Sequence record: OK272472.1
Strand: one strand, 5' to 3'
Length of the DNA stretch: 64,000 bases
Source of the DNA: Escherichia phage JLBYU28
Shown one piece after another: positions 1 through 64,000 of this stretch. How positions within the stretch are numbered: the first letter of the stretch is position 1; each line of letters starts with the position of its first letter. The position numbers and the translations under genes are program-made. Under the pieces are notes generated by a model. It had not been told where the DNA came from and made no database searches. It worked only from the letters and a program-made list of their open reading frames with translations.

Positions 1-254
1 GTGGTATGAGAAACCCCATTGTGGGTCAGAAAAGCCCCATACCATAACACTAACTCCAAAGAAGAAGACTAGTGTTCGGAGCATTGGTATCAATGCTTTT
101 GGTATTTTAAACATTTTAACTTATCTCTCAATTCACAATAAGAGAGTTCTAAAAAGAACCCTAGTAAGACAGAGCCTATGAGCAACCCAATAATACTCTC
201 TGCCATATATAACATCCAATAAAAAAGGTGATATAAGCCTATCAAGACCCACAT

Positions 255-267
255 CACCTTGTCAAGT
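255..267 (-). promoter_or_regulatory. Copy of conserved TTGACAAGGTG promoter-like motif (minus orientation)
   Basis: Plus strand reads CACCTTGTCAAGT, matching motif copies at 15828-15851 and 56197-56220; sits just downstream of the nrdD stop. Confidence 0.3.
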
Positions 268-268
268 T

Positions 269-1216
269 TTACATAGAGACTCTATCACGAATCTCAGCGA
301 TTTTTGCATCGTTCATTCGGGATTCACCTTTAATCTTAGTCCATCCAAGATACCCACACACCCTGTTAATCACAGAGATATCATATGAATGGCAAACCTC
401 ACACTCTTCCACATCAGCCTTTGGTCTGTTACCACAATGTTCACAGATTGCTAAGTCAAAGTTAAGTCCTTGATAGAAACCTTTCAACATACCTCTCGTA
501 ATACAACTCTTAAGTGCTGATAAGTTTTCTGGGTTAGCTACTCTTACATACTGGATTCTACCACCTCTACAGATATGGAAGAATGGCTCTTCTAAGTCCT
601 GCTTCTCAAATGGTGAGATGTCTGCTGCAACATTCATATGGAAACTGTTTGTAAAGTATTCCTTGTCAGAGACACCTTTAATAACGCCAAACATATCTCT
701 GAACTGTTTTAACTGAGTTCCACAAAGTGATTCTGCTGGAGTGCCATATACCGCATACAAGAAGCCATCTTCGTTCTTAAACTCTTCAGTTTTCATGTTG
801 ATGTATTCTAGAACATCGTATGCAAAACTACAGCTTCCAACTTCATGAAGTCGTTTACCTTCAGCAAGAACAGATAGCTCATCAAGCGCAGTAACCCCAA
901 AAGAAGCTGTGAAGGACTTCACGATATCCCAACCAACCCTGTCAGTAGGTTTCTTATTCCCTTTGTACAGACCACCTTGTGTAAATGCAAGAGGGTTAGA
1001 ACTTGCTGGCATATTAGCAATCATTTCGTAACGTTTCTTGTGGAAGCTGCGAATCATTTCTAAGTACTTATCAAGCTCTTTCCAGAAATCTAAGCCATTC
1101 TCTTTAGAATACTGGTAAATCATTGGTAAGTTCAAAGATACAGCACCAATGTTAGCACGACCTACATAAAACTCTTCACCATTCTCGTTATGATATGGTG
1201 ATAAGAACGCTCTACA
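269..1216 (-). CDS. nrdD: Anaerobic ribonucleoside-triphosphate reductase NrdD, exon 2 (C-terminal part incl. Zn ribbon and glycyl-radical region)
   Basis: Translation contains CRAFLSPYHNENGEE...GRANIGAVSLNLP, CEHCGNRPKADVEECEVCH and C-terminal RVCGYLG motif; frame stays open upstream of the track ORF to codon TGT at 1214-1216. Confidence 0.8.
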   Translation of the reverse strand, partial: CRAFLSPYHNENGEEFYVGRANIGAVSLNLPMIYQYSKENGLDFWKELDKYLEMIRSFHKKRYEMIANMPASSNPLAFTQGGLYKGNKKPTDRVGWDIVKSFTASFGVTALDELSVLAEGKRLHEVGSCSFAYDVLEYINMKTEEFKNEDGFLYAVYGTPAESLCGTQLKQFRDMFGVIKGVSDKEYFTNSFHMNVAADISPFEKQDLEEPFFHICRGGRIQYVRVANPENLSALKSCITRGMLKGFYQGLNFDLAICEHCGNRPKADVEECEVCHSYDISVINRVCGYLGWTKIKGESRMNDAKIAEIRDRVSM

Positions 1217-1532
1217 CTTGTTGTTCAGGTAAGTTCGCTAAGCTTACCCCGCTTTATTCAAGCTGCTTACTGTCGCCAGTAAGTCCAGACTATATCTTCT
1301 ACTTATTTCTAAGTAGCGTACCATTTCGAGTCGCTTGACCCTACACCGCTACATTCATCACGGTTAGTCGTTCGGCATTTAGATGTATTCAAACTCATAT
1401 TCGAAGTTATTTGGCATGTAAGACTCCTATGTTGTATAGTTTCTTACATCATACACCATTTAGCACAGGATTGTCTACATCTGTAGAGTTTCCCTGTTTA
1501 GGCACGTTTTAGATGAGCTATAGAGCTTGTTA
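1217..1532 (-). ncRNA. Group I self-splicing intron in nrdD (no internal ORF)
   Basis: 316-nt interruption between NrdD ...SPMG and CRAFL...; minus-sense R-like element CCGAACGACTAACC (plus 1362-1375) and S-like element GATATAGTCTGG (plus 1285-1296) can pair as P7; upstream exon ends in U, intron ends in G. Confidence 0.65.
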
Positions 1533-2729
1533 ACCCATCGGTGAAATTACCTTACCAGAACGCTCAAAAGCCTCTGCTACAGCACCATGACCAGATACAC
1601 TTAAGAAGTCTGGATACATTGCTTTAGAGCAACACTCAATGGCTTTACTGTACAGGTGACCTTGACAAATATTCTCATCATGTCTCTTCTGGTCATAGAT
1701 ATAAACCAGTTTAGGAAATACAACCGGTTTTTTGCTCTTACCTTGTCCGTTCATACGAACATCTAGGAGAGTACTTGCAATCATATATTGCAGTCGGTTA
1801 TCTTCATTAGACATATCTGAGTCAAGTAACCCGAATGTCAAAGTTGTAAATGCAAAATCCCCACGGCTACAAGGTACGGTATTTAGTTTCATCTCAAGTG
1901 ACTGAAAACCTTGAGTCAGTTCAATTTGTAACTGCTCCATTACATAGTTATGGTAATGTTCTTTAGGAATACCGTAAGATGCTGCTTTCTCAGCATGATA
2001 GCGTAGAGACTTCTTAGCATACGGTACAAGCACCTTATCAATCTCTGCTAAAGTAAATCCACCAAATTGCTGTGCAGTTGCTGAAAGAACTACATCACCA
2101 ATAACCTGTAAGGCTGACAGCACAGACTTCGGTTCACAGTATTCAATGCCAGACATTTCAAAGCCACCTTTCAGTACTTTACCGATGTCAAACAGGCAAC
2201 AGTTGATACCACCAAAAATTAGGTCTCTTAAGTCATGGATGTAGATAAACCCTTTTTCAATGGCTTCGAGTTCCTCTGGTGTTAAATGGTATTGTTTAAA
2301 GATTTCTTTAGTCAGATAGCCACGAATAATTGAACCTTTTGTAGAAATTAAACTGCTGTCAAAGTTAGCATTTTCACGGTCACCTAAGAAGAGTGTATCC
2401 TTAGTCTTCTGGTAAAGTTCATCCCAATTTTGAGCAACCTCTTTACGGTAATTTCTATACGTTGAGTAAGACTCATAAATCTCGTGATTGACTTCTGCCA
2501 AAGCACCCTCAACAATACTGTGAATATCATTTACTGAAACGAGTAAATTATTCTGCTTAGTAGATTTTACCAGAATCCTCATAAATGCTGACTCAAGAGC
2601 TTGAGTAACATCTGGTGGAAGCTCTTTATAACCAACTCTGTTAGCTGACTTTGTGACTGCTGCTAAAACTTTTTTGATATCAGGTTCTTCGAGTGAGCCA
2701 TTCTTTTTAATAATCTGTACTTTGTTCAT
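1533..2729 (-). CDS. nrdD: Anaerobic ribonucleoside-triphosphate reductase NrdD, exon 1 (N-terminal part)
   Basis: 399-aa ORF ends ...SGKVISPMG then an in-frame stop that is the first intron codon; joined to exon 2 gives about 714 aa, typical NrdD length. Confidence 0.8.
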
Positions 2730-2748
2730 TATTGCCCCTTTACATGCT

Positions 2749-2770
2749 AAAAAGGTCTCCGAAGAGACCC
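2749..2770 (-). terminator. GC hairpin with UUCG loop plus U-run (minus strand), just 5' of nrdD
   Basis: Minus sense GGGTCTC-TTCG-GAGACC followed by TTTTT. Confidence 0.45.
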
Positions 2771-2777
2771 TTTCATT

Positions 2778-2984
2778 TTAAATCTTTTTAGAAAACTTCG
2801 CAAAGAGTTCTCTTAGCTTTTCAGTGATACCAAGATGTATCTCTAGGATTTCAAATATAACCCATAGTAACATGACTCCAAACAACAAACCTTGTTCAAA
2901 GTCAGTAAATAGGTTAACAACAAGCATACCAATTACAATAGCTGGTGCATCAATAACCAAACCTTCCCAAAGGCGTTTAAGCAT
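2778..2984 (-). CDS. Small hydrophobic membrane protein
   Basis: 68-aa ORF, hydrophobic core LVIDAPAIVIGMLVVNLF...LLFGVMLLWVIF. Confidence 0.4.
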   Translation of the reverse strand: MLKRLWEGLVIDAPAIVIGMLVVNLFTDFEQGLLFGVMLLWVIFEILEIHLGITEKLRELFAKFSKKI

Positions 2985-3219
2985 TATTCACCTCTGCCAT
3001 AAAATTCTGTAGCGTACCAACAGGTTTTAGGTTTTGTCCATCAGTTTTCATGATGAATGGCATCTGACGAACTGGCATCTGTGCAATGTCCATTAGTTCC
3101 GATAGCTCATAGTCCTGCCCTAACATTCTCACAACATGGTCAATACCACGAGCTTTTGCAAAATTCTTTGCAGTCTCACACTGAGGACATCCAGTTTTGG
3201 AGTAAATTACATAAGTCAT
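2977..3219 (-). CDS. Glutaredoxin/NrdH-like redoxin
   Basis: 80 aa with CPQC active-site motif (SKTGCPQCETAK), adjacent to nrdB. Confidence 0.7.
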   Translation of the reverse strand: MTYVIYSKTGCPQCETAKNFAKARGIDHVVRMLGQDYELSELMDIAQMPVRQMPFIMKTDGQNLKPVGTLQNFMAEVNNA

Positions 3220-4352
3220 TAAGGAACCTCTAAAAATCCACTATTCAAATCATCTACAACAGTATTCAACAGGTACGCACCGTTCTGCTGCTCCTGATTA
3301 GCATTCTGCTCTTTATCAATTTCCATCTTCTTAATCATGTACTTCAAAGGTGGTTCTTTAGGAGCTACAAAATCTCTGGGAATGCCAAACATATCATACA
3401 GTGGGGCAGCATTATAGTAAACCCACTCATGAAGAAGCTTTGTATTTAGGCCAACTACAGCACGTCCTTCGGAGAAGATATAATACGACCATTTCTCTTC
3501 ACTTTCAACTACTTCATCTAAGATTACTTTAATCTCTGGAAGAATTTGTTGAAAAGCTTTCTGCCACTCATCATCTCTTAAAGTTTCTTTTAAAACTTCA
3601 ATATCAATTTTAGTGTGAAGGATTTCGTCAAGCATAATTTTCTGCACAGCTTGAGCAATACCCTGAAATTTATCTTGAGCATCAAGTGCAAAAGTACATG
3701 CAAAGGATGCCATAAAAGATATACCTTCCAGTGCAGTCACTGCAAATAGACCTTTTAGAATCACTTTATGGAAGTGTAAAGGGTCTTTGTCAAGAAGTGA
3801 ATCACGGACATAACTCAGTCGGTAGTTTATACCTTCATCCAGTAATTCTTCAAGAACACGATTCACAGTTTTTAATCGGTCTTGCACAGCAACATTCTGG
3901 TTAATCTCATCTAAGATTGTTTCAGGGTTTTTAATACATTGCCTTACAATCTCTGAGTAAGTAAGAGCATGTAGGTTTTCAATCTCAGACTGCTTCATAA
4001 TTGCAGTTGCATAGATGTCATCAGAGATAAAAGGTGCAAAGGCAAATGCCAAGCTCTTAGCAACTTGAGTATCCGCTTCCCATTGCCACTTAAGAATCTC
4101 AAGCATTACACCTGACATTGATGCTGGGACACTCTCAAAATCAAGACGTGATTGTTCAAAAGGGAACTCATCTTCTGACCAGTCTTGTGCTTTTTGTTGT
4201 TTATAAAGTTCAAAGATTTTTGGGTAGTGTTTATTAAGTGAGTCAAAAGTTTTCCTCTCACCACCTAAAAAGATTGGGTGCTGGTTAATCATAGCGTGAT
4301 TTCTCCTTTCTTTATCATTTCTAAGGCTTGTTTTCTGTCTAAAACTTCCCAA
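3219..4352 (-). CDS. nrdB: Ribonucleotide reductase class I small (beta) subunit
   Basis: 377 aa; position between redoxin and nrdA; ferritin-like helical protein with E/H-rich segments. Confidence 0.75.
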   Translation of the reverse strand: MGSFRQKTSLRNDKERRNHAMINQHPIFLGGERKTFDSLNKHYPKIFELYKQQKAQDWSEDEFPFEQSRLDFESVPASMSGVMLEILKWQWEADTQVAKSLAFAFAPFISDDIYATAIMKQSEIENLHALTYSEIVRQCIKNPETILDEINQNVAVQDRLKTVNRVLEELLDEGINYRLSYVRDSLLDKDPLHFHKVILKGLFAVTALEGISFMASFACTFALDAQDKFQGIAQAVQKIMLDEILHTKIDIEVLKETLRDDEWQKAFQQILPEIKVILDEVVESEEKWSYYIFSEGRAVVGLNTKLLHEWVYYNAAPLYDMFGIPRDFVAPKEPPLKYMIKKMEIDKEQNANQEQQNGAYLLNTVVDDLNSGFLEVP

Positions 4353-4630
4353 TTTTCTTTGTTGAACATCTCATAAGGTCTTGCGTAGATTTTACCATCT
4401 GCTGTAGAGATGTAAGAGATACCAGCAACCCATGAGTCATCATTTTGTTTTATCATCATATCTGTGCTACCCACATAGTACATCGTTTTCCGAGGCTTGT
4501 GGAGCAAGTATATAGGCCGCTCATGTTTTTCTATTAAGTCTTTCATGGTCTCTCCAAAGTTATTTTTAGAGGGTCTTTTACGACCCTCATAGTTGTTAAA
4601 ACTAAACACCACAACCCTCGCAATAAGCAT
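4289..4630 (-). CDS. Hypothetical protein (true start probably internal)
   Basis: 113-aa ORF whose 5' end overlaps the 3' end of nrdA; a shorter start at the MKDL... Met is plausible. Confidence 0.35.
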   Translation of the reverse strand: MLIARVVVFSFNNYEGRKRPSKNNFGETMKDLIEKHERPIYLLHKPRKTMYYVGSTDMMIKQNDDSWVAGISYISTADGKIYARPYEMFNKENWEVLDRKQALEMIKKGEITL

Positions 4631-6836
4631 CTTGCAGTGCAGATTTACCTACACCAATGCGACTGTTAAGGTAGTACATGGTTTTCATACCTACCGAGTT
4701 GGCATAAATCATGTACTTCAAAGCTTGAGCCAATGATACCTTCTTAGACTTTGCATAGTCAACATAGAAGTCTGAAGAGATAGCTTGACCAGTGAACTTT
4801 TGAACAATTGCATAACAATCAATCATATCAAAGGTGTCAATATCCCAAGCAATTTCATAGACATACTTCAGTTCTTCATAATCTGGAACAATAAACAGTA
4901 CGTTACCAGTTGCAGACTTTTTAGTTAAAATAAAGTCACGAATTGGGTACAAGCCATTTGTCGTATTAGTTGCTAGTGAAGAACTCTCATTAGGCATGTA
5001 AGCTTCTAATACAGAGTTTCGGATTCCACCATTTTCTTTGATACGTTGTGCTAAGTCATCCCAATCATATCGTAGTTTTGCATCATGCTTTTCATCAATC
5101 TTCTTGTTAGCTGTCTTTGGAGGAACCCAGCCTTCAGGATACTTAGTGAACTTCATGTACTCTGGAACGCCACGCTCTTTAGCAAGTCTCAGAGAGGCTT
5201 CATGCAGATAGTAAGAGTGCATCTCTGCCAGTTCATGAAGTTTCGTTTTACCTGCTCGTGAAGAGTAGTTCACATAGTTCTTCGCAAGGTAATGAGCCAC
5301 ATTTGTAAGGCCAATCCCAACAGAACGACGCTTCTGAACATGGTTACGCATCGACGGATACGGATAATCCATAAGGTCAATAACGGAGTCAACCATTGCA
5401 AGAGCATAATAAGCAACGTCAGCGTATTCATCTTCTGAAATTCTCCCTGCAACCAAACTAGCTAGGAAGCAAAGAGCCACCTCACCATCCTCTTTCACAG
5501 CATCGTCTCTGTAAAGGTCTGTCTCTTTCTCAAAACCATACACTGGCAACACAATTTCCATACAAAGATTTGACATCTTCAATGGTTCTTTAAATGGTGT
5601 GTGTGTGTTTGCATTGTTAGTGAAGAATGGATACACACGACCTGTAGCATAACGCTGTTGAATAAACAGCTTAGCAATTTCACGAGCCTTGACTCGTCTG
5701 TGCTTAACTCCTGAATGTACTGCGTGACCAACTGCCATAGCAAACTCATCAGCAGATGCTGTGTAGAACATGTCATAGAGCTTTGGTGCATCTTTGTAAG
5801 AGAATAGCAACCAGTCTGTATCATACTGAACACACTGCCAGAAATAATCGTTTGTGCCGAATGAGTAGTCCATCTCATTAATACGTTTAGAAGGAACCGT
5901 TGTAGGGTGCTTCAAACGCAGTAAATCTTCAATCTGCGGGTCTAGAGCAGTGTAGAAGTTATTAGCTGAACCGCCACGACTCTTCTGTTTGTTTGCCTCT
6001 ACAGATGAACGTACAAGCTTGTAATAAGGTAGTTTACCCATGTGCTCAATCGTATTTTGACGGATACCATCACCAATAGTACGTGTCTCCATCAGCATAC
6101 CGATACCGGCTTGCTTTGTAGTCATATCATAAGCAACCTTTGCAGCAATACCAAGTGATTCAGCAGTGTCATTTGCCTTAATCAAACAGCATGACGCATA
6201 GCCTGATTTAGTTGCTCTTAAACCGTTTAAATAAGGTGTAGGAGCATTAATCTTCAGGTCAGATAGGTAAGTGTACAACTTGATAACATCTTGCAGTCTA
6301 CGGTGCTTTGGTTGCTTCTCAAAGGCTTTCATAGCCATACCCATAAACATAAATTGTGGCGACTCAAAAAGTCTTCCCGTTTTAATATCACGGATACCGT
6401 ACTTATCTCTGAACTGTTTCAAGACTGCATAACCGTAAGAGATATCTTTTGAGTGCACGATGTAACCTTGCAGGTATTCAAGCTCTTCCTGAGAATAGTC
6501 CATCTTCTCCCAAAGTCCTGCTCTCTCCATATTTTTAACGAAGGTGACCAGCGTAGGAACCTTAGTAAAGCCTCCAAAGGCTTCTTTGTAGATAATTCCC
6601 AGAAGTAGCCGTCCAGCCATATCTGAGTACTCTTGCGTTTGTTTATCAACACAAACATCAATCATGGCTTGGTGCATCTCTTTTGTAGTGCAACCTTCAT
6701 AGACACGCTTCATAGCTTCCATAGTGACTTCTGACCAGATAATACCACGTTTATCTGCCCATGATGCCCACTTATTCAGTCTTTCTGGGTCAAAGCTTAC
6801 TACTGTACCATTTGATTTTTTAATTGTCTTAATCAT
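4602..6836 (-). CDS. nrdA: Ribonucleotide reductase class I large (alpha) subunit
   Basis: 744 aa; N-terminal ATP-cone-like segment, C-terminal Cys pair (CEGCGV). Confidence 0.8.
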   Translation of the reverse strand: MIKTIKKSNGTVVSFDPERLNKWASWADKRGIIWSEVTMEAMKRVYEGCTTKEMHQAMIDVCVDKQTQEYSDMAGRLLLGIIYKEAFGGFTKVPTLVTFVKNMERAGLWEKMDYSQEELEYLQGYIVHSKDISYGYAVLKQFRDKYGIRDIKTGRLFESPQFMFMGMAMKAFEKQPKHRRLQDVIKLYTYLSDLKINAPTPYLNGLRATKSGYASCCLIKANDTAESLGIAAKVAYDMTTKQAGIGMLMETRTIGDGIRQNTIEHMGKLPYYKLVRSSVEANKQKSRGGSANNFYTALDPQIEDLLRLKHPTTVPSKRINEMDYSFGTNDYFWQCVQYDTDWLLFSYKDAPKLYDMFYTASADEFAMAVGHAVHSGVKHRRVKAREIAKLFIQQRYATGRVYPFFTNNANTHTPFKEPLKMSNLCMEIVLPVYGFEKETDLYRDDAVKEDGEVALCFLASLVAGRISEDEYADVAYYALAMVDSVIDLMDYPYPSMRNHVQKRRSVGIGLTNVAHYLAKNYVNYSSRAGKTKLHELAEMHSYYLHEASLRLAKERGVPEYMKFTKYPEGWVPPKTANKKIDEKHDAKLRYDWDDLAQRIKENGGIRNSVLEAYMPNESSSLATNTTNGLYPIRDFILTKKSATGNVLFIVPDYEELKYVYEIAWDIDTFDMIDCYAIVQKFTGQAISSDFYVDYAKSKKVSLAQALKYMIYANSVGMKTMYYLNSRIGVGKSALQDAYCEGCGV

Positions 6837-6854
6837 TTTTGAATCCTACAGATG

Positions 6855-6878
6855 AAAAGAGCCTCCGAAGAGGCTCCC
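6855..6878 (-). terminator. GC hairpin with UUCG loop plus U-run (minus strand), just 5' of nrdA
   Basis: Minus sense GGGAGCCTC-TTCG-GAGGCTC followed by TTTT. Confidence 0.45.
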
Positions 6879-6882
6879 TAGT

Positions 6883-7218
6883 TTAAATCTTGAAAATTTG
6901 CTCATTCTGCCACATATCGTAAAACTTATCACTTACTTTTGTGACTGAAGAAGTGTGCATACAATTCAGGAACCACGATGGTGTGTTGCCATTCATAATT
7001 GCTTCAAGCTCTTGTGTAGTGTTCTCATCCATGTCTGCAACAACGTAGTTACCTCGCATCTTGCAAACAATTCTTCCAAACAAGATTGCACTTCTGCCTC
7101 TTCGGTCGTCACAGTACATAACTGTGTCTCCGTGCTTAACCTCTTGCCCAATACTGTCAACGCCTAATTTAGCACCTGAGATAATGTCATCATAAGATAA
7201 CTTTTTTGCTTTAGACAC
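6883..7218 (-). CDS. Hypothetical protein
   Basis: 111-aa ORF in a compact minus-strand array. Confidence 0.45.
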   Translation of the reverse strand: MSKAKKLSYDDIISGAKLGVDSIGQEVKHGDTVMYCDDRRGRSAILFGRIVCKMRGNYVVADMDENTTQELEAIMNGNTPSWFLNCMHTSSVTKVSDKFYDMWQNEQIFKI

Positions 7219-7543
7219 GGTATTTCTCCAAGTTTCTTTTTAGATATAACCAACCGTAGTCAGTCCTTTCTACACCCATAAAGAGTGGAGCCATCACAAC
7301 TTTACCGAAAGTATTCCTGTGTTGGCAGATTTCAAAGGAATACTCTTTCTCAATATCAATCCCGTATTTGTACAGGACTGCTTTTAAAACTTGTTCATTA
7401 TCCAGAAGTGTATCTGGAGTCTCACCATACTTCTCAAGTAACGGGTCATACATAAACACCGTCATAGAAATATTATAGTTTGAGAAGTGGCTCTTCTGAG
7501 CCACACCCTCTTTATTAATGTTCTGTGAATCCATTATAACCAA
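7211..7543 (-). CDS. Hypothetical protein
   Basis: 110-aa ORF overlapping its neighbours by a few nt. Confidence 0.45.
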   Translation of the reverse strand: MVIMDSQNINKEGVAQKSHFSNYNISMTVFMYDPLLEKYGETPDTLLDNEQVLKAVLYKYGIDIEKEYSFEICQHRNTFGKVVMAPLFMGVERTDYGWLYLKRNLEKYRV

Positions 7544-8270
7544 CCCCTTTTAACCAGCACTTCAGGTTATTAGCATCATAATTCAGTTTCGGGTATGAGG
7601 TTACATGGAACTGCTCACCATCATAGTAGACAATATCTGCAATCCATAGTCCATTCTCTTTACAGAAGTCTTTATCTGCTTTAGAGGTAATTGGATTAAC
7701 TTCTACAAAACCATCTACACCCAAATCCTTTAAGCTACCTACAATACCTTTGCAGATAACGCATGTCTCAGATACTACCACAAAAAGTTCTTGGCTTTCA
7801 AGTTCTACAATGTATTCACCAAGCTGTACTTTAGGGAGATTTGATTGCTTCATAATCTTCCCATCGGCTGCACGAACAATCGCATACCACTCTTTACCAT
7901 CAACTACTGACATTCTGATAACACACTCTTGACCAGTACGCTTCTCAATATCTGCAAGACGTTTTAAAGCTTCTTCATAGTCATCTGTGTACTTCAGGTC
8001 ATTATTATGGCAAACAGCTTTCATAGCGCCGTTATGGTCATGTTGTGACAGATAAATCAAGCCGTCAAGAACATATTGCAAATCTGCCTGAGCATCCAGT
8101 GTCTCAATGGGGTCTTTCTCTTCAATTGCTTTTACAAGCTCTTTTGCTTCTTCAAGCATACACAGAGATTGAGATTTTAAAGATTCCCAATACTCATCAC
8201 TGTAAGGTTGCTTTTGAGTGTTTCCACAACGCAGGTTCCAGTTTTTTACTGATTCTCTTGAGTTAAACAT
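7515..8270 (-). CDS. Protein with N-terminal MazG-like NTP pyrophosphohydrolase-like segment and unknown C-terminal domain
   Basis: 251 aa; N-terminal acidic helical pattern LEEAKELVKAIEEKD...LDAQADLQYVLDGLIYL resembles the MazG/HisE fold; my recognition only. Confidence 0.4.
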   Translation of the reverse strand: MFNSRESVKNWNLRCGNTQKQPYSDEYWESLKSQSLCMLEEAKELVKAIEEKDPIETLDAQADLQYVLDGLIYLSQHDHNGAMKAVCHNNDLKYTDDYEEALKRLADIEKRTGQECVIRMSVVDGKEWYAIVRAADGKIMKQSNLPKVQLGEYIVELESQELFVVVSETCVICKGIVGSLKDLGVDGFVEVNPITSKADKDFCKENGLWIADIVYYDGEQFHVTSYPKLNYDANNLKCWLKGVGYNGFTEH

Positions 8271-8509
8271 TCGGACTCCTTAAAATATCTGTTAACTTTT
8301 AGCTCTCGTGTTTCAATATATTCTAGATGCTCACGTAGCTCTTGACGTTTAAGCATTAGGTGCTGCATTTGAGATTCAACAGCTTCAACTTCTTTGATTA
8401 TTGACTCTCTAGCATTTGCAAGGATGCGCTCAAGTTCTTCAATCTTGCTGTCAACTTTTGCTACATGACTCACAGCTTTGCTTTTGTTAAACATTTTATT
8501 CTCTCTCAA
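8246..8509 (-). CDS. Hypothetical coiled-coil protein
   Basis: 87-aa ORF rich in E/K/L heptad-like sequence. Confidence 0.4.
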   Translation of the reverse strand: MRENKMFNKSKAVSHVAKVDSKIEELERILANARESIIKEVEAVESQMQHLMLKRQELREHLEYIETRELKVNRYFKESECLTQENQ

Positions 8510-8515
8510 TAGTTA

Positions 8516-9013
8516 TCAAGCACAATTTGCTTTCATTACCTTATGGATTCTTTTTTCAGCATCTTCATAAGTTTCTTTAGTAATAAACTTAATTGCTGCA
8601 ATATTGGCATTGTAGAAGAGTCTGAGCTTCGAGTCAATCCTTTTTGTCATTACATCGAACTTATGTTGAAGGTTTGCTTCACCATAAACTAGGCCACCTT
8701 TTGTGTAGTAGGTCTGAATAATGTAAAAGTCAAAAAATTCTTTTCCAAAGCTCTCAATATCTTTTTTAATATACTCAGAAGAAGTCTCGTAAGTCATCCA
8801 ATCACTTTCCTTAGTGACTACCTTCTTCCGAGTCTTCCCAGCAACTTTTCTTTTGGTAACACTGTTAAACTGTTTCCTTCCTATATAGTATTGTCCAGTC
8901 TTCTTACAGTGCACTAAATAGACAAAACCAAAATGTTTAGTGGGGTCAACTTCCCCACATAAAGATACCCAATGACCATAGGTGGGACAATTACCAAATC
9001 CTTTAATCTTCAT
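8516..9013 (-). CDS. GIY-YIG family endonuclease (free-standing homing-endonuclease-like)
   Basis: FGFVYLVHCKKTGQYYIGRK matches the GIY-(10-11 aa)-YIG motif near the N-terminus. Confidence 0.65.
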   Translation of the reverse strand: MKIKGFGNCPTYGHWVSLCGEVDPTKHFGFVYLVHCKKTGQYYIGRKQFNSVTKRKVAGKTRKKVVTKESDWMTYETSSEYIKKDIESFGKEFFDFYIIQTYYTKGGLVYGEANLQHKFDVMTKRIDSKLRLFYNANIAAIKFITKETYEDAEKRIHKVMKANCA

Positions 9014-10043
9014 TCATACACGGCTCCCAATTATATTTCTTAAAAGAGAAATTATCTTTTGGATTCCTCTCTTGATATGCTACCCAGAAATGCTGCTCCA
9101 TTAACTCTAACGGTGTCTTTGTAACAGTCTGTCCATCCCATGACACATAGGTATAAGACTCTTTTTTAGCATAGAGTTCATAGATAGCATCAAGACACTC
9201 TTTATATGTCTCTTTACCATCTAAAGCATTCATCACAGCTACTTTGCCAGCACCTTTAAGACCAAAGTAGTTGTCTGCATTATCTCCAGCAACAGCCTGA
9301 TAACACAAGAATTTAAAACCTACACCAACTGTTTTTGCAGCTTTTGGTTTTGATTTGATAGGGCAATCCCAGATATTACCAACGTTATTATCAGCAATAA
9401 AAATTAGTGGTGACTTTTCATAAGTCATATCAATACAATAAGTCCCTTCAGCTTGTCGAAGGTCTTTATCAATACTCATAAGAGCAGCTTTCTTACCCAT
9501 CTTTTCAGCTTTAGCAATTACGATTGAATCGGCTTCGAAGCCGCCCCTTAAGAGCTTGAACTCTGGTCTGGATAAAAGGTATTCACGACAAGCAACTAAG
9601 TGTGTTGGTGTGACAGCATCTTTACGGTTCCCTTGATATTGGTGCTCAAGACCTTTAATGTCTTTATGTTTATGCACACCTTTCTCTGTTAAATAACCTA
9701 CCCAAGTTCTCTCTTTACCAACAACCTTAAGCCATTCCTGAAGCACCTGTTGAGTCGCCATGATAGCTTCTTTCTCACTCTTAGCTTCTTTCCAAGTCTG
9801 TCTTTCCCATTCATCTTCATCAAATGTCAGGCCAAGCTCTTCCACAAGGATTCTCTGGTCTGCTAACCATCTTGCAGCATCTTTCGCATTATCAAATGGC
9901 TCAGACTCTTCTGCTGTGAGTTTATTGACATATTTATATTTTGCTTTCTCAACTACACAAGCACCTTTATAGGCAATACTGTCAGAGTCAATAAAGACAT
10001 GTGTAACTGAATCGGGAAGCTTTGTTAATGTGTACTTCTCCAT
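9003..10043 (-). CDS. 5'-3' exonuclease / flap endonuclease (RNase H-like)
   Basis: 346 aa; N-terminal acidic cluster VFIDSDSIAYKGA and position in the replication module. Confidence 0.45.
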   Translation of the reverse strand: MEKYTLTKLPDSVTHVFIDSDSIAYKGACVVEKAKYKYVNKLTAEESEPFDNAKDAARWLADQRILVEELGLTFDEDEWERQTWKEAKSEKEAIMATQQVLQEWLKVVGKERTWVGYLTEKGVHKHKDIKGLEHQYQGNRKDAVTPTHLVACREYLLSRPEFKLLRGGFEADSIVIAKAEKMGKKAALMSIDKDLRQAEGTYCIDMTYEKSPLIFIADNNVGNIWDCPIKSKPKAAKTVGVGFKFLCYQAVAGDNADNYFGLKGAGKVAVMNALDGKETYKECLDAIYELYAKKESYTYVSWDGQTVTKTPLELMEQHFWVAYQERNPKDNFSFKKYNWEPCMNED

Positions 10044-10105
10044 TATGGCTCTCCATATGAAAAAGCCCCATACTAAGTACAGGGCTTTAAAGTAACTTTT
10101 AGAGA

Positions 10106-10963
10106 TTAGTCTTCTGTATCGAAGTCTTCATCTTCTTCGTCATCTGGGTCTGGCAAGTCTTCATCGTCACCATCATCAGAATCATTCGAAGGTTTGTGGT
10201 CTTTTGCGTCTTCTTCAGTGATTTCACCGTTGTCTTCAACACCATCAAGACCAAGCATAGCCAGTTCATCTTCATCCAGTTCAGGTTCGCCGTTAGCACC
10301 GTTACCACCAGTGTAAGGTACAAGGGTATCAATGATAAACTGTTCCTGAATAGGTTTTGTCAGAACATTGTTCTCAAAAGTGTAGAAGTGAGTAGAAAGA
10401 ATCACACTACCAAAAGAACCGTTACCAACTGCAATATCTGGATGAATTACATCATAGTTCTTGTCATCTTCATGTTTATCGGATGCTTGAGCTTTAATTT
10501 TCTTCATCGGCTGTTTAACAGCTACACGCTTACCATTTACTTCTTCAATAAGCATAACAGGGAATGACTGTTTAGCTGTCCATACAGCACCGTCTTTATA
10601 AGCTGCTGCACGACTTACTTTCAAGATGTAGTAAGTGTCTGCTTCAAAAGGTGGTTTGCAACCAAACTTCTCTTCGAAGTCATCTGCATCAACTGCTTCA
10701 GTAGTAACTTTATCCCAACCTTCTGGATTTTTCTTAGACTTAGTAAACTCTTTAAACAGCTTGTTACCATCTTCTGCCAGAATTGAAACGCTGTAGTTAC
10801 AATCTTTTCCTGGGAATTTCTTATCAATGGATTTACCTTTTCCCGGACGTGGTGAAGTGTTCAGGTAATAAAACCAGACATCTTTCAGCAGGTAACGCAG
10901 AGTTTGACGTTCAGTACCATTGTACTTCTCTACCGGAGCTTTCATTTTAACAACTTTAGACAT
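10106..10963 (-). CDS. Single-stranded DNA-binding protein-like
   Basis: 285 aa ending in a long acidic tail (DDGDDEDLPDPDDEEDEDFDTED). Confidence 0.5.
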   Translation of the reverse strand: MSKVVKMKAPVEKYNGTERQTLRYLLKDVWFYYLNTSPRPGKGKSIDKKFPGKDCNYSVSILAEDGNKLFKEFTKSKKNPEGWDKVTTEAVDADDFEEKFGCKPPFEADTYYILKVSRAAAYKDGAVWTAKQSFPVMLIEEVNGKRVAVKQPMKKIKAQASDKHEDDKNYDVIHPDIAVGNGSFGSVILSTHFYTFENNVLTKPIQEQFIIDTLVPYTGGNGANGEPELDEDELAMLGLDGVEDNGEITEEDAKDHKPSNDSDDGDDEDLPDPDDEEDEDFDTED

Positions 10964-10999
10964 TATTTAAACCTCTATCTCAATTTATGAAGAGTACCA

Positions 11000-11029
11000 A
11001 TTCTAATTTGTTGATACTCTATTGTCAAA
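11000..11029 (-). promoter_or_regulatory. Sigma70-like promoter for the SSB-like gene
   Basis: Minus sense TTGACA - 18 nt - TAGAAT about 40 nt upstream of the RBS GAGG and ATG at 10963. Confidence 0.45.
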
Positions 11030-11039
11030 TACTAATTAC

Positions 11040-11185
11040 TGGAAGTTGTGCTTATCTTTAGAAGATGCTTTACGTGCAGTTTTTCCAGTTCTTACACGTT
11101 TTTCTTCATAGTATTTTGCTGGTTTTCCAGCAGTGGCTTTTAAGGAATCCCCAAAAACTTTTTCAAATGCTTTAGAGTGTTTCAT
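11040..11185 (-). CDS. Small basic protein (48 aa), translationally coupled to upstream ORF
   Basis: Below the ORF-track size cutoff; ATG overlaps the TGA of the 97-aa ORF (ATGA); MKHSKAFEKVFGDSLKATAGKPAKYYEEKRVRTGKTARKASSKDKHNFQ. Confidence 0.35.
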
Positions 11186-11475
11186 GATATTCTCCGATAT
11201 ACTTGATATTCAAACACATTTTCTTTAATTATAAACAGCCAACCAATATTATGTCGAGGTATAGTAATAGTGACTGTTATCATGCTGTGATGGAACTTTT
11301 CTTCTACCTCAACGCCTCCATCACATTTCATGTAGAGCATTCTATAGAACCTATCAACCTTTGTCAAACACTCTTCCTGAAATTCATTTAAACTTTTTTC
11401 TTCAAAGAAGGGTATGAACCCCTCTCTTTTATAGCTATCACTCAGTTTCAAACGGGCAGTCATCTGCATCCTCAC
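11182..11475 (-). CDS. Hypothetical protein
   Basis: 97-aa ORF immediately downstream of primase-helicase. Confidence 0.4.
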   Translation of the reverse strand: MRMQMTARLKLSDSYKREGFIPFFEEKSLNEFQEECLTKVDRFYRMLYMKCDGGVEVEEKFHHSMITVTITIPRHNIGWLFIIKENVFEYQVYRRIS

Positions 11476-13429
11476 TTAATACAGGTGGAATCGTTGAGCT
11501 TTGACGCTGTTCTTCAGTATAGACTTCACCAGTCTCACGGTCAAACACTTCATCTTCATAATGAGGTAAAGAGTCGTCATAATGGTCTTCAGCTTCACCA
11601 ATACCAAACTGTTGACGGATATTTTCTGCTGCACCATCAATGTCAACACCACATCCAGAAGCTTTGATAAGACGTCCTGTGTCTGGATTGTACCAAGTAT
11701 GGCCAGCAATACCTGTTGACTTACCATGACGACGACACTTAGTTAACTTGATTTTTGTCAAGTTTTTCTTAACAGGGTCTGGGTCAACCTTGTTACGCAT
11801 TAACAGGATGTTGTTCATAGAAATCTGGAAATACGCACCAGAGCCTTTAATATCCTCTTCAGAGATATCCCCACCTTCAGAGTTAGCCTTCTGACCACCT
11901 GCACTCTTACGAACGTGACAGACGTTCACTTGTGCATACTGGTAGCGTTTGCAACGACGCAATAGCTCAGACAAAACTTCCTCTTCATCCGTATCTGAAC
12001 GTGACAGAGCCAACGTAATAGGGTCAAGAATAATAATCTTACAGTCTAAGCTATTAACAAGATAGTCAACAAACTCCAGTAAGTTATCTTGGTCAATTGC
12101 CCCTTGATGGTCTACGATGTGGATACGACGACCTTTAGATAGTTCTGCGTGCGCTCCCTTCAATTCATCCCAATCACGTTCGTCATAAGGAATCTCAGAA
12201 ATCTGCTTGCTCAGGTGGATTGCACAGAGCATCTCCATCAACTCTTCATAGGTATCTTCTACAGGAATTACACCAATATTGTAATCGGTTTCTTTCCAAG
12301 CTGTGTAAATCATTTCACGAGTATATGCTGATTTACCCACTGAAGATGGTGCTGCCAGAGTTGTAATCTCACCTAGTCCATAACCACCATAAGTCAGTCT
12401 GTTCAAATCTCCGAATGATTCTGGGAAAGGAATCAATGGAATCTGACCACGATTCTTCATTGCCTCAAAACCATCTGCGAAGTTCTTGATACCAGCAGGA
12501 CAGTAACGAGGTGCATTGTAGATACGCTGCTTAAATCCTTCCAGAACTGTATCTTTCTCTTTATAGAACTTTGTCCACCATTCGTTAAGGTCTTTTACAC
12601 CTTCTGGATACTGGAATAAACGAACCTTCTCAATAGGCAGGATACCAGCAGCCTCTTTAGTGGCTTTAGCACCTGCTTCATCGTTATCAAAGCACAAGTA
12701 AATCTCATCAAATGATGTAATGTACTGATAGTTATCCTTGATAGACTTGATGTTTGCACCTGATGGAACAGATACGTGACAGTAATTCTTACGACGAGAT
12801 TTGTCCTTAATCGCAAGAGAAGTCATATAGATTGCTGTCGCACATTCCATCTCACCTTCCCAGATGAATAGACGGTTACCACCTTCTGGAGCAATCCATG
12901 AACCGAACATTGCCAGTTCACCTTTAATGTCTCCAACACCACCAGAAAAGTCCTTTAACTTACCACGTAGGTGCTCTTTTGGATGGTCTTCTGGGTAACG
13001 GTGACGAACACGGTAGCCAACATGCTCTAGCTTGCCATCTTCATTGCGTTTGTAAGTTGGGTAGAAATGTGCGTCAATTTCACCGTCACTATCAATGTCA
13101 ACCTTGATACCTAAACGTTCAAGGACTTTTGCAGGAATCTTCCTATCTTTCAAGTCCATTGCTTCTAGGTTTTCTTTTACATCGTCTAAATCCATTCCAC
13201 GGAAAGTACGGTTTTTATTGTCTGAACCAGTAGAATAAGTGCTCACGATTTGTCCTTTATCAAAATCCCACTCTGGGAAACCTTTGTTACAACTAAAGCA
13301 AGTCATCGAATAAGAATCATCGTCATGATGATAGATTGAACCAGCATCTGATGAACCACAACGTGGGCATGCACAATGACCAATAAACTGACCAGCCTCT
13401 TTCAATTTACGACCTTTAGACATTAGCAC
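11438..13429 (-). CDS. DNA primase-helicase (zinc-binding primase domain plus DnaB-like helicase domain)
   Basis: N-terminal CxxC...CxxC (CACPRCGSS...CFSCNKG); C-terminal P-loop GLGEITTLAAPSSVGKSAY. Confidence 0.75.
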   Translation of the reverse strand: MLMSKGRKLKEAGQFIGHCACPRCGSSDAGSIYHHDDDSYSMTCFSCNKGFPEWDFDKGQIVSTYSTGSDNKNRTFRGMDLDDVKENLEAMDLKDRKIPAKVLERLGIKVDIDSDGEIDAHFYPTYKRNEDGKLEHVGYRVRHRYPEDHPKEHLRGKLKDFSGGVGDIKGELAMFGSWIAPEGGNRLFIWEGEMECATAIYMTSLAIKDKSRRKNYCHVSVPSGANIKSIKDNYQYITSFDEIYLCFDNDEAGAKATKEAAGILPIEKVRLFQYPEGVKDLNEWWTKFYKEKDTVLEGFKQRIYNAPRYCPAGIKNFADGFEAMKNRGQIPLIPFPESFGDLNRLTYGGYGLGEITTLAAPSSVGKSAYTREMIYTAWKETDYNIGVIPVEDTYEELMEMLCAIHLSKQISEIPYDERDWDELKGAHAELSKGRRIHIVDHQGAIDQDNLLEFVDYLVNSLDCKIIILDPITLALSRSDTDEEEVLSELLRRCKRYQYAQVNVCHVRKSAGGQKANSEGGDISEEDIKGSGAYFQISMNNILLMRNKVDPDPVKKNLTKIKLTKCRRHGKSTGIAGHTWYNPDTGRLIKASGCGVDIDGAAENIRQQFGIGEAEDHYDDSLPHYEDEVFDRETGEVYTEEQRQSSTIPPVLSEDADDCPFETE

Positions 13430-13616
13430 CTCTTCGTTGTAGTTCCGCCTTCAATCCATTTTCAATCTTGTCCAGTTCATGAATTTCATCTGCAATCTCT
13501 TTCCTTCGTGATTCAACTCTCTTAAGACGTTCAATCATTACCTCATTGGAAAGAGATGAGAGTTCCACTAAACGGTGGTCAATAACTTTAAAATTGTCTT
13601 TTACTCTCATCTTCAT
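13416..13616 (-). CDS. Hypothetical coiled-coil protein
   Basis: 66-aa ORF. Confidence 0.35.
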   Translation of the reverse strand: MKMRVKDNFKVIDHRLVELSSLSNEVMIERLKRVESRRKEIADEIHELDKIENGLKAELQRRGANV

Positions 13617-13624
13617 TCTCTCTT

Positions 13625-14368
13625 TTAAACTTTAATGATGGCTCTTAGCTTGTTCTCAAGGTCTGCAAGAGTACCATTATTATGAATAATGTCACGCTCA
13701 TATTTTGTAGAAATCCCATTTTCTGAAACATGTGATGAAACTTTGTCCACATTGTCTCTTTTTACTTCAATAGTTTGGTGTGCAAATCTACTCAGCCACT
13801 CAGCCTCAGAGTCAAATCTTAAATCACTGATTAAAACAACACCTTCTTGATTTCTAAGTGAGCAAACGTCAAAGAAATTTACCATTCGTTTTTCAAGGTC
13901 TTTAGCCCAGAACTTGTCACCCATAACTTTACGGATAACTTCAGTGCCCCAAATCTGTTGAATTTGTCTTGATGAGAATTTATACTTTTTGCTAAATCCC
14001 AGACGTGTTAATAGGGTCGGTTTAGCAACCTTCTTAAGCTCCATGATTAATCGTCCGGTTAGTTCTGACATAAGCTTAAAATCCATATGGTAACGTTCAC
14101 CTTTGAAGGTAAACTCCATAGCTTCAGTCACTTTGAACATCAGTTCAGGATATGATAAGTCAAAAACCTGCGGAGCCTCTTTAGTTTCACCATACAGGTC
14201 ATTCCAAGTCAGGTCAAATATCCTTGATGCAGATAGCTTAAGGTTGTCTGCATAGGCCATTACTGCAACATTGTAGCCGTACTCATCCTCTAAGATATTC
14301 TTCACAATAGAACACGAGGTGTCTTTTCCAGAACGTGCCTTTCCAGTAAATGCAATAATATTACTCAT
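13625..14368 (-). CDS. Deoxynucleoside monophosphate kinase
   Basis: N-terminal P-loop IIAFTGKARSGKDT, like T4 gp1 dNMP kinase (GVKRSGKDT). Confidence 0.65.
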   Translation of the reverse strand: MSNIIAFTGKARSGKDTSCSIVKNILEDEYGYNVAVMAYADNLKLSASRIFDLTWNDLYGETKEAPQVFDLSYPELMFKVTEAMEFTFKGERYHMDFKLMSELTGRLIMELKKVAKPTLLTRLGFSKKYKFSSRQIQQIWGTEVIRKVMGDKFWAKDLEKRMVNFFDVCSLRNQEGVVLISDLRFDSEAEWLSRFAHQTIEVKRDNVDKVSSHVSENGISTKYERDIIHNNGTLADLENKLRAIIKV

Positions 14369-14419
14369 TTTAACTCCCTTAATTACTAAAAAGCCCCCAA
14401 CTAAGGAGGCTTGTAAAAT

Positions 14420-15229
14420 TTATAAAGACTTAGTGCAGTTGCTCAGCAGACTCTTTTCAGCCATAGCTGAGAGTTGCTTCACAAAATCATCACCGAAGTT
14501 AATGCGTAGTTTCTCTTCAATGATGGAAGCACCAATGTTCACCAAAACATCATTGATTGCTTGCATACTAACACCACCAGTCATCTCCTCAATGAACTCA
14601 ATACTCACACCCATCATCTGTGACAGTTGGACTAGCGCAACGATATTCATCATCGTAGAGATAGTTGGAATCATCAGTGCAACTTTCACCTGAAGTGGTT
14701 CGATGTCAGCTACAGAGTCATTCTCAACAGCTTCTTCCAAAGACTCTTTGGTTTGCTGGATAATCTCTTTGATTCGTGGGTTTAATTCTTCTACGCCCCA
14801 ATCAAGTTTTTCATATCGTGAAAGTTTCTCTTCCATTCGCTTCTCAAGAACAGCCATAACAGCACTCGTTGATGAGATAAGCGTATCAACAATGAAATCA
14901 GTGTCCTTAGTCAGCAACAGTTCCTTATCTTCGTCTGACATTCTGATATAGTCATTCTTTTGCATTTCATAAAAAATGAACTCAGCAAGTGCATCAACAC
15001 CAACCGCAATAGATGCCAGAGCAAGTGTAGTGTCTGTCAACAACATTTTAACCTGTTCTGCAAAAGCACCGTTATCGGACTTATCTTCAGGCAAGTTGTA
15101 GCTTGCAGGCATAAACTGTTCTGTGTAGTTATTTCCACGAAGAATCATAGCCATGCTTTCTACGGCATTGATTAAGAATGCTACATCAACACCTTTCTCT
15201 TCAAGCATCTGTTCCACATTGATATTCAT
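14420..15229 (-). CDS. Hypothetical protein
   Basis: 269-aa ORF. Confidence 0.5.
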   Translation of the reverse strand: MNINVEQMLEEKGVDVAFLINAVESMAMILRGNNYTEQFMPASYNLPEDKSDNGAFAEQVKMLLTDTTLALASIAVGVDALAEFIFYEMQKNDYIRMSDEDKELLLTKDTDFIVDTLISSTSAVMAVLEKRMEEKLSRYEKLDWGVEELNPRIKEIIQQTKESLEEAVENDSVADIEPLQVKVALMIPTISTMMNIVALVQLSQMMGVSIEFIEEMTGGVSMQAINDVLVNIGASIIEEKLRINFGDDFVKQLSAMAEKSLLSNCTKSL

Positions 15230-15230
15230 A

Positions 15231-15653
15231 TTATTTCTCTCTCAGTTGGTTAAGTTTCTTTCTAGAACATTTTAAGTTTTCGGATGAAGAAAAGTCAAGT
15301 GTCTTTTCAGAACGTGGATAATAGTGCCTATCCCAAGAAGTTTCAACATCGTTAATCAGTGACGCTAGATTACACAGGTCTGTACCACTTTGCAACCTCT
15401 TTTTAAGAGAATCTAGTAAAGCAACTGTGTCTTTAGCTTTACGCCTCGCTGTAGCAACATCTTTCATATGCTCAAATACAGAGCATTTTAAGTCATCTTC
15501 ATAGTTTTCAGACAACTCTATTTCATGTTGTATATCAACCATTCTCCTGTGATGGTGAGCATACTCCCGTTGAGCAGCAATGTCAAGTTCTTCCAACTTC
15601 TGCAAAGCCCTAACAAAGTCAGCTATGTCTGGGTGAACAAACATTTTCTGCAT
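15231..15653 (-). CDS. Hypothetical protein
   Basis: 140-aa ORF, first gene of the minus-strand block. Confidence 0.5.
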   Translation of the reverse strand: MQKMFVHPDIADFVRALQKLEELDIAAQREYAHHHRRMVDIQHEIELSENYEDDLKCSVFEHMKDVATARRKAKDTVALLDSLKKRLQSGTDLCNLASLINDVETSWDRHYYPRSEKTLDFSSSENLKCSRKKLNQLREK

Positions 15654-15697
15654 GTAAGCCTCTTTTAAGTAACTATTAAGTTTTAATCTTTTATCTT

Positions 15698-15714
15698 AAC
15701 GTATACTATACGTT
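15698..15714. promoter_or_regulatory. 17-bp palindrome (operator-like) in divergent intergenic region
   Basis: AACGTATA-C-TATACGTT, 8-bp perfect arms. Confidence 0.35.
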
Positions 15715-15827
15715 ATACTTTAAAGCTTTTTAAAAGCTATTAAATAATCTTTTAAGAGTTTTAAAGTATCTGTATAGTTAAACTGTTAAGTAACCTTTTA
15801 AGTAAAAACCCACTTCGCAAAGATTAA

Positions 15828-15851
15828 CACCTTGTCAAGTACATTGTCAAC
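15828..15851 (-). promoter_or_regulatory. Tandem TTGACAAGGTG / TTGACAATGTAC promoter-like motif
   Basis: Plus strand CACCTTGTCAAGTACATTGTCAAC; minus sense gives two -35-like TTGACA hexamers; near-identical copy at 56197-56220. Confidence 0.45.
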
Positions 15852-15910
15852 TTGCTTTTTATAATTTTTTGCAGTAATGTATGTGGTTAATGATTTTAGA
15901 GGGAGTAAAA

Positions 15911-18053
15911 ATGGAAAACGTAGATTTTAAAAACTTACATTTAGTTGGTGATACAGAAACTGATGGTTTACTCCTTGAGTTCACTAAAGTTCACGTAATG
16001 GCCTTTGCAGACTATAAATCTGACGATGAAGAGCCACCTGTATGGGTCTTTACAGATGAGCCTATCCTCGGTCACAAGTACACCAAGTACATTAAGGGTG
16101 GCTTACGTGAAGGTATTGAGTTTGCGTTAAAGGCAAAACGTCTTTGCATCCACAACGGTCTCGGTTATGACTGGTGGGTTTTCAATCACATTGCACCTGA
16201 TTTATGGAACTTTGATAATCCAAAGTGTAAACCGTGGAGTAATTTCTTTCAGGATTCTCTTATCCAGTCTCGTGTTCAGTGGATGGATAGACCAACTCCA
16301 AAGGGTTATAAAGGTGCTCATGGTTTGGCTGCATGGGGTGCTCGTGTTGGTGTTCGTAAACCAGAGATTGAACATTGGGGTGTATGGAATGCAGAAATCT
16401 TCACTCGTGTTGTAGAAGATATACGTATTAACGCCAAAACTAAACGTGCACTTGATAACGAGTATCTCAAGCTTAAGAAGTGTGGCATAGACACTTATGA
16501 AACCTACATGCGAGCTAAAGAGACATCTTTCTGGATGAGCCAGCAAGCTATTAATGGCTGGAAAGCTGATAAAGAGCTTATGGAGTTCCATGTAAAGGAA
16601 CTTGACAAGTTGACTAATGAGCTTGCTTCAGAGGTTGAACCACATCTACCTCCAACTATTAAGACCAAAGGTAAAGTCACTGGAGAAGAGTTTGCAAAAG
16701 CTTGGAATGAGTATGTTGAAACATTTGGTCATGCAGATGGACTGAAGAGGATTACCAAGTATCCTAAGACAAAGTATCGTCAACAGGTGCGTAACGGTGA
16801 GATGCAGACATACGAAATCAAGCCATTTGGTAAGCCAACTACAAAGATTTTTAACATTGAAAAGAGAAATTGCTATACACCAACCAACTCTGTAACTGGT
16901 GAAGAGTACAAGGAAGGTTTTGTAGCAATGAAGGATGCTCGTGCAATTTGCAATGAGTTGAATGCAAAGATTGGTAAGAAATGCAAAGACTGGAAGCCAG
17001 TAAAAACAGTCAAAACTGTGAAGTACTATAACAGCCACGTTGTTAACCACTTTGAACTTGAGTCAAGTCGCTACACAGGATTGATTGATGCACCATATAC
17101 ACCAATTGAGTTTGAAGTTTCTCGTATGACTCAGGTAGCAGTTGTAAAAGACTACTTGAAATCAGTTGGTTGGATTCCAGATGACTGGAACTACAAGAAA
17201 GACTCAGACGGTCGCCCTGTCAAAGTTTGTCGTTTCAAAGACAATAAAAAGATGATTACAAAACATCCTAAGTGGCAGGAGATGGTTGAGCGGTGTGGTT
17301 TGAGCTATGTTGAGCACGAAGGTGTACAGTATATCGAGCATAACTGGTCTGTGAAGAAGTACACAGATTTGCTTGAATCTTGCTTAATCCGTACTTCACC
17401 AAAACTTACTGAGTCATCTTATGATACGATTGAAGGTGAACTTGGACAGAAGATTGCAAAGTACTATACTTTGATGCACCGACGCAGAACTATTGAGAAC
17501 TCAAAGGATGATGAAAAAGGTTGGTTGAACCAGATTCGTCCTGATGGTCGCCTTAGTGCTGGTGCAATGGTGTTTGGTACTTCAACTGGACGTATGACAC
17601 AATATGGTATTGTAAACGTACCGTCTGGTGCTGCTGTCTATGGAGCACCTATGAGGGAGGTTTGGATTTGCGAGGAAGGGACTAATATCGTTTCAGTTGA
17701 CCAGAACTCTGCACAGCTTGTTTTACTGTGTAACTTTATGGGTGATAAAGAGTTCACTAAAGCGGTAACTGAAGGTAAAGAGTCAGTAGAATTTACCAAG
17801 CGAGAAGATGGGAGGTATTATTGCAAACATCTTGATAAGTACCTTAATCCAGAAACTGATAAGTATCTTCGTTATGATGCTGAGAATGACCTCTATGAAG
17901 TCTACACAGGGACTGATGCGCATACACTGAATAGTATTTACTTTGGTCTTAACAAAGAAGAGGATATTGTTCATTGCAGGGAGACACAGGATGAGGAACT
18001 TCTCCACGAGATTACAAAAGGTCGTAAGAAAGCCAAAAATGGCATTTATGCGT
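15911..18053 (+). CDS. DNA polymerase family A, exon 1 (3'-5' exonuclease and most of polymerase domain)
   Basis: RBS GAGGGAG before ATG 15911; Exo I motif HLVGDTETDGL; ends inside motif B (RKKAKNGIYA). Confidence 0.8.
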
Positions 18054-18321
18054 CAGTGGCGCATGTAAAACGTTGTGAATTGCTGGAAGCCTAAGTCTGT
18101 AAAGATATGGTAATCAGCAGCGAAGCCTCTTAAGAGGAACGTTCAGAGACTATCGAAAAGCATACTTAATGTATGAACTGAGTAGAGTAGGGTGGTAAGC
18201 TAATGACCATTCCCAAGTGCAACGGTAGTATTACTACTACGTGATATAGTCCGACACTCCGTAGAAATGCGGAGAAGTTCATAAGAGAACTGGTACACCT
18301 TGCGAGTGTATTGACCAGATG
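18054..18321 (+). ncRNA. Group I self-splicing intron in DNA polymerase gene (no internal ORF)
   Basis: R element GTTCAGAGACTATCG (18141-18155) and S element GATATAGTCCGAC (18243-18255) form the P7 pairing GACUA/UAGUC; exon 1 ends in U, intron ends in G; splicing gives IYALLFGAGDEK, matching T7 DNA polymerase motif B IYGFLYGAGDEK. Confidence 0.8.
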
Positions 18322-18878
18322 TATTGTTCGGTGCAGGTGATGAGAAGTTTGCCAAAACCATTAAGGCAGCTTCTACAGAAGAAGGTGCATTGACTAAGCA
18401 GACCTACTATATGCGTCTGCCAAAGATTAAGAAGTTACTTGATAGCTTAGAAGCCGATTTTAAGGCGTCTAAAAAGGCTCTGGAAGAGGTTTTTGGGAAG
18501 AATTCTTCAATTGCTAAAGGTGGTTATATCAGGGTTGCTGGAGCATGGATATGGTGCAAATCTCCACATAAACTACTGAACTACCTCCTGATGAGTTCGG
18601 AAGCACAGATTCAGAATGAGGCCATCAACCTAGCAGCAAGAAAAGCCTGTGAAGATGGCCTGACAAAACTGAATGCTCGAAAACCAGCTATCGGAGCAAG
18701 GTTACTTCTGGCATATCACGATGAAAATAGTTGGGAATGTCCAGAGGGTATGACACATGATATGAAAGCAATTGCTGACTGGATGTATGGACAAGCTTCA
18801 AAAAACTTAGGTTTGAGGAAAGAAACACTTGTAACTGGTACAGCAAAGGTTGGTAAGTCGTGGTATGAGGTACATTGA
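18322..18878 (+). CDS. DNA polymerase family A, exon 2 (rest of motif B, motif C and C-terminus)
   Basis: Begins LFGAGDEKFAK; contains motif C LLLAYHDENSWE. Confidence 0.8.
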
Positions 18879-18881
18879 TTA

Positions 18882-19415
18882 ATGGATTTTATTTCACAAA
18901 AACGTTTAAAGGAGCTACTACACTATGACCCCGAAACAGGGGTCTTTACTTGGCTTCGTAGAGAAGGTAAATCAAGAGCTGTTAGTGTTTTTAACAGTAA
19001 CTATGCAGGAAAGGTAGCAGGTAATGTTCAGACAGATTCAACTGGTCATAAACAGATTAGTATCTATTTTGACAAGAAAGCACATAAAGCACACAGACTC
19101 GCATGGCTTTATGTATATGGCAAGATGCCAAAAGGTATCATTGACCATATCAACGGAGACTCTCTTGACAACAGGATTGTAAACTTAAGGGAAGCAGATG
19201 ATTTTCAAAGTGCTTGGAATAAAGGTAAACCAGTCACCAATAAATCTGGGTACAAAGGTGTAAGTCTTAAGAAGAAGTCTGGTAAGTGGGTCGCACAGAT
19301 AAGTTATAAAGGTAAGAAGATGTTTTTAGGTCACCATGACACGCCTGAAGAAGCCCATAAAGATTACTGTGAAGCTGCTATGAAACTCCACGGAGAGTTT
19401 GCAAAACTAAGTTGA
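18882..19415 (+). CDS. HNH homing endonuclease with AP2-type DNA-binding domain
   Basis: HNH motif IDHINGDSLDNRIVNLR; AP2-like GYKGVSLKKKSGKWVAQISYKGKKMFLGHHDTPEEAHKDY; starts 4 nt after the polymerase stop. Confidence 0.7.
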   Translation: MDFISQKRLKELLHYDPETGVFTWLRREGKSRAVSVFNSNYAGKVAGNVQTDSTGHKQISIYFDKKAHKAHRLAWLYVYGKMPKGIIDHINGDSLDNRIVNLREADDFQSAWNKGKPVTNKSGYKGVSLKKKSGKWVAQISYKGKKMFLGHHDTPEEAHKDYCEAAMKLHGEFAKLS

Positions 19416-19422
19416 CAAGGTG
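19411..19422 (+). promoter_or_regulatory. TTGACAAGGTG promoter-like motif, plus orientation
   Basis: GTTGACAAGGTG upstream of the small-gene array starting 19467. Confidence 0.35.
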
Positions 19423-19466
19423 CTCAGGGAAGAGTACCTTATACTACATCTTGTATAGGAGGGCTT

Positions 19467-19676
19467 ATGAGCCACCGTGGAAGAACCCATGCAGCGATGA
19501 TGAAAGGTGCTTCAAAGGAAACTATCAAGAATCGTAAGCAGAAGTTGTTTGAGAGAATGAACAGGTTAATTGACAATTCATCTCTTTCAGGTTCTGAGAA
19601 GGTTTTCTTGAAAGGTAATCTGAAAAGTATTGCACAAGAACTTATTGACATTGAATATTGGAGACATCAAAAATGA
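19467..19676 (+). CDS. Hypothetical protein
   Basis: 69-aa ORF. Confidence 0.4.
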   Translation: MSHRGRTHAAMMKGASKETIKNRKQKLFERMNRLIDNSSLSGSEKVFLKGNLKSIAQELIDIEYWRHQK

Positions 19677-19891
19677 CACTTGCAGACGTTATTCAGCAAC
19701 TTCACGACAATTGCTATACTCCAGAGTTGATTCAGGAGATGTCCATTGTAGTGATGCCTAGTAAGTTCTTAAAAGGTTTTAATCGTGAGGCTTTAAGGTC
19801 TGCGCATATCCTTATTGTTGAAGGGAAGATTGCAAAAGACCGTACCGGAGTCCTTAAGGGTGAACGTATTGATATTGACTTAGCTTTTTAA
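19658..19891 (+). CDS. Hypothetical protein (likely start at ATG 19673, coupled via ATGA overlap)
   Basis: 77-aa track ORF; internal Met codon overlaps the upstream stop. Confidence 0.4.
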   Translation: METSKMTLADVIQQLHDNCYTPELIQEMSIVVMPSKFLKGFNREALRSAHILIVEGKIAKDRTGVLKGERIDIDLAF

Positions 19892-19900
19892 GGGAAAACT

Positions 19901-20107
19901 ATGGAAGTCTTAGTAAACTATATCTATTGTTATGATGTTGTTCACTCCACTACAACCGTAGCTCAACGTAACCCAATCGTCCCACGAGAAGGTGAGTTTG
20001 TTCGCATTGATGGTTGTACTTACACTGTGGAAAGCATCATTCATAAGTTTGATGTTGCTGGTGATGTTCAAGTTATCGACGTAGAGATTGGTGGTAAGAG
20101 AAAATGA
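19901..20107 (+). CDS. Hypothetical protein
   Basis: 68-aa ORF. Confidence 0.4.
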   Translation: MEVLVNYIYCYDVVHSTTTVAQRNPIVPREGEFVRIDGCTYTVESIIHKFDVAGDVQVIDVEIGGKRK

Positions 20108-21207
20108 CAATTCTGTACAAACAAAATAAAGATGGTTCCTTCAACGTCTGGTCATGTGTCGCTATAGGTAACAAAGTTATCACAACCTATGGTAAAGAAA
20201 ATGGCAAGATGATGTTTGAAGAGTATACAGCAGAACCTAAAAACATTGGTAAAAAGAATGAGCGTAACGCTGAACAGCAAGCTCTCTTTGAAGTTGCTGC
20301 AAAGTATAAAAAGCAGGTTGACCGCAAAGGTTATGCTTACACAAAAGAGTCTGCACAGAATACTGAGAAAGTAGGTGTACAGCTTGCTCATGATGCTGCA
20401 AAGGTTAGCCATGCAAAGTATCTGAAGTTCCCTGCTGATGCTCAACCGAAGCTTGATGGTGTACGTTGTAGAATTTCAAGACACTTAAGCATTGGTAGCG
20501 TATTCACAGCATACTCTCGTGAGAATACTGTTTATAAAATCCCTACTGAACTCATACCTGACATTATGGCAATGTTAAGGCTCCACAAAGATGTTGATGA
20601 GTTTGATGGAGAGATTTATGCTCATGGGTGGGACTTAGAAGATATCGTCTCTATGATTAAAAATGAAGACAATCCTGACAGACACTCACTTAAGTTCTAC
20701 TGGTATGATATCTGTGACAGCACTAAGACGTGGCCTGAGCGTAGAGATATCATTGAGACCTCACCATTGAATGACTTTAGAGATGGCTGTAAAGTTGTCC
20801 CTGTTAAGTCTCGTCGTGTAAATTCTTGGGAAGAGTTTGATGAAGCCCATGATAAGTGGGTTGAAGCTAAGTTTGAAGGTGCAATGTACCGTTCAATCTC
20901 TGAAGACTCCTTCTATGAGTGTTGTCACCGTTCATACTTCTTGATTAAGCACAAGAAGATGCACACTGAAGAGTTTAAAGTGACTGGTGTAAAGACCGAT
21001 AAACGTGGTCATGGCAAGTTCGTTGTAGAGACTCTTCCTAACGTCTTTGTAGATGTCTCATGGAAGACTACTCATGAGAAGAAACAGTATCTTGCTGAAC
21101 ATCCTGAAGAGTTTATCGGGAAACCTTTAACTGTTCAGTTCCAGAAGATGACTCGTAAGGGTTCTTTACAGTTTCCTGTCGGGCTAGTTATTAGGGATTA
21201 TGAGTAA
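20104..21207 (+). CDS. ATP-dependent DNA ligase
   Basis: Adenylation motif I KLDGVR (AQPKLDGVRCRI); 367 aa. Confidence 0.7.
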   Translation: MTILYKQNKDGSFNVWSCVAIGNKVITTYGKENGKMMFEEYTAEPKNIGKKNERNAEQQALFEVAAKYKKQVDRKGYAYTKESAQNTEKVGVQLAHDAAKVSHAKYLKFPADAQPKLDGVRCRISRHLSIGSVFTAYSRENTVYKIPTELIPDIMAMLRLHKDVDEFDGEIYAHGWDLEDIVSMIKNEDNPDRHSLKFYWYDICDSTKTWPERRDIIETSPLNDFRDGCKVVPVKSRRVNSWEEFDEAHDKWVEAKFEGAMYRSISEDSFYECCHRSYFLIKHKKMHTEEFKVTGVKTDKRGHGKFVVETLPNVFVDVSWKTTHEKKQYLAEHPEEFIGKPLTVQFQKMTRKGSLQFPVGLVIRDYE

Positions 21208-21364
21208 ACTATGTTAAGCACAATCATTCTGTTTGCATTAGTTGTCTTTGTATTGTCATACGTTGCAAGTAAGCTTTTGGACACATCTTTTGCAATGGGT
21301 GTCTTGTTTACAATCTTTTGTTTCGTGACACATATAGCTATCAGAACTTTTTTATAAAAAGTTG

Positions 21365-21392
21365 TTGACATAGAAAATTTGGTGAGTATACT
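21365..21392 (+). promoter_or_regulatory. Sigma70-like promoter
   Basis: TTGACA - 16 nt - TATACT. Confidence 0.45.
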
Positions 21393-21557
21393 GAGCAGCA
21401 TAAACCAACTGGTACTCACCAGCATCACTTAAGAGTCTTCTAAGAGGGTTTTTAAGTGATGTCTAGTCAGGTACAGTACGGCTAGGTTGGGTCTGGTAAG
21501 GTCAGGTATGGTTTGGTATGGAAGGATGGCAGTAGCCTTATAAAAAATCTGCCAAAT

Positions 21558-21601
21558 AAGCTATAAAGTCTGTTGACAAGTCAGGTGTTATAGCTTATTT
21601 T
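21558..21601 (+). promoter_or_regulatory. Promoter with flanking inverted repeat (operator-like)
   Basis: TTGACA (21573-21578) - 17 nt - TATTTT; TAAGCTATAA / TTATAGCTTA arms bracket the -35 region; about 50 nt upstream of ATG 21646. Confidence 0.4.
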
Positions 21602-21645
21602 TATACCCAATGTAATACAAAATTTAATATAACTTTGAGGTCATT

Positions 21646-22029
21646 ATGAAAAAGATTTTATTAGCTGCTGCAATGGTTATGGCAATGAATTTACCAGTCA
21701 ATGCAACAGAACTTCCAAATGTGGACTTATCAGGTGTTCCAGAAGACACTTGCCAGATTGTAAAAGGTGTTGCTCTGGCTAATGGTGAGTTACTTAAACC
21801 AATCTCTGAAGAGTCTTTGACAGAGATGACCGATAAGGTGACTGACTATCAGTATCGTGTTCTTGCAGAGTATTTCCTACAATCTGCAAATATTAAAGAG
21901 AAACACCATGATGATATTGATGTACAGGCTATGCTCAACCATCGTATCCAGTTTAAAGAAGATTTGATGCAAAAAGCTATGTACGGTGTTGAATATTTCT
22001 TAGAAAACAGAAGCTGCACAGGTATTTGA
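21646..22029 (+). CDS. Secreted/periplasmic small protein
   Basis: N-terminal signal-peptide-like MKKILLAAAMVMAMNLPVNA. Confidence 0.5.
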   Translation: MKKILLAAAMVMAMNLPVNATELPNVDLSGVPEDTCQIVKGVALANGELLKPISEESLTEMTDKVTDYQYRVLAEYFLQSANIKEKHHDDIDVQAMLNHRIQFKEDLMQKAMYGVEYFLENRSCTGI

Positions 22030-22030
22030 T

Positions 22031-22243
22031 ATGGCTCTTAAAAAGTTACATCCCAGAAGCGGTTATGGTAAGATAATTGACGATACAGACGGCTTTACAG
22101 TCTTTACAGTTATCTGTCAAGATGATTCACAGATTGAAAAGGCTCTTGATGATTATCTTAATGATGAACGCGAAAAGGTTAGGACTACAAACATAGATTC
22201 ATTGATTGACACTTCACGCAAACTGAAGAAGAAAGATGAATGA
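22031..22243 (+). CDS. Hypothetical protein
   Basis: 70-aa ORF. Confidence 0.4.
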   Translation: MALKKLHPRSGYGKIIDDTDGFTVFTVICQDDSQIEKALDDYLNDEREKVRTTNIDSLIDTSRKLKKKDE

Positions 22244-22535
22244 GGTTTTTGACCCTTATGCTCCACAAGATGATTGGGAGGCTGACAGAGAGGCTGGAAT
22301 GGAGAGTTATATTTGTCCAATGGATGTAGACGAAATGAGAGACTTCGTTGCACATCGTTTTAAGAGAGAGATTAAATCCAGAGGTCTTTCTCAAGAGCAA
22401 GTTGCTAAAATTTGTGGTATATCTCAGGCTCGTGTATCCAACATAATCCACCTCACTGGTAATGTTTCCCTTGAGTATATGTTGGGAGTGTGTGAAAAAT
22501 TTGGTGTTAATTTCAATTTAAGGTTGGCAGATTAA
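22236..22535 (+). CDS. HTH (XRE-like) DNA-binding protein
   Basis: LSQEQVAKICGISQARVSNII helix-turn-helix-like segment. Confidence 0.45.
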   Translation: MNEVFDPYAPQDDWEADREAGMESYICPMDVDEMRDFVAHRFKREIKSRGLSQEQVAKICGISQARVSNIIHLTGNVSLEYMLGVCEKFGVNFNLRLAD

Positions 22536-22536
22536 T

Positions 22537-22896
22537 ATGAAACGTGAAAACATTATCCACTTTGAAAACTTCGCATTAGGTTTTTATGGCGTACCTACTC
22601 ACCTTGAGAAGTATTATGGTGTTAAGATTCTTTCCAATCTCATTATGGCTTACAAAGATGGTAAGATTAAGCATACTGAGAAGAAACGTGTCATGGGTTA
22701 TATGGCTGTAGGTTCAGCAATCTCAAACATTAAGCTAGAAACAACTAGCAGTCAGGTTGTGAAAGACCACTTCATCAAAGAGCTTTACCACAATCTAGAT
22801 GGTGTAGATGTTCAGGCTGTTTGGCTGGATGTTGATGGTCACAATTACACAAGTTTCGTTTTCAAAAACGATGACATTAAGTGTCTGTTCCCATAA
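22537..22896 (+). CDS. Hypothetical protein
   Basis: 119-aa ORF. Confidence 0.45.
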   Translation: MKRENIIHFENFALGFYGVPTHLEKYYGVKILSNLIMAYKDGKIKHTEKKRVMGYMAVGSAISNIKLETTSSQVVKDHFIKELYHNLDGVDVQAVWLDVDGHNYTSFVFKNDDIKCLFP

Positions 22897-22909
22897 TAGG
22901 TGATGAACT

Positions 22910-23425
22910 ATGATTGATATCTTCTTACAAGATGCTCATGCAGATTTCCTTAAAGTGATGCTTAAAAAGTTTATGGCTTCACAGTATGAGAATGAAGCAT
23001 CTTTTAAAATAGTTACATGTGGCGACGAAGCTGGTTTTGTTGAGATTGAACATGAAGGTACTGGAAAGACTGTTTGTAAGCTACCTGATAGTATGTTCTC
23101 TAGCACGTTCTTAACAAAGACTAGTATAAATGTTAAGCTTGTACCTCAGATTGAAACATACTCTGGTACAGATTACCCTAAAGGGTTTAAGTCACTGATG
23201 AAGTACTTCTTAGATGACTTTGTGGGTAATCTTCTGAGGGAGGTAAAAGAAAGTCGTACAGTGTTGACTGTAGAGAACATGGGAGGAACTATCAGGGTCA
23301 CTTCTGACTGTTTTGTTATGAGCCTCTTCGACTTCGTTCCTAAGAACTTTGATGGTATTCTGGATGAAGAAGATGACTGTGTAGATTTTATATTGGTTCT
23401 TGAGCCAGTTTTTGAGGTTAAATAA
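22910..23425 (+). CDS. Hypothetical protein
   Basis: 171-aa ORF. Confidence 0.45.
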   Translation: MIDIFLQDAHADFLKVMLKKFMASQYENEASFKIVTCGDEAGFVEIEHEGTGKTVCKLPDSMFSSTFLTKTSINVKLVPQIETYSGTDYPKGFKSLMKYFLDDFVGNLLREVKESRTVLTVENMGGTIRVTSDCFVMSLFDFVPKNFDGILDEEDDCVDFILVLEPVFEVK

Positions 23426-23686
23426 ATGAAAATTGAACACTGCTATGAGTCTGATGGAACACCTATCCGATGTCCACATTGTGGGTGTACAGACTTACAA
23501 GGCGAGGTAAGTGAAATAGTCAACGGTCATATTGCTGAAGAGAGTACAAGGTGTACAGGATGTAATGAAGTCATTGCTTTCTGGGCTTATGGTGCATACC
23601 AACCTACACCACACTTAATCTACCATAGCAATAAAGCTGTGAAGAGTGTTATCAACTGGTTCATTAAGAAAGGATTTACAAAATGA
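23426..23686 (+). CDS. Zinc-ribbon protein
   Basis: CPHCGC...CTGCN cysteine pairs; 86 aa. Confidence 0.4.
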   Translation: MKIEHCYESDGTPIRCPHCGCTDLQGEVSEIVNGHIAEESTRCTGCNEVIAFWAYGAYQPTPHLIYHSNKAVKSVINWFIKKGFTK

Positions 23687-24228
23687 TTAAATTAATCTTT
23701 GCAAGTGGTGAAAATGGGGAGTTTGGTACTCCAACTGGTATGCCGTGGCCTCGACACAAACAGGACATGCAAGAGTTTAAGAGACTCACTAAAAACAACT
23801 TAGTAGTGATGGGTAACGAGACTTTTAAGACTCTGGGTAGTAAACCTTTACCAGAACGTGCAAACCTTATCTTAACAAACTCTATACCATATTTAGGCAT
23901 AGACTTTGACAAAGATGAGATAATGTATGCTAAGGCCACTAAAGAGTCATTTGGAGCATTTTTGAAGTATCTTGATAGCTCTATTGATGAAGATGTCTTT
24001 GTAATTGGTGGTGCAGGTGTCCTTGTCAATGCTTTACCATATGCTGATGTAGTGTTCCATACAGTTTTCCATAAAGTTACTGAAGAAGCCACTGTGTATT
24101 TACCTTTTGAAAACTTCTTCGATAAACTGTATGATAGTCGTGTATTTGCAAAGGTACAGTCAAGGCCATCGGATGATGGTAAAGCAACCTTTGAAATTTA
24201 TGTTCCACAAGTAAAAGGACACTTTTGA
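23683..24228 (+). CDS. Dihydrofolate reductase
   Basis: N-terminal IFASGENGEFGTPTGMPWP...LVVMGNETF pattern typical of DHFR; directly upstream of thyA. Confidence 0.7.
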   Translation: MIKLIFASGENGEFGTPTGMPWPRHKQDMQEFKRLTKNNLVVMGNETFKTLGSKPLPERANLILTNSIPYLGIDFDKDEIMYAKATKESFGAFLKYLDSSIDEDVFVIGGAGVLVNALPYADVVFHTVFHKVTEEATVYLPFENFFDKLYDSRVFAKVQSRPSDDGKATFEIYVPQVKGHF

Positions 24229-24229
24229 T

Positions 24230-25129
24230 ATGTCACAAGCAGATTTGAGTTACAAAAATATCCTTAAACATGTTTTATCCGTTGGTGAACTGCGTACTAC
24301 ACGAACTGGAGATGTTATCTCTGCATTTGCTCCACCACAGTTTCGTTTTGATATGCGTACTGGTTTCCCACTCTTAACATCTAAACAGGTGTTTACACGG
24401 CAAGTTATTGGGGAAGCTTTATGGTTCCTGAATGGCGAGAATAAACTTGGCGAACTCCGTTACCGTACTTGGGGTGAAAATGATGGGGAACGCTGGACTA
24501 TCTGGTCAGATGATTTTAAACGTTGGTTAAGTTCTAACTATTCTTCTGAACAAGATTGGTTAGAAGATGCAGGTGGGAGAATCTATGGGGTTCAGTGGAG
24601 AAACTTTGAAGGTCATAATGGTTGTGTTGTAGACCAGTTAGAGACCTTAGTAACAAAGATGAAGGGTGATATCACAGACCGTTACATGCTTGTTAATGCT
24701 TGGAATGCAGCAGATATTGCAGCAAACTCAATGGCTTTAGCACCTTGTCATGTTCTGTTTCAGATTTATATCACTAACGAAGGTGAAGTTGACTTGCAAT
24801 GGTATCAGCGCTCTGTAGACACATTTTTAGGACTCCCGTTTAACATTGCATCTTACGGTTTTATTCTGGAAGTGCTTTGCAAGATGACTGGATACACTCC
24901 ACGGTACTTGATAGGTGTCTTTGGAGATACTCAAATTTATCAGAACCATATGAAGCAGGTTTATGAGCTGATGAATAATGAAGAGTTCCATGCACCTACT
25001 TTTGAGATTGGTGTACAGCTTAACACTCTAAGTGACCTTAAACATCTTACTGCAAGTGATTTTATTGGTGGCATTTACAACTACCAACATGCAGGAAAGA
25101 TTGAAGCACCTTTGTCAGTAGGTAAGTAA
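24230..25129 (+). CDS. thyA: Thymidylate synthase
   Basis: Active-site region LAPCHVLFQIY and QRSVDTFLGLPFNIASY; 299 aa, uninterrupted. Confidence 0.85.
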   Translation: MSQADLSYKNILKHVLSVGELRTTRTGDVISAFAPPQFRFDMRTGFPLLTSKQVFTRQVIGEALWFLNGENKLGELRYRTWGENDGERWTIWSDDFKRWLSSNYSSEQDWLEDAGGRIYGVQWRNFEGHNGCVVDQLETLVTKMKGDITDRYMLVNAWNAADIAANSMALAPCHVLFQIYITNEGEVDLQWYQRSVDTFLGLPFNIASYGFILEVLCKMTGYTPRYLIGVFGDTQIYQNHMKQVYELMNNEEFHAPTFEIGVQLNTLSDLKHLTASDFIGGIYNYQHAGKIEAPLSVGK

Positions 25130-25139
25130 AAACAAAAAA

Positions 25140-25175
25140 GGCTCCCGTAAAAAGGAGCCTTAAAATTTTATTTTT
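25140..25175. terminator. Bidirectional intrinsic terminator between convergent gene blocks
   Basis: A-run, hairpin GGCTCC-CGTAAAAA-GGAGCC, then TTAAAATTTTATTTTT. Confidence 0.6.
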
Positions 25176-25539
25176 CAGTATTCTTTGTGTTCTTTTCAGT
25201 AATAGCTTGGAGGGCTGATACTGATTGAGCCAGATTATTAACACTATCAGAGAATTTATCAAGAGTCTTAGTAAGTTTTGCGTTTTCCCCTTTAACGTTC
25301 TCTAACTGAACTTTCTGGTTCTCCATCCCTAACTGAAGCAGTCTCATATCAGACTGCAAATCACGAATAGCTGAGTAATTAGATTTACTATAATTATCTA
25401 GCTGCTGTAATTTTGTTGTGACAGACACTTCTTGCTTACCACTTGAAACTTGCATAGTGGTATACATCCCAATAACACTAAAAATACCAACAACAATTGC
25501 ACCAATATTATTTTTAAAAGCTTCCTCTAGCCACTTCAT
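25168..25539 (-). CDS. Membrane-anchored coiled-coil protein
   Basis: N-terminal TM segment IGAIVVGIFSVIGMY followed by coiled-coil; function unknown. Confidence 0.4.
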   Translation of the reverse strand: MKWLEEAFKNNIGAIVVGIFSVIGMYTTMQVSSGKQEVSVTTKLQQLDNYSKSNYSAIRDLQSDMRLLQLGMENQKVQLENVKGENAKLTKTLDKFSDSVNNLAQSVSALQAITEKNTKNTEK

Positions 25540-25734
25540 TTATTTCTCCCCCTTAAAAGCTTTCTCTAAGTTATCTACGAACTCATCATCAATAGGTGTG
25601 TCTGTTTTACTCGCAAGGTATCTTGCAAGCTTAAAGAACACTTTCTCAATCATGTATTCACTCAGCAGGGATAAAATGAGTTTCCAGAAGAAACTACCTA
25701 GATTTTTTAGAAGAATTGCTAGGATTGTAGGCAT
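25540..25734 (-). CDS. Small membrane protein
   Basis: 64 aa with hydrophobic N-terminus. Confidence 0.35.
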   Translation of the reverse strand: MPTILAILLKNLGSFFWKLILSLLSEYMIEKVFFKLARYLASKTDTPIDDEFVDNLEKAFKGEK

Positions 25735-25813
25735 TTAATCACCTCATCAGCCAAGATGGTGAGAATACCCATAAAGAATATTAACACCATCTTAACAATC
25801 AGTCAACAAGGGA

Positions 25814-28339
25814 TTAAGCAGTTCTCACCCAAGCCATTAACTTATAGAACTGGTTAGTTACGCTAAATGCTGAACCAGAACCTGTACCTCCAGTGTTACC
25901 ACTCACTGTATGGCTGTGAGCACCAATACCAACAGTGTGAGCATGGTTTCCGTTAGAGGCAGCAGTACCAGACACAGTGTGTGAGTGATTCCCAGCAGCT
26001 CCTGACGTGCCATTAAACGATGGGTTGTCAAAGCCTGTTTTACCGGTTTCACTGTTCGTTCTGGCATTACCCCTGTAAATGGTATGTGTATGGTTACCTG
26101 TTGTGTTCGTTGAACCACTCACTGAGTGGGTGTGAGCACCAGTAGTGTTAGTGGTTTTAGTTCCATAGTCAAAGCTAGAGGTTGTTGCAGAGAAACTATG
26201 AGTGTGTGAAGGTAAGTTTCCAACTGCTAACGTAACAGAATCCGACCCACCAGTGGTAGCAACATCTGAACCATTTGCTGCTGCAATTCTGATAGTTCTA
26301 CCAACACCATTGTTCAGGTACGTCCAAGTTAATCCAGGAAGTGCGGTATTAGGGTTAACATTACTGTTAAACCACGTTACGATACCTACTGGATAGATTT
26401 TATTCAGGTCTGTAGAGTCACTTACTGCCTGTGCAATCTTCTGGTCAGTTTCTGCTTTAGTGTATGCACCGATATCTGAAGGGGTTGGTTTTTGCATATT
26501 TGTGTAGTATTTTGCAATTGTACCCTTTACAATACCTTGCGGAGCGTCATCAAATGTTTGTGGTACTCCAAACAACTGCACACCTGCATTACTAGTATAT
26601 TGGACTCTTGATGTTGTACCATTCTGGAACGCACCGACCTTACAGTAAATATCATAAGTGTCTCCAGAAGTATTCACAGAGCCGATATCCGTAATAATGG
26701 GATTCTTCGAGTTTTTCCAAGCAACAATATTTAAACCCTTTGGGCTCCCATTCCCCGTTCTGAGAACAATTTCCGTTTTACAAGCTTGGTCAAGTACACC
26801 ATAGTTAAAGCCTGACCCACCAAACACTTCAATCACCGCAGTAGATGCGGATTGCGGCATTACAACAGTAGCAATTTTAGCCCACTTTTCATCGTCTCCA
26901 TTATTGAAGTTAGTACTTCCGATTCTCAGGTATCTACTATCACTAGCACTTTGAGTAAAGTATCTAGCATCTAAGTTAGAGAAATCTGAAGGTTGAATCT
27001 GCCCTGCTAGGGTTAATGTCTTATTGATACTTGCAGTTGAGTTACCTAAAATTAACTGAGTGCCAGAGAAGCTGTTGTTTAAGGCTACATCAGTAGAATT
27101 TGGGCCACCAACACCTACCCACCATCTTGATGCATTGGCAGCGTCCTTACCACGAATATACAATGGCCTACTCTGAGTAGAGTTTTTAATAACTAAACCT
27201 TCGCCATCACTAACAACTGTTTGCGCACCATTAAAAGTATTTTGTGTATTAGTTCTTGCAATCGTACTTAATGTTGCTGCCGGAATATATCTAGAGTCAA
27301 TGTTAGAGAAATCTGAGGGTTGAACCTGCCCAGTGATTTGCACGGTTTTATTGATACCAATAGTTGTACCTAGTGAAACCCGCGAACCTGTAAGGTAGTT
27401 ATAAATGTTTAGACGTGTATCTTCAGAATCTGTACCAACATACCATTTATTTGTTCCATCAGACTTCTTACCGAGAATGTAAAGTGGTGTACTTGCATCA
27501 GTATTCTGCAAAGTAAGAGCATTAGCGTTCTTCTTAACAACAAGGTTAGTGAAAGTATTAGCACCTGTAAAAGTGTTATCCCCAGCTAACTGTGCAAATC
27601 TCTGATTAGCAACTGTCTGAGTAAAGTATCTATCATCTAAGTTAGAGAAATCAGAAGGTTGGACTTGACCAGTGATTACTAAAGATTTATTAACAGAAAT
27701 ATTACTTGCAACAGTCAAGGCTGAGTCGTATTTGTTGTTATACAGGTTTACTGTATCACCGCCATTGCGACCAATACCGACCCACCATCTAGCCGAACCA
27801 TCTAGGTCTACACCTTCAATATATTGTGCATTATTTGCATTTTGGTTTCTAAGGCGAAGTAAGTTAGCATCACCTTGAATTTGCTGAGTCCCAGAGAATG
27901 TGTTTGTGACAGCAAGTCTTGCATATCTTGCGTCATTCTCTTCATTAGTTCTCATACCAAGCTCATTAGGACTTGGCTTATTCAGAGTATGATAGACAGT
28001 TGCAGACCTTGAAGCATCTGCAATAGTTAGTTTAAGACCATTTGCATTAATTTTAAAAGTCTTTAAAACATCCCCCATAGTAATCTCAGAAGAGCCTGTA
28101 GGGTCAAAGACTGCCTTACCACCATAAAGTAACTTAACAATCCCTAAGTCACCAGTCATAGTACTACCAGCAATCTGAACAAATCTTTCAAGCTTAAAAG
28201 ATGCTAAGAAATCTTGATAGGTCATTCGACGGTCTTCATCACCCAGCATTTCAGGTCTCTTTTTAACCCTGACATGAAGAAGGTCATCTGAACGGATTGT
28301 ATCGATTGAGTTTAATTCACTCAACTTGTAATCTGCCAT
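25814..28339 (-). CDS. Tail fibre protein (long) with His-x-His repeat tip domain
   Basis: 841 aa; C-terminal HTHS/HSHT/HAHT repeats; C-terminal region paralogous to 28390-29559. Confidence 0.65.
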   Translation of the reverse strand: MADYKLSELNSIDTIRSDDLLHVRVKKRPEMLGDEDRRMTYQDFLASFKLERFVQIAGSTMTGDLGIVKLLYGGKAVFDPTGSSEITMGDVLKTFKINANGLKLTIADASRSATVYHTLNKPSPNELGMRTNEENDARYARLAVTNTFSGTQQIQGDANLLRLRNQNANNAQYIEGVDLDGSARWWVGIGRNGGDTVNLYNNKYDSALTVASNISVNKSLVITGQVQPSDFSNLDDRYFTQTVANQRFAQLAGDNTFTGANTFTNLVVKKNANALTLQNTDASTPLYILGKKSDGTNKWYVGTDSEDTRLNIYNYLTGSRVSLGTTIGINKTVQITGQVQPSDFSNIDSRYIPAATLSTIARTNTQNTFNGAQTVVSDGEGLVIKNSTQSRPLYIRGKDAANASRWWVGVGGPNSTDVALNNSFSGTQLILGNSTASINKTLTLAGQIQPSDFSNLDARYFTQSASDSRYLRIGSTNFNNGDDEKWAKIATVVMPQSASTAVIEVFGGSGFNYGVLDQACKTEIVLRTGNGSPKGLNIVAWKNSKNPIITDIGSVNTSGDTYDIYCKVGAFQNGTTSRVQYTSNAGVQLFGVPQTFDDAPQGIVKGTIAKYYTNMQKPTPSDIGAYTKAETDQKIAQAVSDSTDLNKIYPVGIVTWFNSNVNPNTALPGLTWTYLNNGVGRTIRIAAANGSDVATTGGSDSVTLAVGNLPSHTHSFSATTSSFDYGTKTTNTTGAHTHSVSGSTNTTGNHTHTIYRGNARTNSETGKTGFDNPSFNGTSGAAGNHSHTVSGTAASNGNHAHTVGIGAHSHTVSGNTGGTGSGSAFSVTNQFYKLMAWVRTA

Positions 28340-28389
28340 TATTTTTGTCCTCTAGAAAGAGGGCTATACAGCCCCCTGTAAAAGAATTT

Positions 28390-29559
28390 TTAAGCGGTTC
28401 TTTGCCATACATAAACTACAAAAGATGGTTGCTCAACACTAAATGCTTGACCAGCACCAGTAGCACCAGTAGTACCTGAATGGGTGTGTTCTCCAGCTCC
28501 AGTAACACTAACCGTTACATTGTGTGAATGCGCTCCGATAGCAACAGTGTGTGAGTGTGAACCAATAGCCACCGTGTGATTATGGTTACCATTGGATGCA
28601 GCAGTACCACTAATGGAGTGAGAGTGGTTACCAGCACTATCTGTCTGAACGGTATTCCTGTGCCCATCCCTATCCCAGTCACCTGACGCACCAGTAGCTT
28701 GGTAACCAGTGACATAGCCATGTGTGTGAGCACCTGTTGTATTTGTTGAACCACTCACTGAGTGGGTGTGAGCACCAGTAGTGTTTGTGGTCTTAGTACC
28801 GTAATCAAATGATGAGGTTGATTTAGTACCATAATCAAACGTACTAACTGAGACATTTGCACCATGATTATGATTTCCACCTGCTAGGTAGATAGAATGA
28901 CTGTGCGATGGTAAGTTGTTGCTAGATAAGCTAATACTACTTGAGCCAAAGTTACTACCAACTGGCCTAGAAGCACTATCATAACCTACAAGTGCTCTTC
29001 CTCTTGAAACTAACTCCCAAGTACCTCCACAAATTAAATATGTAGAGGGGTTTGCAGGATTCATAGAGAGATGGATAGTACCTACTGGATAAGAAGCCTG
29101 AACAGCCTTGTACAAGTTATTTACTGCTCTTGCTGTAGCATACTTATCTGCATCTTCATTATAAAGGTTAGACGTTGTCCAGTTCTGGACATTACTTAAA
29201 CCAACCTGTGCCTTAGTTGTATTGTGTGGGTTGCTCTTGTCATTAATATGCTGCTGAATAAGGCTATTAACCTCTTCTGAAGACATAATCTGTAGATTTG
29301 CTCTTGCCTCAGCTACATTAACAATATCTGATAAGTTATTTGCAGCAACTAACTGAAGAGCATTGATAACGTTATCTAAACCAATTTGTGTTTTAGTAAC
29401 ACCGTGGGGGTTATTTCTTAGGCTTGAGTGTGGAGCAAGTAATTGCTCAAGAGTACATCTCTTATCCTCAATACCCTGCTTAAGATGGAAGATATCACTA
29501 AGGTCAATTGGTAAGGCTGCTTGAGGCAAGGCACTAATTTGAATTTCACCTACTGCCAT
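28390..29559 (-). CDS. Tail fibre protein with His-x-His repeat tip domain
   Basis: 389 aa; NHSHSISGTAASNGNHNHTVAIGSHSHTVAIGAHSHNV; shares FDYGTKTTNTTGAHTHSVSGSTNTTG with the 841-aa fibre. Confidence 0.65.
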   Translation of the reverse strand: MAVGEIQISALPQAALPIDLSDIFHLKQGIEDKRCTLEQLLAPHSSLRNNPHGVTKTQIGLDNVINALQLVAANNLSDIVNVAEARANLQIMSSEEVNSLIQQHINDKSNPHNTTKAQVGLSNVQNWTTSNLYNEDADKYATARAVNNLYKAVQASYPVGTIHLSMNPANPSTYLICGGTWELVSRGRALVGYDSASRPVGSNFGSSSISLSSNNLPSHSHSIYLAGGNHNHGANVSVSTFDYGTKSTSSFDYGTKTTNTTGAHTHSVSGSTNTTGAHTHGYVTGYQATGASGDWDRDGHRNTVQTDSAGNHSHSISGTAASNGNHNHTVAIGSHSHTVAIGAHSHNVTVSVTGAGEHTHSGTTGATGAGQAFSVEQPSFVVYVWQRTA

Positions 29560-29561
29560 TA

Positions 29562-37580
<8,019 letters not shown>

Positions 37581-37581
<1 letters not shown>

Positions 37582-37820
37582 TACATTTTTCCTGCTCTTC
37601 TAAGTTCGTTGTAAGCAATTTCCTCTTTATACGACCTCTGAATTTCAAGAAATTGTCTCAATGATAATAAATCAGAGAATGTCATAGCAAAGAGTTGGTC
37701 AAGTGTTTCTTTACACCCTTCCATACCATAAATAGCAAGCACAAATTTCATCTCGTCTGCTTCTTCATAGGTTGCCTCTACAGCAGCATCAGTTAGTGGT
37801 GTCTGTAGAGTGTTACCCAT
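37581..37820 (-). CDS. Tail assembly chaperone (second of pair)
   Basis: 79 aa between tube and tape measure; separate ORF, no overlap. Confidence 0.4.
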
Positions 37821-37822
37821 GT

Positions 37823-38221
37823 TTACTGAGAAGTTAGGCTTTTGAAAATGCTTGCTTCGAAAAAACTTCCGAAGTTTGCCTCCAGCGCAAATGCTAAGTA
37901 ATCAATAAATTCACCATAGTTTGCTTGGAAGTATGTATCGATATTAAGTGGGAAGTCGTCAACAGTTGCCCCTTGAAATAACAGGGTAGCCATTTCTTCA
38001 AGGTTAATTTCTTCAATTCTGTCAAAACAAGCTTCAACAAGCTCTTTAAATGGAACCATTGGAGCTTCTTTCTTGCCCTTGTCAGTCAGACTTGATAGCA
38101 TCTGTGCAAAGGTTGGAACAACAATTTTACCCAACTTCATAGACATCTTAATACCATCTCTTGCCCCAAGCAGAACGATATTTACTTTCTTACCATTAAT
38201 TACTCTAAATTCTGTTTTCAT
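37823..38221 (-). CDS. Tail assembly chaperone (first of pair)
   Basis: 132 aa downstream of tube. Confidence 0.4.
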   Translation of the reverse strand: MKTEFRVINGKKVNIVLLGARDGIKMSMKLGKIVVPTFAQMLSSLTDKGKKEAPMVPFKELVEACFDRIEEINLEEMATLLFQGATVDDFPLNIDTYFQANYGEFIDYLAFALEANFGSFFEASIFKSLTSQ

Positions 38222-38239
38222 TGTGATTCCTTAATACTT

Positions 38240-38285
38240 TTAAAAGAAACAAAAAAGGGGAAGACCTTTTAAAGTCTCCCCCTTA
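38240..38285 (-). terminator. Intrinsic terminator after tail tube gene
   Basis: Minus sense 9-bp stem GGGGGAGAC/GTCTTCCCC followed by TTTTTTGTTTCTTTT. Confidence 0.6.
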
Positions 38286-38294
38286 TAGGATTTA

Positions 38295-38741
38295 TTAAAC
38301 ACTTGACGCTGGAATTGTAGAAGTGTAATCTAGCTTCTCACAACCAAAAATCCAAGTTTTAGAGTTCTGGTCACGACCAAGTTCAATCTGTGGTAACTCC
38401 TGCAACCAAGCGTTAATACCAGTTGCCAGAACAGAGCCTGATGGGTCGTAGATTACGAAGTTAGAAGAGATATCTTCTTCAAGTTCCATATTGTCTTGTT
38501 TAGCTTGAATTGCAGAAAGCATCTGGTTAGAGAGAGAAGTCTGCATTAACTCAATCTCAATAGTACCTGTCTTGTCTGCATTTCTTGTCAGAGCAACCTG
38601 ACCACCCGCACCAACAACTGGTGTCACAAGTGGTGATGTTCTCTGTAGACGCAAGAATGAGTCTGGGGCAAAGCCTTCAATGGCAATACCATTCCAGCTA
38701 CATACAACGTCTTTAGGGGAATATTGCTGATACATAGCCAT
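38295..38741 (-). CDS. Tail tube protein
   Basis: 148 aa directly downstream of sheath, followed by a strong terminator. Confidence 0.5.
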   Translation of the reverse strand: MAMYQQYSPKDVVCSWNGIAIEGFAPDSFLRLQRTSPLVTPVVGAGGQVALTRNADKTGTIEIELMQTSLSNQMLSAIQAKQDNMELEEDISSNFVIYDPSGSVLATGINAWLQELPQIELGRDQNSKTWIFGCEKLDYTSTIPASSV

Positions 38742-38756
38742 TCCAATTTACCTCTA

Positions 38757-40109
38757 TTATTCGTAAGCCACTGTACCTTTCAAGTCAACATCCAAGATAG
38801 CCCCTGCTAAGATACCTGCAAAGGTAACATCTTTCAGGATACGTGCTTTCTTGTCTGCCAAAGCAACTTGAGAGGCTTTAGGAACATTAACTGTGTAAGA
38901 TGACAGGAAGTTTCTGTTGACTGCTCTTTGCAGAGAGGTTTCAATGACTTGACGAATACGGGTAATACCAGTATCATCATAAGTAATCTTACCACCCTTC
39001 TGATTAATTAGCAAGTCTCTCAGAGAAGTTTTCAGGTCTGATTCTAACCAGTCAACACCACGGACGATATCAATCCATTCCCCACCAGAAGTAATCCCTC
39101 TACGAACCACTGGAACACCACCATCAAGGTCAATAAAGTTACAGTGACGTGCATCTAAAGCAGACTTCTGAATACTTGTCAGAGGTCTCTGATTAGATGG
39201 TTGTAGAGAAGCTGCTACACCAGTTAGCTGAGCATTACCCCAAGCAATTGAGCCTGCATCATATGGAGCACCATAAGCAATGTATGCCATCTCTGGATAA
39301 TCTTCTGCTGCTGCGTGATGCCACAAGCAAACTGTACGAGTGTACATATTCTTAGCAAGCTGTGCTGGAACATCATTTGCACTGGCTAATTCTGTACCTT
39401 GTAGGGCTGTTACATCAGAGTTAGCAGTGAAGAAGATTTTCTTACGAGCTTGAATCTCAGAAGCCATTGCTAAGACAAACTGTTGAGTTCTGTCTTCTGC
39501 TGCAATGAAATACCAGTCAGTTGAATAAGCTTCAATAGCTGCCAGAGCAGTTGATGCTGTATCAGCAGTTGTACTTGCAATATATACAGTCTGTGCTGTA
39601 GTTGTTACTTTCACAAAGTCATTATTACCAGCTTTGGTAATAATCATTGTGGCAGAAGCACCACTACCAGTTACGTTCACAGAAACCTTATCTTTGATTG
39701 TTGGGTCAGCTTCAATCTGTGTTTTAAACTGTTGCAACACTACTTCAGCAGTGTCTGAGCTTTGTGCTGTATACTGGAATGGTTGAGAGATTCCACCACC
39801 AACAGCTACAGTAATTGAGTAGTCTGTGCTTTCAGTAACGGCATCAGGGATTGATACAGTGTACTGCATAGCACGTCTACCAATATAAAGCTGAGTTACT
39901 TTAGGAGTCTGACTCCAAAGTTGTTTAGCAGCCTTATATGCAGCAGACCTCTCATCGAAATCTTCAGCAACTTCAGTTAAGGAGGTGTAGCCACGTACTC
40001 TTTCTTCAAAGTTATCTGTTGAAGCTAAGAATAGTGGTAAACCAAAACCTTCTCTTGTAGTTCCTGCGGTGTTCAATGTAATATCTACATTAACAATTGG
40101 ATTCCACAT
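38757..40109 (-). CDS. Tail sheath protein
   Basis: 450 aa; sheath-tube-chaperones-tape measure order; C-terminal GEWIDIVRGVDWL-type segment. Confidence 0.55.
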   Translation of the reverse strand: MWNPIVNVDITLNTAGTTREGFGLPLFLASTDNFEERVRGYTSLTEVAEDFDERSAAYKAAKQLWSQTPKVTQLYIGRRAMQYTVSIPDAVTESTDYSITVAVGGGISQPFQYTAQSSDTAEVVLQQFKTQIEADPTIKDKVSVNVTGSGASATMIITKAGNNDFVKVTTTAQTVYIASTTADTASTALAAIEAYSTDWYFIAAEDRTQQFVLAMASEIQARKKIFFTANSDVTALQGTELASANDVPAQLAKNMYTRTVCLWHHAAAEDYPEMAYIAYGAPYDAGSIAWGNAQLTGVAASLQPSNQRPLTSIQKSALDARHCNFIDLDGGVPVVRRGITSGGEWIDIVRGVDWLESDLKTSLRDLLINQKGGKITYDDTGITRIRQVIETSLQRAVNRNFLSSYTVNVPKASQVALADKKARILKDVTFAGILAGAILDVDLKGTVAYE

Positions 40110-40709
40110 TTATTTTACCCCTTTGGAGTCTACATCTAGATGGATAGTATATTCTGGTGTCTCTTGTCCTTCTTCGTAAACCAACTCACCATCAACAATG
40201 ACACGCTCAATAATACTTCCACGTTCATCTTTCAGGACTGAGTTTTTTACAAGAGTTACAACAAGAGGTGCAGAATTTTCGAAATCTGTATTGAGATAAG
40301 TATAGTCATTCGGGATAGCTCCAGTGTCTAGTACTGTGGCTCCTGTCTCTTCAAGGATTAAATCTCTGACTGAACTCATCTCTAATCGTTGTTTAAGCTC
40401 AAGCATAATACTATGAGCACCTTTACCATTTACCGTAATTAATACAGGAATCTGAAAAGCAATTCTGTAACAAACTACATCATCCTCAACAAACTTATCA
40501 AGAACCCAACCATAAGGTGTTGCAGCATCTTGACAATATACGGTAATAAATGGCTGGTCAGGTTTTAAACCTTTGTCATTTGAGTTATCAGAAGGGTAAG
40601 CTCTAATTACGTTTGGCCTATTATTTTTATCACGAGCTAGTCTGTGACCAATAACATCCACTAAGGTTCTAACTAGACCTTTTTCAAGTTCTGCTGTTTC
40701 TAACTGCAT
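40110..40709 (-). CDS. Head-tail joining/tail completion protein
   Basis: 199 aa; by position. Confidence 0.3.
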   Translation of the reverse strand: MQLETAELEKGLVRTLVDVIGHRLARDKNNRPNVIRAYPSDNSNDKGLKPDQPFITVYCQDAATPYGWVLDKFVEDDVVCYRIAFQIPVLITVNGKGAHSIMLELKQRLEMSSVRDLILEETGATVLDTGAIPNDYTYLNTDFENSAPLVVTLVKNSVLKDERGSIIERVIVDGELVYEEGQETPEYTIHLDVDSKGVK

Positions 40710-41085
40710 TCATTTTATCCCTTCTAATAATGATATATTCATAATGGGACGTATGGACTAATTGCTGTGACCAATCCATAGTCATAAATACTTCATACTC
40801 ATGACCATCAATCATAACAATATCAGACTCATTCCACTCTACATCATCTGAAGTTCTAAGTTTATATGTGGTATACAGGATTCTTGTATCGGTAAGCCTG
40901 ATACCTTCCGGTAAAGCAATCTGTGTACCATTCTTTACAGAACCTTTGATATATGGCTGGATATTACCTTTACAGTTAACCTCCACAATATCTTGTGAAG
41001 CTACCCAATCACCATCATCGTTATAATAACCGTCTTCAGAGACTTTACGCTTTACTACAAAGCTGTGTCTGTTTAAGAGTCTCAT
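40684..41085 (-). CDS. Head-tail connector protein
   Basis: 133 aa; by position. Confidence 0.3.
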   Translation of the reverse strand: MRLLNRHSFVVKRKVSEDGYYNDDGDWVASQDIVEVNCKGNIQPYIKGSVKNGTQIALPEGIRLTDTRILYTTYKLRTSDDVEWNESDIVMIDGHEYEVFMTMDWSQQLVHTSHYEYIIIRRDKMNAVRNSRT

Positions 41086-41564
41086 TTCTTAATACCCTTC
41101 TTAGTAGAAATTTTATAAGCAAGGTTATCCCTTAAGTCGCCTGTCTCAACAAGAGGTGCGTTAAAGCCTTTTTTCTTGACTGTGGAAGGTGCGTTAGGAG
41201 GGAGGATAGCAGAATTACCAAAACCTCTTTTAATTGCCTTTTGAGCATTCTTTGCAAATGCTTCTAAGGTATTTGAAGGGTCTGTGTTGAGACTGCTAAG
41301 TTGCTTATATAGATTCTTCTTAGTCTGCTCTAACAAGGTCTGTTTGTTTAGCATCATAGTGATTTCAAACAACCTACGATATACTTTACCAGAAGCTGAA
41401 GGAACTCCAATAACTTCTTGCAAATACATTAAAGCAGGATAAGAAAAACCAGAGCTATGTTGACCTTGTTCTTGAAAATACCCAACTTGAGCATTAGCCG
41501 TTTGCAAGTTCTTCATAGCCCCGACTAATTTTGCTCTAGCGGGGTGAATAACCCTTTTAACCAT
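41082..41564 (-). CDS. Head-tail connector protein
   Basis: 160 aa; by position. Confidence 0.3.
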   Translation of the reverse strand: MVKRVIHPARAKLVGAMKNLQTANAQVGYFQEQGQHSSGFSYPALMYLQEVIGVPSASGKVYRRLFEITMMLNKQTLLEQTKKNLYKQLSSLNTDPSNTLEAFAKNAQKAIKRGFGNSAILPPNAPSTVKKKGFNAPLVETGDLRDNLAYKISTKKGIKK

Positions 41565-42013
41565 TATTCATCTCGCTCGATAATAAATACGCCATTAACA
41601 CGGTTGCAGTAATCTCTGCCTTCGTATCTGGCAGCATCACCATATTCTGTGTATTTCTTGACAGAGCAAGGATTCTGACGACGCATGTCAATGTCACACT
41701 GGTTAATACCACCTGCATAGGGTAGCCCTGAAACAGAGCTTTTAACAAGGTCATCATAAACAGCTTTCAGAGACTTGAATCTGGAAGAGTTACGTAAATA
41801 AACACCACCAACTTTCTCATCTCCCATCTTGGCTACTTGAAAGAGTAAATATTTAAGAGCTTTGATGGCTGCTTTCTTTTCATCCTTTCCAGATTCTAGA
41901 TAGAACCACTCTAGCACAGACTGCTCAATAAGAATTTCATCATTATTGGTGTCTGTGCAGAGGATTCTTACTCTATCAAGAGGGTTATTGGCTGGGTCGC
42001 CTGTATAACACAT
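41564..42013 (-). CDS. Head completion/adaptor protein
   Basis: 149 aa downstream of capsid gene. Confidence 0.3.
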   Translation of the reverse strand: MCYTGDPANNPLDRVRILCTDTNNDEILIEQSVLEWFYLESGKDEKKAAIKALKYLLFQVAKMGDEKVGGVYLRNSSRFKSLKAVYDDLVKSSVSGLPYAGGINQCDIDMRRQNPCSVKKYTEYGDAARYEGRDYCNRVNGVFIIERDE

Positions 42014-42034
42014 TAATAACCCTCCTTAAGAATA

Positions 42035-43141
42035 TTAGTTTGGTTTAGCGTCAGAACGAACGTCTACCAGCAACTGAGGACGTGTGCAGTATGGCAGCAT
42101 GTAAGAGTGAGCTTCAAAGTCAATACCTTCGTCACGGTCTTTTTCGTATTCGAATACGTACAGTTCCTGACCAAGTGTATTTGCATAACCCATCTTAGGG
42201 CATGGGCCATATGCCACTTCGAAGATGTTGTTAGCTTCACCCAGCATAGAAACGTTAGGGAAAGCATGACCTACACCAACAGTTGCTGCTACACTATCAA
42301 TGCTCACCAGAGTGTGAACCTTACCACGCTTGTCTTTGAACTTACCGTTGTACTGGACAAACTTAACACCACCATAGTAGAAAGTATTCATATGAGCCTG
42401 AACGCCGTCAGTACCACCAGTTCTCAGAGAACCAGTAATCTGTTGCCAAGCCAGTGGAGTCTGCTGTGCAAGATAAGCGTCACGAACCTTAGGATGCTTA
42501 GTCAGTTTGCTGAAGAATACACGGTCAACAACTACGTGAATTTCTTCACCGTTGATTACAGTGCCGGTCTTCGCTTCGTCTTCCATGTGCATACGCAGTT
42601 CTTCAATAGAAGCGTCGATGTCAGCATTAGGATTGTCAAGGTCGAAGTAAATAGTCTTCTTCTCAACGTCAAACTGCTTGTACAGGTCAGCGTACAGAGT
42701 ACCACGAGCATCAACAACTTTACCCTTCAGAGCTTGCATAAACAGGAACTCACGAGTAATATCGAACTTGGTACGAATCTTCATCAGCTTCTTGGCACGT
42801 ACTACAGCTTCAGTAGTCAGTTCGTTTGCAGTGCCTGGCTGACGTACACCCTGAATTTCATCAGGAGTGATGCTTTCAACTTCTTTGAAATACATCATTG
42901 GGAAGCTGATTTGACGAACACGCTCAGGTGCGCTAGTCTCTGCTTTACGGCTATCACGGTCTACCGCATCAAGCAAGCTAACATCCCAATCAGTCAAGTC
43001 CATAAGGAAAGTAGTTTGGGTGATTGGTGCTGAACGGAACAGACCTAAGTTGGAAATATACCCATAAGTATTTGGGATAGACTGGACTTCACCAGTCAGG
43101 TCAGCAAGGAAAAATCTGCTTTTTTCAGAATTAGTCAACAT
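42035..43141 (-). CDS. Major capsid protein
   Basis: 368 aa downstream of protease/scaffold and a small decoration-like gene; the 308-aa antisense ORF on the plus strand is treated as spurious. Confidence 0.55.
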   Translation of the reverse strand: MLTNSEKSRFFLADLTGEVQSIPNTYGYISNLGLFRSAPITQTTFLMDLTDWDVSLLDAVDRDSRKAETSAPERVRQISFPMMYFKEVESITPDEIQGVRQPGTANELTTEAVVRAKKLMKIRTKFDITREFLFMQALKGKVVDARGTLYADLYKQFDVEKKTIYFDLDNPNADIDASIEELRMHMEDEAKTGTVINGEEIHVVVDRVFFSKLTKHPKVRDAYLAQQTPLAWQQITGSLRTGGTDGVQAHMNTFYYGGVKFVQYNGKFKDKRGKVHTLVSIDSVAATVGVGHAFPNVSMLGEANNIFEVAYGPCPKMGYANTLGQELYVFEYEKDRDEGIDFEAHSYMLPYCTRPQLLVDVRSDAKPN

Positions 43142-43174
43142 TGTAAAATTCTCCAGAATGTCTTATTATTGTTA

Positions 43175-43552
43175 TTACAGGCCAGTTGGTACGAAATCAA
43201 TACCTTTAGCAGCCAGAGCTGTCTTGACTGCGGCAGCATCAACACCTGACTCAAGAGTAAGCAGGTCTTTTAGTTCTGCGTCGCGGTAAATACCAACAAC
43301 TTTCAACTGACCGTGGTAAGACAGTTGCAGGTCTGCATAAAAGTTAACGATACATACCGAATCAGCCTGAGCTTCTTGTCCTGCTGTAACTTTAGTACCA
43401 TCTGCTTTCAGAACTTCGCCTACACGATATTCTGTAGATGCCTGTGGAGTGTACTCTTTACGAGAGTGGCCTGTTGGGGTAACCTGTTCCCAAAGAATGA
43501 TATCATTCAGAGGTTCTCTTTTACCTAACTTAGTAAAACCTTGATATGCCAT
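43175..43552 (-). CDS. Head decoration/auxiliary capsid protein
   Basis: 125 aa between protease and capsid genes. Confidence 0.3.
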   Translation of the reverse strand: MAYQGFTKLGKREPLNDIILWEQVTPTGHSRKEYTPQASTEYRVGEVLKADGTKVTAGQEAQADSVCIVNFYADLQLSYHGQLKVVGIYRDAELKDLLTLESGVDAAAVKTALAAKGIDFVPTGL

Positions 43553-43563
43553 TATTGTGTTCC

Positions 43564-44910
43564 TTATTTGATAAGAGATTTTAGAGCATTCTGGAGAGCC
43601 AGTTTGCGTTGTTCAGCGGTGTCTTCGGAAGCATTCTTAGCTGGTTCTTTTTCTTCTTCAACCAAATCAGCTTCGCCGTCATTACCCATTTCTTCCATAG
43701 CGTTGGAATGTTCAAGAACAGCACCAGCAGTTTCTTTCAGCTTGGTAATTTCTGATTCTTTTTCTTCCATTGCAGAAGCATGGGACGCGATAGTTTCATT
43801 AAGTTTCTGGTTAGCACCTTCCATAGCATTCATAAACAGAACGCTCAGAGGGTTATCAAGACCAGCACCTAAAATAGTCGTTGCAGCTTCTTTTGCATCA
43901 AATCCAAAAGCTTCAGCAGAAGCAGAAATCTTATTAGTCAAATCTGACAAAGCAGCTTCCTGTTCTTTAGCTTTCATTTGAGCAACCTGAAGACGCAAAG
44001 CTTCTAGTTCTTGCTTTTCTTGTTCAGTCATTTCTTCACCTGAATTGTTAACGTTTAAACTTACAGGAGCCTCTTCAGAACCTTGTAAGTAATTTAAGAA
44101 ATCATCTTGAGACATGATTGAGTTAATTAAACCAAGTTCAAGAGCTTCCTGAGCAGAATAAACATTCGCCTCAGTATTCTTTACAGCTTCTTCAGAGAGA
44201 TTACGAGATTCGGCTACAAAACCTGTAAAGGTTGCGTAGGTATCATTAATTCTCTTTTGAAGTCTTTCTTTGCTTTCTTCTGAAAGTGCTTGGAATGGTG
44301 AACCCATACCTTTAAACTCACCAGCTTTGATGACGTTAATTGTTACACCATTCTTTTCAAATGCCTTAGTTAATTCCTGATGAACCATGATTACACCAAT
44401 AGAACCGACATCTGCATCTGGTGATGCAATAATTTCTTCAGCAGAAGATGCAAGAGCATATGCAGCGGAACAAGCGAACTCATCTACATAAGCAATAATT
44501 TTCTTTTGGCCTCTTGAAGCCATAATGTGACGTGCTAATTCAAAGCAACCTGAAGCTTCACCACCACCAGAATCAATATGCAGAACAATAGTCTTAATCG
44601 ACTCATCTGCTAAAGCTTCGTCAAAGCCTCTACGCAAACCTTCATAAGAGCTTAATCCACCTGTACACATTGCATCAATGAATGTCATACGATGGGTTAA
44701 ACCACCCATAATAGGGATAATAGCAATGTCATCTTTCACTTTTAAAAGACTTCTTGCTTCACCTTTGGGTTTATCAAAGTTTACTGCTGCTTGGACATCA
44801 CCCAGCAATCTGTTATTCACATAAGTTGCTGCTGAGTGAGCTAATGTTTCAGTGGCTAGTAAAGGTTGGTTGAATAATCTATCAGCAAGTCTGAAGATAT
44901 TCGAACTCAT
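43564..44910 (-). CDS. Prohead protease (ClpP/S49-like) fused to scaffold-like coiled-coil
   Basis: IAIIPIMGGL...VLHIDSGGGEASG...GSIGVIMVH serine-peptidase pattern; C-terminal acidic coiled-coil. Confidence 0.65.
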   Translation of the reverse strand: MSSNIFRLADRLFNQPLLATETLAHSAATYVNNRLLGDVQAAVNFDKPKGEARSLLKVKDDIAIIPIMGGLTHRMTFIDAMCTGGLSSYEGLRRGFDEALADESIKTIVLHIDSGGGEASGCFELARHIMASRGQKKIIAYVDEFACSAAYALASSAEEIIASPDADVGSIGVIMVHQELTKAFEKNGVTINVIKAGEFKGMGSPFQALSEESKERLQKRINDTYATFTGFVAESRNLSEEAVKNTEANVYSAQEALELGLINSIMSQDDFLNYLQGSEEAPVSLNVNNSGEEMTEQEKQELEALRLQVAQMKAKEQEAALSDLTNKISASAEAFGFDAKEAATTILGAGLDNPLSVLFMNAMEGANQKLNETIASHASAMEEKESEITKLKETAGAVLEHSNAMEEMGNDGEADLVEEEKEPAKNASEDTAEQRKLALQNALKSLIK

Positions 44911-44921
44911 TTTTACTCACC

Positions 44922-45254
44922 CTATTTGTTTAAATCTACAGAAACTGAAGAGATAACATAGATACCTTCTTCAGCAAAGAATTGAGGTTTGCTAAGAGCA
45001 CCAGTTGCCACGCATTTATCGTTAGCATCCCACAAGCTATAGTGTGAGACCGTTGCAGAAGCTGGAACAGTAATATTAACTGTATCTTCTGAGGCAATTA
45101 AGCCATTATCCGGTTCAGAAAAATAAATAGCCACTGGCTGAGTAACCTTATTTGCTGTAGGGTCTGCCGTTGGGTCTACATTGTGTAAAATAATAGTCGT
45201 TGGGGTTAGCGTGGCGAGGATTTTATTCTTACCATCAATAGTTAATGTTCCCAT
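44922..45254 (-). CDS. Hypothetical head protein
   Basis: 110 aa. Confidence 0.3.
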   Translation of the reverse strand: MGTLTIDGKNKILATLTPTTIILHNVDPTADPTANKVTQPVAIYFSEPDNGLIASEDTVNITVPASATVSHYSLWDANDKCVATGALSKPQFFAEEGIYVISSVSVDLNK

Positions 45255-45754
45255 TAATTAAACCTTACTTTTTGTTTAAGGACTGTTGAATGGTTACCAG
45301 ATTCATCTACCACATTTACAATCATATCATATACTTTACCTTTGACAAGTACTTTGTAATCATTTTGTGAAAAAATGTATTCAAGTCTGTTTGTTTCTTT
45401 ATTAACTGTCATTGGAGATTGAAATGCAGTGTCGAGGGTAATGAAAGCGGCTTCAATGCTATTAACATTGATACGTTTATTCTCGCAGTTATATAACTTT
45501 ACACCCAAAAGGCATGAACTGTCAAATGGAATTTTAACAATTTCACTACAATTTCCTGAAATAAACGGTTTTCCACTCATTGGGGCATCAAGTAACCTGC
45601 AAATAGTGAAAACGTCAGAGGTTCCACCATCACTTACATAACCTGAAAGGCTGACCCTTGAGCCAGCCTCTACAGATAGCTTATCAGTAATGATAAGGAC
45701 ACCTCTATACGAATGCACCCGTGTAGCATTTGAAATAGAGATAACTTCAGCCAT
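45254..45754 (-). CDS. Hypothetical head protein
   Basis: 166 aa. Confidence 0.3.
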   Translation of the reverse strand: MAEVISISNATRVHSYRGVLIITDKLSVEAGSRVSLSGYVSDGGTSDVFTICRLLDAPMSGKPFISGNCSEIVKIPFDSSCLLGVKLYNCENKRINVNSIEAAFITLDTAFQSPMTVNKETNRLEYIFSQNDYKVLVKGKVYDMIVNVVDESGNHSTVLKQKVRFN

Positions 45755-47229
45755 TATTTATTTGCCTTATTTGCTGTGCTTGGGTCTTTCGCTGAAGGTG
45801 TCTTTGCAGTACCTTCTCCAGCGGTCTTATAACCATCTCCTGAACGGCTTTGGCTATTTGGAGAAAGTTTTTCAGATACTGGCTGAGACTCATCAGCAGG
45901 AGGAAGACCAATATGCTCTCTAAGTTTGTTAGATAGCTCTTTGTCAACTTCCAAAGCACCTACTGCAACAGTCTTCTGAATATAAGAACCAATTGCTTCA
46001 AGGTCTGGAGTTTCGATATCATCATATGTGATTTGCACATGTTCTTCATCATCCCACATATTAAGAGCATAAGTCTGTGCAACTAAGTCACGGTTAATTA
46101 CGTTCTTAATTTGCTTCAGCAGAATATCTACTGACATTGCTAGTAAACTCGTCTTAGAATCTGCAAGAGAGAATGAACCGTATTTTGACTGACCCATAGC
46201 AAGAACATCTGACATAAATGCCATCATAATCTGCTTGGAATATCTGTCAATAATAGAACCTGTATCGTATGCTTTAGCACCCTGTCTAGAAACTAATGAG
46301 AACTCAAAGATATCCTCTTTAGTATCTGGGTCGATATATCTAGGCCAGATTAAACCTGCTCTGTCATTAGCAATCATATCATTAACAACGGTTTTGCAGT
46401 ATTGTACGAAAGCTTTCTTTTCAGGTTCTGCATTTTCATCTAGATAGTCTGGTGGTAAACCAATCTTTGGCATACCTACTAAGTCTCTTGAAACACCAAC
46501 AGCTTCATACTCTTCAATCTGTACTTTATATTTCCACGGTACATAAGCATTAAGTAATGGTGAACGACCTTCTGGATTTCCATATTCATCGTCATACTTA
46601 AACAGCATGAATTTAGCTCGTGGAAGTTTTCTTGTTAGAGGTCTTTCTCCAAGATTAATTGCTCCAGCAATATGTGAAACATTTCTCAGATTCTGTCTAA
46701 CACCAGTAACTTTTCTAAAGTCTTCGTCAAAATACCACTTATCAAGTGTTGACTGGTTTCTGATTGGTAATTTAGCCCACCCAATTAGACCATCATCAAA
46801 TTTTGACTGGTACTTTCCTTTTTTACCCTGACGTTTCTTATAAACCTTTTCGTTAACACAGAACCCATAAGTGCAGAATGACATTACAGAGTTAATAAAA
46901 TCTGCCCAATCATGCTCCATGTCATCCATTAAAGAATTAAAGAAGTCTGCTCTTTCAAGCATTTTAGGGTCTTGCTCTTTTCCCTTTGGAGGTACGAATC
47001 TCCAGTTGACTTTTCTGACAAACATCTTAATAATATTTACAGATGCTGCTACAGCAGGGTCACGCATCATTAATTGGAAAGTTTTAATACTTTCAGGGAA
47101 CCTTAGTGCCTGACGAGGTTCTTCATAGATTCTTCCATTCTTAACCTTCAGACCCAAAGAACCTACTTCACCCATTCTAAATGGTGGTAAGCTTTCTTGT
47201 GTTTCTGTAATATCTGCCATTCTTCTCAC
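45754..47229 (-). CDS. Portal protein
   Basis: 491 aa directly downstream of large terminase. Confidence 0.55.
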   Translation of the reverse strand: MRRMADITETQESLPPFRMGEVGSLGLKVKNGRIYEEPRQALRFPESIKTFQLMMRDPAVAASVNIIKMFVRKVNWRFVPPKGKEQDPKMLERADFFNSLMDDMEHDWADFINSVMSFCTYGFCVNEKVYKKRQGKKGKYQSKFDDGLIGWAKLPIRNQSTLDKWYFDEDFRKVTGVRQNLRNVSHIAGAINLGERPLTRKLPRAKFMLFKYDDEYGNPEGRSPLLNAYVPWKYKVQIEEYEAVGVSRDLVGMPKIGLPPDYLDENAEPEKKAFVQYCKTVVNDMIANDRAGLIWPRYIDPDTKEDIFEFSLVSRQGAKAYDTGSIIDRYSKQIMMAFMSDVLAMGQSKYGSFSLADSKTSLLAMSVDILLKQIKNVINRDLVAQTYALNMWDDEEHVQITYDDIETPDLEAIGSYIQKTVAVGALEVDKELSNKLREHIGLPPADESQPVSEKLSPNSQSRSGDGYKTAGEGTAKTPSAKDPSTANKANK

Positions 47230-47236
47230 CTAGCTA

Positions 47237-48853
47237 TCAACGTCTAAGCCCCTCATATGGGTTTCCTCTCACTAAGTCTGTGTGAGCACCCATTGATGGT
47301 GGCTTGAATAATTTAACTTCGTTAAGACTGTTGAAAGCATCACTGGTAGCATCCACTTGGTCATCTTTAGTTTTACCATCACCACAAAAGCCTTCAAGCT
47401 CTTGAAAATAAGCTTCATTCCAACTACCCCTCAAGACTTTTACAAGTCCAGCTTCAGAAGCAGCAGAAAACCCCGCAAAGCGGGTAACTTTATCTTTATT
47501 TGTTGGTTTGGCTCTTGCTCGATAACCTTTCTCGGCAAGTTTCCTGATGAGGGATGTTGCGTAGGATTTACCAGCAGCGCCTGGGTCTTGAGGGATAAAA
47601 ATACCAGTTCGCTTACCGTCACTTTCAGCAGTCAAATTAATTTGTGTTTCGACTCCAGAGGGTCTATCTCTAAATCTTACTACATCAATGATATAATAGC
47701 AACCGTCTTTTTTAGATTTACCCATCTTAACACCTGCTGTCCAGTCTGGATTAGGGTTAACCTCAGATGGTAAAGTTGCTGCTAAGTCCCATGCTCTAAC
47801 ATCAAATACATCTTCTGGGAGTGAATCAACAATTTCACACCATTGTCTTTGCCAATAGTTTGAACCTTCTGCACGAGCCTTCCAGTTACCGAAACGAAGT
47901 CTTGCAACGTTTACAGGAGTGTTGTTTTCCAACTTACCACGATATTTAGGTTCTAAGAAGTCAAGAATTGGGTTATCATCAATCGTACCAGAGATAAAGG
48001 TGTATGTTTGAGGAATCTCAAGAGGGAACATTTCAAGAATCTTGTCTCTCTCCCAATCAGAAACCATCACACCATCGTTCATAACATACCAACGAATACG
48101 ACCACACTTTTCAGGGTCTGGATAACCTTCTTCATCTAAGAATGGTTCTACCCAATCGTAAATAAAGTGGTCTCTGTCTGGGTTCATGGAAATCTTCATG
48201 TATGAATCGCCTTCAGCACCAGAACGTAGACGGGTTTGTAGGTATGAAATCTGTGAAGCAGAGAAGTGTGTACCTTCGTCAAAGTAAATAGCTGAGTATT
48301 CAATACCCTGATGACCTTCAGCGTGCTTTTCAAGTTCTAGATAGGTAAACTTGATAGTCGCCCCAGAAGGGAATGTGATAGTCATTTTCTGCTCGTGAGG
48401 AATCCCACCAAACTTACCAAATAATTTCTTTGCAGCAGGCCATAAGCCACCTTGTAACTGTGTTGTGTTTCGACGGAAATACACAGCATTATAGTTAGGG
48501 TCTTCAATAAATCTTAAAGAGTCCATTAACAATGCAGCAGTTTTACCAGCACCAGCAGCACCACCATAGAGAACCAAGTCAGCATTAGTATTTAAAAAGA
48601 CCTCTTGAGAACCCGGCTGAGGGGCTACATAGTTCTTATCAGTCATCAATTTGAAGATAAGCCTAACTTGGTCTGGTGTGTATCTTAATAAAGTCAGAAT
48701 TTGAGTTGGAAGGAATTTAGAGGGGTCTTTACCGAATGATTTGATAATTTCTTTTACTTCATCAGAAAGCCCCAACTCTCCAGCTAGGACTTTCCTAACA
48801 TCTTCCACTCGCTTCTGCTTAACAGCATTTAAGTCCATTAAGCGCCTCCGCAA
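47237..48853 (-). CDS. Terminase large subunit
   Basis: 538 aa; Walker A LVLYGGAAGAGKTAALL; followed by portal. Confidence 0.75.
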   Translation of the reverse strand: MRRRLMDLNAVKQKRVEDVRKVLAGELGLSDEVKEIIKSFGKDPSKFLPTQILTLLRYTPDQVRLIFKLMTDKNYVAPQPGSQEVFLNTNADLVLYGGAAGAGKTAALLMDSLRFIEDPNYNAVYFRRNTTQLQGGLWPAAKKLFGKFGGIPHEQKMTITFPSGATIKFTYLELEKHAEGHQGIEYSAIYFDEGTHFSASQISYLQTRLRSGAEGDSYMKISMNPDRDHFIYDWVEPFLDEEGYPDPEKCGRIRWYVMNDGVMVSDWERDKILEMFPLEIPQTYTFISGTIDDNPILDFLEPKYRGKLENNTPVNVARLRFGNWKARAEGSNYWQRQWCEIVDSLPEDVFDVRAWDLAATLPSEVNPNPDWTAGVKMGKSKKDGCYYIIDVVRFRDRPSGVETQINLTAESDGKRTGIFIPQDPGAAGKSYATSLIRKLAEKGYRARAKPTNKDKVTRFAGFSAASEAGLVKVLRGSWNEAYFQELEGFCGDGKTKDDQVDATSDAFNSLNEVKLFKPPSMGAHTDLVRGNPYEGLRR

Positions 48854-48859
48854 ATAGAA

Positions 48860-49060
48860 TTATTCAGAGTCTGTAGCAGTCTCTTCTTTCTTAACTTCGA
48901 ACTTTGCATCAACAGCATCAAGAAGTGCATCCATAGATGCTTCTTTAATATCAATACCTGTTGCTACAGATAATCTGTCTGCAATTGCCATGATAGTGTT
49001 CTGCATAAATTCTAGCTTTTTATTAGCTTCATAAAGCTCTTTATAAACGGTCTCACTCAT
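48860..49060 (-). CDS. Hypothetical small protein
   Basis: 66 aa between the tRNA-cluster terminator and terL. Confidence 0.35.
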   Translation of the reverse strand: MSETVYKELYEANKKLEFMQNTIMAIADRLSVATGIDIKEASMDALLDAVDAKFEVKKEETATDSE

Positions 49061-49092
49061 TATGTTTTCTCCAAATAATTAACCATGTTTCC

Positions 49093-49125
49093 CCTTAAAA
49101 AAAGACGGCACAGAGACCGTCAAGG
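49093..49125 (-). terminator. Intrinsic terminator at the 3' end of the tRNA cluster
   Basis: Minus sense GACGG-loop-CCGTC followed by TTTTTTT. Confidence 0.5.
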
Positions 49126-49283
49126 AGAAACCACAATGTACGTCAGAGACATACTGTATAAGTCTTCCTATAAAGTATAACTCTGTAAAAAAGCCCTGTC
49201 TAAAAATACTCTTCGGTAGCGAAAGGAAGAATACTTATAGCAGGGCATTATTATTATTTTAATTGAGAGAGAGTAAAATAACT

Positions 49284-54200: not shown

Positions 54201-55615
54201 TACCAGATATAACGGTCAATCATTACTGCTTTGAGCATTACACTAATTGGGTCAAACTTCTCACCACCAAGCAGAGCTTTTAAAGTGGCTGGAGAGAAAC
54301 CAGATACCATTGCTACACCGTTATCCTTAACAGATACTTCGCAAGTACCATTACGGTTTGCTAAGTACCAGAATACCAGTTGTGGCATCTCATATCCAGC
54401 TTTTTTGTACTTACTCTGAATTGCTTCAAAGTTTGTACGACCGTTAGCCCCATCAACCTGATTAAACTCCATATCGGAGAAGATGATAAGCTTACTTGGC
54501 ATATCTTTCTGAGTCAAGTTGTTTCTTTTACCTGTCTCAAGAATACGGTCAAAAGCTGCTTGTAAGCTAGTTGAGCCATATTCAACATGACGCATCACCT
54601 GACGATGACGGTTTCGTAAATCACCACTCAGTTCGATGAAGTGAGGGTTTGTTGAGTAAACCATTAACTCATTCTTAAAGCAACCAGTGTTGCGTTCTGC
54701 TACATACAAGGCGAGGGATACACCAATATCAAGGGCAGTGATTGAACCAAGATTCACCCAAGACATTGAGCTTGAAACATCAGTCATACATAGGATGTTT
54801 TCACCCTCTGCCATCCAGTTTGGTAGTGCTTTCCACTGCTCATTAGCAACATCTGCATTACCATACTTGATAGATTTAATCACATCGTATGGGTAAACAG
54901 CACCAGCGTTAATCTTAGTCTCACCTTTTGATAATGACTCAGTGTAAGCTTTGTAGCGTTCTCCATCTTTACGGTTAAAGAGTTTTTGGTAACGTGCAGC
55001 AGCGAGTGAAGGAATCTTGCTGTAGTCAATCTTACCGAACTCATTAGCAGAGATTTTTTGCTCAACCGTATCAGAAAGTGCAGACAACAGTGTGCGGTAC
55101 TCTTTCTCACTTAAGTTAGCAAACTTGCAGAAACGTTTTACAAACTGTTTGTGTCGTGGTTTTACTCGTGGTAACCACTTGGATGCTAAACCTGCTGTTT
55201 CAGGGTCTAGTAATGCTGCTTCTAAATGCTTAAAGGCATCTGTCTCGAAACGAGTACCTACGAAGATTTTGAAGTCATCAAAACGACCAAGCTCTGCAAT
55301 CTTATCCATAATGCGAAGAACCTGCGTAGGCTCTAAAACTTTATCTTCAATCGCTTGAAGCAAAACAGTTCTGAAGGCTTTACGCTCACCCATACCTTCT
55401 CGTACATCTCGCATATGCAGTAAAATACGAACTGCAACATCAACATCCTCATGCAAAGCTTTGTAGAACAGGTCTGGTAAGATTTCTACATTGCTACGGC
55501 TAGAACCAGCAGCTTTGTAAAAGTCTACAAGAGCAGACATTGATGAAGTATGGTTTACAGCACCATTTTCAGTTCGACCTGCATGAAGGTGCGCATGTTT
55601 AAATAATTCGCTCAT
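54200..55615 (-). CDS. vWA-domain protein with N-terminal helical domain (possible Ro60/TROVE-like architecture)
   Basis: 471 aa; C-terminal MIDAS-like MTDVSSSM and LIIFSDMEF; N-terminal TENGAVNHTSSMSALVDFYKAAGSS segment; family assignment is tentative. Confidence 0.5.
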   Translation of the reverse strand: MSELFKHAHLHAGRTENGAVNHTSSMSALVDFYKAAGSSRSNVEILPDLFYKALHEDVDVAVRILLHMRDVREGMGERKAFRTVLLQAIEDKVLEPTQVLRIMDKIAELGRFDDFKIFVGTRFETDAFKHLEAALLDPETAGLASKWLPRVKPRHKQFVKRFCKFANLSEKEYRTLLSALSDTVEQKISANEFGKIDYSKIPSLAAARYQKLFNRKDGERYKAYTESLSKGETKINAGAVYPYDVIKSIKYGNADVANEQWKALPNWMAEGENILCMTDVSSSMSWVNLGSITALDIGVSLALYVAERNTGCFKNELMVYSTNPHFIELSGDLRNRHRQVMRHVEYGSTSLQAAFDRILETGKRNNLTQKDMPSKLIIFSDMEFNQVDGANGRTNFEAIQSKYKKAGYEMPQLVFWYLANRNGTCEVSVKDNGVAMVSGFSPATLKALLGGEKFDPISVMLKAVMIDRYIW

Positions 55616-55697
55616 ATTTTACTCTCTTCTCTCATTTTGTTTGTTGATGTGACAGACTTTAGAGCAACTTTGTAGAGTCTGTCAACACCTTTTAAAA

Positions 55698-56069
55698 TTA
55701 TTTTTTAAGAGTCGCTACAGCAGAAAACGTTGGTTTGTTATCTGTCTGGGTTTGACCACCATTATCAGGGGTCTTCTTAGTGTCTGCTGCAATCGCTTTC
55801 ATCTCACCTGCTGAGTGGGTCATGATAGTTTTACCAGCTTCCATCATCGACTTCAGGTTTACATCGTCAGTCGTCAAACCGAACTCTGCAAGCTTAGCAG
55901 CATCCCTTGTAACAATCGCCTCAAACAACTTTGCAGCAAACTCAGCAGAATTATCAATGGTCAGTTGAGCTTTTACGAGTGAGCTTTTGTTACGAGAGCC
56001 TTTTGGTCTTCCAGATGGGTTTCCAGACTGGCCTTTTTTAAACTGGCCTTTGTTTGTTCTGTTTTTCAT
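55698..56069 (-). CDS. Small basic DNA-binding protein (possible terminase small subunit-like)
   Basis: 123 aa; N-terminal GQFKKGQSGNPSGRPKGSRNK motif, which I recall in small terminase-type proteins. Confidence 0.35.
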   Translation of the reverse strand: MKNRTNKGQFKKGQSGNPSGRPKGSRNKSSLVKAQLTIDNSAEFAAKLFEAIVTRDAAKLAEFGLTTDDVNLKSMMEAGKTIMTHSAGEMKAIAADTKKTPDNGGQTQTDNKPTFSAVATLKK

Positions 56070-56196
56070 TGGTATGCCTCTTATAAGACCTCTTAAAAGG
56101 CTTTTAAGATAAAAGATAGATATCCAGAAAGATATCTGTTTAAATAGCCTTTTTAGAGGAACCTTTTAAGTAATCTTCTAAGTATTTATAAGCCTA

Positions 56197-56220
56197 CACC
56201 TTGTCAAGTACCTTGTCAAC
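56197..56220 (-). promoter_or_regulatory. Tandem TTGACAAGGTG promoter-like motif (second copy)
   Basis: Plus strand CACCTTGTCAAGTACCTTGTCAAC, 23 of 24 identical to 15828-15851; about 130 nt upstream of the gene starting at 56069. Confidence 0.45.
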
Positions 56221-56244
56221 AACTTTTTTAACTTGCAATAGTTC

Positions 56245-56273
56245 TTGACTTGTTGTATGGATTACTGTACCAT
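56245..56273 (+). promoter_or_regulatory. Sigma70-like promoter for the plus-strand block
   Basis: TTGACT - 17 nt - TACCAT, then RBS AAAGGAGA and ATG at 56320. Confidence 0.4.
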
Positions 56274-56319
56274 CTTACTTAAAGCTGTAGGTCTGCCTTG
56301 TTCTACAAAGGAGACTTAA

Positions 56320-56480
56320 TGAGAAAATCAAACAACCCGAAGAAAGGTAAGAATACCAATCACTGTAAGGAATCAAAAAGGGTAGAGTTACTCTACTATT
56401 CATCCTCTGAAATTGGTCTGTACCTGTTCTTTCAAAATTACAGAAGACAAGAGGATTATCTATGTGTAGTTCCCAATTAG
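56320..56480 (+). CDS. Hypothetical small protein
   Basis: Start chosen at RBS-preceded ATG inside track ORF 56298-56480. Confidence 0.35.
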
Positions 56481-56695
56481 AAATCGCAGACATTATAGAT
56501 TTATATCAAACTGCAAAGAGTCATGGCTATATAACCTCGATTGGAAAGAATAGTCACTATGATGCTTTGACTGGAATGTATTTCAGGGCAATGGCTCAAT
56601 CTAGTGAACAACACTTAATGGTTTCTTCCAGTGAGTTTACTTCGTTTCTCTATTGCAGCAAAATTATAAACCGCAGGAGAACTGAAAAATGTTAA
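56462..56695 (+). CDS. Hypothetical protein
   Basis: 77-aa ORF. Confidence 0.4.
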   Translation: MCSSQLEIADIIDLYQTAKSHGYITSIGKNSHYDALTGMYFRAMAQSSEQHLMVSSSEFTSFLYCSKIINRRRTEKC

Positions 56696-57279
56696 CAGTA
56701 AGTTTTAATTACAATAGTGATGGCTCTGTATCAATTAATTCACCATATGCAAATGACCTACTTAAAGAGCTAGTTAATCAGTGTGAGAGGGGTCTTCACT
56801 ATGTTCAAAATTCTTTTAAACAGAAGACTATTGCTAATAACTTGATGCGTGTAACAGTGACGGCATCGAATCCAAATTATAACTTTGATAGTGAAAGTCC
56901 GTACTCATTAGTTGCGCTTGGAGAGTCCAGCCAATTCAAACTTGTTTGCCACGACTCAGAAACATTCCTTAAGGTCTTTTCCAACCTTATCCACAATAAT
57001 AAGTACAGCTACGTTGATGGTAGTGTAAACTTCTATCCAGCAAACTATACATGTTTGTTAATTGATAATATGAGAAAAAGTAAGCAAGAGCCTACAGAAA
57101 TTTCATTTGATGTGAACTCTAGTCCAGACGCAGAAACAAGTAAGAACTTTGATATGAGTTACGCATTGTCACTCAGTAAGAAATCCGAGTTCATTGATTA
57201 TGTCAATGGATTTGGTTTTAAGTTTGATGAGAGTATGAATCTTAAAAAACTTAAGAACCTACTTAAGACTAAAGCTTAA
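56689..57279 (+). CDS. Hypothetical protein
   Basis: 196-aa ORF followed by a terminator. Confidence 0.5.
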   Translation: MLTVSFNYNSDGSVSINSPYANDLLKELVNQCERGLHYVQNSFKQKTIANNLMRVTVTASNPNYNFDSESPYSLVALGESSQFKLVCHDSETFLKVFSNLIHNNKYSYVDGSVNFYPANYTCLLIDNMRKSKQEPTEISFDVNSSPDAETSKNFDMSYALSLSKKSEFIDYVNGFGFKFDESMNLKKLKNLLKTKA

Positions 57280-57286
57280 GTGTGAA

Positions 57287-57315
57287 CAGGGGCTGATGCC
57301 CCTTTAATTATTTAT
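57287..57315 (+). terminator. Intrinsic terminator
   Basis: AGGGGC-TGAT-GCCCCT followed by TTAATTATTTAT. Confidence 0.55.
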
Positions 57316-57326
57316 AAGGATATTTA

Positions 57327-57698
57327 ATGAAGGCTAAGAGTGCAAAAGACTTTTATTGCTTCCTACAATCCTATATCAACTCCGTGCAAAATGGTGAAAG
57401 GTACAGCCTTAATGATGTTATCCCAACACCTTTGACATGGAGACTCAGCAAATGGCCTGAAGAAGATATTACACCAACAAGCGAACAGCGTACCTACAAA
57501 CCTGAAATCAATATTCCAGACTCTGAGAATCTATTATATCCAATGTTTCATATTGTTGGTCTTGGAAGATTCCTTATGGATATCCAGTATGTAATTGGTA
57601 AAGGTTATAAGGTTAAAGGTATCGTTGTTGGTGACGTATCTCCGCATCACAAAGGTTATTTTAGACTAAACGCACATTTAGAGGCTAAAAAGAAATGA
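57327..57698 (+). CDS. Hypothetical protein, paralogue of the N-terminal domain of the next gene
   Basis: Shares RY..WPE.DI..YKP..LLY..FFMDLQY..LNA pattern with 57695-58579. Confidence 0.5.
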   Translation: MKAKSAKDFYCFLQSYINSVQNGERYSLNDVIPTPLTWRLSKWPEEDITPTSEQRTYKPEINIPDSENLLYPMFHIVGLGRFLMDIQYVIGKGYKVKGIVVGDVSPHHKGYFRLNAHLEAKKK

Positions 57699-58579
57699 TT
57701 AAAGCAAAGACTTACCCAGACTTCAAAGAGTTTGTGAAGGGCTTCATTGCAAATGTAAAGGCTGGTAAGAGATATGATTTTAGAACATATCAAGAGGCTA
57801 TTTTACCACTCACCTATAGCTCATATTGGCCTGAAGCTGATATTGCAGAGGTTAAGAAGTTTGACTACAAACCAGACTACAAAGTCCCTTTTAGTGATGA
57901 ACTCCTTTACAGTGTTGGTGCACAGATGAGAACTGCTGATTTCTTCATGGATTTGCAGTATGCAATCATCAATGGTAAAGATGTTGACACAATTTACTGT
58001 GAATGGTTGGCAAGAGTTAAGCCGTTCTCAATGTTGAATGCTAAGTTGAAGGATGCCATCACACCACCATCAATCACTCAGCAACCAACAAACCAAACAG
58101 TTAATGAGGGTGGTACACTCACTCTAAGTGTTATTGCAACGAATGTCACTGGATATCAATGGAAAAAGGATGGTGAGGATATCACTAGTGCCACCTCTGC
58201 AACCTACACAAAACAGTCTGTAGTGCCTTCTGATGCTGGCTCATACACTTGTGTTGTATCTGGGGAGGCTGGAACAAGTGTTACCTCAGATGCGGCAACA
58301 GTTACTGTGAATGCACTTCCTGTAATCACTCAACAACCAGCCAATCAGGAAATCACTGAAGGAGAGACCTTAACGCTGAATGTTGTGGCTACTGGTGCAA
58401 CAGGTTATCAGTGGAAGAAAGGTGAGGAAGTCATCCCAGACGCAACTGCTGCAACTTACACCAAAGAAGGTGCAACCGCTGCTGATGCAGGAAGCTACAC
58501 CTGTGTAGTGACTGGTGCAGGTGGCTCTGTAACATCTAATGCAGCAACAGTTACAGTTAATCCAGCAGGGGAGGCATAA
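57695..58579 (+). CDS. Protein with two tandem Ig-like repeats
   Basis: Two ~80-aa repeats each with ITQQP.NQ..EG.TLTL.V.AT..TGYQWKK...AGSYTCVV...VTS.AATVTVN. Confidence 0.55.
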   Translation: MIKAKTYPDFKEFVKGFIANVKAGKRYDFRTYQEAILPLTYSSYWPEADIAEVKKFDYKPDYKVPFSDELLYSVGAQMRTADFFMDLQYAIINGKDVDTIYCEWLARVKPFSMLNAKLKDAITPPSITQQPTNQTVNEGGTLTLSVIATNVTGYQWKKDGEDITSATSATYTKQSVVPSDAGSYTCVVSGEAGTSVTSDAATVTVNALPVITQQPANQEITEGETLTLNVVATGATGYQWKKGEEVIPDATAATYTKEGATAADAGSYTCVVTGAGGSVTSNAATVTVNPAGEA

Positions 58580-59043
58580 TGCAACTCTCAAGAAAAGGTT
58601 TAGAGGCTATTAAGTTCTTTGAAGGTCTGAAGTTAGAGGCTTACGAAGACTCTGCCGGAATCCCGACAATCGGGTATGGTACAATCCGTATTGACGGAAA
58701 ACCTGTTAAGATGGGCATGAAAATTACTGCTGAACAAGCTGAACAGTATCTTCTCGCGGATGTTGAAAAGTTCGTTGCAGCAGTGAACAAAGCTATCAAG
58801 GTTCCAACTACTCAGAACGAGTTTGATGCACTTGTAAGTGAAACATACAACATCGGTATCACAGCTATGCAGGAATCTACATTTATCAAGCGCCACAACG
58901 CTGGTAATAAGGTAGGTTGTGCAGAAGCTATGCAGTGGTGGAACAAGGTTACAGTCAAAGGTAAGAAGGTCACTTCAAACGGTCTGAAAAACAGACGTAG
59001 AATGGAAGCTGACATTTATCTTGACAGTGTATACCCAAAGTAA
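58579..59043 (+). CDS. Endolysin, GH24 (T4-lysozyme-like) family
   Basis: KGLEAIKFFEGLKLEAYEDSAGIPTIGYGT matches the GH24 catalytic-region signature. Confidence 0.75.
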   Translation: MQLSRKGLEAIKFFEGLKLEAYEDSAGIPTIGYGTIRIDGKPVKMGMKITAEQAEQYLLADVEKFVAAVNKAIKVPTTQNEFDALVSETYNIGITAMQESTFIKRHNAGNKVGCAEAMQWWNKVTVKGKKVTSNGLKNRRRMEADIYLDSVYPK

Positions 59044-59052
59044 TATCTTCAT

Positions 59053-59080
59053 AGGCTCCTTCGGGAGCCTTTTTTATTTT
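59053..59080 (+). terminator. Intrinsic terminator after endolysin
   Basis: AGGCTCC-TTCG-GGAGCCT followed by TTTTTTATTTT. Confidence 0.7.
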
Positions 59081-59094
59081 CTAAGGAGAAAACT

Positions 59095-59493
59095 ATGAAA
59101 CTTTGGGCTAGTGACTTTGGAACTTTTAAGTACACTCGTAATGGCTCGCTTGTACGCATCATTGGAAGTAACGTTGTCACAGTTGGTGACAGGGTGCATA
59201 CAATGTTCACTGTTGAGTTGGTTGAACTCTCACCTATTGAGGCTGCTAATAATGGTTTATTCAAGTTTGAGACTTATCATGTAAATGAACATGGGCAGTT
59301 TAATACTCTAGGTGAAAGTGGTCTCGATATTATTTCAGAGAACCCATTGACAAGAGAGCAACTTGCAGGTTACTATAAAACCATTCTTGAAAGAACTTTG
59401 GCGACACATGAAAATGAAGCCAGATATCACATTGAACGGTGTGAAGTTCTAAAAGCGAAAATTGAACAAGCAGAGAGAGGTTTTTATGAATAA
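59095..59493 (+). CDS. Hypothetical protein
   Basis: 132-aa ORF with RBS AAGGAGAA. Confidence 0.5.
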   Translation: MKLWASDFGTFKYTRNGSLVRIIGSNVVTVGDRVHTMFTVELVELSPIEAANNGLFKFETYHVNEHGQFNTLGESGLDIISENPLTREQLAGYYKTILERTLATHENEARYHIERCEVLKAKIEQAERGFYE

Positions 59494-59875
59494 TGAGATT
59501 CAAGTAAAAGTTGACACATTTAGTCATGATGGTCGAGAAGATATTGGTCCTGCTGATGCAGTAATTTTTGAGTGTAATGGTAATCTTAGCCTTCGATTTA
59601 TAGAATCGGGTAATACCCTTCGACGAGTACGTGATGACGAAGATGGTTGCCCGGTATTTGGCTGGTACGATGTGGAATATCCTCTTTACGCAATCCACTA
59701 TCCAGATGGTGGAGAAGACTGGACAACTCAATCAATCTTTGATGAGCTTAATGGTGTTCCAGTTGAGCAAGAAGAGCAAGAACCTGTTGAACTCACCTTC
59801 ACTTTTATCAAAGAAGAGAAAGTAGGTGACTTGTCAGTAACTGAAGCAATTCAAGTCTCACAGGTTATTCGTTAA
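59462..59875 (+). CDS. Hypothetical protein
   Basis: 137-aa ORF. Confidence 0.45.
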   Translation: MNKQREVFMNNEIQVKVDTFSHDGREDIGPADAVIFECNGNLSLRFIESGNTLRRVRDDEDGCPVFGWYDVEYPLYAIHYPDGGEDWTTQSIFDELNGVPVEQEEQEPVELTFTFIKEEKVGDLSVTEAIQVSQVIR

Positions 59876-60168
59876 TGAGCAAAGTACAGGTTGTCTTCCC
59901 TATTTGTGACTTCTCACTAGAGCGTGAACTTGACCTGTACGAAGAAATTACTGACGAAATTATCTGGTCTGTTGTAGAAGAGGCTATCAAGAAACTGTAC
60001 GGTGGCCTCTTAAACCCATCAAGTAAAAAGCTCAACACTAAACAAGTAGCTGATACATACACTTCATACGATGCCTACAACAAACCTTTTGAGAATACCT
60101 GCTTTGACCTTATGGTAGGTAATAACAAAGTCAATTATTTCTTCGTCAGAGAGTTTAACGATGAGTAA
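59875..60168 (+). CDS. Hypothetical protein
   Basis: 97-aa ORF. Confidence 0.45.
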   Translation: MSKVQVVFPICDFSLERELDLYEEITDEIIWSVVEEAIKKLYGGLLNPSSKKLNTKQVADTYTSYDAYNKPFENTCFDLMVGNNKVNYFFVREFNDE

Positions 60169-60505
60169 GCTCCATGTCACAGTGTACAAAAACTTCTCAG
60201 ATATTAAAGAGTCTTTAACCAATAAGCTTGATATGCAACGGAAAAGGCTCTTTTTAATGTATGACATAGACAACTATAACCATCCTAAAGAGTTTAACTA
60301 CAAAGATGGTACAAAGGTTGTTGAGTTTGAAGATTCTGTAACGGTGTATGTCAAGCATGACTTACCAGCAAAGTACATAGGAATGTTAGAGTATTACATA
60401 TTCAAACATACTGGTATGCGTGGTGAATCTGTCAAAATATCTTCTATAGAAGTTTTTGAGAAACCTAACACACAACTTAAAAAGTATTTAATGAGGAAAC
60501 TGTAA
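60161..60505 (+). CDS. Hypothetical protein
   Basis: 114-aa ORF. Confidence 0.45.
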   Translation: MSKLHVTVYKNFSDIKESLTNKLDMQRKRLFLMYDIDNYNHPKEFNYKDGTKVVEFEDSVTVYVKHDLPAKYIGMLEYYIFKHTGMRGESVKISSIEVFEKPNTQLKKYLMRKL

Positions 60506-61086
60506 TGTCCGAAGAGCAACAGAGTATCACTCCACAAGTGACATTAGTACAACATTTTGGAAACATTGAAGGGTGTATTGCACTTTTTCAACCAAATATC
60601 AATTCTCCTGCAAAAGTCTGCAAGTTGACTATGAATGTTAACAACATCAGCGTTTGTCTTGTTGAGGAAGTCCAGTACTTCAAGTTTAATGACAGAGAAG
60701 TTGATGCTGCACTTTTGAAGTATCGTGCAAATCTCGAAAAAGACATTGACCACAAAGAGCTTGTAACACTGTTTGGTGACCTTCACAAGCTTCTTGAAAA
60801 GGTTATGAAGCGTACATACTACATGAACAATGGTTCAATCATCACCACTTTGATTTCACCATGTATTTCAGAGCCGATTTTAACTGATGACGGTGGATAC
60901 TACGTGGTAGCATCAGCAGATTCTGATTGGTGGATGAAGAATACAGCACTTAAGACGGTTATTGAAGCTATTCGTGAACATATACCTTCATTCAGTCCGT
61001 GGAAAGGCAAAGGGGATAACTTCATCGCACTGTTGAGTGAAGAGAGTAACAAACGTAGCGCATTACTGCCTAAAAAATACTCTTGA
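60505..61086 (+). CDS. Hypothetical protein
   Basis: 193-aa ORF. Confidence 0.45.
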   Translation: MSEEQQSITPQVTLVQHFGNIEGCIALFQPNINSPAKVCKLTMNVNNISVCLVEEVQYFKFNDREVDAALLKYRANLEKDIDHKELVTLFGDLHKLLEKVMKRTYYMNNGSIITTLISPCISEPILTDDGGYYVVASADSDWWMKNTALKTVIEAIREHIPSFSPWKGKGDNFIALLSEESNKRSALLPKKYS

Positions 61087-61170
61087 CCGAATATACAATG
61101 TTAACTATGATGGGAGCTATCGAGAGGTAGTTCCCTTTTTTAGTTTCTTAAGAAGATTCGTGGTGAAAGA

Positions 61171-61389
61171 ATGAAAAAACTAACTACAGTTGAAGATTAC
61201 TACAGACTGTCTCTATTAGAACAATACCGTAGAAGTCAGAATATCAGAAAATGCTATGGTAAACACGCTGAAGGTGACTTTTACCGTTGCTACGATGCAG
61301 ATTTAAAAGGTGTAACACCTAGAGGGAAAGTCCTGCAAAGACTTGTTGACCTTGAGTGGAACAAACGATTGAGAGGGGTTGGAAAATGA
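61171..61389 (+). CDS. Hypothetical protein
   Basis: 72-aa ORF. Confidence 0.4.
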   Translation: MKKLTTVEDYYRLSLLEQYRRSQNIRKCYGKHAEGDFYRCYDADLKGVTPRGKVLQRLVDLEWNKRLRGVGK

Positions 61390-61889
61390 TTTACGAAGAA
61401 AGATATAAGATAGATTATCAGGATACTCGTCATCATACTTCTTTGAGAGTAACCAAACCAAATGGAGATACTGGTATCATAGCACATTTCGGTGGTGATT
61501 ATTGGTACGGTACAGATTGCTTTGAAGGTTACAATCAAGAATACTTGAAAGCTTTCTACAGAGACTTTACAAACGACTACAACAGGGTTGTTGACGAAAA
61601 GAATAAGTGCATTAAGCATGAGCACCATGCCAGAGGTTGCCTAAGTGTTGTTATGGTACTGGCGTTCTTCTTAGCAATGTTACTGGCAGTATCAGCAATC
61701 AGCTACATAGCTCAAGATTTGACAATTACACAGATTACCGCAAAGGTACATGATGTTTGGTACTTGTATGCTGTTCCTTTAGCTGGTATCATCATCTCAC
61801 TAATGAGGTTCAGAGTTCATAAGAAACGACTTAAGGATTCTGAGGTTAAACTTGAAGAGGTAAGTAAAGAATGCAACCTACAATTATAG
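61356..61889 (+). CDS. Membrane protein (two predicted TM helices)
   Basis: LSVVMVLAFFLAMLLAVSAISYI and YLYAVPLAGIIISLM hydrophobic segments. Confidence 0.45.
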   Translation: MEQTIERGWKMIYEERYKIDYQDTRHHTSLRVTKPNGDTGIIAHFGGDYWYGTDCFEGYNQEYLKAFYRDFTNDYNRVVDEKNKCIKHEHHARGCLSVVMVLAFFLAMLLAVSAISYIAQDLTITQITAKVHDVWYLYAVPLAGIIISLMRFRVHKKRLKDSEVKLEEVSKECNLQL

Positions 61890-61965
61890 CTGTATGTGTT
61901 CGTTTTGCAATCGCTGAAATGATTAACAAGGCAATCTTAAAAGATGCCTATGGAGAAACTAAGTA

Positions 61966-62190
61966 ATGATTAAGACACCTGTACCAATTTTTGGATTTCC
62001 TTCTATAGAAGAGCTCAAAGTTTATCTTGACAAAAACTTCTATAATGAGCAGCCTGTTACTTTGCTGAAGAGCGACTTATCAGAGCTTCTTGATATGGTT
62101 ATCAAGGCAACTCCTGAGAAGGAACCTGAGCAGAAAGCTGAGAAGAAGACTAGTAAGAAATCCGATAAGAAGACTGAAAAGTCTGAGTAA
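61966..62190 (+). CDS. Hypothetical protein with lysine-rich tail
   Basis: 74-aa ORF. Confidence 0.4.
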   Translation: MIKTPVPIFGFPSIEELKVYLDKNFYNEQPVTLLKSDLSELLDMVIKATPEKEPEQKAEKKTSKKSDKKTEKSE

Positions 62191-62243
62191 TAACTTAGGG
62201 GGTTACTTGATAGCCCCTTTGTAGAAACTTAGAAGGTAGCGAA

Positions 62244-62516
62244 ATGACACCAGAATTAGAGGGTATCTCAGGTATTTGTAAACCTGAAGGTGGTTGGAAA
62301 GAAAAAACATACTATATTGTGGATGTTGCATACTCTAATAAAAATATAATCCACAGAGCAATTATGTACTCAGGTTTCTGTAATGATGATGGAGTACCAG
62401 AAAATTATAACTGGATTAAGAATGGTAGCTATGAGACAAAGCATACAATCTCTGATGCTTACTATTTAAAAGTGGTTGCTGAGTTACCTGAAGAATTTCA
62501 AATTGATAGGGTTTAA
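62244..62516 (+). CDS. Hypothetical protein
   Basis: 90-aa ORF. Confidence 0.4.
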   Translation: MTPELEGISGICKPEGGWKEKTYYIVDVAYSNKNIIHRAIMYSGFCNDDGVPENYNWIKNGSYETKHTISDAYYLKVVAELPEEFQIDRV

Positions 62517-62519
62517 GAA

Positions 62520-62948
62520 ATGAAAGAGCATGTAGGTAAAGAGCTTGACATTGTAGATGCAAAGACACAGGAGTACATCGCAACAGTGAAGGTTATAGGA
62601 GTCAGGGAGTGGAATACTGAATACCCAATTCAATGCCTTGTGCTGGAGAAGTTTAAAGCTAATGGTGTACACTTTTACCACGGTGACTACATCAGCTTTA
62701 ACAAAGATGGTTACTGGTGTGGTAGTGACCACCCTCAAGCAAATGAGTTTAATATGCGTCTAGCAATACCACAAAAAGATAATCCACAAAACGTAAAAGA
62801 TATCCTTGTAGAAGCCTATGCAGAAGGCATAATAGATGTTGTGCATGATGTTGAAAAAGCTTTAAAGCTTGTTATGCCACATTTAGAATCTGGAAAGCTG
62901 ACTTTAGAGATGTTTAATAGGGTTATTCGGAGAGCTTATGAAAATTAA
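62520..62948 (+). CDS. Hypothetical protein
   Basis: 142-aa ORF. Confidence 0.45.
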   Translation: MKEHVGKELDIVDAKTQEYIATVKVIGVREWNTEYPIQCLVLEKFKANGVHFYHGDYISFNKDGYWCGSDHPQANEFNMRLAIPQKDNPQNVKDILVEAYAEGIIDVVHDVEKALKLVMPHLESGKLTLEMFNRVIRRAYEN

Positions 62949-63402
62949 AGAAGTAGTGCAAAGAGCAATGCTTGACAATTCTACTAAAGATGAAATGTAC
63001 AAAGAGATTTGTGATAAGCTGAATTGCTCAAGACATGCTGCTAAGGTTCTTGTACATTGTTTTATCTGGGAATGTTCAGAAGCTTATATGCAATATGTAG
63101 CGTTTGAAAGTTCTCACTTGCTAGGTGATGTAGAAGTTGGTGAGAAGCTAAAAGAACCTGAGATGAAAACAGTTCCTAAAGTTGGTAATGTATACCCTCT
63201 TAAAGATTTCAAGACTGGAAAGATTGTTGCAAAAGGCGTAGTAGAATCTGTTTATCACGATGGTAAATACTTACTTAAAATATTCGAGTATGATAGTCGT
63301 TACAGACACTTATGTGGGATTACATTCTTAGTAACAGAAGAAGACCTCATTAAGAACAATAGCAACAAGTTTGCAGTTCCAGCTTACCAAGTTTTACGAT
63401 AA
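62938..63402 (+). CDS. Hypothetical protein
   Basis: 154-aa ORF. Confidence 0.45.
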   Translation: MKIKEVVQRAMLDNSTKDEMYKEICDKLNCSRHAAKVLVHCFIWECSEAYMQYVAFESSHLLGDVEVGEKLKEPEMKTVPKVGNVYPLKDFKTGKIVAKGVVESVYHDGKYLLKIFEYDSRYRHLCGITFLVTEEDLIKNNSNKFAVPAYQVLR

Positions 63403-63964
63403 CGGTGTGATAGCTATGGAAAAAGATAACTTAAAAGATGTTGAAGGTAACTACCTAGTACTTGACTGGAGTGATATTCGGGAAGCACTATCCGAAGAAA
63501 ATCTTGACATATTAAGACAACTTATCTTCTCAGTACGGCATAATAGAGAGACTGTAAATGGTAAAGAGCCACTTGAAGGAATCTTTGTAGATAAATCTTA
63601 TCCGTTCTATGAAGACACTTTACAGAAAGTTAAAATGTACTTCAGACAGAAGAACCGTAAAGTGGTCACGATGGTATCTCTTGGTGGACAGAGTATGTCT
63701 ATCATGGAAGATATCAATCCTAAGAGACCGAGTAAAGGTGTTTGTATAAAAATCACAGGTCATGAAGAGTACATCTCAGTGGAAGATTTTAGTGTATTCT
63801 GTAATGGTTCTGCTGTCTTTAATGGGTTTCACTATGATATCCGAGTATATCCAATCAAGGGAGATGCTGTCATGATGCAGATATTCGATAACAACAATGG
63901 ATTCACTCATTTTTATCAGACAACCAAGTCATCACTAAAAACAGTTTTAGAAAGTCTGATTTAA
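63371..63964 (+). CDS. Hypothetical protein
   Basis: 197-aa ORF followed by a terminator. Confidence 0.45.
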   Translation: MQFQLTKFYDNGVIAMEKDNLKDVEGNYLVLDWSDIREALSEENLDILRQLIFSVRHNRETVNGKEPLEGIFVDKSYPFYEDTLQKVKMYFRQKNRKVVTMVSLGGQSMSIMEDINPKRPSKGVCIKITGHEEYISVEDFSVFCNGSAVFNGFHYDIRVYPIKGDAVMMQIFDNNNGFTHFYQTTKSSLKTVLESLI

Positions 63965-63976
63965 AAATATCTTAAG

Positions 63977-64000
63977 AGCCTCCTTAATTGGGGGCTTTTT
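63977..64000 (+). terminator. Intrinsic terminator
   Basis: AGCCTCC-TTAATT-GGGGGCT followed by TTTT at the window edge. Confidence 0.55.

Follow-up and report, generated by a model that had tools for sequence, protein, structure and literature searches.

A 316-nt group I intron in the anaerobic ribonucleotide reductase gene nrdD of Escherichia phage JLBYU28

The anaerobic ribonucleotide reductase gene (nrdD) of Escherichia phage JLBYU28 is interrupted by a group I intron of 316 nt, located at positions 1217-1532 on the minus strand of the window, a term used here for the whole analyzed stretch of 64,000 nt from sequence record OK272472.1. An initial annotation had placed a group I intron of this length at precisely these boundaries, and all of its coordinates hold. 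The intron lies between two nrdD exons. Exon 1 (1533..2729, minus strand) comprises 399 codons, which encode the ATP-cone and the N-terminal part of the NRDD domain; the corresponding open reading frame runs from 2729 to 1530 on the minus strand, stop included, specifies 399 amino acids with the C-terminal end ...GKVISPMG, and is closed in frame by the UAA that constitutes the first three bases of the intron. Exon 2 (269..1216, minus strand) contains 315 codons plus the stop and begins at 1216 with TGT AGA GCG (CRAFLSPYHNENGEE), which together with the next codon, TTC, reads CRAF...; its first codon is the one aligned to Cys290 of T4 NrdD. It had been claimed that exon 1 ends in ...SPMG with U as its last base and that the intron ends in G, and both bases have been verified as T1533 and G1217, respectively. 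The best explanation for this organization, to which we assign a probability of roughly 93%, is that group I intron splicing yields a single NrdD and that the element is the derivative of a mobile intron from which the endonuclease gene has been deleted. The finding is real, its first reading was correct and its boundaries are precise, but it is an ordinary one.

At the level of sequence recognition, a scan of the minus strand with the Rfam model RF00028, which had been named as a check in the initial annotation, gave a match of 53.9 bits, only 3.9 bits above the gathering score of 50, with an E-value of 6.9e-11 for the whole window and of 6.5e-13 for a 601-nt subregion. The ends proposed by the Rfam model (1266..1616) were rejected, as they force P1 into exon 1 and drop P9.1 and P9.2. 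The ends of the intron were fixed at 1532 and 1217 on account of the pairings made by the guide sequence and of the existence of intronless alleles. The internal guide sequence (CUCUAUAGCUCAUC; 1512..1525, minus strand, intron positions 8-21) is a contiguous stretch of 14 nt that can be read directly from the sequence. Its GCUCAUC portion (1518..1512, intron positions 15-21) pairs over 7 bp with the end of exon 1, GAUGGGU, to form P1, with U1533·G at the 5' splice site, and its CUCUAUA portion (1525..1519, intron positions 8-14) pairs, also over 7 bp, with the start of exon 2, UGUAGAG, to form P10. The predicted exon junction (1533|1216) reads ...CCGAUGGGU|UGUAGAGCG..., and intronless Felix-like alleles (wV8, VpaE1, HY02 and others) match straight across it.

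In the window copy every helix of the intron is intact, and all pairs are standard from P3 to P9.2. On the minus strand, the segment 1465..1506 holds the 5' strand of P3 (1506..1501), P4 (1497..1492 with 1470..1465) and the P5 hairpin (1487..1474). It is followed by the P6/P6a domain and its loop (1374..1464), in which P6 is formed by the pairing of GC at 1464..1463 with GC at 1376..1375, and P6a by that of 1457..1451 with 1388..1382. Within this domain, the predicted fold includes a hairpin (1449..1416, minus strand) that spans both the ribosome-binding site (GGAG) and the start codon (AUG) formerly used by the endonuclease gene, the same arrangement that has been described for the endonucleases of T4 introns. 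The catalytic core (1286..1370, minus strand) is composed of P7 (1370..1365 with 1292..1286), P7.1 (1364..1345), P7.2 (1341..1328), the 3' strand of P3 (1322..1317), P8 with a GAAA loop (1316..1299) and J8/7. The R-like (GCCGAACGACUAACC) and S-like (GAUAUAGUCUGG) elements recognized previously are both present and pair with each other as the 5' and 3' strands of P7, which by analogy would be the guanosine-binding helix. Finally, the peripheral 3' domain (1217..1283, minus strand) contains P9 with a GCGA loop (1283..1266), P9.1 (1263..1251), P9.2 (1248..1228) and the intron tail UGAACAACAAG, which closes with the terminal G at 1217.

Both folding energy and comparative evidence bear on this structure. 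Folding based on energy only recovers P10, P3, P4, P5, P6, P6a, P7.1, P7.2, P8, P9, P9.1 and P9.2; the minimum free energy amounts to -91.8 kcal/mol (z = -3.2), and none of 100 shuffled sequences folds as well. For the comparative analysis, 11 related phage introns from at least six lineages were aligned, among them those of Krischvirus phiS, Vibrio phage F97, Phapecoctavirus nepoznato, T4 td, T4 nrdD, Mosigvirus TH58, two Aeromonas Plateaulakevirus phages and a phiKZ-like Pseudomonas phage. An Rfam scan of the related loci matches only the ORF-less relatives and T4 nrdD, and at the gathering threshold it misses the introns of UAB_Phi87, F97, nepoznato and T4 td, which carry an ORF in P6; for this reason, "mini-introns" in which the P6 loop is replaced by a TTCG linker were built for the alignment. 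In the resulting alignment 96.5% of 599 cells are paired, the P3/P7 pseudoknot included, and compensatory changes affecting both sides occur in 36 of the 58 pairs, the structure used for the count having been derived from the window sequence, a choice that favors the percentage of paired cells and not the compensatory changes. The observed values are not attained in any of 500 shuffles, and pairing falls to 33-39% in a control in which the 3' partners were slid by 1-3 columns. Changes on both sides are found in five of the six pairs of P3, in all four of P7.1, in four of the five of P7.2 (which is 100% paired) and in four of the six of P9.2. Covariation involves P3, P7.1, P7.2, P8, P9 and P9.2, P7 being almost invariant and uninformative in this respect, and it is under-counted for P8 and P9.1 because MAFFT misaligned parts of these two helices in some rows.

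Regarding its classification, the P7.1/P7.2 and P9.1/P9.2 extensions and the core identity of 77% to the T4 td and T4 nrdD introns place the window intron with the subgroup IA2 phage type. We take this class to be that of the T4 td, nrdD and nrdB introns, with P7.1 and P7.2 between P7 and the 3' strand of P3, in the sense of Michel and Westhof (1990). Like the window intron, the T4 td intron displays the helices P3 to P9.2 with P7.1 and P7.2 and opens with a UAA stop, and its endonuclease ORF is located in the P6 loop, as in the relatives of the window intron. The 77% identity of its core was obtained from the alignment, and blastn detects the 3' half at 71%. The T4 td intron differs from that of the window in its host gene, which encodes thymidylate synthase, in the presence of a P2 stem-loop that is absent here, and in the type of endonuclease, since td encodes I-TevI, a GIY-YIG enzyme, whereas that of the relatives of the window intron is HNH.

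The T4 nrdD (sunY) intron resides in the same host gene, belongs to the same ribozyme family with the same 77% core identity, and has the same guide hexamer as the window intron, GCUCAU, the 5' exon ending in AUGAGU in T4 and in AUGGGU in the window, one base apart. However, its ORF encodes I-TevII, a GIY-YIG endonuclease located after P9, and the Felix-type enzyme is an HNH endonuclease located in the P6 loop. The comparison of insertion sites proposed along with the initial annotation has revealed that the two positions are different (280/281 versus 399/400): the idea of a common site was rejected by tblastn, in which the T4 intron aligns between residues 280 and 281 of the window NrdD. The window intron therefore lies 119 codons downstream of the T4 nrdD intron site, and T4 nrdD is continuous across the SPMGCRSFLS region. 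Considering that site and endonuclease family both differ, the window intron is not an orthologue of the T4 nrdD intron.

Removal of the intron generates an open reading frame of 2145 nt for an NrdD of 714 amino acids, in which the PMGCR(S/A)FL region is restored, as had been anticipated, in the form PMGCRAFL. The spliced protein contains the ATP-cone and one Pfam NRDD domain that extends across the junction (residues 119-712, profile positions 1-560 of 562), and it matches solved NrdD structures over nearly its full length. The nrdB-grx-nrdD block of the window is 94-96% identical to that of Felix O1-like phages (genus Felixounavirus), and nrdD of Felix O1 itself is uninterrupted, exactly 2145 nt long and colinear with the spliced window gene. 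The two proteins are identical at 706 of 714 residues (98.9%), and the existence of only 8 amino-acid differences as opposed to 116 nucleotide differences indicates that both exons are under strong purifying selection.

The insertion affects a sensitive position of the enzyme, between Gly399 and Cys400 of the PMGC motif and, according to tblastn, directly before the codon of T4 Cys290, a number obtained by counting from our own tblastn alignment. We assume Cys290 to be the radical cysteine of T4 NrdD; a literature search returned nothing citable that names it as such. It has been reported in general terms that the finger loop of NrdD enzymes contains a conserved initiating cysteine and that a finger-loop methionine takes part in the chemistry. 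It has also been described that phage introns and homing endonucleases are typically placed in functionally critical codons, and the JLBYU28 intron constitutes a further example of a mobile intron parked before a key conserved active-site codon. In the frame of exon 2 no start codon is found between the last stop of the intron and Cys400; the first one appears 27 codons downstream, and the annotated coding sequences of relatives start 31 codons downstream. Consequently, an unspliced transcript would give no product with Cys400.

The history of the intron can be followed in its close relatives. The same intron is present, with at least 95% identity over all 316 nt, in 93 phage records, and in other members of Felixounavirus (among them UAB_Phi87, FSL SP-010, EC6, REP8-12 and JohannRWettstein, or Bas63) it occupies the same site and shows no essential difference from that of the window. 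In 61 of the records (UAB_Phi87, Sl26, Bas63 and 58 others) the intron is 742 nt long and retains, in the P6 loop, an ORF of 154 amino acids with an HNH_3 domain. Relative to this form, that of the window is the product of a clean in-frame deletion of 426 nt, and the same 316-nt endonuclease-less version is carried by EC6, REP9, DE7 and others. The claim that the intron lacks an ORF is correct in the sense that no functional one is present, and has to be amended in that a relic of the HNH homing endonuclease gene, 12 codons followed by a stop (MPNNFEYEFEYI; 1379..1417, minus strand), remains. [quoted passage not shown] As this deletion differs from that of the window, there have been at least two independent losses of the endonuclease gene. 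By a rough count of ~217 records that include the nrdD region, ~120 are intronless, Felix O1 and wV8 belonging to these, and 93 contain the intron, in 61 cases with the endonuclease gene and in ~32 without it; all alleles represent presence or absence at one identical junction. This constitutes a homing-cycle series inside one genus, with the empty site, the intron with its endonuclease and two independent endonuclease deletions. Seen against these alleles, the window intron derives from a mobile one by loss of the endonuclease gene; it is neither primitively ORF-less nor autonomously mobile.

Several minor observations concern the same alleles. The Cys codon at 1214-1216 is TGT in the intron-carrying and TGC in the intronless ones, and the U fits the P10 pairing. 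The signal of co-conversion is weak: over the first 50 nt of exon 2 the window departs from Felix O1 at 7 positions, versus a background of ~3 per 50 nt; a conversion tract is not claimed, these differences being too few. Felix O1-like nrdD sequences (~95% identity) have additionally been deposited under Campylobacter phage A132/A126 and Staphylococcus phage SA1 (GU169904.1), records that are probably mixed or mislabelled assemblies.

What the analysis shows directly is the structure of the intron, its boundaries, the allele series and the covariation; what we infer is catalysis, splicing in vivo and homing. The steps by which NrdD would be produced are modelled on the standard group I pathway. 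A ribosome translating exon 1 would stop at the UAA that opens the intron. The guide sequence would hold the end of exon 1 in P1, the U·G pair marking the 5' splice site, to be attacked by a free guanosine bound in P7. The terminal G (1217) would then enter the same pocket, P10 would align exon 2, and ligation of the exons would give rise to an mRNA for a single NrdD of 714 amino acids. With respect to its origin, the intron would have entered Felix O1-like phages as a mobile unit equipped with the HNH homing endonuclease gene in its P6 loop. The in-frame deletion of this gene would have turned it here into a stranded passenger, whose splicing is required for the production of NrdD and which could move only if a co-infecting relative supplied the endonuclease. 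A search of the literature returned no experimental evidence of splicing for JLBYU28 or for any Felix O1-like phage.

A different outcome would be that of a decayed, splicing-dead intron, with nrdD reduced to a pseudogene and the phage relying on aerobic NrdAB or on host enzymes. In the homing cycle, the loss or decay of an intron is indeed preceded by a stage in which its endonuclease gene is deleted, and nrdA and nrdB are likewise encoded by the phage, immediately upstream. Nevertheless, we consider this outcome very improbable, given the near identity of the ribozyme outside the deletion to the endonuclease-carrying forms, the integrity of all helices in the window copy and the strong purifying selection on both nrdD halves, which is not expected of a pseudogene. 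Marginally less probable still is a reductase made from genes in pieces, in which an active enzyme would be assembled from two polypeptides, one translated from each ORF. Most records do annotate two separate nrdD coding sequences, two genome papers report a split gene or endonuclease insertions with no intron called, and there is a precedent in Aeromonas phage Aeh1, whose NrdA is split by mobE. Yet the spacer is a complete group I ribozyme backed by covariation, its ends pair with the internal guide at precisely the join by which the intronless allele is recreated, and a separate C-terminal piece would lose Cys400 and about 30 surrounding residues (first start 27-31 codons downstream), so that the locus does not conform to the Aeh1 nrdA-a/nrdA-b type, characterized by a lack of ribozyme and by an own start that covers the essential residues.

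The preferred reading, a group I intron spliced out of nrdD and descended from a mobile unit, can be set beside the introns of Krischvirus phiS, Phapecoctavirus nepoznato, Justusliebigvirus phi92 and Vibrio phage F97, all of them inserted in nrdD at the identical Gly|Cys position. In these four phages exon 1 ends in ...MG (GGU) and exon 2 opens at the same Cys codon (CRSFL/CRSLL), and their ribozyme cores are 73-82% identical to that of the window, although the phage backbones are unrelated and the NrdD encoded by exon 2 shares only ~29-33% amino-acid identity with the window protein. The HNH endonucleases encoded in the P6 loop at this site are orthologous, with 39-53% protein identity to the Felix-type enzyme; the ORFs of these phages end inside P7 (...EMPND followed by the stop), and the Felix-type ORF in P6. 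The phi92 record annotates a "spliced variant". In F97 (OZ195764.1, locus 1-3700) nrdD is in at least three pieces, with two different HNH genes (327-1256 and 2027-2533) between them, and the second interruption is the Gly|Cys-site intron. Altogether, introns at this site span Krischvirus, Stephanstirmvirinae and a Vibrio phage, mostly with orthologous endonucleases. We tentatively propose, with somewhat less than even odds, that the intron and its HNH endonuclease form one mobile unit targeting the Cys-codon site of nrdD that has crossed between phage groups without mutual relationship, namely Ounavirinae, Straboviridae (Krischvirus), Stephanstirmvirinae and a Vibrio myovirus, and that a single ribozyme lineage moved from one nrdD site to the other, reverse splicing being a possible route, and later gained different endonucleases. 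A hint of such a switch is that the GCUCAU guide is common to the T4-site and window introns, whose targets are one base apart. The core identity matrix, in which the introns are not grouped by insertion site, speaks neither for nor against such a switch. For its part, a review from 2010 found no convincing evidence of intron-borne endonucleases moving between phage types. As a further T4-site intron, that of Mosigvirus TH58 was compared alongside T4 nrdD with window positions 1512-1539 at the 5' splice site, the guide hexamer of the T4-site intron being the one used in the window.

The intron is already known at the annotation level and is under-annotated elsewhere. In the BASEL record of Felixounavirus JohannRWettstein (Bas63), the nrdD exons are joined around a 742-nt gap at the same junction, and the S5 table of the BASEL paper counts one intron for Bas63. 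The Felix O1 genome paper reported no introns, a statement that is not contradictory, since Felix O1 carries the intronless allele. Later genome papers have written of a "split nrdD" with a homing endonuclease in between, or of inserted endonucleases, with no intron called, and "split gene" is also the term in most other records. A brief reference to "two introns" appears in the paper on phage SPJ41; our literature search found no paper describing the Felix-type nrdD intron as such. The mis-annotation of nrdD is partly due to the Rfam threshold, which misses the endonuclease-carrying form. The significance of the intron is mostly that of an annotation fix, as dozens of Felix O1-like genomes list as two fragments plus a "homing endonuclease" what is really one nrdD gene with a group I intron, and several of these mis-annotated phages are used for biocontrol or therapy. 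The intron opens no new question.

Other elements were encountered in the window and in the related phages. A second group I intron is detected in the window at 17991-18274 on the plus strand (RF00028, 64.2 bits), between two ORFs, the reading frames of the region being located at 15881-18094, 18324-18878 and 18882-19415. The upstream ORF, of 737 amino acids, has no Pfam match, and the downstream one matches DNA_pol_A only weakly, at 25 bits against a Pfam cut-off of 34.3; just after it there is a free-standing homing endonuclease gene with HNH_3 and AP2 domains. According to Rfam calls, 21 tRNA genes are clustered at 49287-54034 on the minus strand of the window, as is usual for Felix O1-like phages. 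ORF-less IA2-type introns are likewise present in Plateaulakevirus genes of Aeromonas phages TS9 (seemingly two, at 1885-2127 and about 3100-3330) and phiA047 (1877-2117), the genes themselves being unannotated, and in the phiKZ-like Pseudomonas phage HUST_1 (1863-2091), where the intron lies between ORFs for the RNA polymerase beta subunit; none of these three records annotates the introns it contains.

Follow-up and report, generated by a model that had tools for sequence, protein, structure and literature searches.

The DNA polymerase gene of Escherichia phage JLBYU28, a Felix O1-like phage of the genus Felixounavirus, is interrupted by a 268-nt group I intron with neither an open reading frame (ORF) nor a P2 helix. 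The intron occupies positions 18054-18321 on the plus strand of the window, the 64,000-nt stretch of DNA (OK272472.1) that we analysed. Taken as a whole, we are highly confident in the explanation of this insert as a subgroup IA-type (IA2-like) group I intron in the mRNA of a family A DNA polymerase. The intron is real and resolved to the base, yet it belongs to an ordinary phage intron type and has already been mentioned in passing in the literature. Its sequence, structure, boundaries, homology, allele series, and mosaic exon tract are established here.

A scan with Rfam model RF00028, which the initial annotation had proposed as a check, was positive, scoring 64.2 bits against a gathering score of 50 (E 5.7e-14), and group I intron was the sole Rfam family that matched the insert. 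The match spanned 17991-18274. Its start lies too far upstream because the P1/P2 part of the model was aligned to exon sequence with low posterior probability, and its end falls at P9; splice-site placement rests on a hand-built model and comparative data. The initial annotation had put the intron at 18054-18321, which is right where Rfam's limits are not. It had also called the intron compact and ORF-less, and both terms fit, with 6-8 stop codons in each of the three frames of the insert.

The polymerase reading frame begins at ATG 15911, as in GenBank relatives, within a frame open from 15881 (ORF 15881-18094). As initially described, it halts after RKKAKNGIYA, which extends to 18052, and restarts in exon 2 with LFGAGDEKFAK. 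The final exon 1 base, U18053 (T18053 in the DNA), opens a split Leu codon, and the final base of the insert is G18321, again as annotated. Exon 2 opens at 18322 with TA TTG TTC GGT GCA GGT GAT GAG AAG, although the ORF list starts it at TTG 18324 as MFGAGDEKFAK. Joining 18053 to 18322 restores a 2730-nt in-frame ORF of 909 codons with a Pfam DNA_pol_A match and gives IYALLFGAGDEK, which aligns without gaps to T7 DNA polymerase residues 517-621. The match to T7 given in the initial annotation, IYGFLYGAGDEK, was thereby borne out, the spliced junction being gapless against R518-K536. The predicted mRNA junction is UAUGCGU-UAUUGUUC and the predicted junction peptide is NGIYALLFGAGDEK. The intron splits the codon of a motif B (O-helix) Leu whose counterpart is F528 in T7 and about L764 in E. 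coli Pol I. Four features independently demand these splice sites, which match those first proposed: P1, P10, the final G of the intron, and the frame of the polymerase.

Related alleles provide a direct comparison. Among 39 loci, a sample that counts some phages twice because they are present in both collections, 28 were intron-less, four carried an ORF-less intron, and seven carried an ORF-bearing intron. The 28 lack exactly these 268 nt and run uninterrupted across the site, where they encode IYALLF or, in two distant loci, ICLLF; this bears directly on the intron reading first put forward and upholds it. About 96 phage records carry the intron, a sign that phages with it are viable. The flank UAUGCGU/UAUUG, needed for P1 and P10, is common to all 11 intron-bearing alleles; most intron-less alleles use other synonymous codons at the site, and two (L030 and L032) retain the intron-type flank. 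The wV8-type site reads ATCTATGCAC/TGCTGTTCGG and the Felix O1-type site ATCTACGCCC/TGTTATTTGG, the latter differing in eight of nine codons. This recoding is not clearly above background synonymous divergence (~60% of codons) and comes from one lineage only, and we draw no conclusion from it.

Table 1. Positions of the polymerase exons, intron helices, and neighbouring gene in the window
Feature	Position	Strand	Details and basis
DNA polymerase (family A) exon 1	15911..18053	+	ORF list; NBSal004 annotation; Pfam DNA_pol_A on spliced product
P1	18048..18064	+	AUGCGU (18048-18053) with guide GCGCAU (18059-18064); 6 pairs, 8/8 sequences
P3	18071..18224	+	CGUUGUG (18071-18077) with UGCAACG (18218-18224); Rfam alignment
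P4	18081-18086 with 18114-18119	+	Rfam alignment, pair count
P5	18090-18091 with 18109-18110	+	Rfam alignment, pair count
In-frame TAA	18092..18094	+	ORF list; 13 codons into intron; terminates translation of unspliced mRNA
P5a	18095-18098 with 18103-18106	+	GUAA loop; Rfam alignment, pair count
P6	18120-18121 with 18141-18142	+	Alignment with ORF-bearing introns
P6a stub	18126-18129 with 18134-18137	+	CCUC with GAGG, loop UUAA; endonuclease ORF site in relatives
P7, guanosine-binding helix	18146..18252	+	GACUAU (18148-18153) with AUAGUC (18246-18251)
P7.1	18161-18165 with 18171-18175	+	Fold, pair count
P7.2	18190-18196 with 18206-18209 and 18212-18214	+	UU bulge; GUA just before
P8	18225-18230 with 18235-18240	+	GUAGUA with UACUAC; fold, pair count
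P9	18257-18263 with 18268-18274	+	GAAA loop; Rfam alignment, pair count
P9.1	18276-18280 with 18287-18291	+	Fold, pair count
P9.2	18292-18298 with 18306-18310 and 18315-18316	+	Fold, pair count
DNA polymerase exon 2, with stop codon	18322..18878	+	Rest of motif B, motif C; Pfam, T7 alignment
P10, 3' exon strand	18322..18326	+	UAUUG with CAGUG 18054-18058, directly 5' of P1 guide
Free-standing HNH_3 + AP2 endonuclease gene	18882..19415	+	Pfam; 3 nt after polymerase stop codon

Apart from P2, which is absent, helices P1 and P3-P10 could all be drawn (Table 1), giving 80 pairs in 16 helices that include P1, P7, and P10. The 5' splice site is marked by the wobble pair U18053-G18059 in P1. P4-P6, the 5' strand of P7, P7.1, and P7.2 lie within P3, and P7 forms a pseudoknot with it. 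The R element GTTCAGAGACTATCG and the S element GATATAGTCCGAC named in the initial annotation were found at 18141-18155 and 18243-18255, and the P7 pairing proposed between them holds, GACUAU and AUAGUC lying inside the two. P7 further contains the pair G18146-C18252 and a bulged A18147. The MFE fold recovered P1, P3-P6, P7.1, P7.2, P8, and P9-P9.2, with P7 beyond its reach. MFE stability relative to shuffled sequence was not significant (z -1.48), which lends no support and is expected for a pseudoknotted ribozyme.

For the subgroup, we used the criterion applied to the T4, PhiI/W31, and Pf-WMP3 introns, by which IA2 introns carry P7.1 and P7.2, with a G-U-A link, in the interval from P7 to the 3' strand of P3 (PMC3428280). 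Applied by helix position, it gives a tentative IA2-like assignment: P7.1 and P7.2, extra helices typical of subgroup IA, are both present and GUA (18187-18189) abuts P7.2, but 11 further nt lie between P7.1 and GUA.

Comparison across variants supports this structure. Standard pairs occupied all 640 base-pair cells (80 pairs in eight Felixounavirus intron variants), compared to only 26-49% in a control in which partners were slid by 1-3 columns. Variation within the genus is small: the five variable pairs all stay paired, and two changed on both sides, with U-A to C-G compensatory changes at the base of the P6a stem (columns 81/135) and in P8 (four of eight variants). Most of the covariation comes from a single distant, hand-aligned homologue, the RNAP2 intron of Shigella phage Moonfish (Schitoviridae), against which we counted 14 two-sided compensatory changes and zero disruptions in P3, P5, P5a, P8, and P9. 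These include three compensatory pairs in P3 and changes on both sides of all six P8 pairs. The Moonfish comparison was made helix by helix, by hand and script, replacing a MAFFT alignment that was wrong from P7.1 to P8, and the formal pair count covers the Felixounavirus variants only. The Moonfish intron (RF00028, 91 bits) is the closest ribozyme found outside the genus, with 72% identity over 213 nt, and shares helices P3-P9 and the motif GAGUAGAGUAGG before P7.2. By contrast, it lies in another host gene and phage family and has a P2 hairpin and an HNH ORF 3' of P9. Between two intron lineages, identity is 97% in the ribozyme, 72% in the embedded ORF region, and 75-78% in the flanking exons, a difference that suggests selection on the ribozyme RNA.

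From these features, we infer catalysis and splicing in infected cells, by steps that are standard for the group I class. The intron would fold into P3-P9, and its guide GCGCAU would pair with the exon end AUGCGU to form P1. Free guanosine in P7 would attack after U18053, CAGUG would then pair with UAUUG of the 3' exon to form P10, and the released exon 1 would attack after G18321, yielding joined exons that read ...IYA-L-LFGAGDEK.... Certain group I introns require protein cofactors, and one as minimal as this, which lacks P2 and has only 4 bp left of P6a, could likewise be assisted by a phage or host protein rather than self-splicing. We regard such assistance as very unlikely, since the core is intact, with P3-P9, the bulged A of P7 and the next G-C pair, and the J8/7 region all present, as are the GNRA loops on P5a and P9 and the extra helices P7.1 and P7.2. 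In addition, the ORF-bearing introns in the polymerase genes of PhiI, W31, Pf-WMP3, and SPO1 self-splice in vitro (PMC3428280).

Slightly less probable still is a true split gene, in which two polypeptides are translated apart and assemble without RNA splicing, the intervening RNA being the relic of a dead intron. GenBank records do list two "DNA polymerase" coding sequences, TTG 18324 could in principle start translation, and T4-like phages have ribonucleotide reductases in pieces through endonuclease insertion, according to work cited in PMC3322345. However, the break would cut the O-helix between the residues that align with T7 Y526 and Y530, and exon 2 lacks both an in-frame ATG and a Shine-Dalgarno sequence ahead of 18324. 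A dead relic, moreover, would not retain pairing in every cell with compensatory changes, a ribozyme so much more conserved than the neighbouring coding sequence (72-78%), or exon flanks fitted to P1 and P10 in every intron-bearing allele. Unspliced mRNA would yield a polymerase truncated at the TAA, and so a working enzyme in all likelihood depends on splicing of the intron, a reading strengthened by the position of the break and the lack of start signals in exon 2. Any other device has next to no chance of being correct, with nothing beyond the interruption itself in its favour: an intein is ruled out by the stop codons in each frame, a group II intron by the Rfam result, translational bypass by a length of 268 nt, far exceeding any known bypass, and an assembly artefact by the presence of the insert in so many independently sequenced phage records.

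Close relatives indicate where the intron came from. The introns of EC6, JH2, FSL SP-010, VSe11, SPT-1, and VpaE1 share its site and flanks, and their ribozymes are 97-99% identical to it when the P6a loop is left out. They are 780-805 nt long and carry a 160-161 aa Endonuclease_7 ORF in P6a, which is gp095 in VSe11 and is frameshifted in VpaE1, whereas Mushroom retains a 43-nt remnant. Their Endo VII-motif proteins have been listed as intron-encoded (Fang et al. 2018, PMC6083498). In the JLBYU28 copy, the ORF is gone, no homing endonuclease is encoded in any frame, and a 4-bp P6a stem is left with a compensating C-G at its base. Because relatives have ORF-bearing, frameshifted, or remnant copies, the intron is read as having arisen by deletion from a mobile parent that encoded an Endonuclease VII-type (DHHRN) homing enzyme in its P6a loop. 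The initial annotation missed this origin from an endonuclease-carrying intron widespread in the genus, as well as the earlier mention of the intron in the literature.

The exons around the insertion site are mosaic. Between -22 and +115, 24 sites distinguish the window from intron-less ULIM9, and at 23 of these, including 22 of 22 from -5 to +115, it agrees with the ORF-bearing EC6/VSe11 type; outside this tract, it matches ULIM9 and differs from EC6. Patchy presence among close relatives and mosaic exon flanks, the marks of a mobile intron, are thus both found here. Because the tract agrees with the endonuclease-carrying lineage and the remainder of the gene with intron-less relatives, it points to past homing, and we infer a homing event in which gene conversion would have carried the intron into this polymerase lineage along with exon sequence reaching ~22 nt upstream and 115-145 nt downstream. 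This co-conversion reading assumes a ULIM9-like recipient and an EC6-like donor, and general recombination in these mosaic genomes could generate a similar mosaic. The 268-nt deletion form also occurs in varied contexts: it has a long EC6-type 3' tract in the window, VpaE1-type P8 and 3' flank in L011, and a 5' tract of at most 8 nt in NBSal004.

Comparable introns occur in polymerase genes of other phages. LUZ24-like Pseudomonas phages, Yersinia phages Berlin and YpP-G, and Pseudomonas phage MK have group I introns with Endo VII-type endonucleases that likewise split a family A polymerase within the motif B codons (R..AK..[IF]Y), and the enzymes are 43-52% identical to that of Felixounavirus. 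Unlike the JLBYU28 intron, those of the LUZ24-like phages, YpP-G, and MK carry an ORF. The MK intron apparently shares the same site, having P1 AUGGGU/GCCCAU and the same codon phase and GUAAAAC after the guide, but its ORF appears to lie in a different loop from P6a. The LUZ24-like and YpP-G introns, judged from P1, lie ~6 and ~10 nt further upstream. At the gathering threshold, RF00028 gave zero matches in VSe11, a LUZ24-like phage, YpP-G, and MK, while the Mushroom variant scored 62.3 bits. The long ORF insert probably defeats the model, and the missing matches are therefore not evidence against an intron in these relatives.

The introns of T7-like coliphages PhiI and W31 are of subgroup IA2, with P7.1/P7.2, in a family A polymerase gene (Bonocora and Shub 2004, as cited in PMC3428280). 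As summarized there, they resemble the JLBYU28 intron in their enterobacterial phage hosts, interrupted gene, and extra helices, and in the endonuclease ORF in P6a of the mobile form. They differ in their insertion site (Pol I position 881, motif C, rather than ~764, motif B), in their HNH-type endonuclease (I-TslI) as opposed to the Endo VII type of Felixounavirus, and in that their splicing was demonstrated experimentally, whereas ours is predicted from sequence. Introns of SPO1, SP82, Bastille, Pf-WMP3 (site 674), and phiL7 (site 676) also lie in family A polymerase genes but have other insertion sites and HNH nicking endonucleases; that of Pf-WMP3, like ours, lacks P2 (PMC3428280).

The HNH-AP2 gene that follows the polymerase gene is a neighbour and a possible mobility partner of the intron. 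Collaborative homing is known for T3 gene 5.3 with the PhiI intron and for F-CphI with the S-PM2 psbA intron, and trans-homing for the T4 nrdB intron by mobE (PMC3984707, PMC2790892). The resemblance lies in the layout: a free-standing homing endonuclease gene comes right after the interrupted gene, and the ORF-less intron precedes it by ~560 nt. However, the HNH-AP2 protein bears no relation to the Endo VII-type endonuclease that belongs to the intron, and a tie between the gene and the intron was rejected in the absence of any correlation across the 39 loci. In relatives, irrespective of intron state, this slot either lacks a gene or is filled by an allele from one of five or more classes. 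All nine recoded intron-less sites lie in HNH-bearing genomes, against zero of the 11 genomes without the gene, and the nine belong to one polymerase lineage. It is conceivable, if on balance doubtful, that the ORF-less intron is still mobile in trans, with intron-less polymerase genes acquiring a copy in mixed infections once they are cut by the Endo VII-type endonuclease of co-infecting relatives or, as in collaborative homing, by the adjacent HNH-AP2 enzyme. If so, the recoded Felix O1-type site in intron-less HNH-bearing phages would be an immunity allele.

In the GenBank records that we examined, the gene of Felix O1-like phages is split into a pair of "DNA polymerase" entries, and some records place a spurious "hypothetical protein" across the intron, when the true product is one enzyme of 899-909 aa. 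Full-text literature searches turned up no RT-PCR, in vitro splicing, or transcriptome data on splicing for any Felixounavirus. Correct gene models matter because several of these phages are candidates for the biocontrol of Salmonella and E. coli. A second intron of the genus, in nrdD, occurs in the same three states. At the polymerase site, the genus displays several stages of the homing cycle: empty, intron with endonuclease, decaying endonuclease, and ORF-less. These stages, together with the co-conversion tracts, the nrdD intron, and the variable slot for free-standing endonucleases, make the genus a handy natural setting in which to study intron mobility and phage-phage competition, which an intron endonuclease of PhiPA3 was recently shown to mediate, as outlined in PMC11620839. 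The current understanding of group I introns is unchanged by our findings, and the motif B site (about Pol I 764) extends the 2012 list of polymerase insertion sites (674, 676, and 881).

The initial annotation placed a compact, ORF-less group I intron at 18054-18321, within motif B of the DNA polymerase gene, and the sequence features it described are present in the window. The frame of exon 1, the polymerase part upstream of the insert (ORF 15881-18094), reads ...GRKKAKNGIYA up to 18052, with T18053 opening the next codon, and continues for 13 codons within the insert to a TAA at 18092-18094. The frame of exon 2, the downstream part, is open from 18322, and its listed ORF begins at TTG 18324 (MFGAGDEKFAK). 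An R-like element (GTTCAGAGACTATCG, 18141-18155) and an S-like element (GATATAGTCCGAC, 18243-18255), the strands that form P7, are in place, and the Rfam group I intron model RF00028 scored 64.2 bits (gathering score 50, E 5.7e-14). The Rfam hit (17991-18274) disagrees with the true intron at both ends. Because its P1/P2 section falls on exon bases, where posterior probability is low and pairs are non-canonical, and because the model terminates at P9, the annotated coordinates are better than the Rfam span.

The splice sites at 18053/18322 are fixed by four independent lines: reading frame, T7 alignment, intron-less relatives, and RNA rules. Excising 18054-18321 (268 nt) yields a single in-frame ORF of 909 codons (899 from the GenBank ATG), in whose product the DNA_pol_A match extends to the C-terminus. 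As had been claimed, the spliced junction GRKKAKNGIYALLFGAGDEKFAKTI matches T7 DNA polymerase TRDNAKTFIYGFLYGAGDEKIGQIV (residues 517-541); this alignment is gapless and goes on to residue 621, and therefore places the intron one base into a Leu codon, between the residues that correspond to G527 and F528 of T7. Under residue equivalences that we take from established motif B knowledge, the insertion point would fall between the O-helix tyrosines Y526 and Y530 of T7, at about L764 in E. coli Pol I numbering. An artificially spliced 600-nt junction is found as one piece in relatives such as vB_EcoM_ULIM9 (94% identity), with further single-piece matches in HY02, Felix O1, and wV8. Among 39 related alleles (8 GenBank loci, 30 IMG/VR loci, and the window, with some phages present in both collections), 28 run uninterrupted through the exact splice point, each of them encoding IYALLF there, or ICLLF in two distant loci. 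At the RNA level, exon end AUGCGU pairs with GCGCAU as P1, with U18053-G18059 at the cleavage site, while CAGUG, immediately 5′ of this guide, pairs with the first five exon 2 bases, UAUUG, as P10. The final intron base is G18321, and moving the junction one base either way gives AVL or ASL, not the conserved ALL.

The helices were derived from the Rfam alignment, a minimum-free-energy fold, and inspection checked by script. The polymerase intron has no P2, and P1 and P3 are joined by GUAAAA alone. Helices P7.1 and P7.2 separate P7 from the 3′ strand of P3, and GUA stands directly 5′ of P7.2. Phage introns have been assigned to subgroup IA2 on this pattern (PMC3428280). As P7.1 is followed by 11 extra nucleotides, we call the polymerase intron only IA2-like, a label short of tested IA2 membership.

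Helices of the polymerase intron and other mapped features (window positions)
Feature	Position	Strand	Remark
P1	18048-18053 / 18059-18064	+	U-G wobble at splice site
P3	18071-18077 / 18218-18224	+	
P4	18081-18086 / 18114-18119	+	
P5	18090-18091 / 18109-18110	+	
P5a	18095-18098 / 18103-18106	+	GUAA loop
P6	18120-18121 / 18141-18142	+	
P6a stub	18126-18129 / 18134-18137	+	UUAA loop
P7	18148-18153 / 18246-18251, plus G18146-C18252	+	A18147 bulged
P7.1	18161-18165 / 18171-18175	+	
P7.2	18190-18196 / 18206-18209 and 18212-18214	+	UU bulge
P8	18225-18230 / 18235-18240	+	
P9	18257-18263 / 18268-18274	+	GAAA loop
P9.1	18276-18280 / 18287-18291	+	
P9.2	18292-18298 / 18306-18310 and 18315-18316	+	
P10	18054-18058 / 18322-18326	+	
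HNH_3 + AP2 protein, 177 aa	18882-19415	+	Free-standing, three bases after polymerase stop codon
Second group I intron, nrdD	1136-1529	minus	RF00028 53.9 bits, Rfam hit 1266-1616

Across eight Felixounavirus variants, with the P6a loop cut out of the ORF-bearing ones, all 640 cells (80 pairs in 8 variants) held standard pairs, compared with 26-49% when partners were shifted by 1-3 columns. Five pairs varied and all were still paired. In two of them both bases had changed, U-A becoming C-G in P8 (4 sequences) and at the P6a base (3 sequences). Since variation within the genus was low, we extended the comparison beyond it. The nearest homologue found there, an intron that interrupts RNAP2 of Shigella phage Moonfish (Schitoviridae), scores 91 bits with RF00028 and is 72% identical to the window intron over 213 nt. 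Helix by helix, the two differ by 14 two-sided compensatory changes (P3, 3; P5, 1; P5a, 1; P8, 6; P9, 3) and zero disrupted pairs. Between two ORF-bearing lineages, the EC6 type and the L016/VpaE1 type, the ribozyme is 97.2% identical, whereas identity is 72% in the ORF region and 75-78% in the flanking 300 nt of each exon. The RNA is thus under far tighter constraint than the flanking and embedded coding sequence, as would be expected of a working ribozyme.

The fold, splice-site pairings, frame restoration, conservation pattern, and allele series were established directly, and the reaction steps draw on established group I intron chemistry. A guanosine held at the P7 pair G18148-C18251, beside the bulged A18147, would attack the phosphodiester after U18053; P10 would next bring exon 2 into alignment, and the 3′ OH of exon 1 would then attack after G18321. 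We infer that an active polymerase requires this reaction, because unspliced mRNA stops at the TAA within the insert, leaving out motif C entirely and motif B by half, and exon 2 lacks both an in-frame ATG and a ribosome-binding site. The initial annotation was correct in both observation and interpretation. Our literature search yielded neither a splicing experiment nor a structure model for Felixounavirus, and no mapping of the insertion site.

A nucleotide search with 17400-19500 matched 259 phage records, nearly all Felix O1-like myoviruses of the genus Felixounavirus from Salmonella, E. coli, Shigella, and Citrobacter, the closest being Phage NBSal004 (97.3%). In GenBank, the locus in these relatives is given as two CDSs named "DNA polymerase" and, after them, an "HNH endonuclease." Three records holding Felixounavirus sequence, MG065664 and MG065668 ("Campylobacter phage A132/A126") and GU169904 ("Staphylococcus phage SA1"), are probably mislabelled or contaminated assemblies; the intron match is 100% in both Campylobacter-labelled ones. 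In some GenBank records, the intron is overlain by an annotated "hypothetical protein," and a 53-aa ORF antisense to its 3′ part (18200-18361, minus strand) is almost certainly spurious.

Approximately 96 phage records match the intron over at least 80% of its length, or ~40% of the Felixounavirus records found by polymerase probes. Three sizes occur: 268 nt, as in the window; 780-805 nt; and ~311 nt (Mushroom and S19cd). In alignment, the long form differs from the window form solely by an insert in the P6a loop, and its P6a is a 15-bp stem (UCUCUGUUAGGACUC / GAGUUCCUAACAGAGA). The 160-161 aa product of the insert contains Pfam domain PF02945 (Recombination endonuclease VII, E 6e-20). In VpaE1, the endonuclease ORF is broken (longest ORF 101 aa, annotated as two fragments); Mushroom keeps the stem and a 43-nt remnant that includes the last ORF codons; and in the window, P6a is reduced to a 4-bp stem, with all else lost. 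By tblastn, the ORF is present in ~43 records at ≥60% amino-acid identity, which suggests that the ORF-less state is commoner among intron carriers.

The exons also bear marks of past movement. All 11 intron-bearing alleles have TATGCGT before and TATTG after the insertion site, whereas intron-less alleles have TATGCAC then TGCTG, TACGCCC then TGTTA, or similar synonymous forms, indicating that the exon sequence for P1 and P10 travels with the intron. The window polymerase gene is generally nearest to intron-less phages such as ULIM9 (92-100% in 50-nt bins), and in the two bins next to the site, identity to ULIM9 drops to 86% and 76%. Between -22 and +115 of the site, the window and ULIM9 differ at 24 positions, and the window has the EC6/VSe11-type (ORF-bearing) base at 23 of them, among these every one of the 22 from -5 to +115. 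Beyond this tract, the window equals ULIM9 at nearly all of the many EC6-differing positions. The 5′ tract of NBSal004 is shorter (≤8 nt), and BPS17W1 has a short VpaE1-type 3′ tract together with a VpaE1-type P8. These mosaic tracts are what co-conversion during homing would be expected to leave, and general recombination in mosaic genomes could also have produced them. Two intron-less IMG/VR contigs (L030 and L032) retain the intron-type 5′ flank (TATGCGT, then T), the source of P1's U, where other intron-less alleles have GCAC or GCCC; they may be precise intron loss products or alleles readily able to accept the intron.

The ORF-less intron beside a free-standing HNH-AP2 gene resembles the setting of collaborative homing, whereby the insertion site of an intron that lacks an ORF is cleaved by a free-standing endonuclease (PMC3984707). 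The slot after the polymerase, apparently a hot spot for genes of free-standing homing endonucleases, is empty in 15 of the 39 loci; the others hold alleles of at least five classes (44-97% amino-acid identity to the window's). Across these loci, what the slot holds does not track the state of the intron. A "Felix O1-type" intron-less site (ATCTACGCCC / TGTTATTTGGAGCCGGAGAC, -8 to +19; loci L003, L004, L006, L010, L012, L034-L036, and L039) and the wV8-type site are synonymous but unlike in 8 of 9 consecutive codons; the former is confined to HNH-carrying genomes (9/17 HNH-positive vs. 0/11 HNH-negative intron-less loci). However, all nine loci come from one polymerase lineage, so this association is not independent evidence and could reflect target-site immunity or simply shared ancestry. 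With this distribution as its sole hint, collaborative homing by the HNH-AP2 enzyme is unsupported.

Group I introns in phage family A polymerases are a classic theme, with sites at Pol I positions 674 (SPO1, SP82, Bastille, and Pf-WMP3), 676 (phiL7), and 881 (PhiI/W31) (PMC3428280). None coincides with the motif B site at ~764. [quoted passage not shown] By our reading of P1, insertion points relative to the window lie at about -6 nt in Pseudomonas phage WS1160, about -10 nt in YpP-G, and 0 nt in MK. MK has P1 AUGGGU/GCCCAU, then GUAAAAC and codon phase identical to the window intron, and appears to carry a related ribozyme at the same site, although its ORF, unlike the P6a-borne Felixounavirus ORF, seems to occupy a different loop. 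With motif B split in three further phage groups, it looks like a recurrent target of the Endo VII-type endonuclease family. Endonuclease-like or unnamed ORFs also lie between gene pieces in cr3_1 (crAss-like), Fpv2 (Flavobacterium), and SP-15 (Bacillus), with which Escherichia phage 19-1-2 was grouped.

The polymerase intron is already known, though poorly characterised and mis-annotated. Fang et al. termed the Endo VII-motif proteins of the Felix O1-like phages JH2, EC6, and FSL SP-010 "intron-encoded" (PMC6083498), and a non-coding RNA scan reported "two introns" in SPJ41 (PMC9951933), whose polymerase intron is 98.1% identical to the window's. The VSe11 announcement describes an endonuclease VII CDS between two polymerase genes without using the word intron (PMC5968733). 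The Felix O1 genome paper is correct in stating that this phage itself has no introns (PMC3185647). The polymerase intron as such is typical of group I introns in phages, detectable by standard tools and mentioned in print; new here are its base-exact boundaries, full helix map, ORF-loss series, probable co-conversion tract, and apparent motif B insertion hot spot.

The second intron splits nrdD (anaerobic ribonucleotide reductase) into ORFs 1530-2729 and 269-1135 on the minus strand. In relatives, this site is empty, holds an ORF-less intron (~316 nt, e.g., EC6), or holds one with an "HNH homing endonuclease" and ~426 nt more (e.g., BPS17W1 and FSL SP-010). The states of the two introns are unlinked: EC6 has an ORF in the polymerase intron and none in nrdD, and BPS17W1 is the reverse. 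Elsewhere in the window, Rfam placed 21 tRNA genes in a minus-strand cluster (~49287-54034), a feature expected in Felix O1-like phages; the reported number for Felix O1 is 22.

Follow-up and report, generated by a model that had tools for sequence, protein, structure and literature searches.

Escherichia phage JLBYU28 carries a group I intron in its DNA polymerase gene that has no endonuclease reading frame of its own, and a free-standing gene for an HNH-AP2 endonuclease begins directly behind the same polymerase gene. The locus raises the question of how such an intron persists, and in particular whether the neighboring enzyme maintains it. The initial annotation had offered collaborative homing as a possible answer, in which the enzyme would cut intron-less alleles and promote the co-inheritance of the nearby intron. 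We analyzed 64,000 nucleotides of this phage (OK272472.1; hereafter the window), whose polymerase region was 96-97% identical to Felix O1-like phages (Felixounavirus), and compared this region with approximately 260 related genomes. Two introns and variable HNH genes were reported in the genus in the SPJ41 paper (PMC9951933), and the original Felix O1 paper described six HNH genes and no introns (PMC3185647). Our literature search found no analysis of a link between the intron and the position of the endonuclease gene, which we refer to as the slot.

Identity and domain organization of the endonuclease

The endonuclease gene (18882..19415, + strand) runs from an ATG to a TGA codon and encodes a protein of 177 residues in the list of open reading frames. 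Pfam revealed an HNH_3 domain at residues 69-104 (19086-19193, + strand; E = 8.9e-15) followed by an AP2 domain at residues 122-171 (19245-19394, + strand; E = 9.9e-12), and PHROGs matched the protein to phrog_99, HNH endonuclease (E = 1e-70). The catalytic motif was found to be intact in the translation (D88-H89...D95-N96...N101-L102), and the AP2 part could be aligned with plant AP2/ERF structures, for example 7wq5 (E = 8e-6). Nuclease activity of this protein, which we call HNH-A as a member of slot family A, is predicted from its domains and motif. The gene lies outside any intron, and its description in the initial annotation as a free-standing HNH-AP2 endonuclease gene agreed with the domain content and the PHROGs match. 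The start given there, 4 nt after the polymerase stop, is right within counting convention, as the stop codon (TGA, 18876-18878) is followed by three nucleotides (tta) and the endonuclease ATG at 18882. No other HNH-AP2 paralogue was found within the 64-kb window at E <= 1e-3. Taken on its own, this gene is an ordinary example of a homing endonuclease gene of phages, and dozens of GenBank records already annotate the slot gene as an HNH or homing endonuclease. The dN/dS values among alleles of family A and its variant A' were low (0.08-0.24), which indicates that the family A protein is under purifying selection.

A hairpin (GACCCC-GAAACA-GGGGTC; 18927-18944, + strand) was observed inside the endonuclease gene, beginning 46 nt into the reading frame and encoding D-P-E-T-G-V. 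The stem bases, including four third-codon positions, were identical in slot families A, A', B, C and E, while the loop varied, and another Ounavirinae HNH family had an identical stem. When 86 distinct IMG/VR sequences encoding YDPETGVFTW were inspected, three formed the stem, and all three had the same 18-nt hairpin as the window and its Felix O1-like relatives. The T-run on the 3' side of the hairpin was weak. The hairpin might control expression, comparable with the terminator inside T4 mobE, or serve as a joint for recombination.

The split polymerase gene and its intron

The family-A DNA polymerase of the window is encoded in two exons on the + strand. Exon 1 (15881..18053) gave a weak Pfam DNA_pol_A match and aligned collinearly with the bumzen phage polymerase, which is uninterrupted and 907 aa long; the start codon of exon 1 is uncertain, with relatives annotated from the equivalents of 15890 or 15911. 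Exon 2 (18322..18878), recognized from the open reading frame list and Pfam, contains motif C (HDE) and ends with the stop codon described above. The intervening 268 nt (18054..18321, + strand) matched Rfam Intron_gpI (RF00028) with 64.2 bits against a gathering score of 50, and the boundaries were set by alignment to the intron-less bumzen allele. The insertion point lies in polymerase motif B (the O-helix region) and splits a codon, GCG T|TA TTG. A U ends the 5' exon and a G ends the intron, and ligation gives ...KNGIYA-L-LFGAGDE... in frame; the record of phage Meda already joins the polymerase exons. A P1 helix (18048..18064, + strand) could be read between the exon bases AUGCGU (18048-18053) and the internal guide GCGCAU (18059-18064), where a U.G wobble marks the splice site, and a possible P10 pairs CAGUG (18054-18058) with UAUUG (18322-18326) of the 3' exon. 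The conserved core, the U.G pair in P1, the terminal G and the in-frame junction together identify it as a group I intron, which is probably self-splicing because more than 45 isolates that carry it are viable. The statement that the intron holds no endonuclease gene was borne out, in that no + strand open reading frame of 40 or more residues lay wholly within it and only the read-through of exon 1 extended into it, to 18094. The distance from the intron to the endonuclease gene is 557 nt, with the intron upstream.

Additionally, a second group I intron was found at 1266-1616 (- strand; Rfam, 53.9 bits) between open reading frames 1530-2729 and 269-1135, which we tentatively read as the two parts of one split gene for an anaerobic ribonucleotide reductase (nrdD-like). 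The window also contains a cluster of 21 tRNA genes (49287-54034, - strand), which is typical of Felix O1-like phages; 22 tRNA genes were described in the Felix O1 paper (PMC3185647).

Intron forms among related phages

A search of IMG/VR with the exon 2 protein gave 16 loci only, too few for statistics, and the GenBank phage collection was used instead. In that collection, a 3.9-kb query around the polymerase matched 263 phage records, and synthetic concatenated queries were designed so that coverage and span reported the intron and slot state of each record. The intron was present in 96 records among the approximately 260 related genomes: the window intron was 97-100% identical in 85 of them, and 11 more had an 85%-identical form of 311 nt. 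The 268-nt form of the window occurred in approximately 45 records. Another form of approximately 800 nt (780-805 nt) was found in approximately 40 of the 96 carriers and differed by an insert of 534 nt within the loop that closes a peripheral stem, with a 160-aa Endonuclease VII-type reading frame inside; the frame of the BPS15Q2 intron matched Pfam Endonuclease_7 (E = 1e-19). The 534-nt insert is equal in length to the HNH-AP2 gene, but the identity of the two was rejected, as the intron-borne product belongs to the unrelated Endonuclease_7 type and gave no BLASTP match.

Alignment of the 268-, 311- and 802-nt forms located the insert at a short hairpin of the window intron, CCUC-UUAA-GAGG (18131..18142, + strand). 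The 311-nt form retains the stem, the last approximately 13 nt of the Endonuclease VII-type frame and the 3' tail, and corresponds to a deletion between GACTCCTAAA and GACTACCTAAG; by this alignment, it is a visible deletion remnant of the ORF-containing form. The hairpin of the 268-nt form contains a compensatory C-G pair and no remnant of the frame, so this form could be ancestral, or it could derive from an older deletion. In phage VpaE1 (Escherichia phage, NC_027337; positions 2709-3169 of its locus, L033), the Endonuclease VII gene of a 780-nt intron was frameshifted into two overlapping reading frames and the slot was empty; no other sampled genome combined a disabled intron endonuclease with the lack of an endonuclease in the slot.

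The flanking exon bases ATTTATGCGT | TATTGTTCGG were common to all intron-plus alleles, on two polymerase backgrounds, and the differentiation between intron-plus and intron-less alleles was limited to approximately 30 nt on each side of the insertion site. The P1/P10 pairing accounts for the ATGCGT|...|TATTG that all intron-plus alleles have in common. The shared flanks are thus partly demanded by this pairing, while the remainder looks like short co-conversion tracts left by homing at the site. These comparisons indicate that the intron is mobile on its own, separately from the slot gene, and the Endonuclease_7 gene in approximately 40 of the 96 carriers is a simpler source of that mobility than the slot enzyme.

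Two records labeled 'Campylobacter phage A132/A126' (MG065664 and MG065668; host, Campylobacter jejuni) had approximately 97% identity with the Felix O1-like region studied here, and for the intron of A132 the identity was 100%. This suggests a mislabeled host, or a contaminating coliphage or Salmonella phage.

The slot downstream of the polymerase

Comparison of the junctions downstream of the polymerase revealed that genomes either carry or lack the endonuclease gene at a single, exact position. An empty slot reads polSTOP-ttagta-TTGACA, with 6 nt between the stop and the conserved block, and the junction in BPS15Q2 or AYO145A is ...GTACAC-TGA/TAA-TTAGTA-TTGACAAGG.... An occupied slot reads polSTOP-(tta)-ATG...AAG-TTGAca, with 481-534 nt at the same junction and the endonuclease stop codon falling within TTGACA. 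The last codons of the polymerase differ between occupied and empty alleles. We distinguished at least four families of slot genes, namely A (with its 85% variant A'), B, C and E, and all of these, A' included, were found at one insertion point. The families were 39-53% identical in protein sequence and had the HNH_3 and AP2 domains in every case tested. Family E is represented by the slot gene of Felix O1 itself (FO1a gp94); FO1a was intron-less with this gene in its slot, in agreement with the Felix O1 paper (PMC3185647).

The slot families share a common C-terminus, ...PEEAHKAYCEAA(I/V)KLHGEFAKLS, and the terminal 79 nt of the gene (19337..19415, + strand; ...PEEAH.. to ..GEFAKLS) were 92-97% identical across families. 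This stretch is a likely right-hand homology arm. The Staphylococcus phage SA1 record (GU169904) matched the same 79 nt at 96%, which is odd for that host. Further downstream, the conserved intergenic block that starts with TTGACA (19412..19466, + strand) overlaps the endonuclease stop and is followed on the right flank of the slot by a conserved 69-aa gene of unknown function (19467..19676, + strand; PHROGs phrog_5180). The record of phage AYO145A lists a 'promoter' feature among the annotations under the matching region; a consensus promoter scan did not call the TTGACA block as a sigma-70 promoter, and we make no such claim for it.

As judged from its presence or absence at a single site among collinear relatives, the slot gene bears the marks of a dispensable mobile gene. 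At least four HNH-AP2 families at one exact insertion point make the slot itself the simplest homing target, and we infer that it is the homing site of the slot endonucleases.

Co-occurrence of the intron and the slot endonuclease

A full-length A-family gene was present in 57 records. Among the approximately 260 genomes, 32 contained both the intron and HNH-A, 64 the intron only, 25 HNH-A only and approximately 142 neither. The co-occurrence check that the initial annotation had proposed for related phages thus largely contradicted an obligate pairing. The odds ratio for the association was 2.8 (p = 0.001), a value that ignores relatedness. When family A was restricted to genes of at least 95% identity, approximately 42 records were retained, of which approximately 32 had the intron and approximately 10 did not, including bumzen, HY02 and ULIM9.

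The elements were also found in independent combinations. The 268-nt intron occurred with slot families A, B, C and E and the 311-nt intron with A', B and C; family A was accompanied by the 268-nt intron or none, and A' by the 311-nt intron or none. The HNH-A alleles of intron-plus and intron-less genomes interleaved, as evident from a dS of 0.033 between loci L003 and L002. At the insertion site, intron-less genomes with B or C had the same sequence as empty-slot genomes, and intron-less genomes with HNH-A had the same sequence as an intron-less family-C genome, in a sample that includes no empty-slot genome with the 'clade 1' intron-less site. The interleaving alleles, independent combinations and unchanged site sequences do not fit an enzyme that has to be shielded from its own target by the intron. 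The pattern is that of an ordinary homing-endonuclease island rather than an obligate partnership of intron and endonuclease, as far as the genomes can tell. The collaborative homing proposal was therefore supported only in part. The observation behind it, a free-standing gene adjoining an ORF-less intron, stood, while the co-occurrence counts, the intron-borne Endonuclease_7 gene of relatives, the shared slot and the unchanged insertion-site sequence did not support its strict form.

We used a query that joined exon 1, the intron and the downstream gene, which gives a single joined match only if the slot holds no endonuclease gene. Seventeen intron-bearing records gave such a match, and 16 of them had the ORF-containing intron. 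The seventeenth was GEC_vB_BS, in which a deletion removes exon 2 sequence and most of the slot gene. VpaE1 (two records) and EC6, whose downstream genes differ, were added to the empty-slot count. In total, at least 19 of the approximately 40 ORF-containing introns stood beside an empty slot, compared with none of the approximately 56 ORF-less introns (Fisher p = 3.6e-9, calculated on isolates that are not independent). When the records are collapsed to seven pairs of intron form and slot family, or to three to four haplotypes of exon 2, this association is only suggestive. It favors a looser link between the ORF-less intron and the neighboring enzyme than strict collaborative homing.

The Salmonella phage GEC_vB_BS (MW006475; positions 2880-3070 of its locus, L041) had a 311-nt intron followed by the deletion, which joins exon 2 (after ...GAGAAGTTTGC) to the last approximately 85 nt of the slot endonuclease gene and removes the C-terminus of the polymerase, including motif C. 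The record GE_vB_BS (MG969407), apparently the same phage, matched only the last 69 nt of the slot gene. The deletion is either an assembly artefact or the mark of a defective genome. This deletion drew attention to 11 nt of similarity shared by exon 2 and the 3' terminus of the endonuclease gene, which was within chance for a post-hoc find and was discarded.

A hyper-diverse block at the end of the polymerase gene

Sliding-window diversity and Fst across 34 loci (L001-L034) revealed a hyper-diverse block covering approximately 17630..18878 (+ strand). In the last approximately 1.2 kb of the polymerase, the pairwise divergence was 15-25%, compared with 3-5% in the upstream 1.7 kb. Fst between occupied and empty genomes was 0.15-0.47 throughout the block, as far as the end of the polymerase gene, and approximately 0 upstream of it. 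The left border was sharp, approximately 420 nt upstream of the intron site, and nothing obvious marked it. Exon 2 haplotypes followed the slot state, while the exon 1 tree was star-like with the states mixed; simple clonality as the cause of the co-occurrence was rejected by these trees, but linkage over 557 nt was not. Because the Fst block spans the intron site, that site lies inside the block that travels with the slot gene. A looser, trans-homing link, in which the neighbor would aid the ORF-less intron through co-conversion, is favored by this position and by the lack of ORF-less introns beside empty slots.

Discussion

We consider it probable, at roughly 0.6, that a free-standing HNH-AP2 homing gene occupies a fixed polymorphic slot behind the polymerase and that the intron is a separate mobile element which occasionally hitch-hikes with it. 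In a mixed infection, HNH-A would cut or nick empty-slot genomes at or close to the boundary where the polymerase gene ends and the intergenic region begins, and recombinational repair would copy the endonuclease gene together with flanking polymerase sequence into the recipient. The 268-nt intron would move separately, as suggested by the Endonuclease VII-type homing gene in the peripheral loop of the intron of many relatives, and the two mobile elements would make the 3' kilobase of an essential gene a homing-endonuclease island. The endonuclease has no need of the intron, and its target is probably other than the intron site. On this account, the ORF-less intron can persist without a helper, in that it splices and blocks the site presumably cut by the intron-borne enzyme of relatives. 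Since the intron site lies inside the traveling block, slot-gene homing probably carries the ORF-less intron along at times, by trans homing comparable with that of T4 mobE and the nrdB intron.

Under strict collaborative homing, HNH-A would cut the uninterrupted motif B at the intron site, the intron would protect its carriers and both would be inherited as a unit. The layout is that of published cases, with an ORF-less intron and an endonuclease gene immediately downstream (PMC3984707); strict family A is enriched in introns (approximately 32 of approximately 42, against 96 of approximately 260 overall), no ORF-less intron lies beside an empty slot, and the short co-conversion footprints centered on the insertion site imply breaks near that site. 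However, such breaks are accounted for by the Endonuclease VII-type intron enzyme of relatives, and four families in one slot are simplest with the slot as the homing site. Additionally, 25 records combine a full-length A-family gene with an uninterrupted polymerase, approximately 10 of them of strict family A, and their insertion site is identical to that of the intron-less family-C genome, just as intron-less B and C genomes share theirs with empty-slot genomes. With HNH-A alleles also interleaving between intron-plus and intron-less genomes (L003 and L002, above), this explanation would hold only if HNH-A cuts site variants that are absent from its own hosts, and we regard it as improbable. 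Less probable still is a domesticated HNH-AP2 protein that serves the phage as a nuclease or DNA-binding regulator, in competitor exclusion or transcription control, at a position unrelated to the intron. The purifying selection on the protein, the sequence-specific DNA binding of AP2 domains and the conserved hairpin, which hints at regulated expression, are consistent with such a role, but the precise presence or absence, the 39-53% identical replacements and the many viable phages with an empty slot characterize a dispensable mobile gene, and hyper-diverse flanks are typically seen where endonucleases drive gene conversion (PMC10448857).

Endonuclease turnover is more probable than these two explanations, though less so than our preferred reading. 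The intron would have arrived together with an Endonuclease VII-type gene of its own; after a free-standing enzyme had settled in the slot and supplied the drive for the block, the intronic gene would become dispensable and be deleted, an ORF-less intron still able to splice would be left, and the layout would be a by-product and no designed partnership. Barth et al. (2023, PMC10448857) outlined a general route of this kind, with the arrival of a free-standing gene followed by loss of the intronic one, and the distribution also fits it. The genus contains ORF-plus introns with an empty slot (BPS15Q2 and EC6) and with an occupied slot (SPT-1 and DE7), as well as a frameshifted ORF (VpaE1), the 311-nt deletion remnant and the clean 268-nt form, and the ORF-less forms were observed only with an occupied slot. 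Against this, the 268-nt form could be ancestral in view of its compensatory C-G pair and missing ORF remnant, VpaE1 is a case of ORF decay beside an empty slot, and the association of ORF-less introns with occupied slots ignores shared ancestry. Turnover is thus conceivable, though we would not expect it to be the explanation. We put forward with similar reserve a more ambitious reading, namely that the ORF-less intron persists only beside an occupied slot, that the genus keeps every step of the turnover from an intron-borne to a free-standing endonuclease, and that the invariant hairpin is a shared control element. If this were true, the genus would be a ready-made natural system for testing the maintenance of ORF-less introns by trans homing.

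Whichever reading applies, the value of the locus lies in the population dataset. Across approximately 260 relatives, all but one of the combinations of three intron forms with at least four endonuclease families, or with none, are represented. The dataset permits a direct test of how ORF-less introns persist and of whether collaborative arrangements arise via endonuclease turnover, a question left open in a previous report (PMC10448857). The 3' kilobase of the polymerase is a recombination mosaic, and it is therefore unsuitable for the phylogeny or typing of these therapeutic and biocontrol phages and should be avoided for such purposes.

Comparison with known systems

In phage T4, mobE and the nrdB intron, whose own endonuclease I-TevIII is defunct, provide a case of trans homing (Wilson and Edgell 2009, PMC2790892). 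The window resembles this system in that a free-standing HNH-family gene adjoins an essential gene holding an intron unable to move alone, and the intron lies, at 557 nt, well inside the co-conversion range reported for T4 (up to approximately 2 kb). Structure within the endonuclease gene may also limit expression in both, through the internal terminator of mobE and possibly through the conserved hairpin here. Unlike mobE, the endonuclease of the window has an AP2 DNA-binding module, and its gene lies downstream of the interrupted gene, whereas mobE lies between nrdA and nrdB. The intron ORF of the window is cleanly absent, whereas that of the nrdB intron is truncated. The window is also known from its sequence, whereas nicking and cross data stand behind mobE.

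Collaborative homing is reported for F-CphI with the psbA intron of cyanophage S-PM2 and for the polymerase introns of T3/T7-like phages (Zeng et al. 2009; Bonocora et al. 2011; summarized in PMC3984707 and PMC10448857). As in the T7-like cases, the interrupted gene here encodes a family-A DNA polymerase. In contrast to collaborative homing, a target at the intron insertion site, which is its defining feature, is indirectly disfavored here, and the endonuclease often occurs without the intron. F-CphI has an Endo VII-type motif (PMC6083498), whereas the free-standing enzyme here is of the HNH_3-AP2 type and it is the intron-borne enzyme of relatives that is of the Endo VII type. The polymerase intron is also similar to phage polymerase introns that encode nicking HNH enzymes such as I-PfoP3I (PMC3428280): a group I intron interrupts a conserved motif of a phage family-A polymerase gene and, in relatives of the window, would be mobilized by an endonuclease of the HNH/Endo VII superfamily. 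Unlike the intron of I-PfoP3I, the window intron has no ORF and the adjacent enzyme is encoded outside the intron.

HNH-AP2 homing endonucleases were reportedly described by Magnani et al. in 2004. The slot gene shares with the HNH-AP2 enzymes of 'HEG islands' an N-terminal HNH and a C-terminal AP2 domain, and its setting is that of such islands, beside a DNA polymerase gene with other mobile elements nearby and with low-identity cognate endonuclease genes at the same position and sharp shifts in identity at the borders (PMC10448857). In contrast to the divergent ICP1-type (IPA-HNH) proteins, the HNH part here matched Pfam HNH_3 directly. Unlike the HEG islands described previously, the locus comes with approximately 260 genomes that offer combinations of intron form and slot family.

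Follow-up and report, generated by a model that had tools for sequence, protein, structure and literature searches.

Why would a phage carry, just upstream of its endolysin gene and away from its structural genes, two related genes of which only one encodes immunoglobulin (Ig)-like repeats? The question is raised by a 64,000-nucleotide (nt) stretch of DNA from Escherichia phage JLBYU28 (record OK272472.1; hereafter the window), a myophage of the Felix O1-like genus Felixounavirus. Matches to the region came from 251 phage records; almost all belong to Felix O1-like myoviruses that infect Escherichia, Salmonella, Shigella, or Citrobacter, and the closest records show ∼96% identity. In one record, "Staphylococcus phage SA1," the region recurs together with a copy of the smaller gene that is 99% identical; since Staphylococcus is an implausible host for this enterobacterial phage group, that record is probably mislabeled or contaminated.

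Both open reading frames (ORFs) are located exactly where a preliminary description, made from the sequence alone, had put them, at positions 57327 to 57698 (123 amino acids [aa]) and 57695 to 58579 (294 aa), upstream of the endolysin. They are housed in a block of small genes on the plus strand that starts at ∼56.3 kb. The structural module, from terminase to tail fibers, occupies ∼25.8 to 48.9 kb on the minus strand and encodes the large terminase, portal, protease, major capsid protein (MCP), sheath, tape measure, and tail fiber. The placement of the gene pair outside this module is real, the MCP gene being 14.5 kb away and on the opposite strand. Two further features of the surroundings are recorded here. 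A 308-aa GTG-start ORF (42107 to 43033, plus strand) runs antisense within the MCP gene and is almost certainly a noncoding shadow ORF. An array of 22 tRNA genes (49284 to 54034, minus strand) adjoins a gene for a 471-aa protein with DUF2828 and DUF7788 (54200 to 55615, minus strand; PHROG 850, "RNA-binding protein"), and this pairing is kept in TP1, Felix O1, VpaE1, and Sf14.

The two genes and the endolysin gene form a compact unit that is flanked on both sides by terminator-like hairpins. Its 5′ boundary is a GC hairpin at 57288 to 57303 (plus strand; AGGGGCTGATGCCCCT followed by a T-rich tail); this conserved hairpin sits between the 123-aa gene and a 196-aa ORF (56689 to 57279, plus strand; full-length match to PHROG 4034, E = 2e-115). 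The 196-aa ORF is always found 5′ of the 123-aa gene, also in a distant lineage, where it has 195 aa. At the other end, a strong intrinsic-terminator-like hairpin with a T-run (59053 to 59080, plus strand), annotated as a terminator in phage Barry, closes the unit behind its third gene, a 154-aa endolysin of the T4 lysozyme type (58579 to 59043, plus strand; Pfam PF00959 Phage_lysozyme, E = 3e-41; PHROG 7). The start codon of the 294-aa gene overlaps the stop codon of the 123-aa gene (ATGA), and its stop codon overlaps the endolysin start (TAATG); it also possesses a Shine-Dalgarno sequence (GAGG) and an ATG of its own, and this GAGG is the conserved element at the end of the 123-aa gene. No sigma-70-like promoter was found directly 5′ of the 123-aa gene, promoter-like sites in the region being no more frequent than expected from shuffled sequence. 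The 123-aa gene would be cotranscribed and translationally coupled with the 294-aa and endolysin genes and is, for this reason, presumably expressed late. In IMG/VR, 25 loci extend over all three genes, and in each of them the 123-aa gene, the ATGA overlap, the 294-aa-type gene, and the endolysin follow in this order, the endolysin starting within a few bases of the preceding stop codon. The same four-gene order is found in a far more divergent metagenomic phage, in which the counterpart of the 123-aa protein is <50% identical to that of the window.

The identity of the 294-aa protein (31.5 kDa, pI 4.7) follows from solved structures. A PDB sequence search found it to be near-identical to chain S of 9NCF (E = 5e-247) and of 9C2D and 9C3A. 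Chain S of 9NCF is a 460-aa "Immunoglobulin-like domain protein" in the capsid reconstruction of the Felixounavirus Bas63 (PMC12609058), and chain S of 9C2D and 9C3A is a 372-aa "putative tail protein" in the capsid reconstruction of the Mooglevirus Sf14 (PMC11821841). These proteins, Bas63 Hex-Dec and Sf14 gp20, were solved by cryo-electron microscopy (cryo-EM) in 2025; in the T=9 shell, they occupy the centers of the edge (quasi-3-fold) hexamers, are absent from the true 3-fold hexamers, and point flexible Ig domains outward, 1 to 4 in number across the genus (PMC12609058, PMC11821841). Sf14 gp20 was also found by virion mass spectrometry (MS) (PMC11821841), and the Felix O1 ortholog gp36, called a "tail protein," was present in CsCl-purified virions with 44% MS coverage (PMC3185647); its mass of 31.6 kDa compares with the 31.5 kDa calculated for the window protein. 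Orthology to these structures shows that the 294-aa protein is the Felixounavirus Hex-Dec, of the Sf14 gp20 type, and thus an already characterized head decoration protein. The preliminary description had named surface or glycan binding as the usual role of Ig-like domains on phage proteins and had called the placement outside the structural module unexpected. Its interpretation is supported, with one specification: the protein decorates the head, rather than being a tail protein or some other surface protein. The location is unusual, as stated, but neither it nor the Ig architecture is new, since publications of 2010 and 2025 cover both: the Felix O1 genome paper (2010) noted that the gp36 gene lies far from the morphogenesis genes (PMC3185647), and the 2025 papers place the Hex-Dec/gp20 gene >10 kb beyond the structural module (PMC12609058, PMC11821841).

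The capsid-binding domain (CapBD) comprises aa 1 to 120 of the window protein (57695 to 58054, plus strand) and is 96% identical to the modeled part of 9NCF chain S; its AlphaFold2 model superposes on chain S of both 9NCF and 9C2D (Foldseek TM score, 0.81; root mean square deviation, 3.7 to 3.8 Å). In Sf14, the hexamer center is acidic, and Arg79 and Arg107 of gp20 form salt bridges with Asp221 of the MCP (PMC11821841). Both anchoring arginines are present in the window's CapBD, and the MCP partner (42035 to 43141, minus strand), ∼99% identical to the Bas63 MCP, keeps Asp221. By orthology to the solved structures, the CapBD would sit as a monomer in the acidic center of every edge hexamer (60 per T=9 capsid), anchored through Arg79 and Arg107 to Asp221, with two acidic I-set Ig domains projecting from the capsid, as in T4 Hoc. 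The only point against the Hex-Dec assignment is the database label "tail protein," which is carried by PHROG 3995 and many records. A tail reading can also point to the Ig region, which resembles Ig domains that are appended to major tail proteins (PHROG 158 and 853). However, this "tail" similarity is limited to the Ig domains (aa 96 to 212), and orthologs with 88 to 96% CapBD identity have been built into capsid maps at hexamer centers (9NCF, 9C2D, and 9C3A). Since the cryo-EM structures of the orthologs already refute it, we give practically no credence to the tail reading ("tail protein," "HK97 major tail subunit"); PHROG 3995 and most GenBank records are mislabeled in this respect.

The two Ig-like repeats that had been proposed for the larger protein were confirmed in every respect. 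They span aa 125 to 208 (58067 to 58318, plus strand) and aa 209 to 290 (58319 to 58564, plus strand), measure ∼83 aa each, are 67% identical to one another, and both contain the TGYQWKK, AGSYTCVV, and AATVTV signatures. Pfam scores exceed the gathering thresholds for Ig_3 (79 bits versus 30), Ig_2, and I-set (58.7 versus 23.7), with E values of 1e-16 to 1e-22 for the I-set domains, and AlphaFold2 predicts two beta-sandwiches (pLDDT >95), for which Foldseek found tandem I-set structures (Robo, titin, and MuSK) with a probability of 1.0. Hex-Dec proteins of related loci are 210, 294, 377, or 461 aa long. Comparison of the modules revealed that the window protein retains the first and last Ig modules of the longer versions. 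Its domain 1 is orthologous to the first module, and its domain 2 to the last module, of versions with 3 or 4 Ig domains (89 to 94% and 90 to 93% identity, respectively). By analogy with T4 Hoc, these domains may mediate adhesion to surfaces, mucus, or glycans.

The CapBD itself is confined to few sequences. An exhaustive HMMER profile search against 1.84 billion representatives yielded only 11 clusters, none of them T4-like, and a word-indexed homolog search found close relatives only. Apart from proteins of the Ounavirinae type, the clusters include a few remote members that carry the domain in different company: two have a Big_2-like fusion, one has a different Ig-like domain, and one has a Lys/Ser/Glu-rich low-complexity tail and no Ig domain. 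With only 11 clusters and such varied fusions, the CapBD is both a rare and a portable anchor module.

The 123-aa protein (57327 to 57698, plus strand; 14.25 kDa, pI 9.1) is an Ig-less relative of this domain. That it shares a core with the N-terminal ∼120 aa of the larger protein, as the preliminary description had noticed, is borne out by BLASTP (37% identity over 101 aa, E = 3e-15), by reciprocal cross-matches between the PHROG families of both proteins (E = 1e-14 and 5e-17), and by a phmmer match to the solved CapBD of 9NCF chain S (E = 1.6e-11). This similarity is far beyond chance and identifies the two sequences as true paralogs; in our best explanation, the smaller gene stems from an ancient duplication limited to the CapBD. 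Its product is a full-length member of PHROG 4463 (E = 1e-79), a family of "unknown function" that includes Felix O1 ORF81, Sf14 gp21, and bas63_0125, and some UniRef and GenBank entries call it a "tail protein" by similarity. The two cryo-EM papers (PMC12609058 and PMC11821841) mention neither the adjacent 123-aa gene nor its kinship with the CapBD, although Bas63 and Sf14 encode it, and the Sf14 tRNA paper gives no gp21 data. The gene appears, from its sequence, to be a copy of the capsid-anchoring domain only, and it had not previously been described as such.

The longest stretch of DNA identity between the two genes is 21 nt of codons for WPEEDI (57453 to 57473, plus strand), which is 86% identical to 57827 to 57847 in the Hex-Dec gene. 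This stretch is the crossover point of a natural chimera: in Salmonella phage SP3_SHan-2021 (MW296865, 2501 to 3379), the paralog and Hex-Dec have recombined into a single 292-aa chimeric gene that consists of aa 1 to 48 of the paralog and Hex-Dec from AEVKK on, with one gene's length deleted. The chimera is a natural lobe-swap mutant.

The paralog is maintained by selection and can be lost. Nei-Gojobori dN/dS ratios were 0.12 for the paralog, 0.045 for the CapBD, 0.13 for Ig domain 1, and 0.08 for the lysin. Purifying selection on the paralog, the conserved gene order, its persistence in the divergent metagenomic phage, and the flanking hairpins together show that the 123-aa ORF is a real, maintained gene. 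It is nonetheless pseudogenized or recombined away in ∼8% of relatives; phages fKMPT1 and CECAV_041, for instance, have it as a pseudogene. Lineages with a pseudogenized paralog have an intact Hex-Dec, and the paralog is therefore not required for Hex-Dec. None of the 21 paralog sequences has kept the arginines: Gly replaces Arg79, and Gln or His replaces Arg107. The paralog is best conserved at aa 67 to 120, a segment that is nearly invariant from Felixounavirus to Mooglevirus and that differs from the corresponding part of Hex-Dec. AlphaFold2 modeled the paralog with moderate confidence only (pLDDT, 60), and Foldseek returned no CapBD match for the model.

With respect to virion association, the preliminary description had left room for both proteins, and the outcome is divided. 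The orthologs of the 294-aa protein are in the particle, as seen by cryo-EM and virion MS; the 123-aa paralog is absent from the virion proteome of Felix O1, which reached proteins down to 9.7 kDa (PMC3185647). According to the main text of the VpaE1 study, the 22-protein virion set of that phage differs from that of Felix O1 only by gp54, gp58, and gp68; the paralog is VpaE1 gp40 and, by inference from this text, would be absent from those virions, too. In addition, the Bas63 and Sf14 maps have no density on the hexamers that are left empty by Hex-Dec (PMC12609058, PMC11821841). The paralog is thus kept by purifying selection but would not be a stable virion component. We regard it as highly probable that the Hex-Dec identity, the paralogy, and the nonvirion, dispensable status of the paralog hold together.

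What, then, might the paralog do? Our best guess, ranked first but tentative, is that it binds capsid or procapsid hexamer centers transiently or weakly, without displaying anything. It could serve as a placeholder or modulate Hex-Dec occupancy and would be dispensable for plaque formation. Such contact is favored by charge, the paralog being basic (pI 9.1) and the hexamer center acidic. The replacement of both anchoring arginines in all paralogs argues against a capsid role, as do the absence from Felix O1 virions (and, as far as the main text allows the inference, from those of VpaE1), the lack of density on the unoccupied 3-fold hexamers of Bas63 and Sf14 although both phages encode the gene, the intact Hex-Dec of lineages whose paralog is a pseudogene, and the modest AlphaFold2 model, from which Foldseek did not recover the CapBD. 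A more specific proposal makes the paralog a second decoration protein on the 20 true 3-fold hexamers that are empty of Hex-Dec, with contacts fitted to a shifted Asp221 geometry. Two of the three Asp221 residues are displaced at these hexamers (PMC11821841), which is why Hex-Dec is excluded from them, and the paralog, a member of the same fold family as the CapBD, is basic, coexpressed with Hex-Dec, and altered at exactly the two positions that contact Asp221. A paralog bound there would go unseen because icosahedral averaging smears a monomer on a 3-fold axis, and it is also small. We still consider this proposal very unlikely, since both cryo-EM papers report the other hexamers to be without density in phages that encode the gene, two virion proteomes that detected proteins of 9.7 to 16 kDa lack the paralog (for VpaE1, as judged from the main text), and ∼8% of relatives have lost it. 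The wider version, a functional second hexamer-center ligand retuned by its two substituted contact residues to those true 3-fold or procapsid hexamers that exclude Hex-Dec, strikes us as unlikely. If it were true, a duplicated anchor domain would give two geometrically distinct classes of T=9 hexamers different occupants, and the SP3_SHan-2021 chimera, together with the pseudogene lineage, would offer natural mutants in which to study it.

Alternatively, the paralog may have left the capsid altogether and been neofunctionalized, its small helix-hairpin fold now binding a target in the host or the phage, with a role in, for example, the timing of lysis, the takeover of the host, or counterdefense. 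We see this as a possibility, although a doubtful one. It would account for a nonvirion protein that has lost both capsid-anchoring arginines, whose most conserved segment (aa 67 to 120) is unlike the same region of Hex-Dec, and whose gene sits among small nonstructural ORFs beside the lysin. However, tight translational coupling to Hex-Dec has been conserved across a long divergence, there is no positive evidence for an alternative partner, and the paralog has neither a transmembrane segment nor a match in PADLOC, NCBIfam, or Pfam. Lacking a transmembrane segment, the protein is no holin. The place of its gene 5′ of the lysin had suggested this or another function in lysis, an idea that we put aside because the paralog has no hydrophobic segment (sequence inspection; GRAVY, −0.48) and no family matches. 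Likewise, the searches of PADLOC, NCBIfam, and Pfam gave no link to defense or antidefense. A last reading invokes programmed −1 frameshifting at T AAA AAG, by which the paralog would be fused to Hex-Dec in a minor product with the order CapBD-CapBD-Ig-Ig. The 3′ end of the paralog (57680 to 57698) ends in GCT AAA AAG AAA TGA, Hex-Dec is in the −1 frame, and a slip on AAA AAG, a sequence known from dnaX to be shift-prone in Escherichia coli, would read through ("E-M-I-K…") into Hex-Dec; frameshift-appended Ig domains are a feature of other phage structural proteins. But the heptamer is noncanonical (X = T); of 20 Felixounavirus loci, 2 have it disrupted, and the 7 Moogle/Susp-type loci that keep the gene pair all lack it. 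In addition, Hex-Dec has its own GAGG and ATG, and no paralog peptides were found in virions. We rejected the fusion, which we hold to be extremely improbable, on the grounds that the motif is noncanonical and not conserved; with 18 of 20 Felixounavirus loci carrying it and the Moogle/Susp-type loci lacking it, the slip motif is probably incidental.

The main value of these results is corrective, since the gene is annotated as "tail protein" in hundreds of genomes of Felix O1-like phages, some of them candidates for use in therapy and biocontrol. Its product is a Hoc-like head decoration and, as such, a ready-made display scaffold. New here are only the recognition of the Ig-less CapBD paralog and of its natural loss and chimera variants. 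They leave a modest question, namely, why a bare capsid-anchor domain has been kept for so long beside the full decoration gene, though it is not in the virion. Were the paralog to recognize the hexamers that Hex-Dec does not occupy, the two proteins would make an elegant example of paralogs that distinguish quasi-equivalent positions on a capsid.

Among known decoration proteins, Bas63 Hex-Dec (bas63_0124) and Sf14 gp20 are direct orthologs of the window protein, with CapBDs that are 96% and 88% identical, respectively, over the modeled residues. The Arg79/Arg107 contacts, the MCP partner, the gene order paralog–Hex-Dec–lysin, and the I-set nature of the Ig modules are common to all three phages; only the number of Ig modules differs (two in the window, four in Bas63, and three in Sf14), and two-Ig versions were already known from Felix O1 (gp36), Sf13, Sf17, and CHB7. 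The Ig domain of T5 pb10 (PDB 5LXK) matches aa 214 to 291 of the window protein (E = 7e-12), but pb10 has a capsid-binding domain without detectable similarity, a single Ig domain, and a T=13 capsid. Membership in the T4 Hoc family was considered and rejected for the 294-aa protein: the matches to the Hoc-like PHROGs 2973 and 4069 cover the Ig region only (aa 121 to 292), there are no T4-like CapBD clusters, and the domain order is reversed. T4 Hoc belongs to a separate family with a C-terminal capsid-binding domain, compared with which the CapBD is larger, pseudo-C2-symmetric, and topologically distinct (PMC12609058). The two are nevertheless alike in design, each being a nonessential monomer at hexamer centers that combines a small capsid-binding domain with a string of acidic Ig-like domains.
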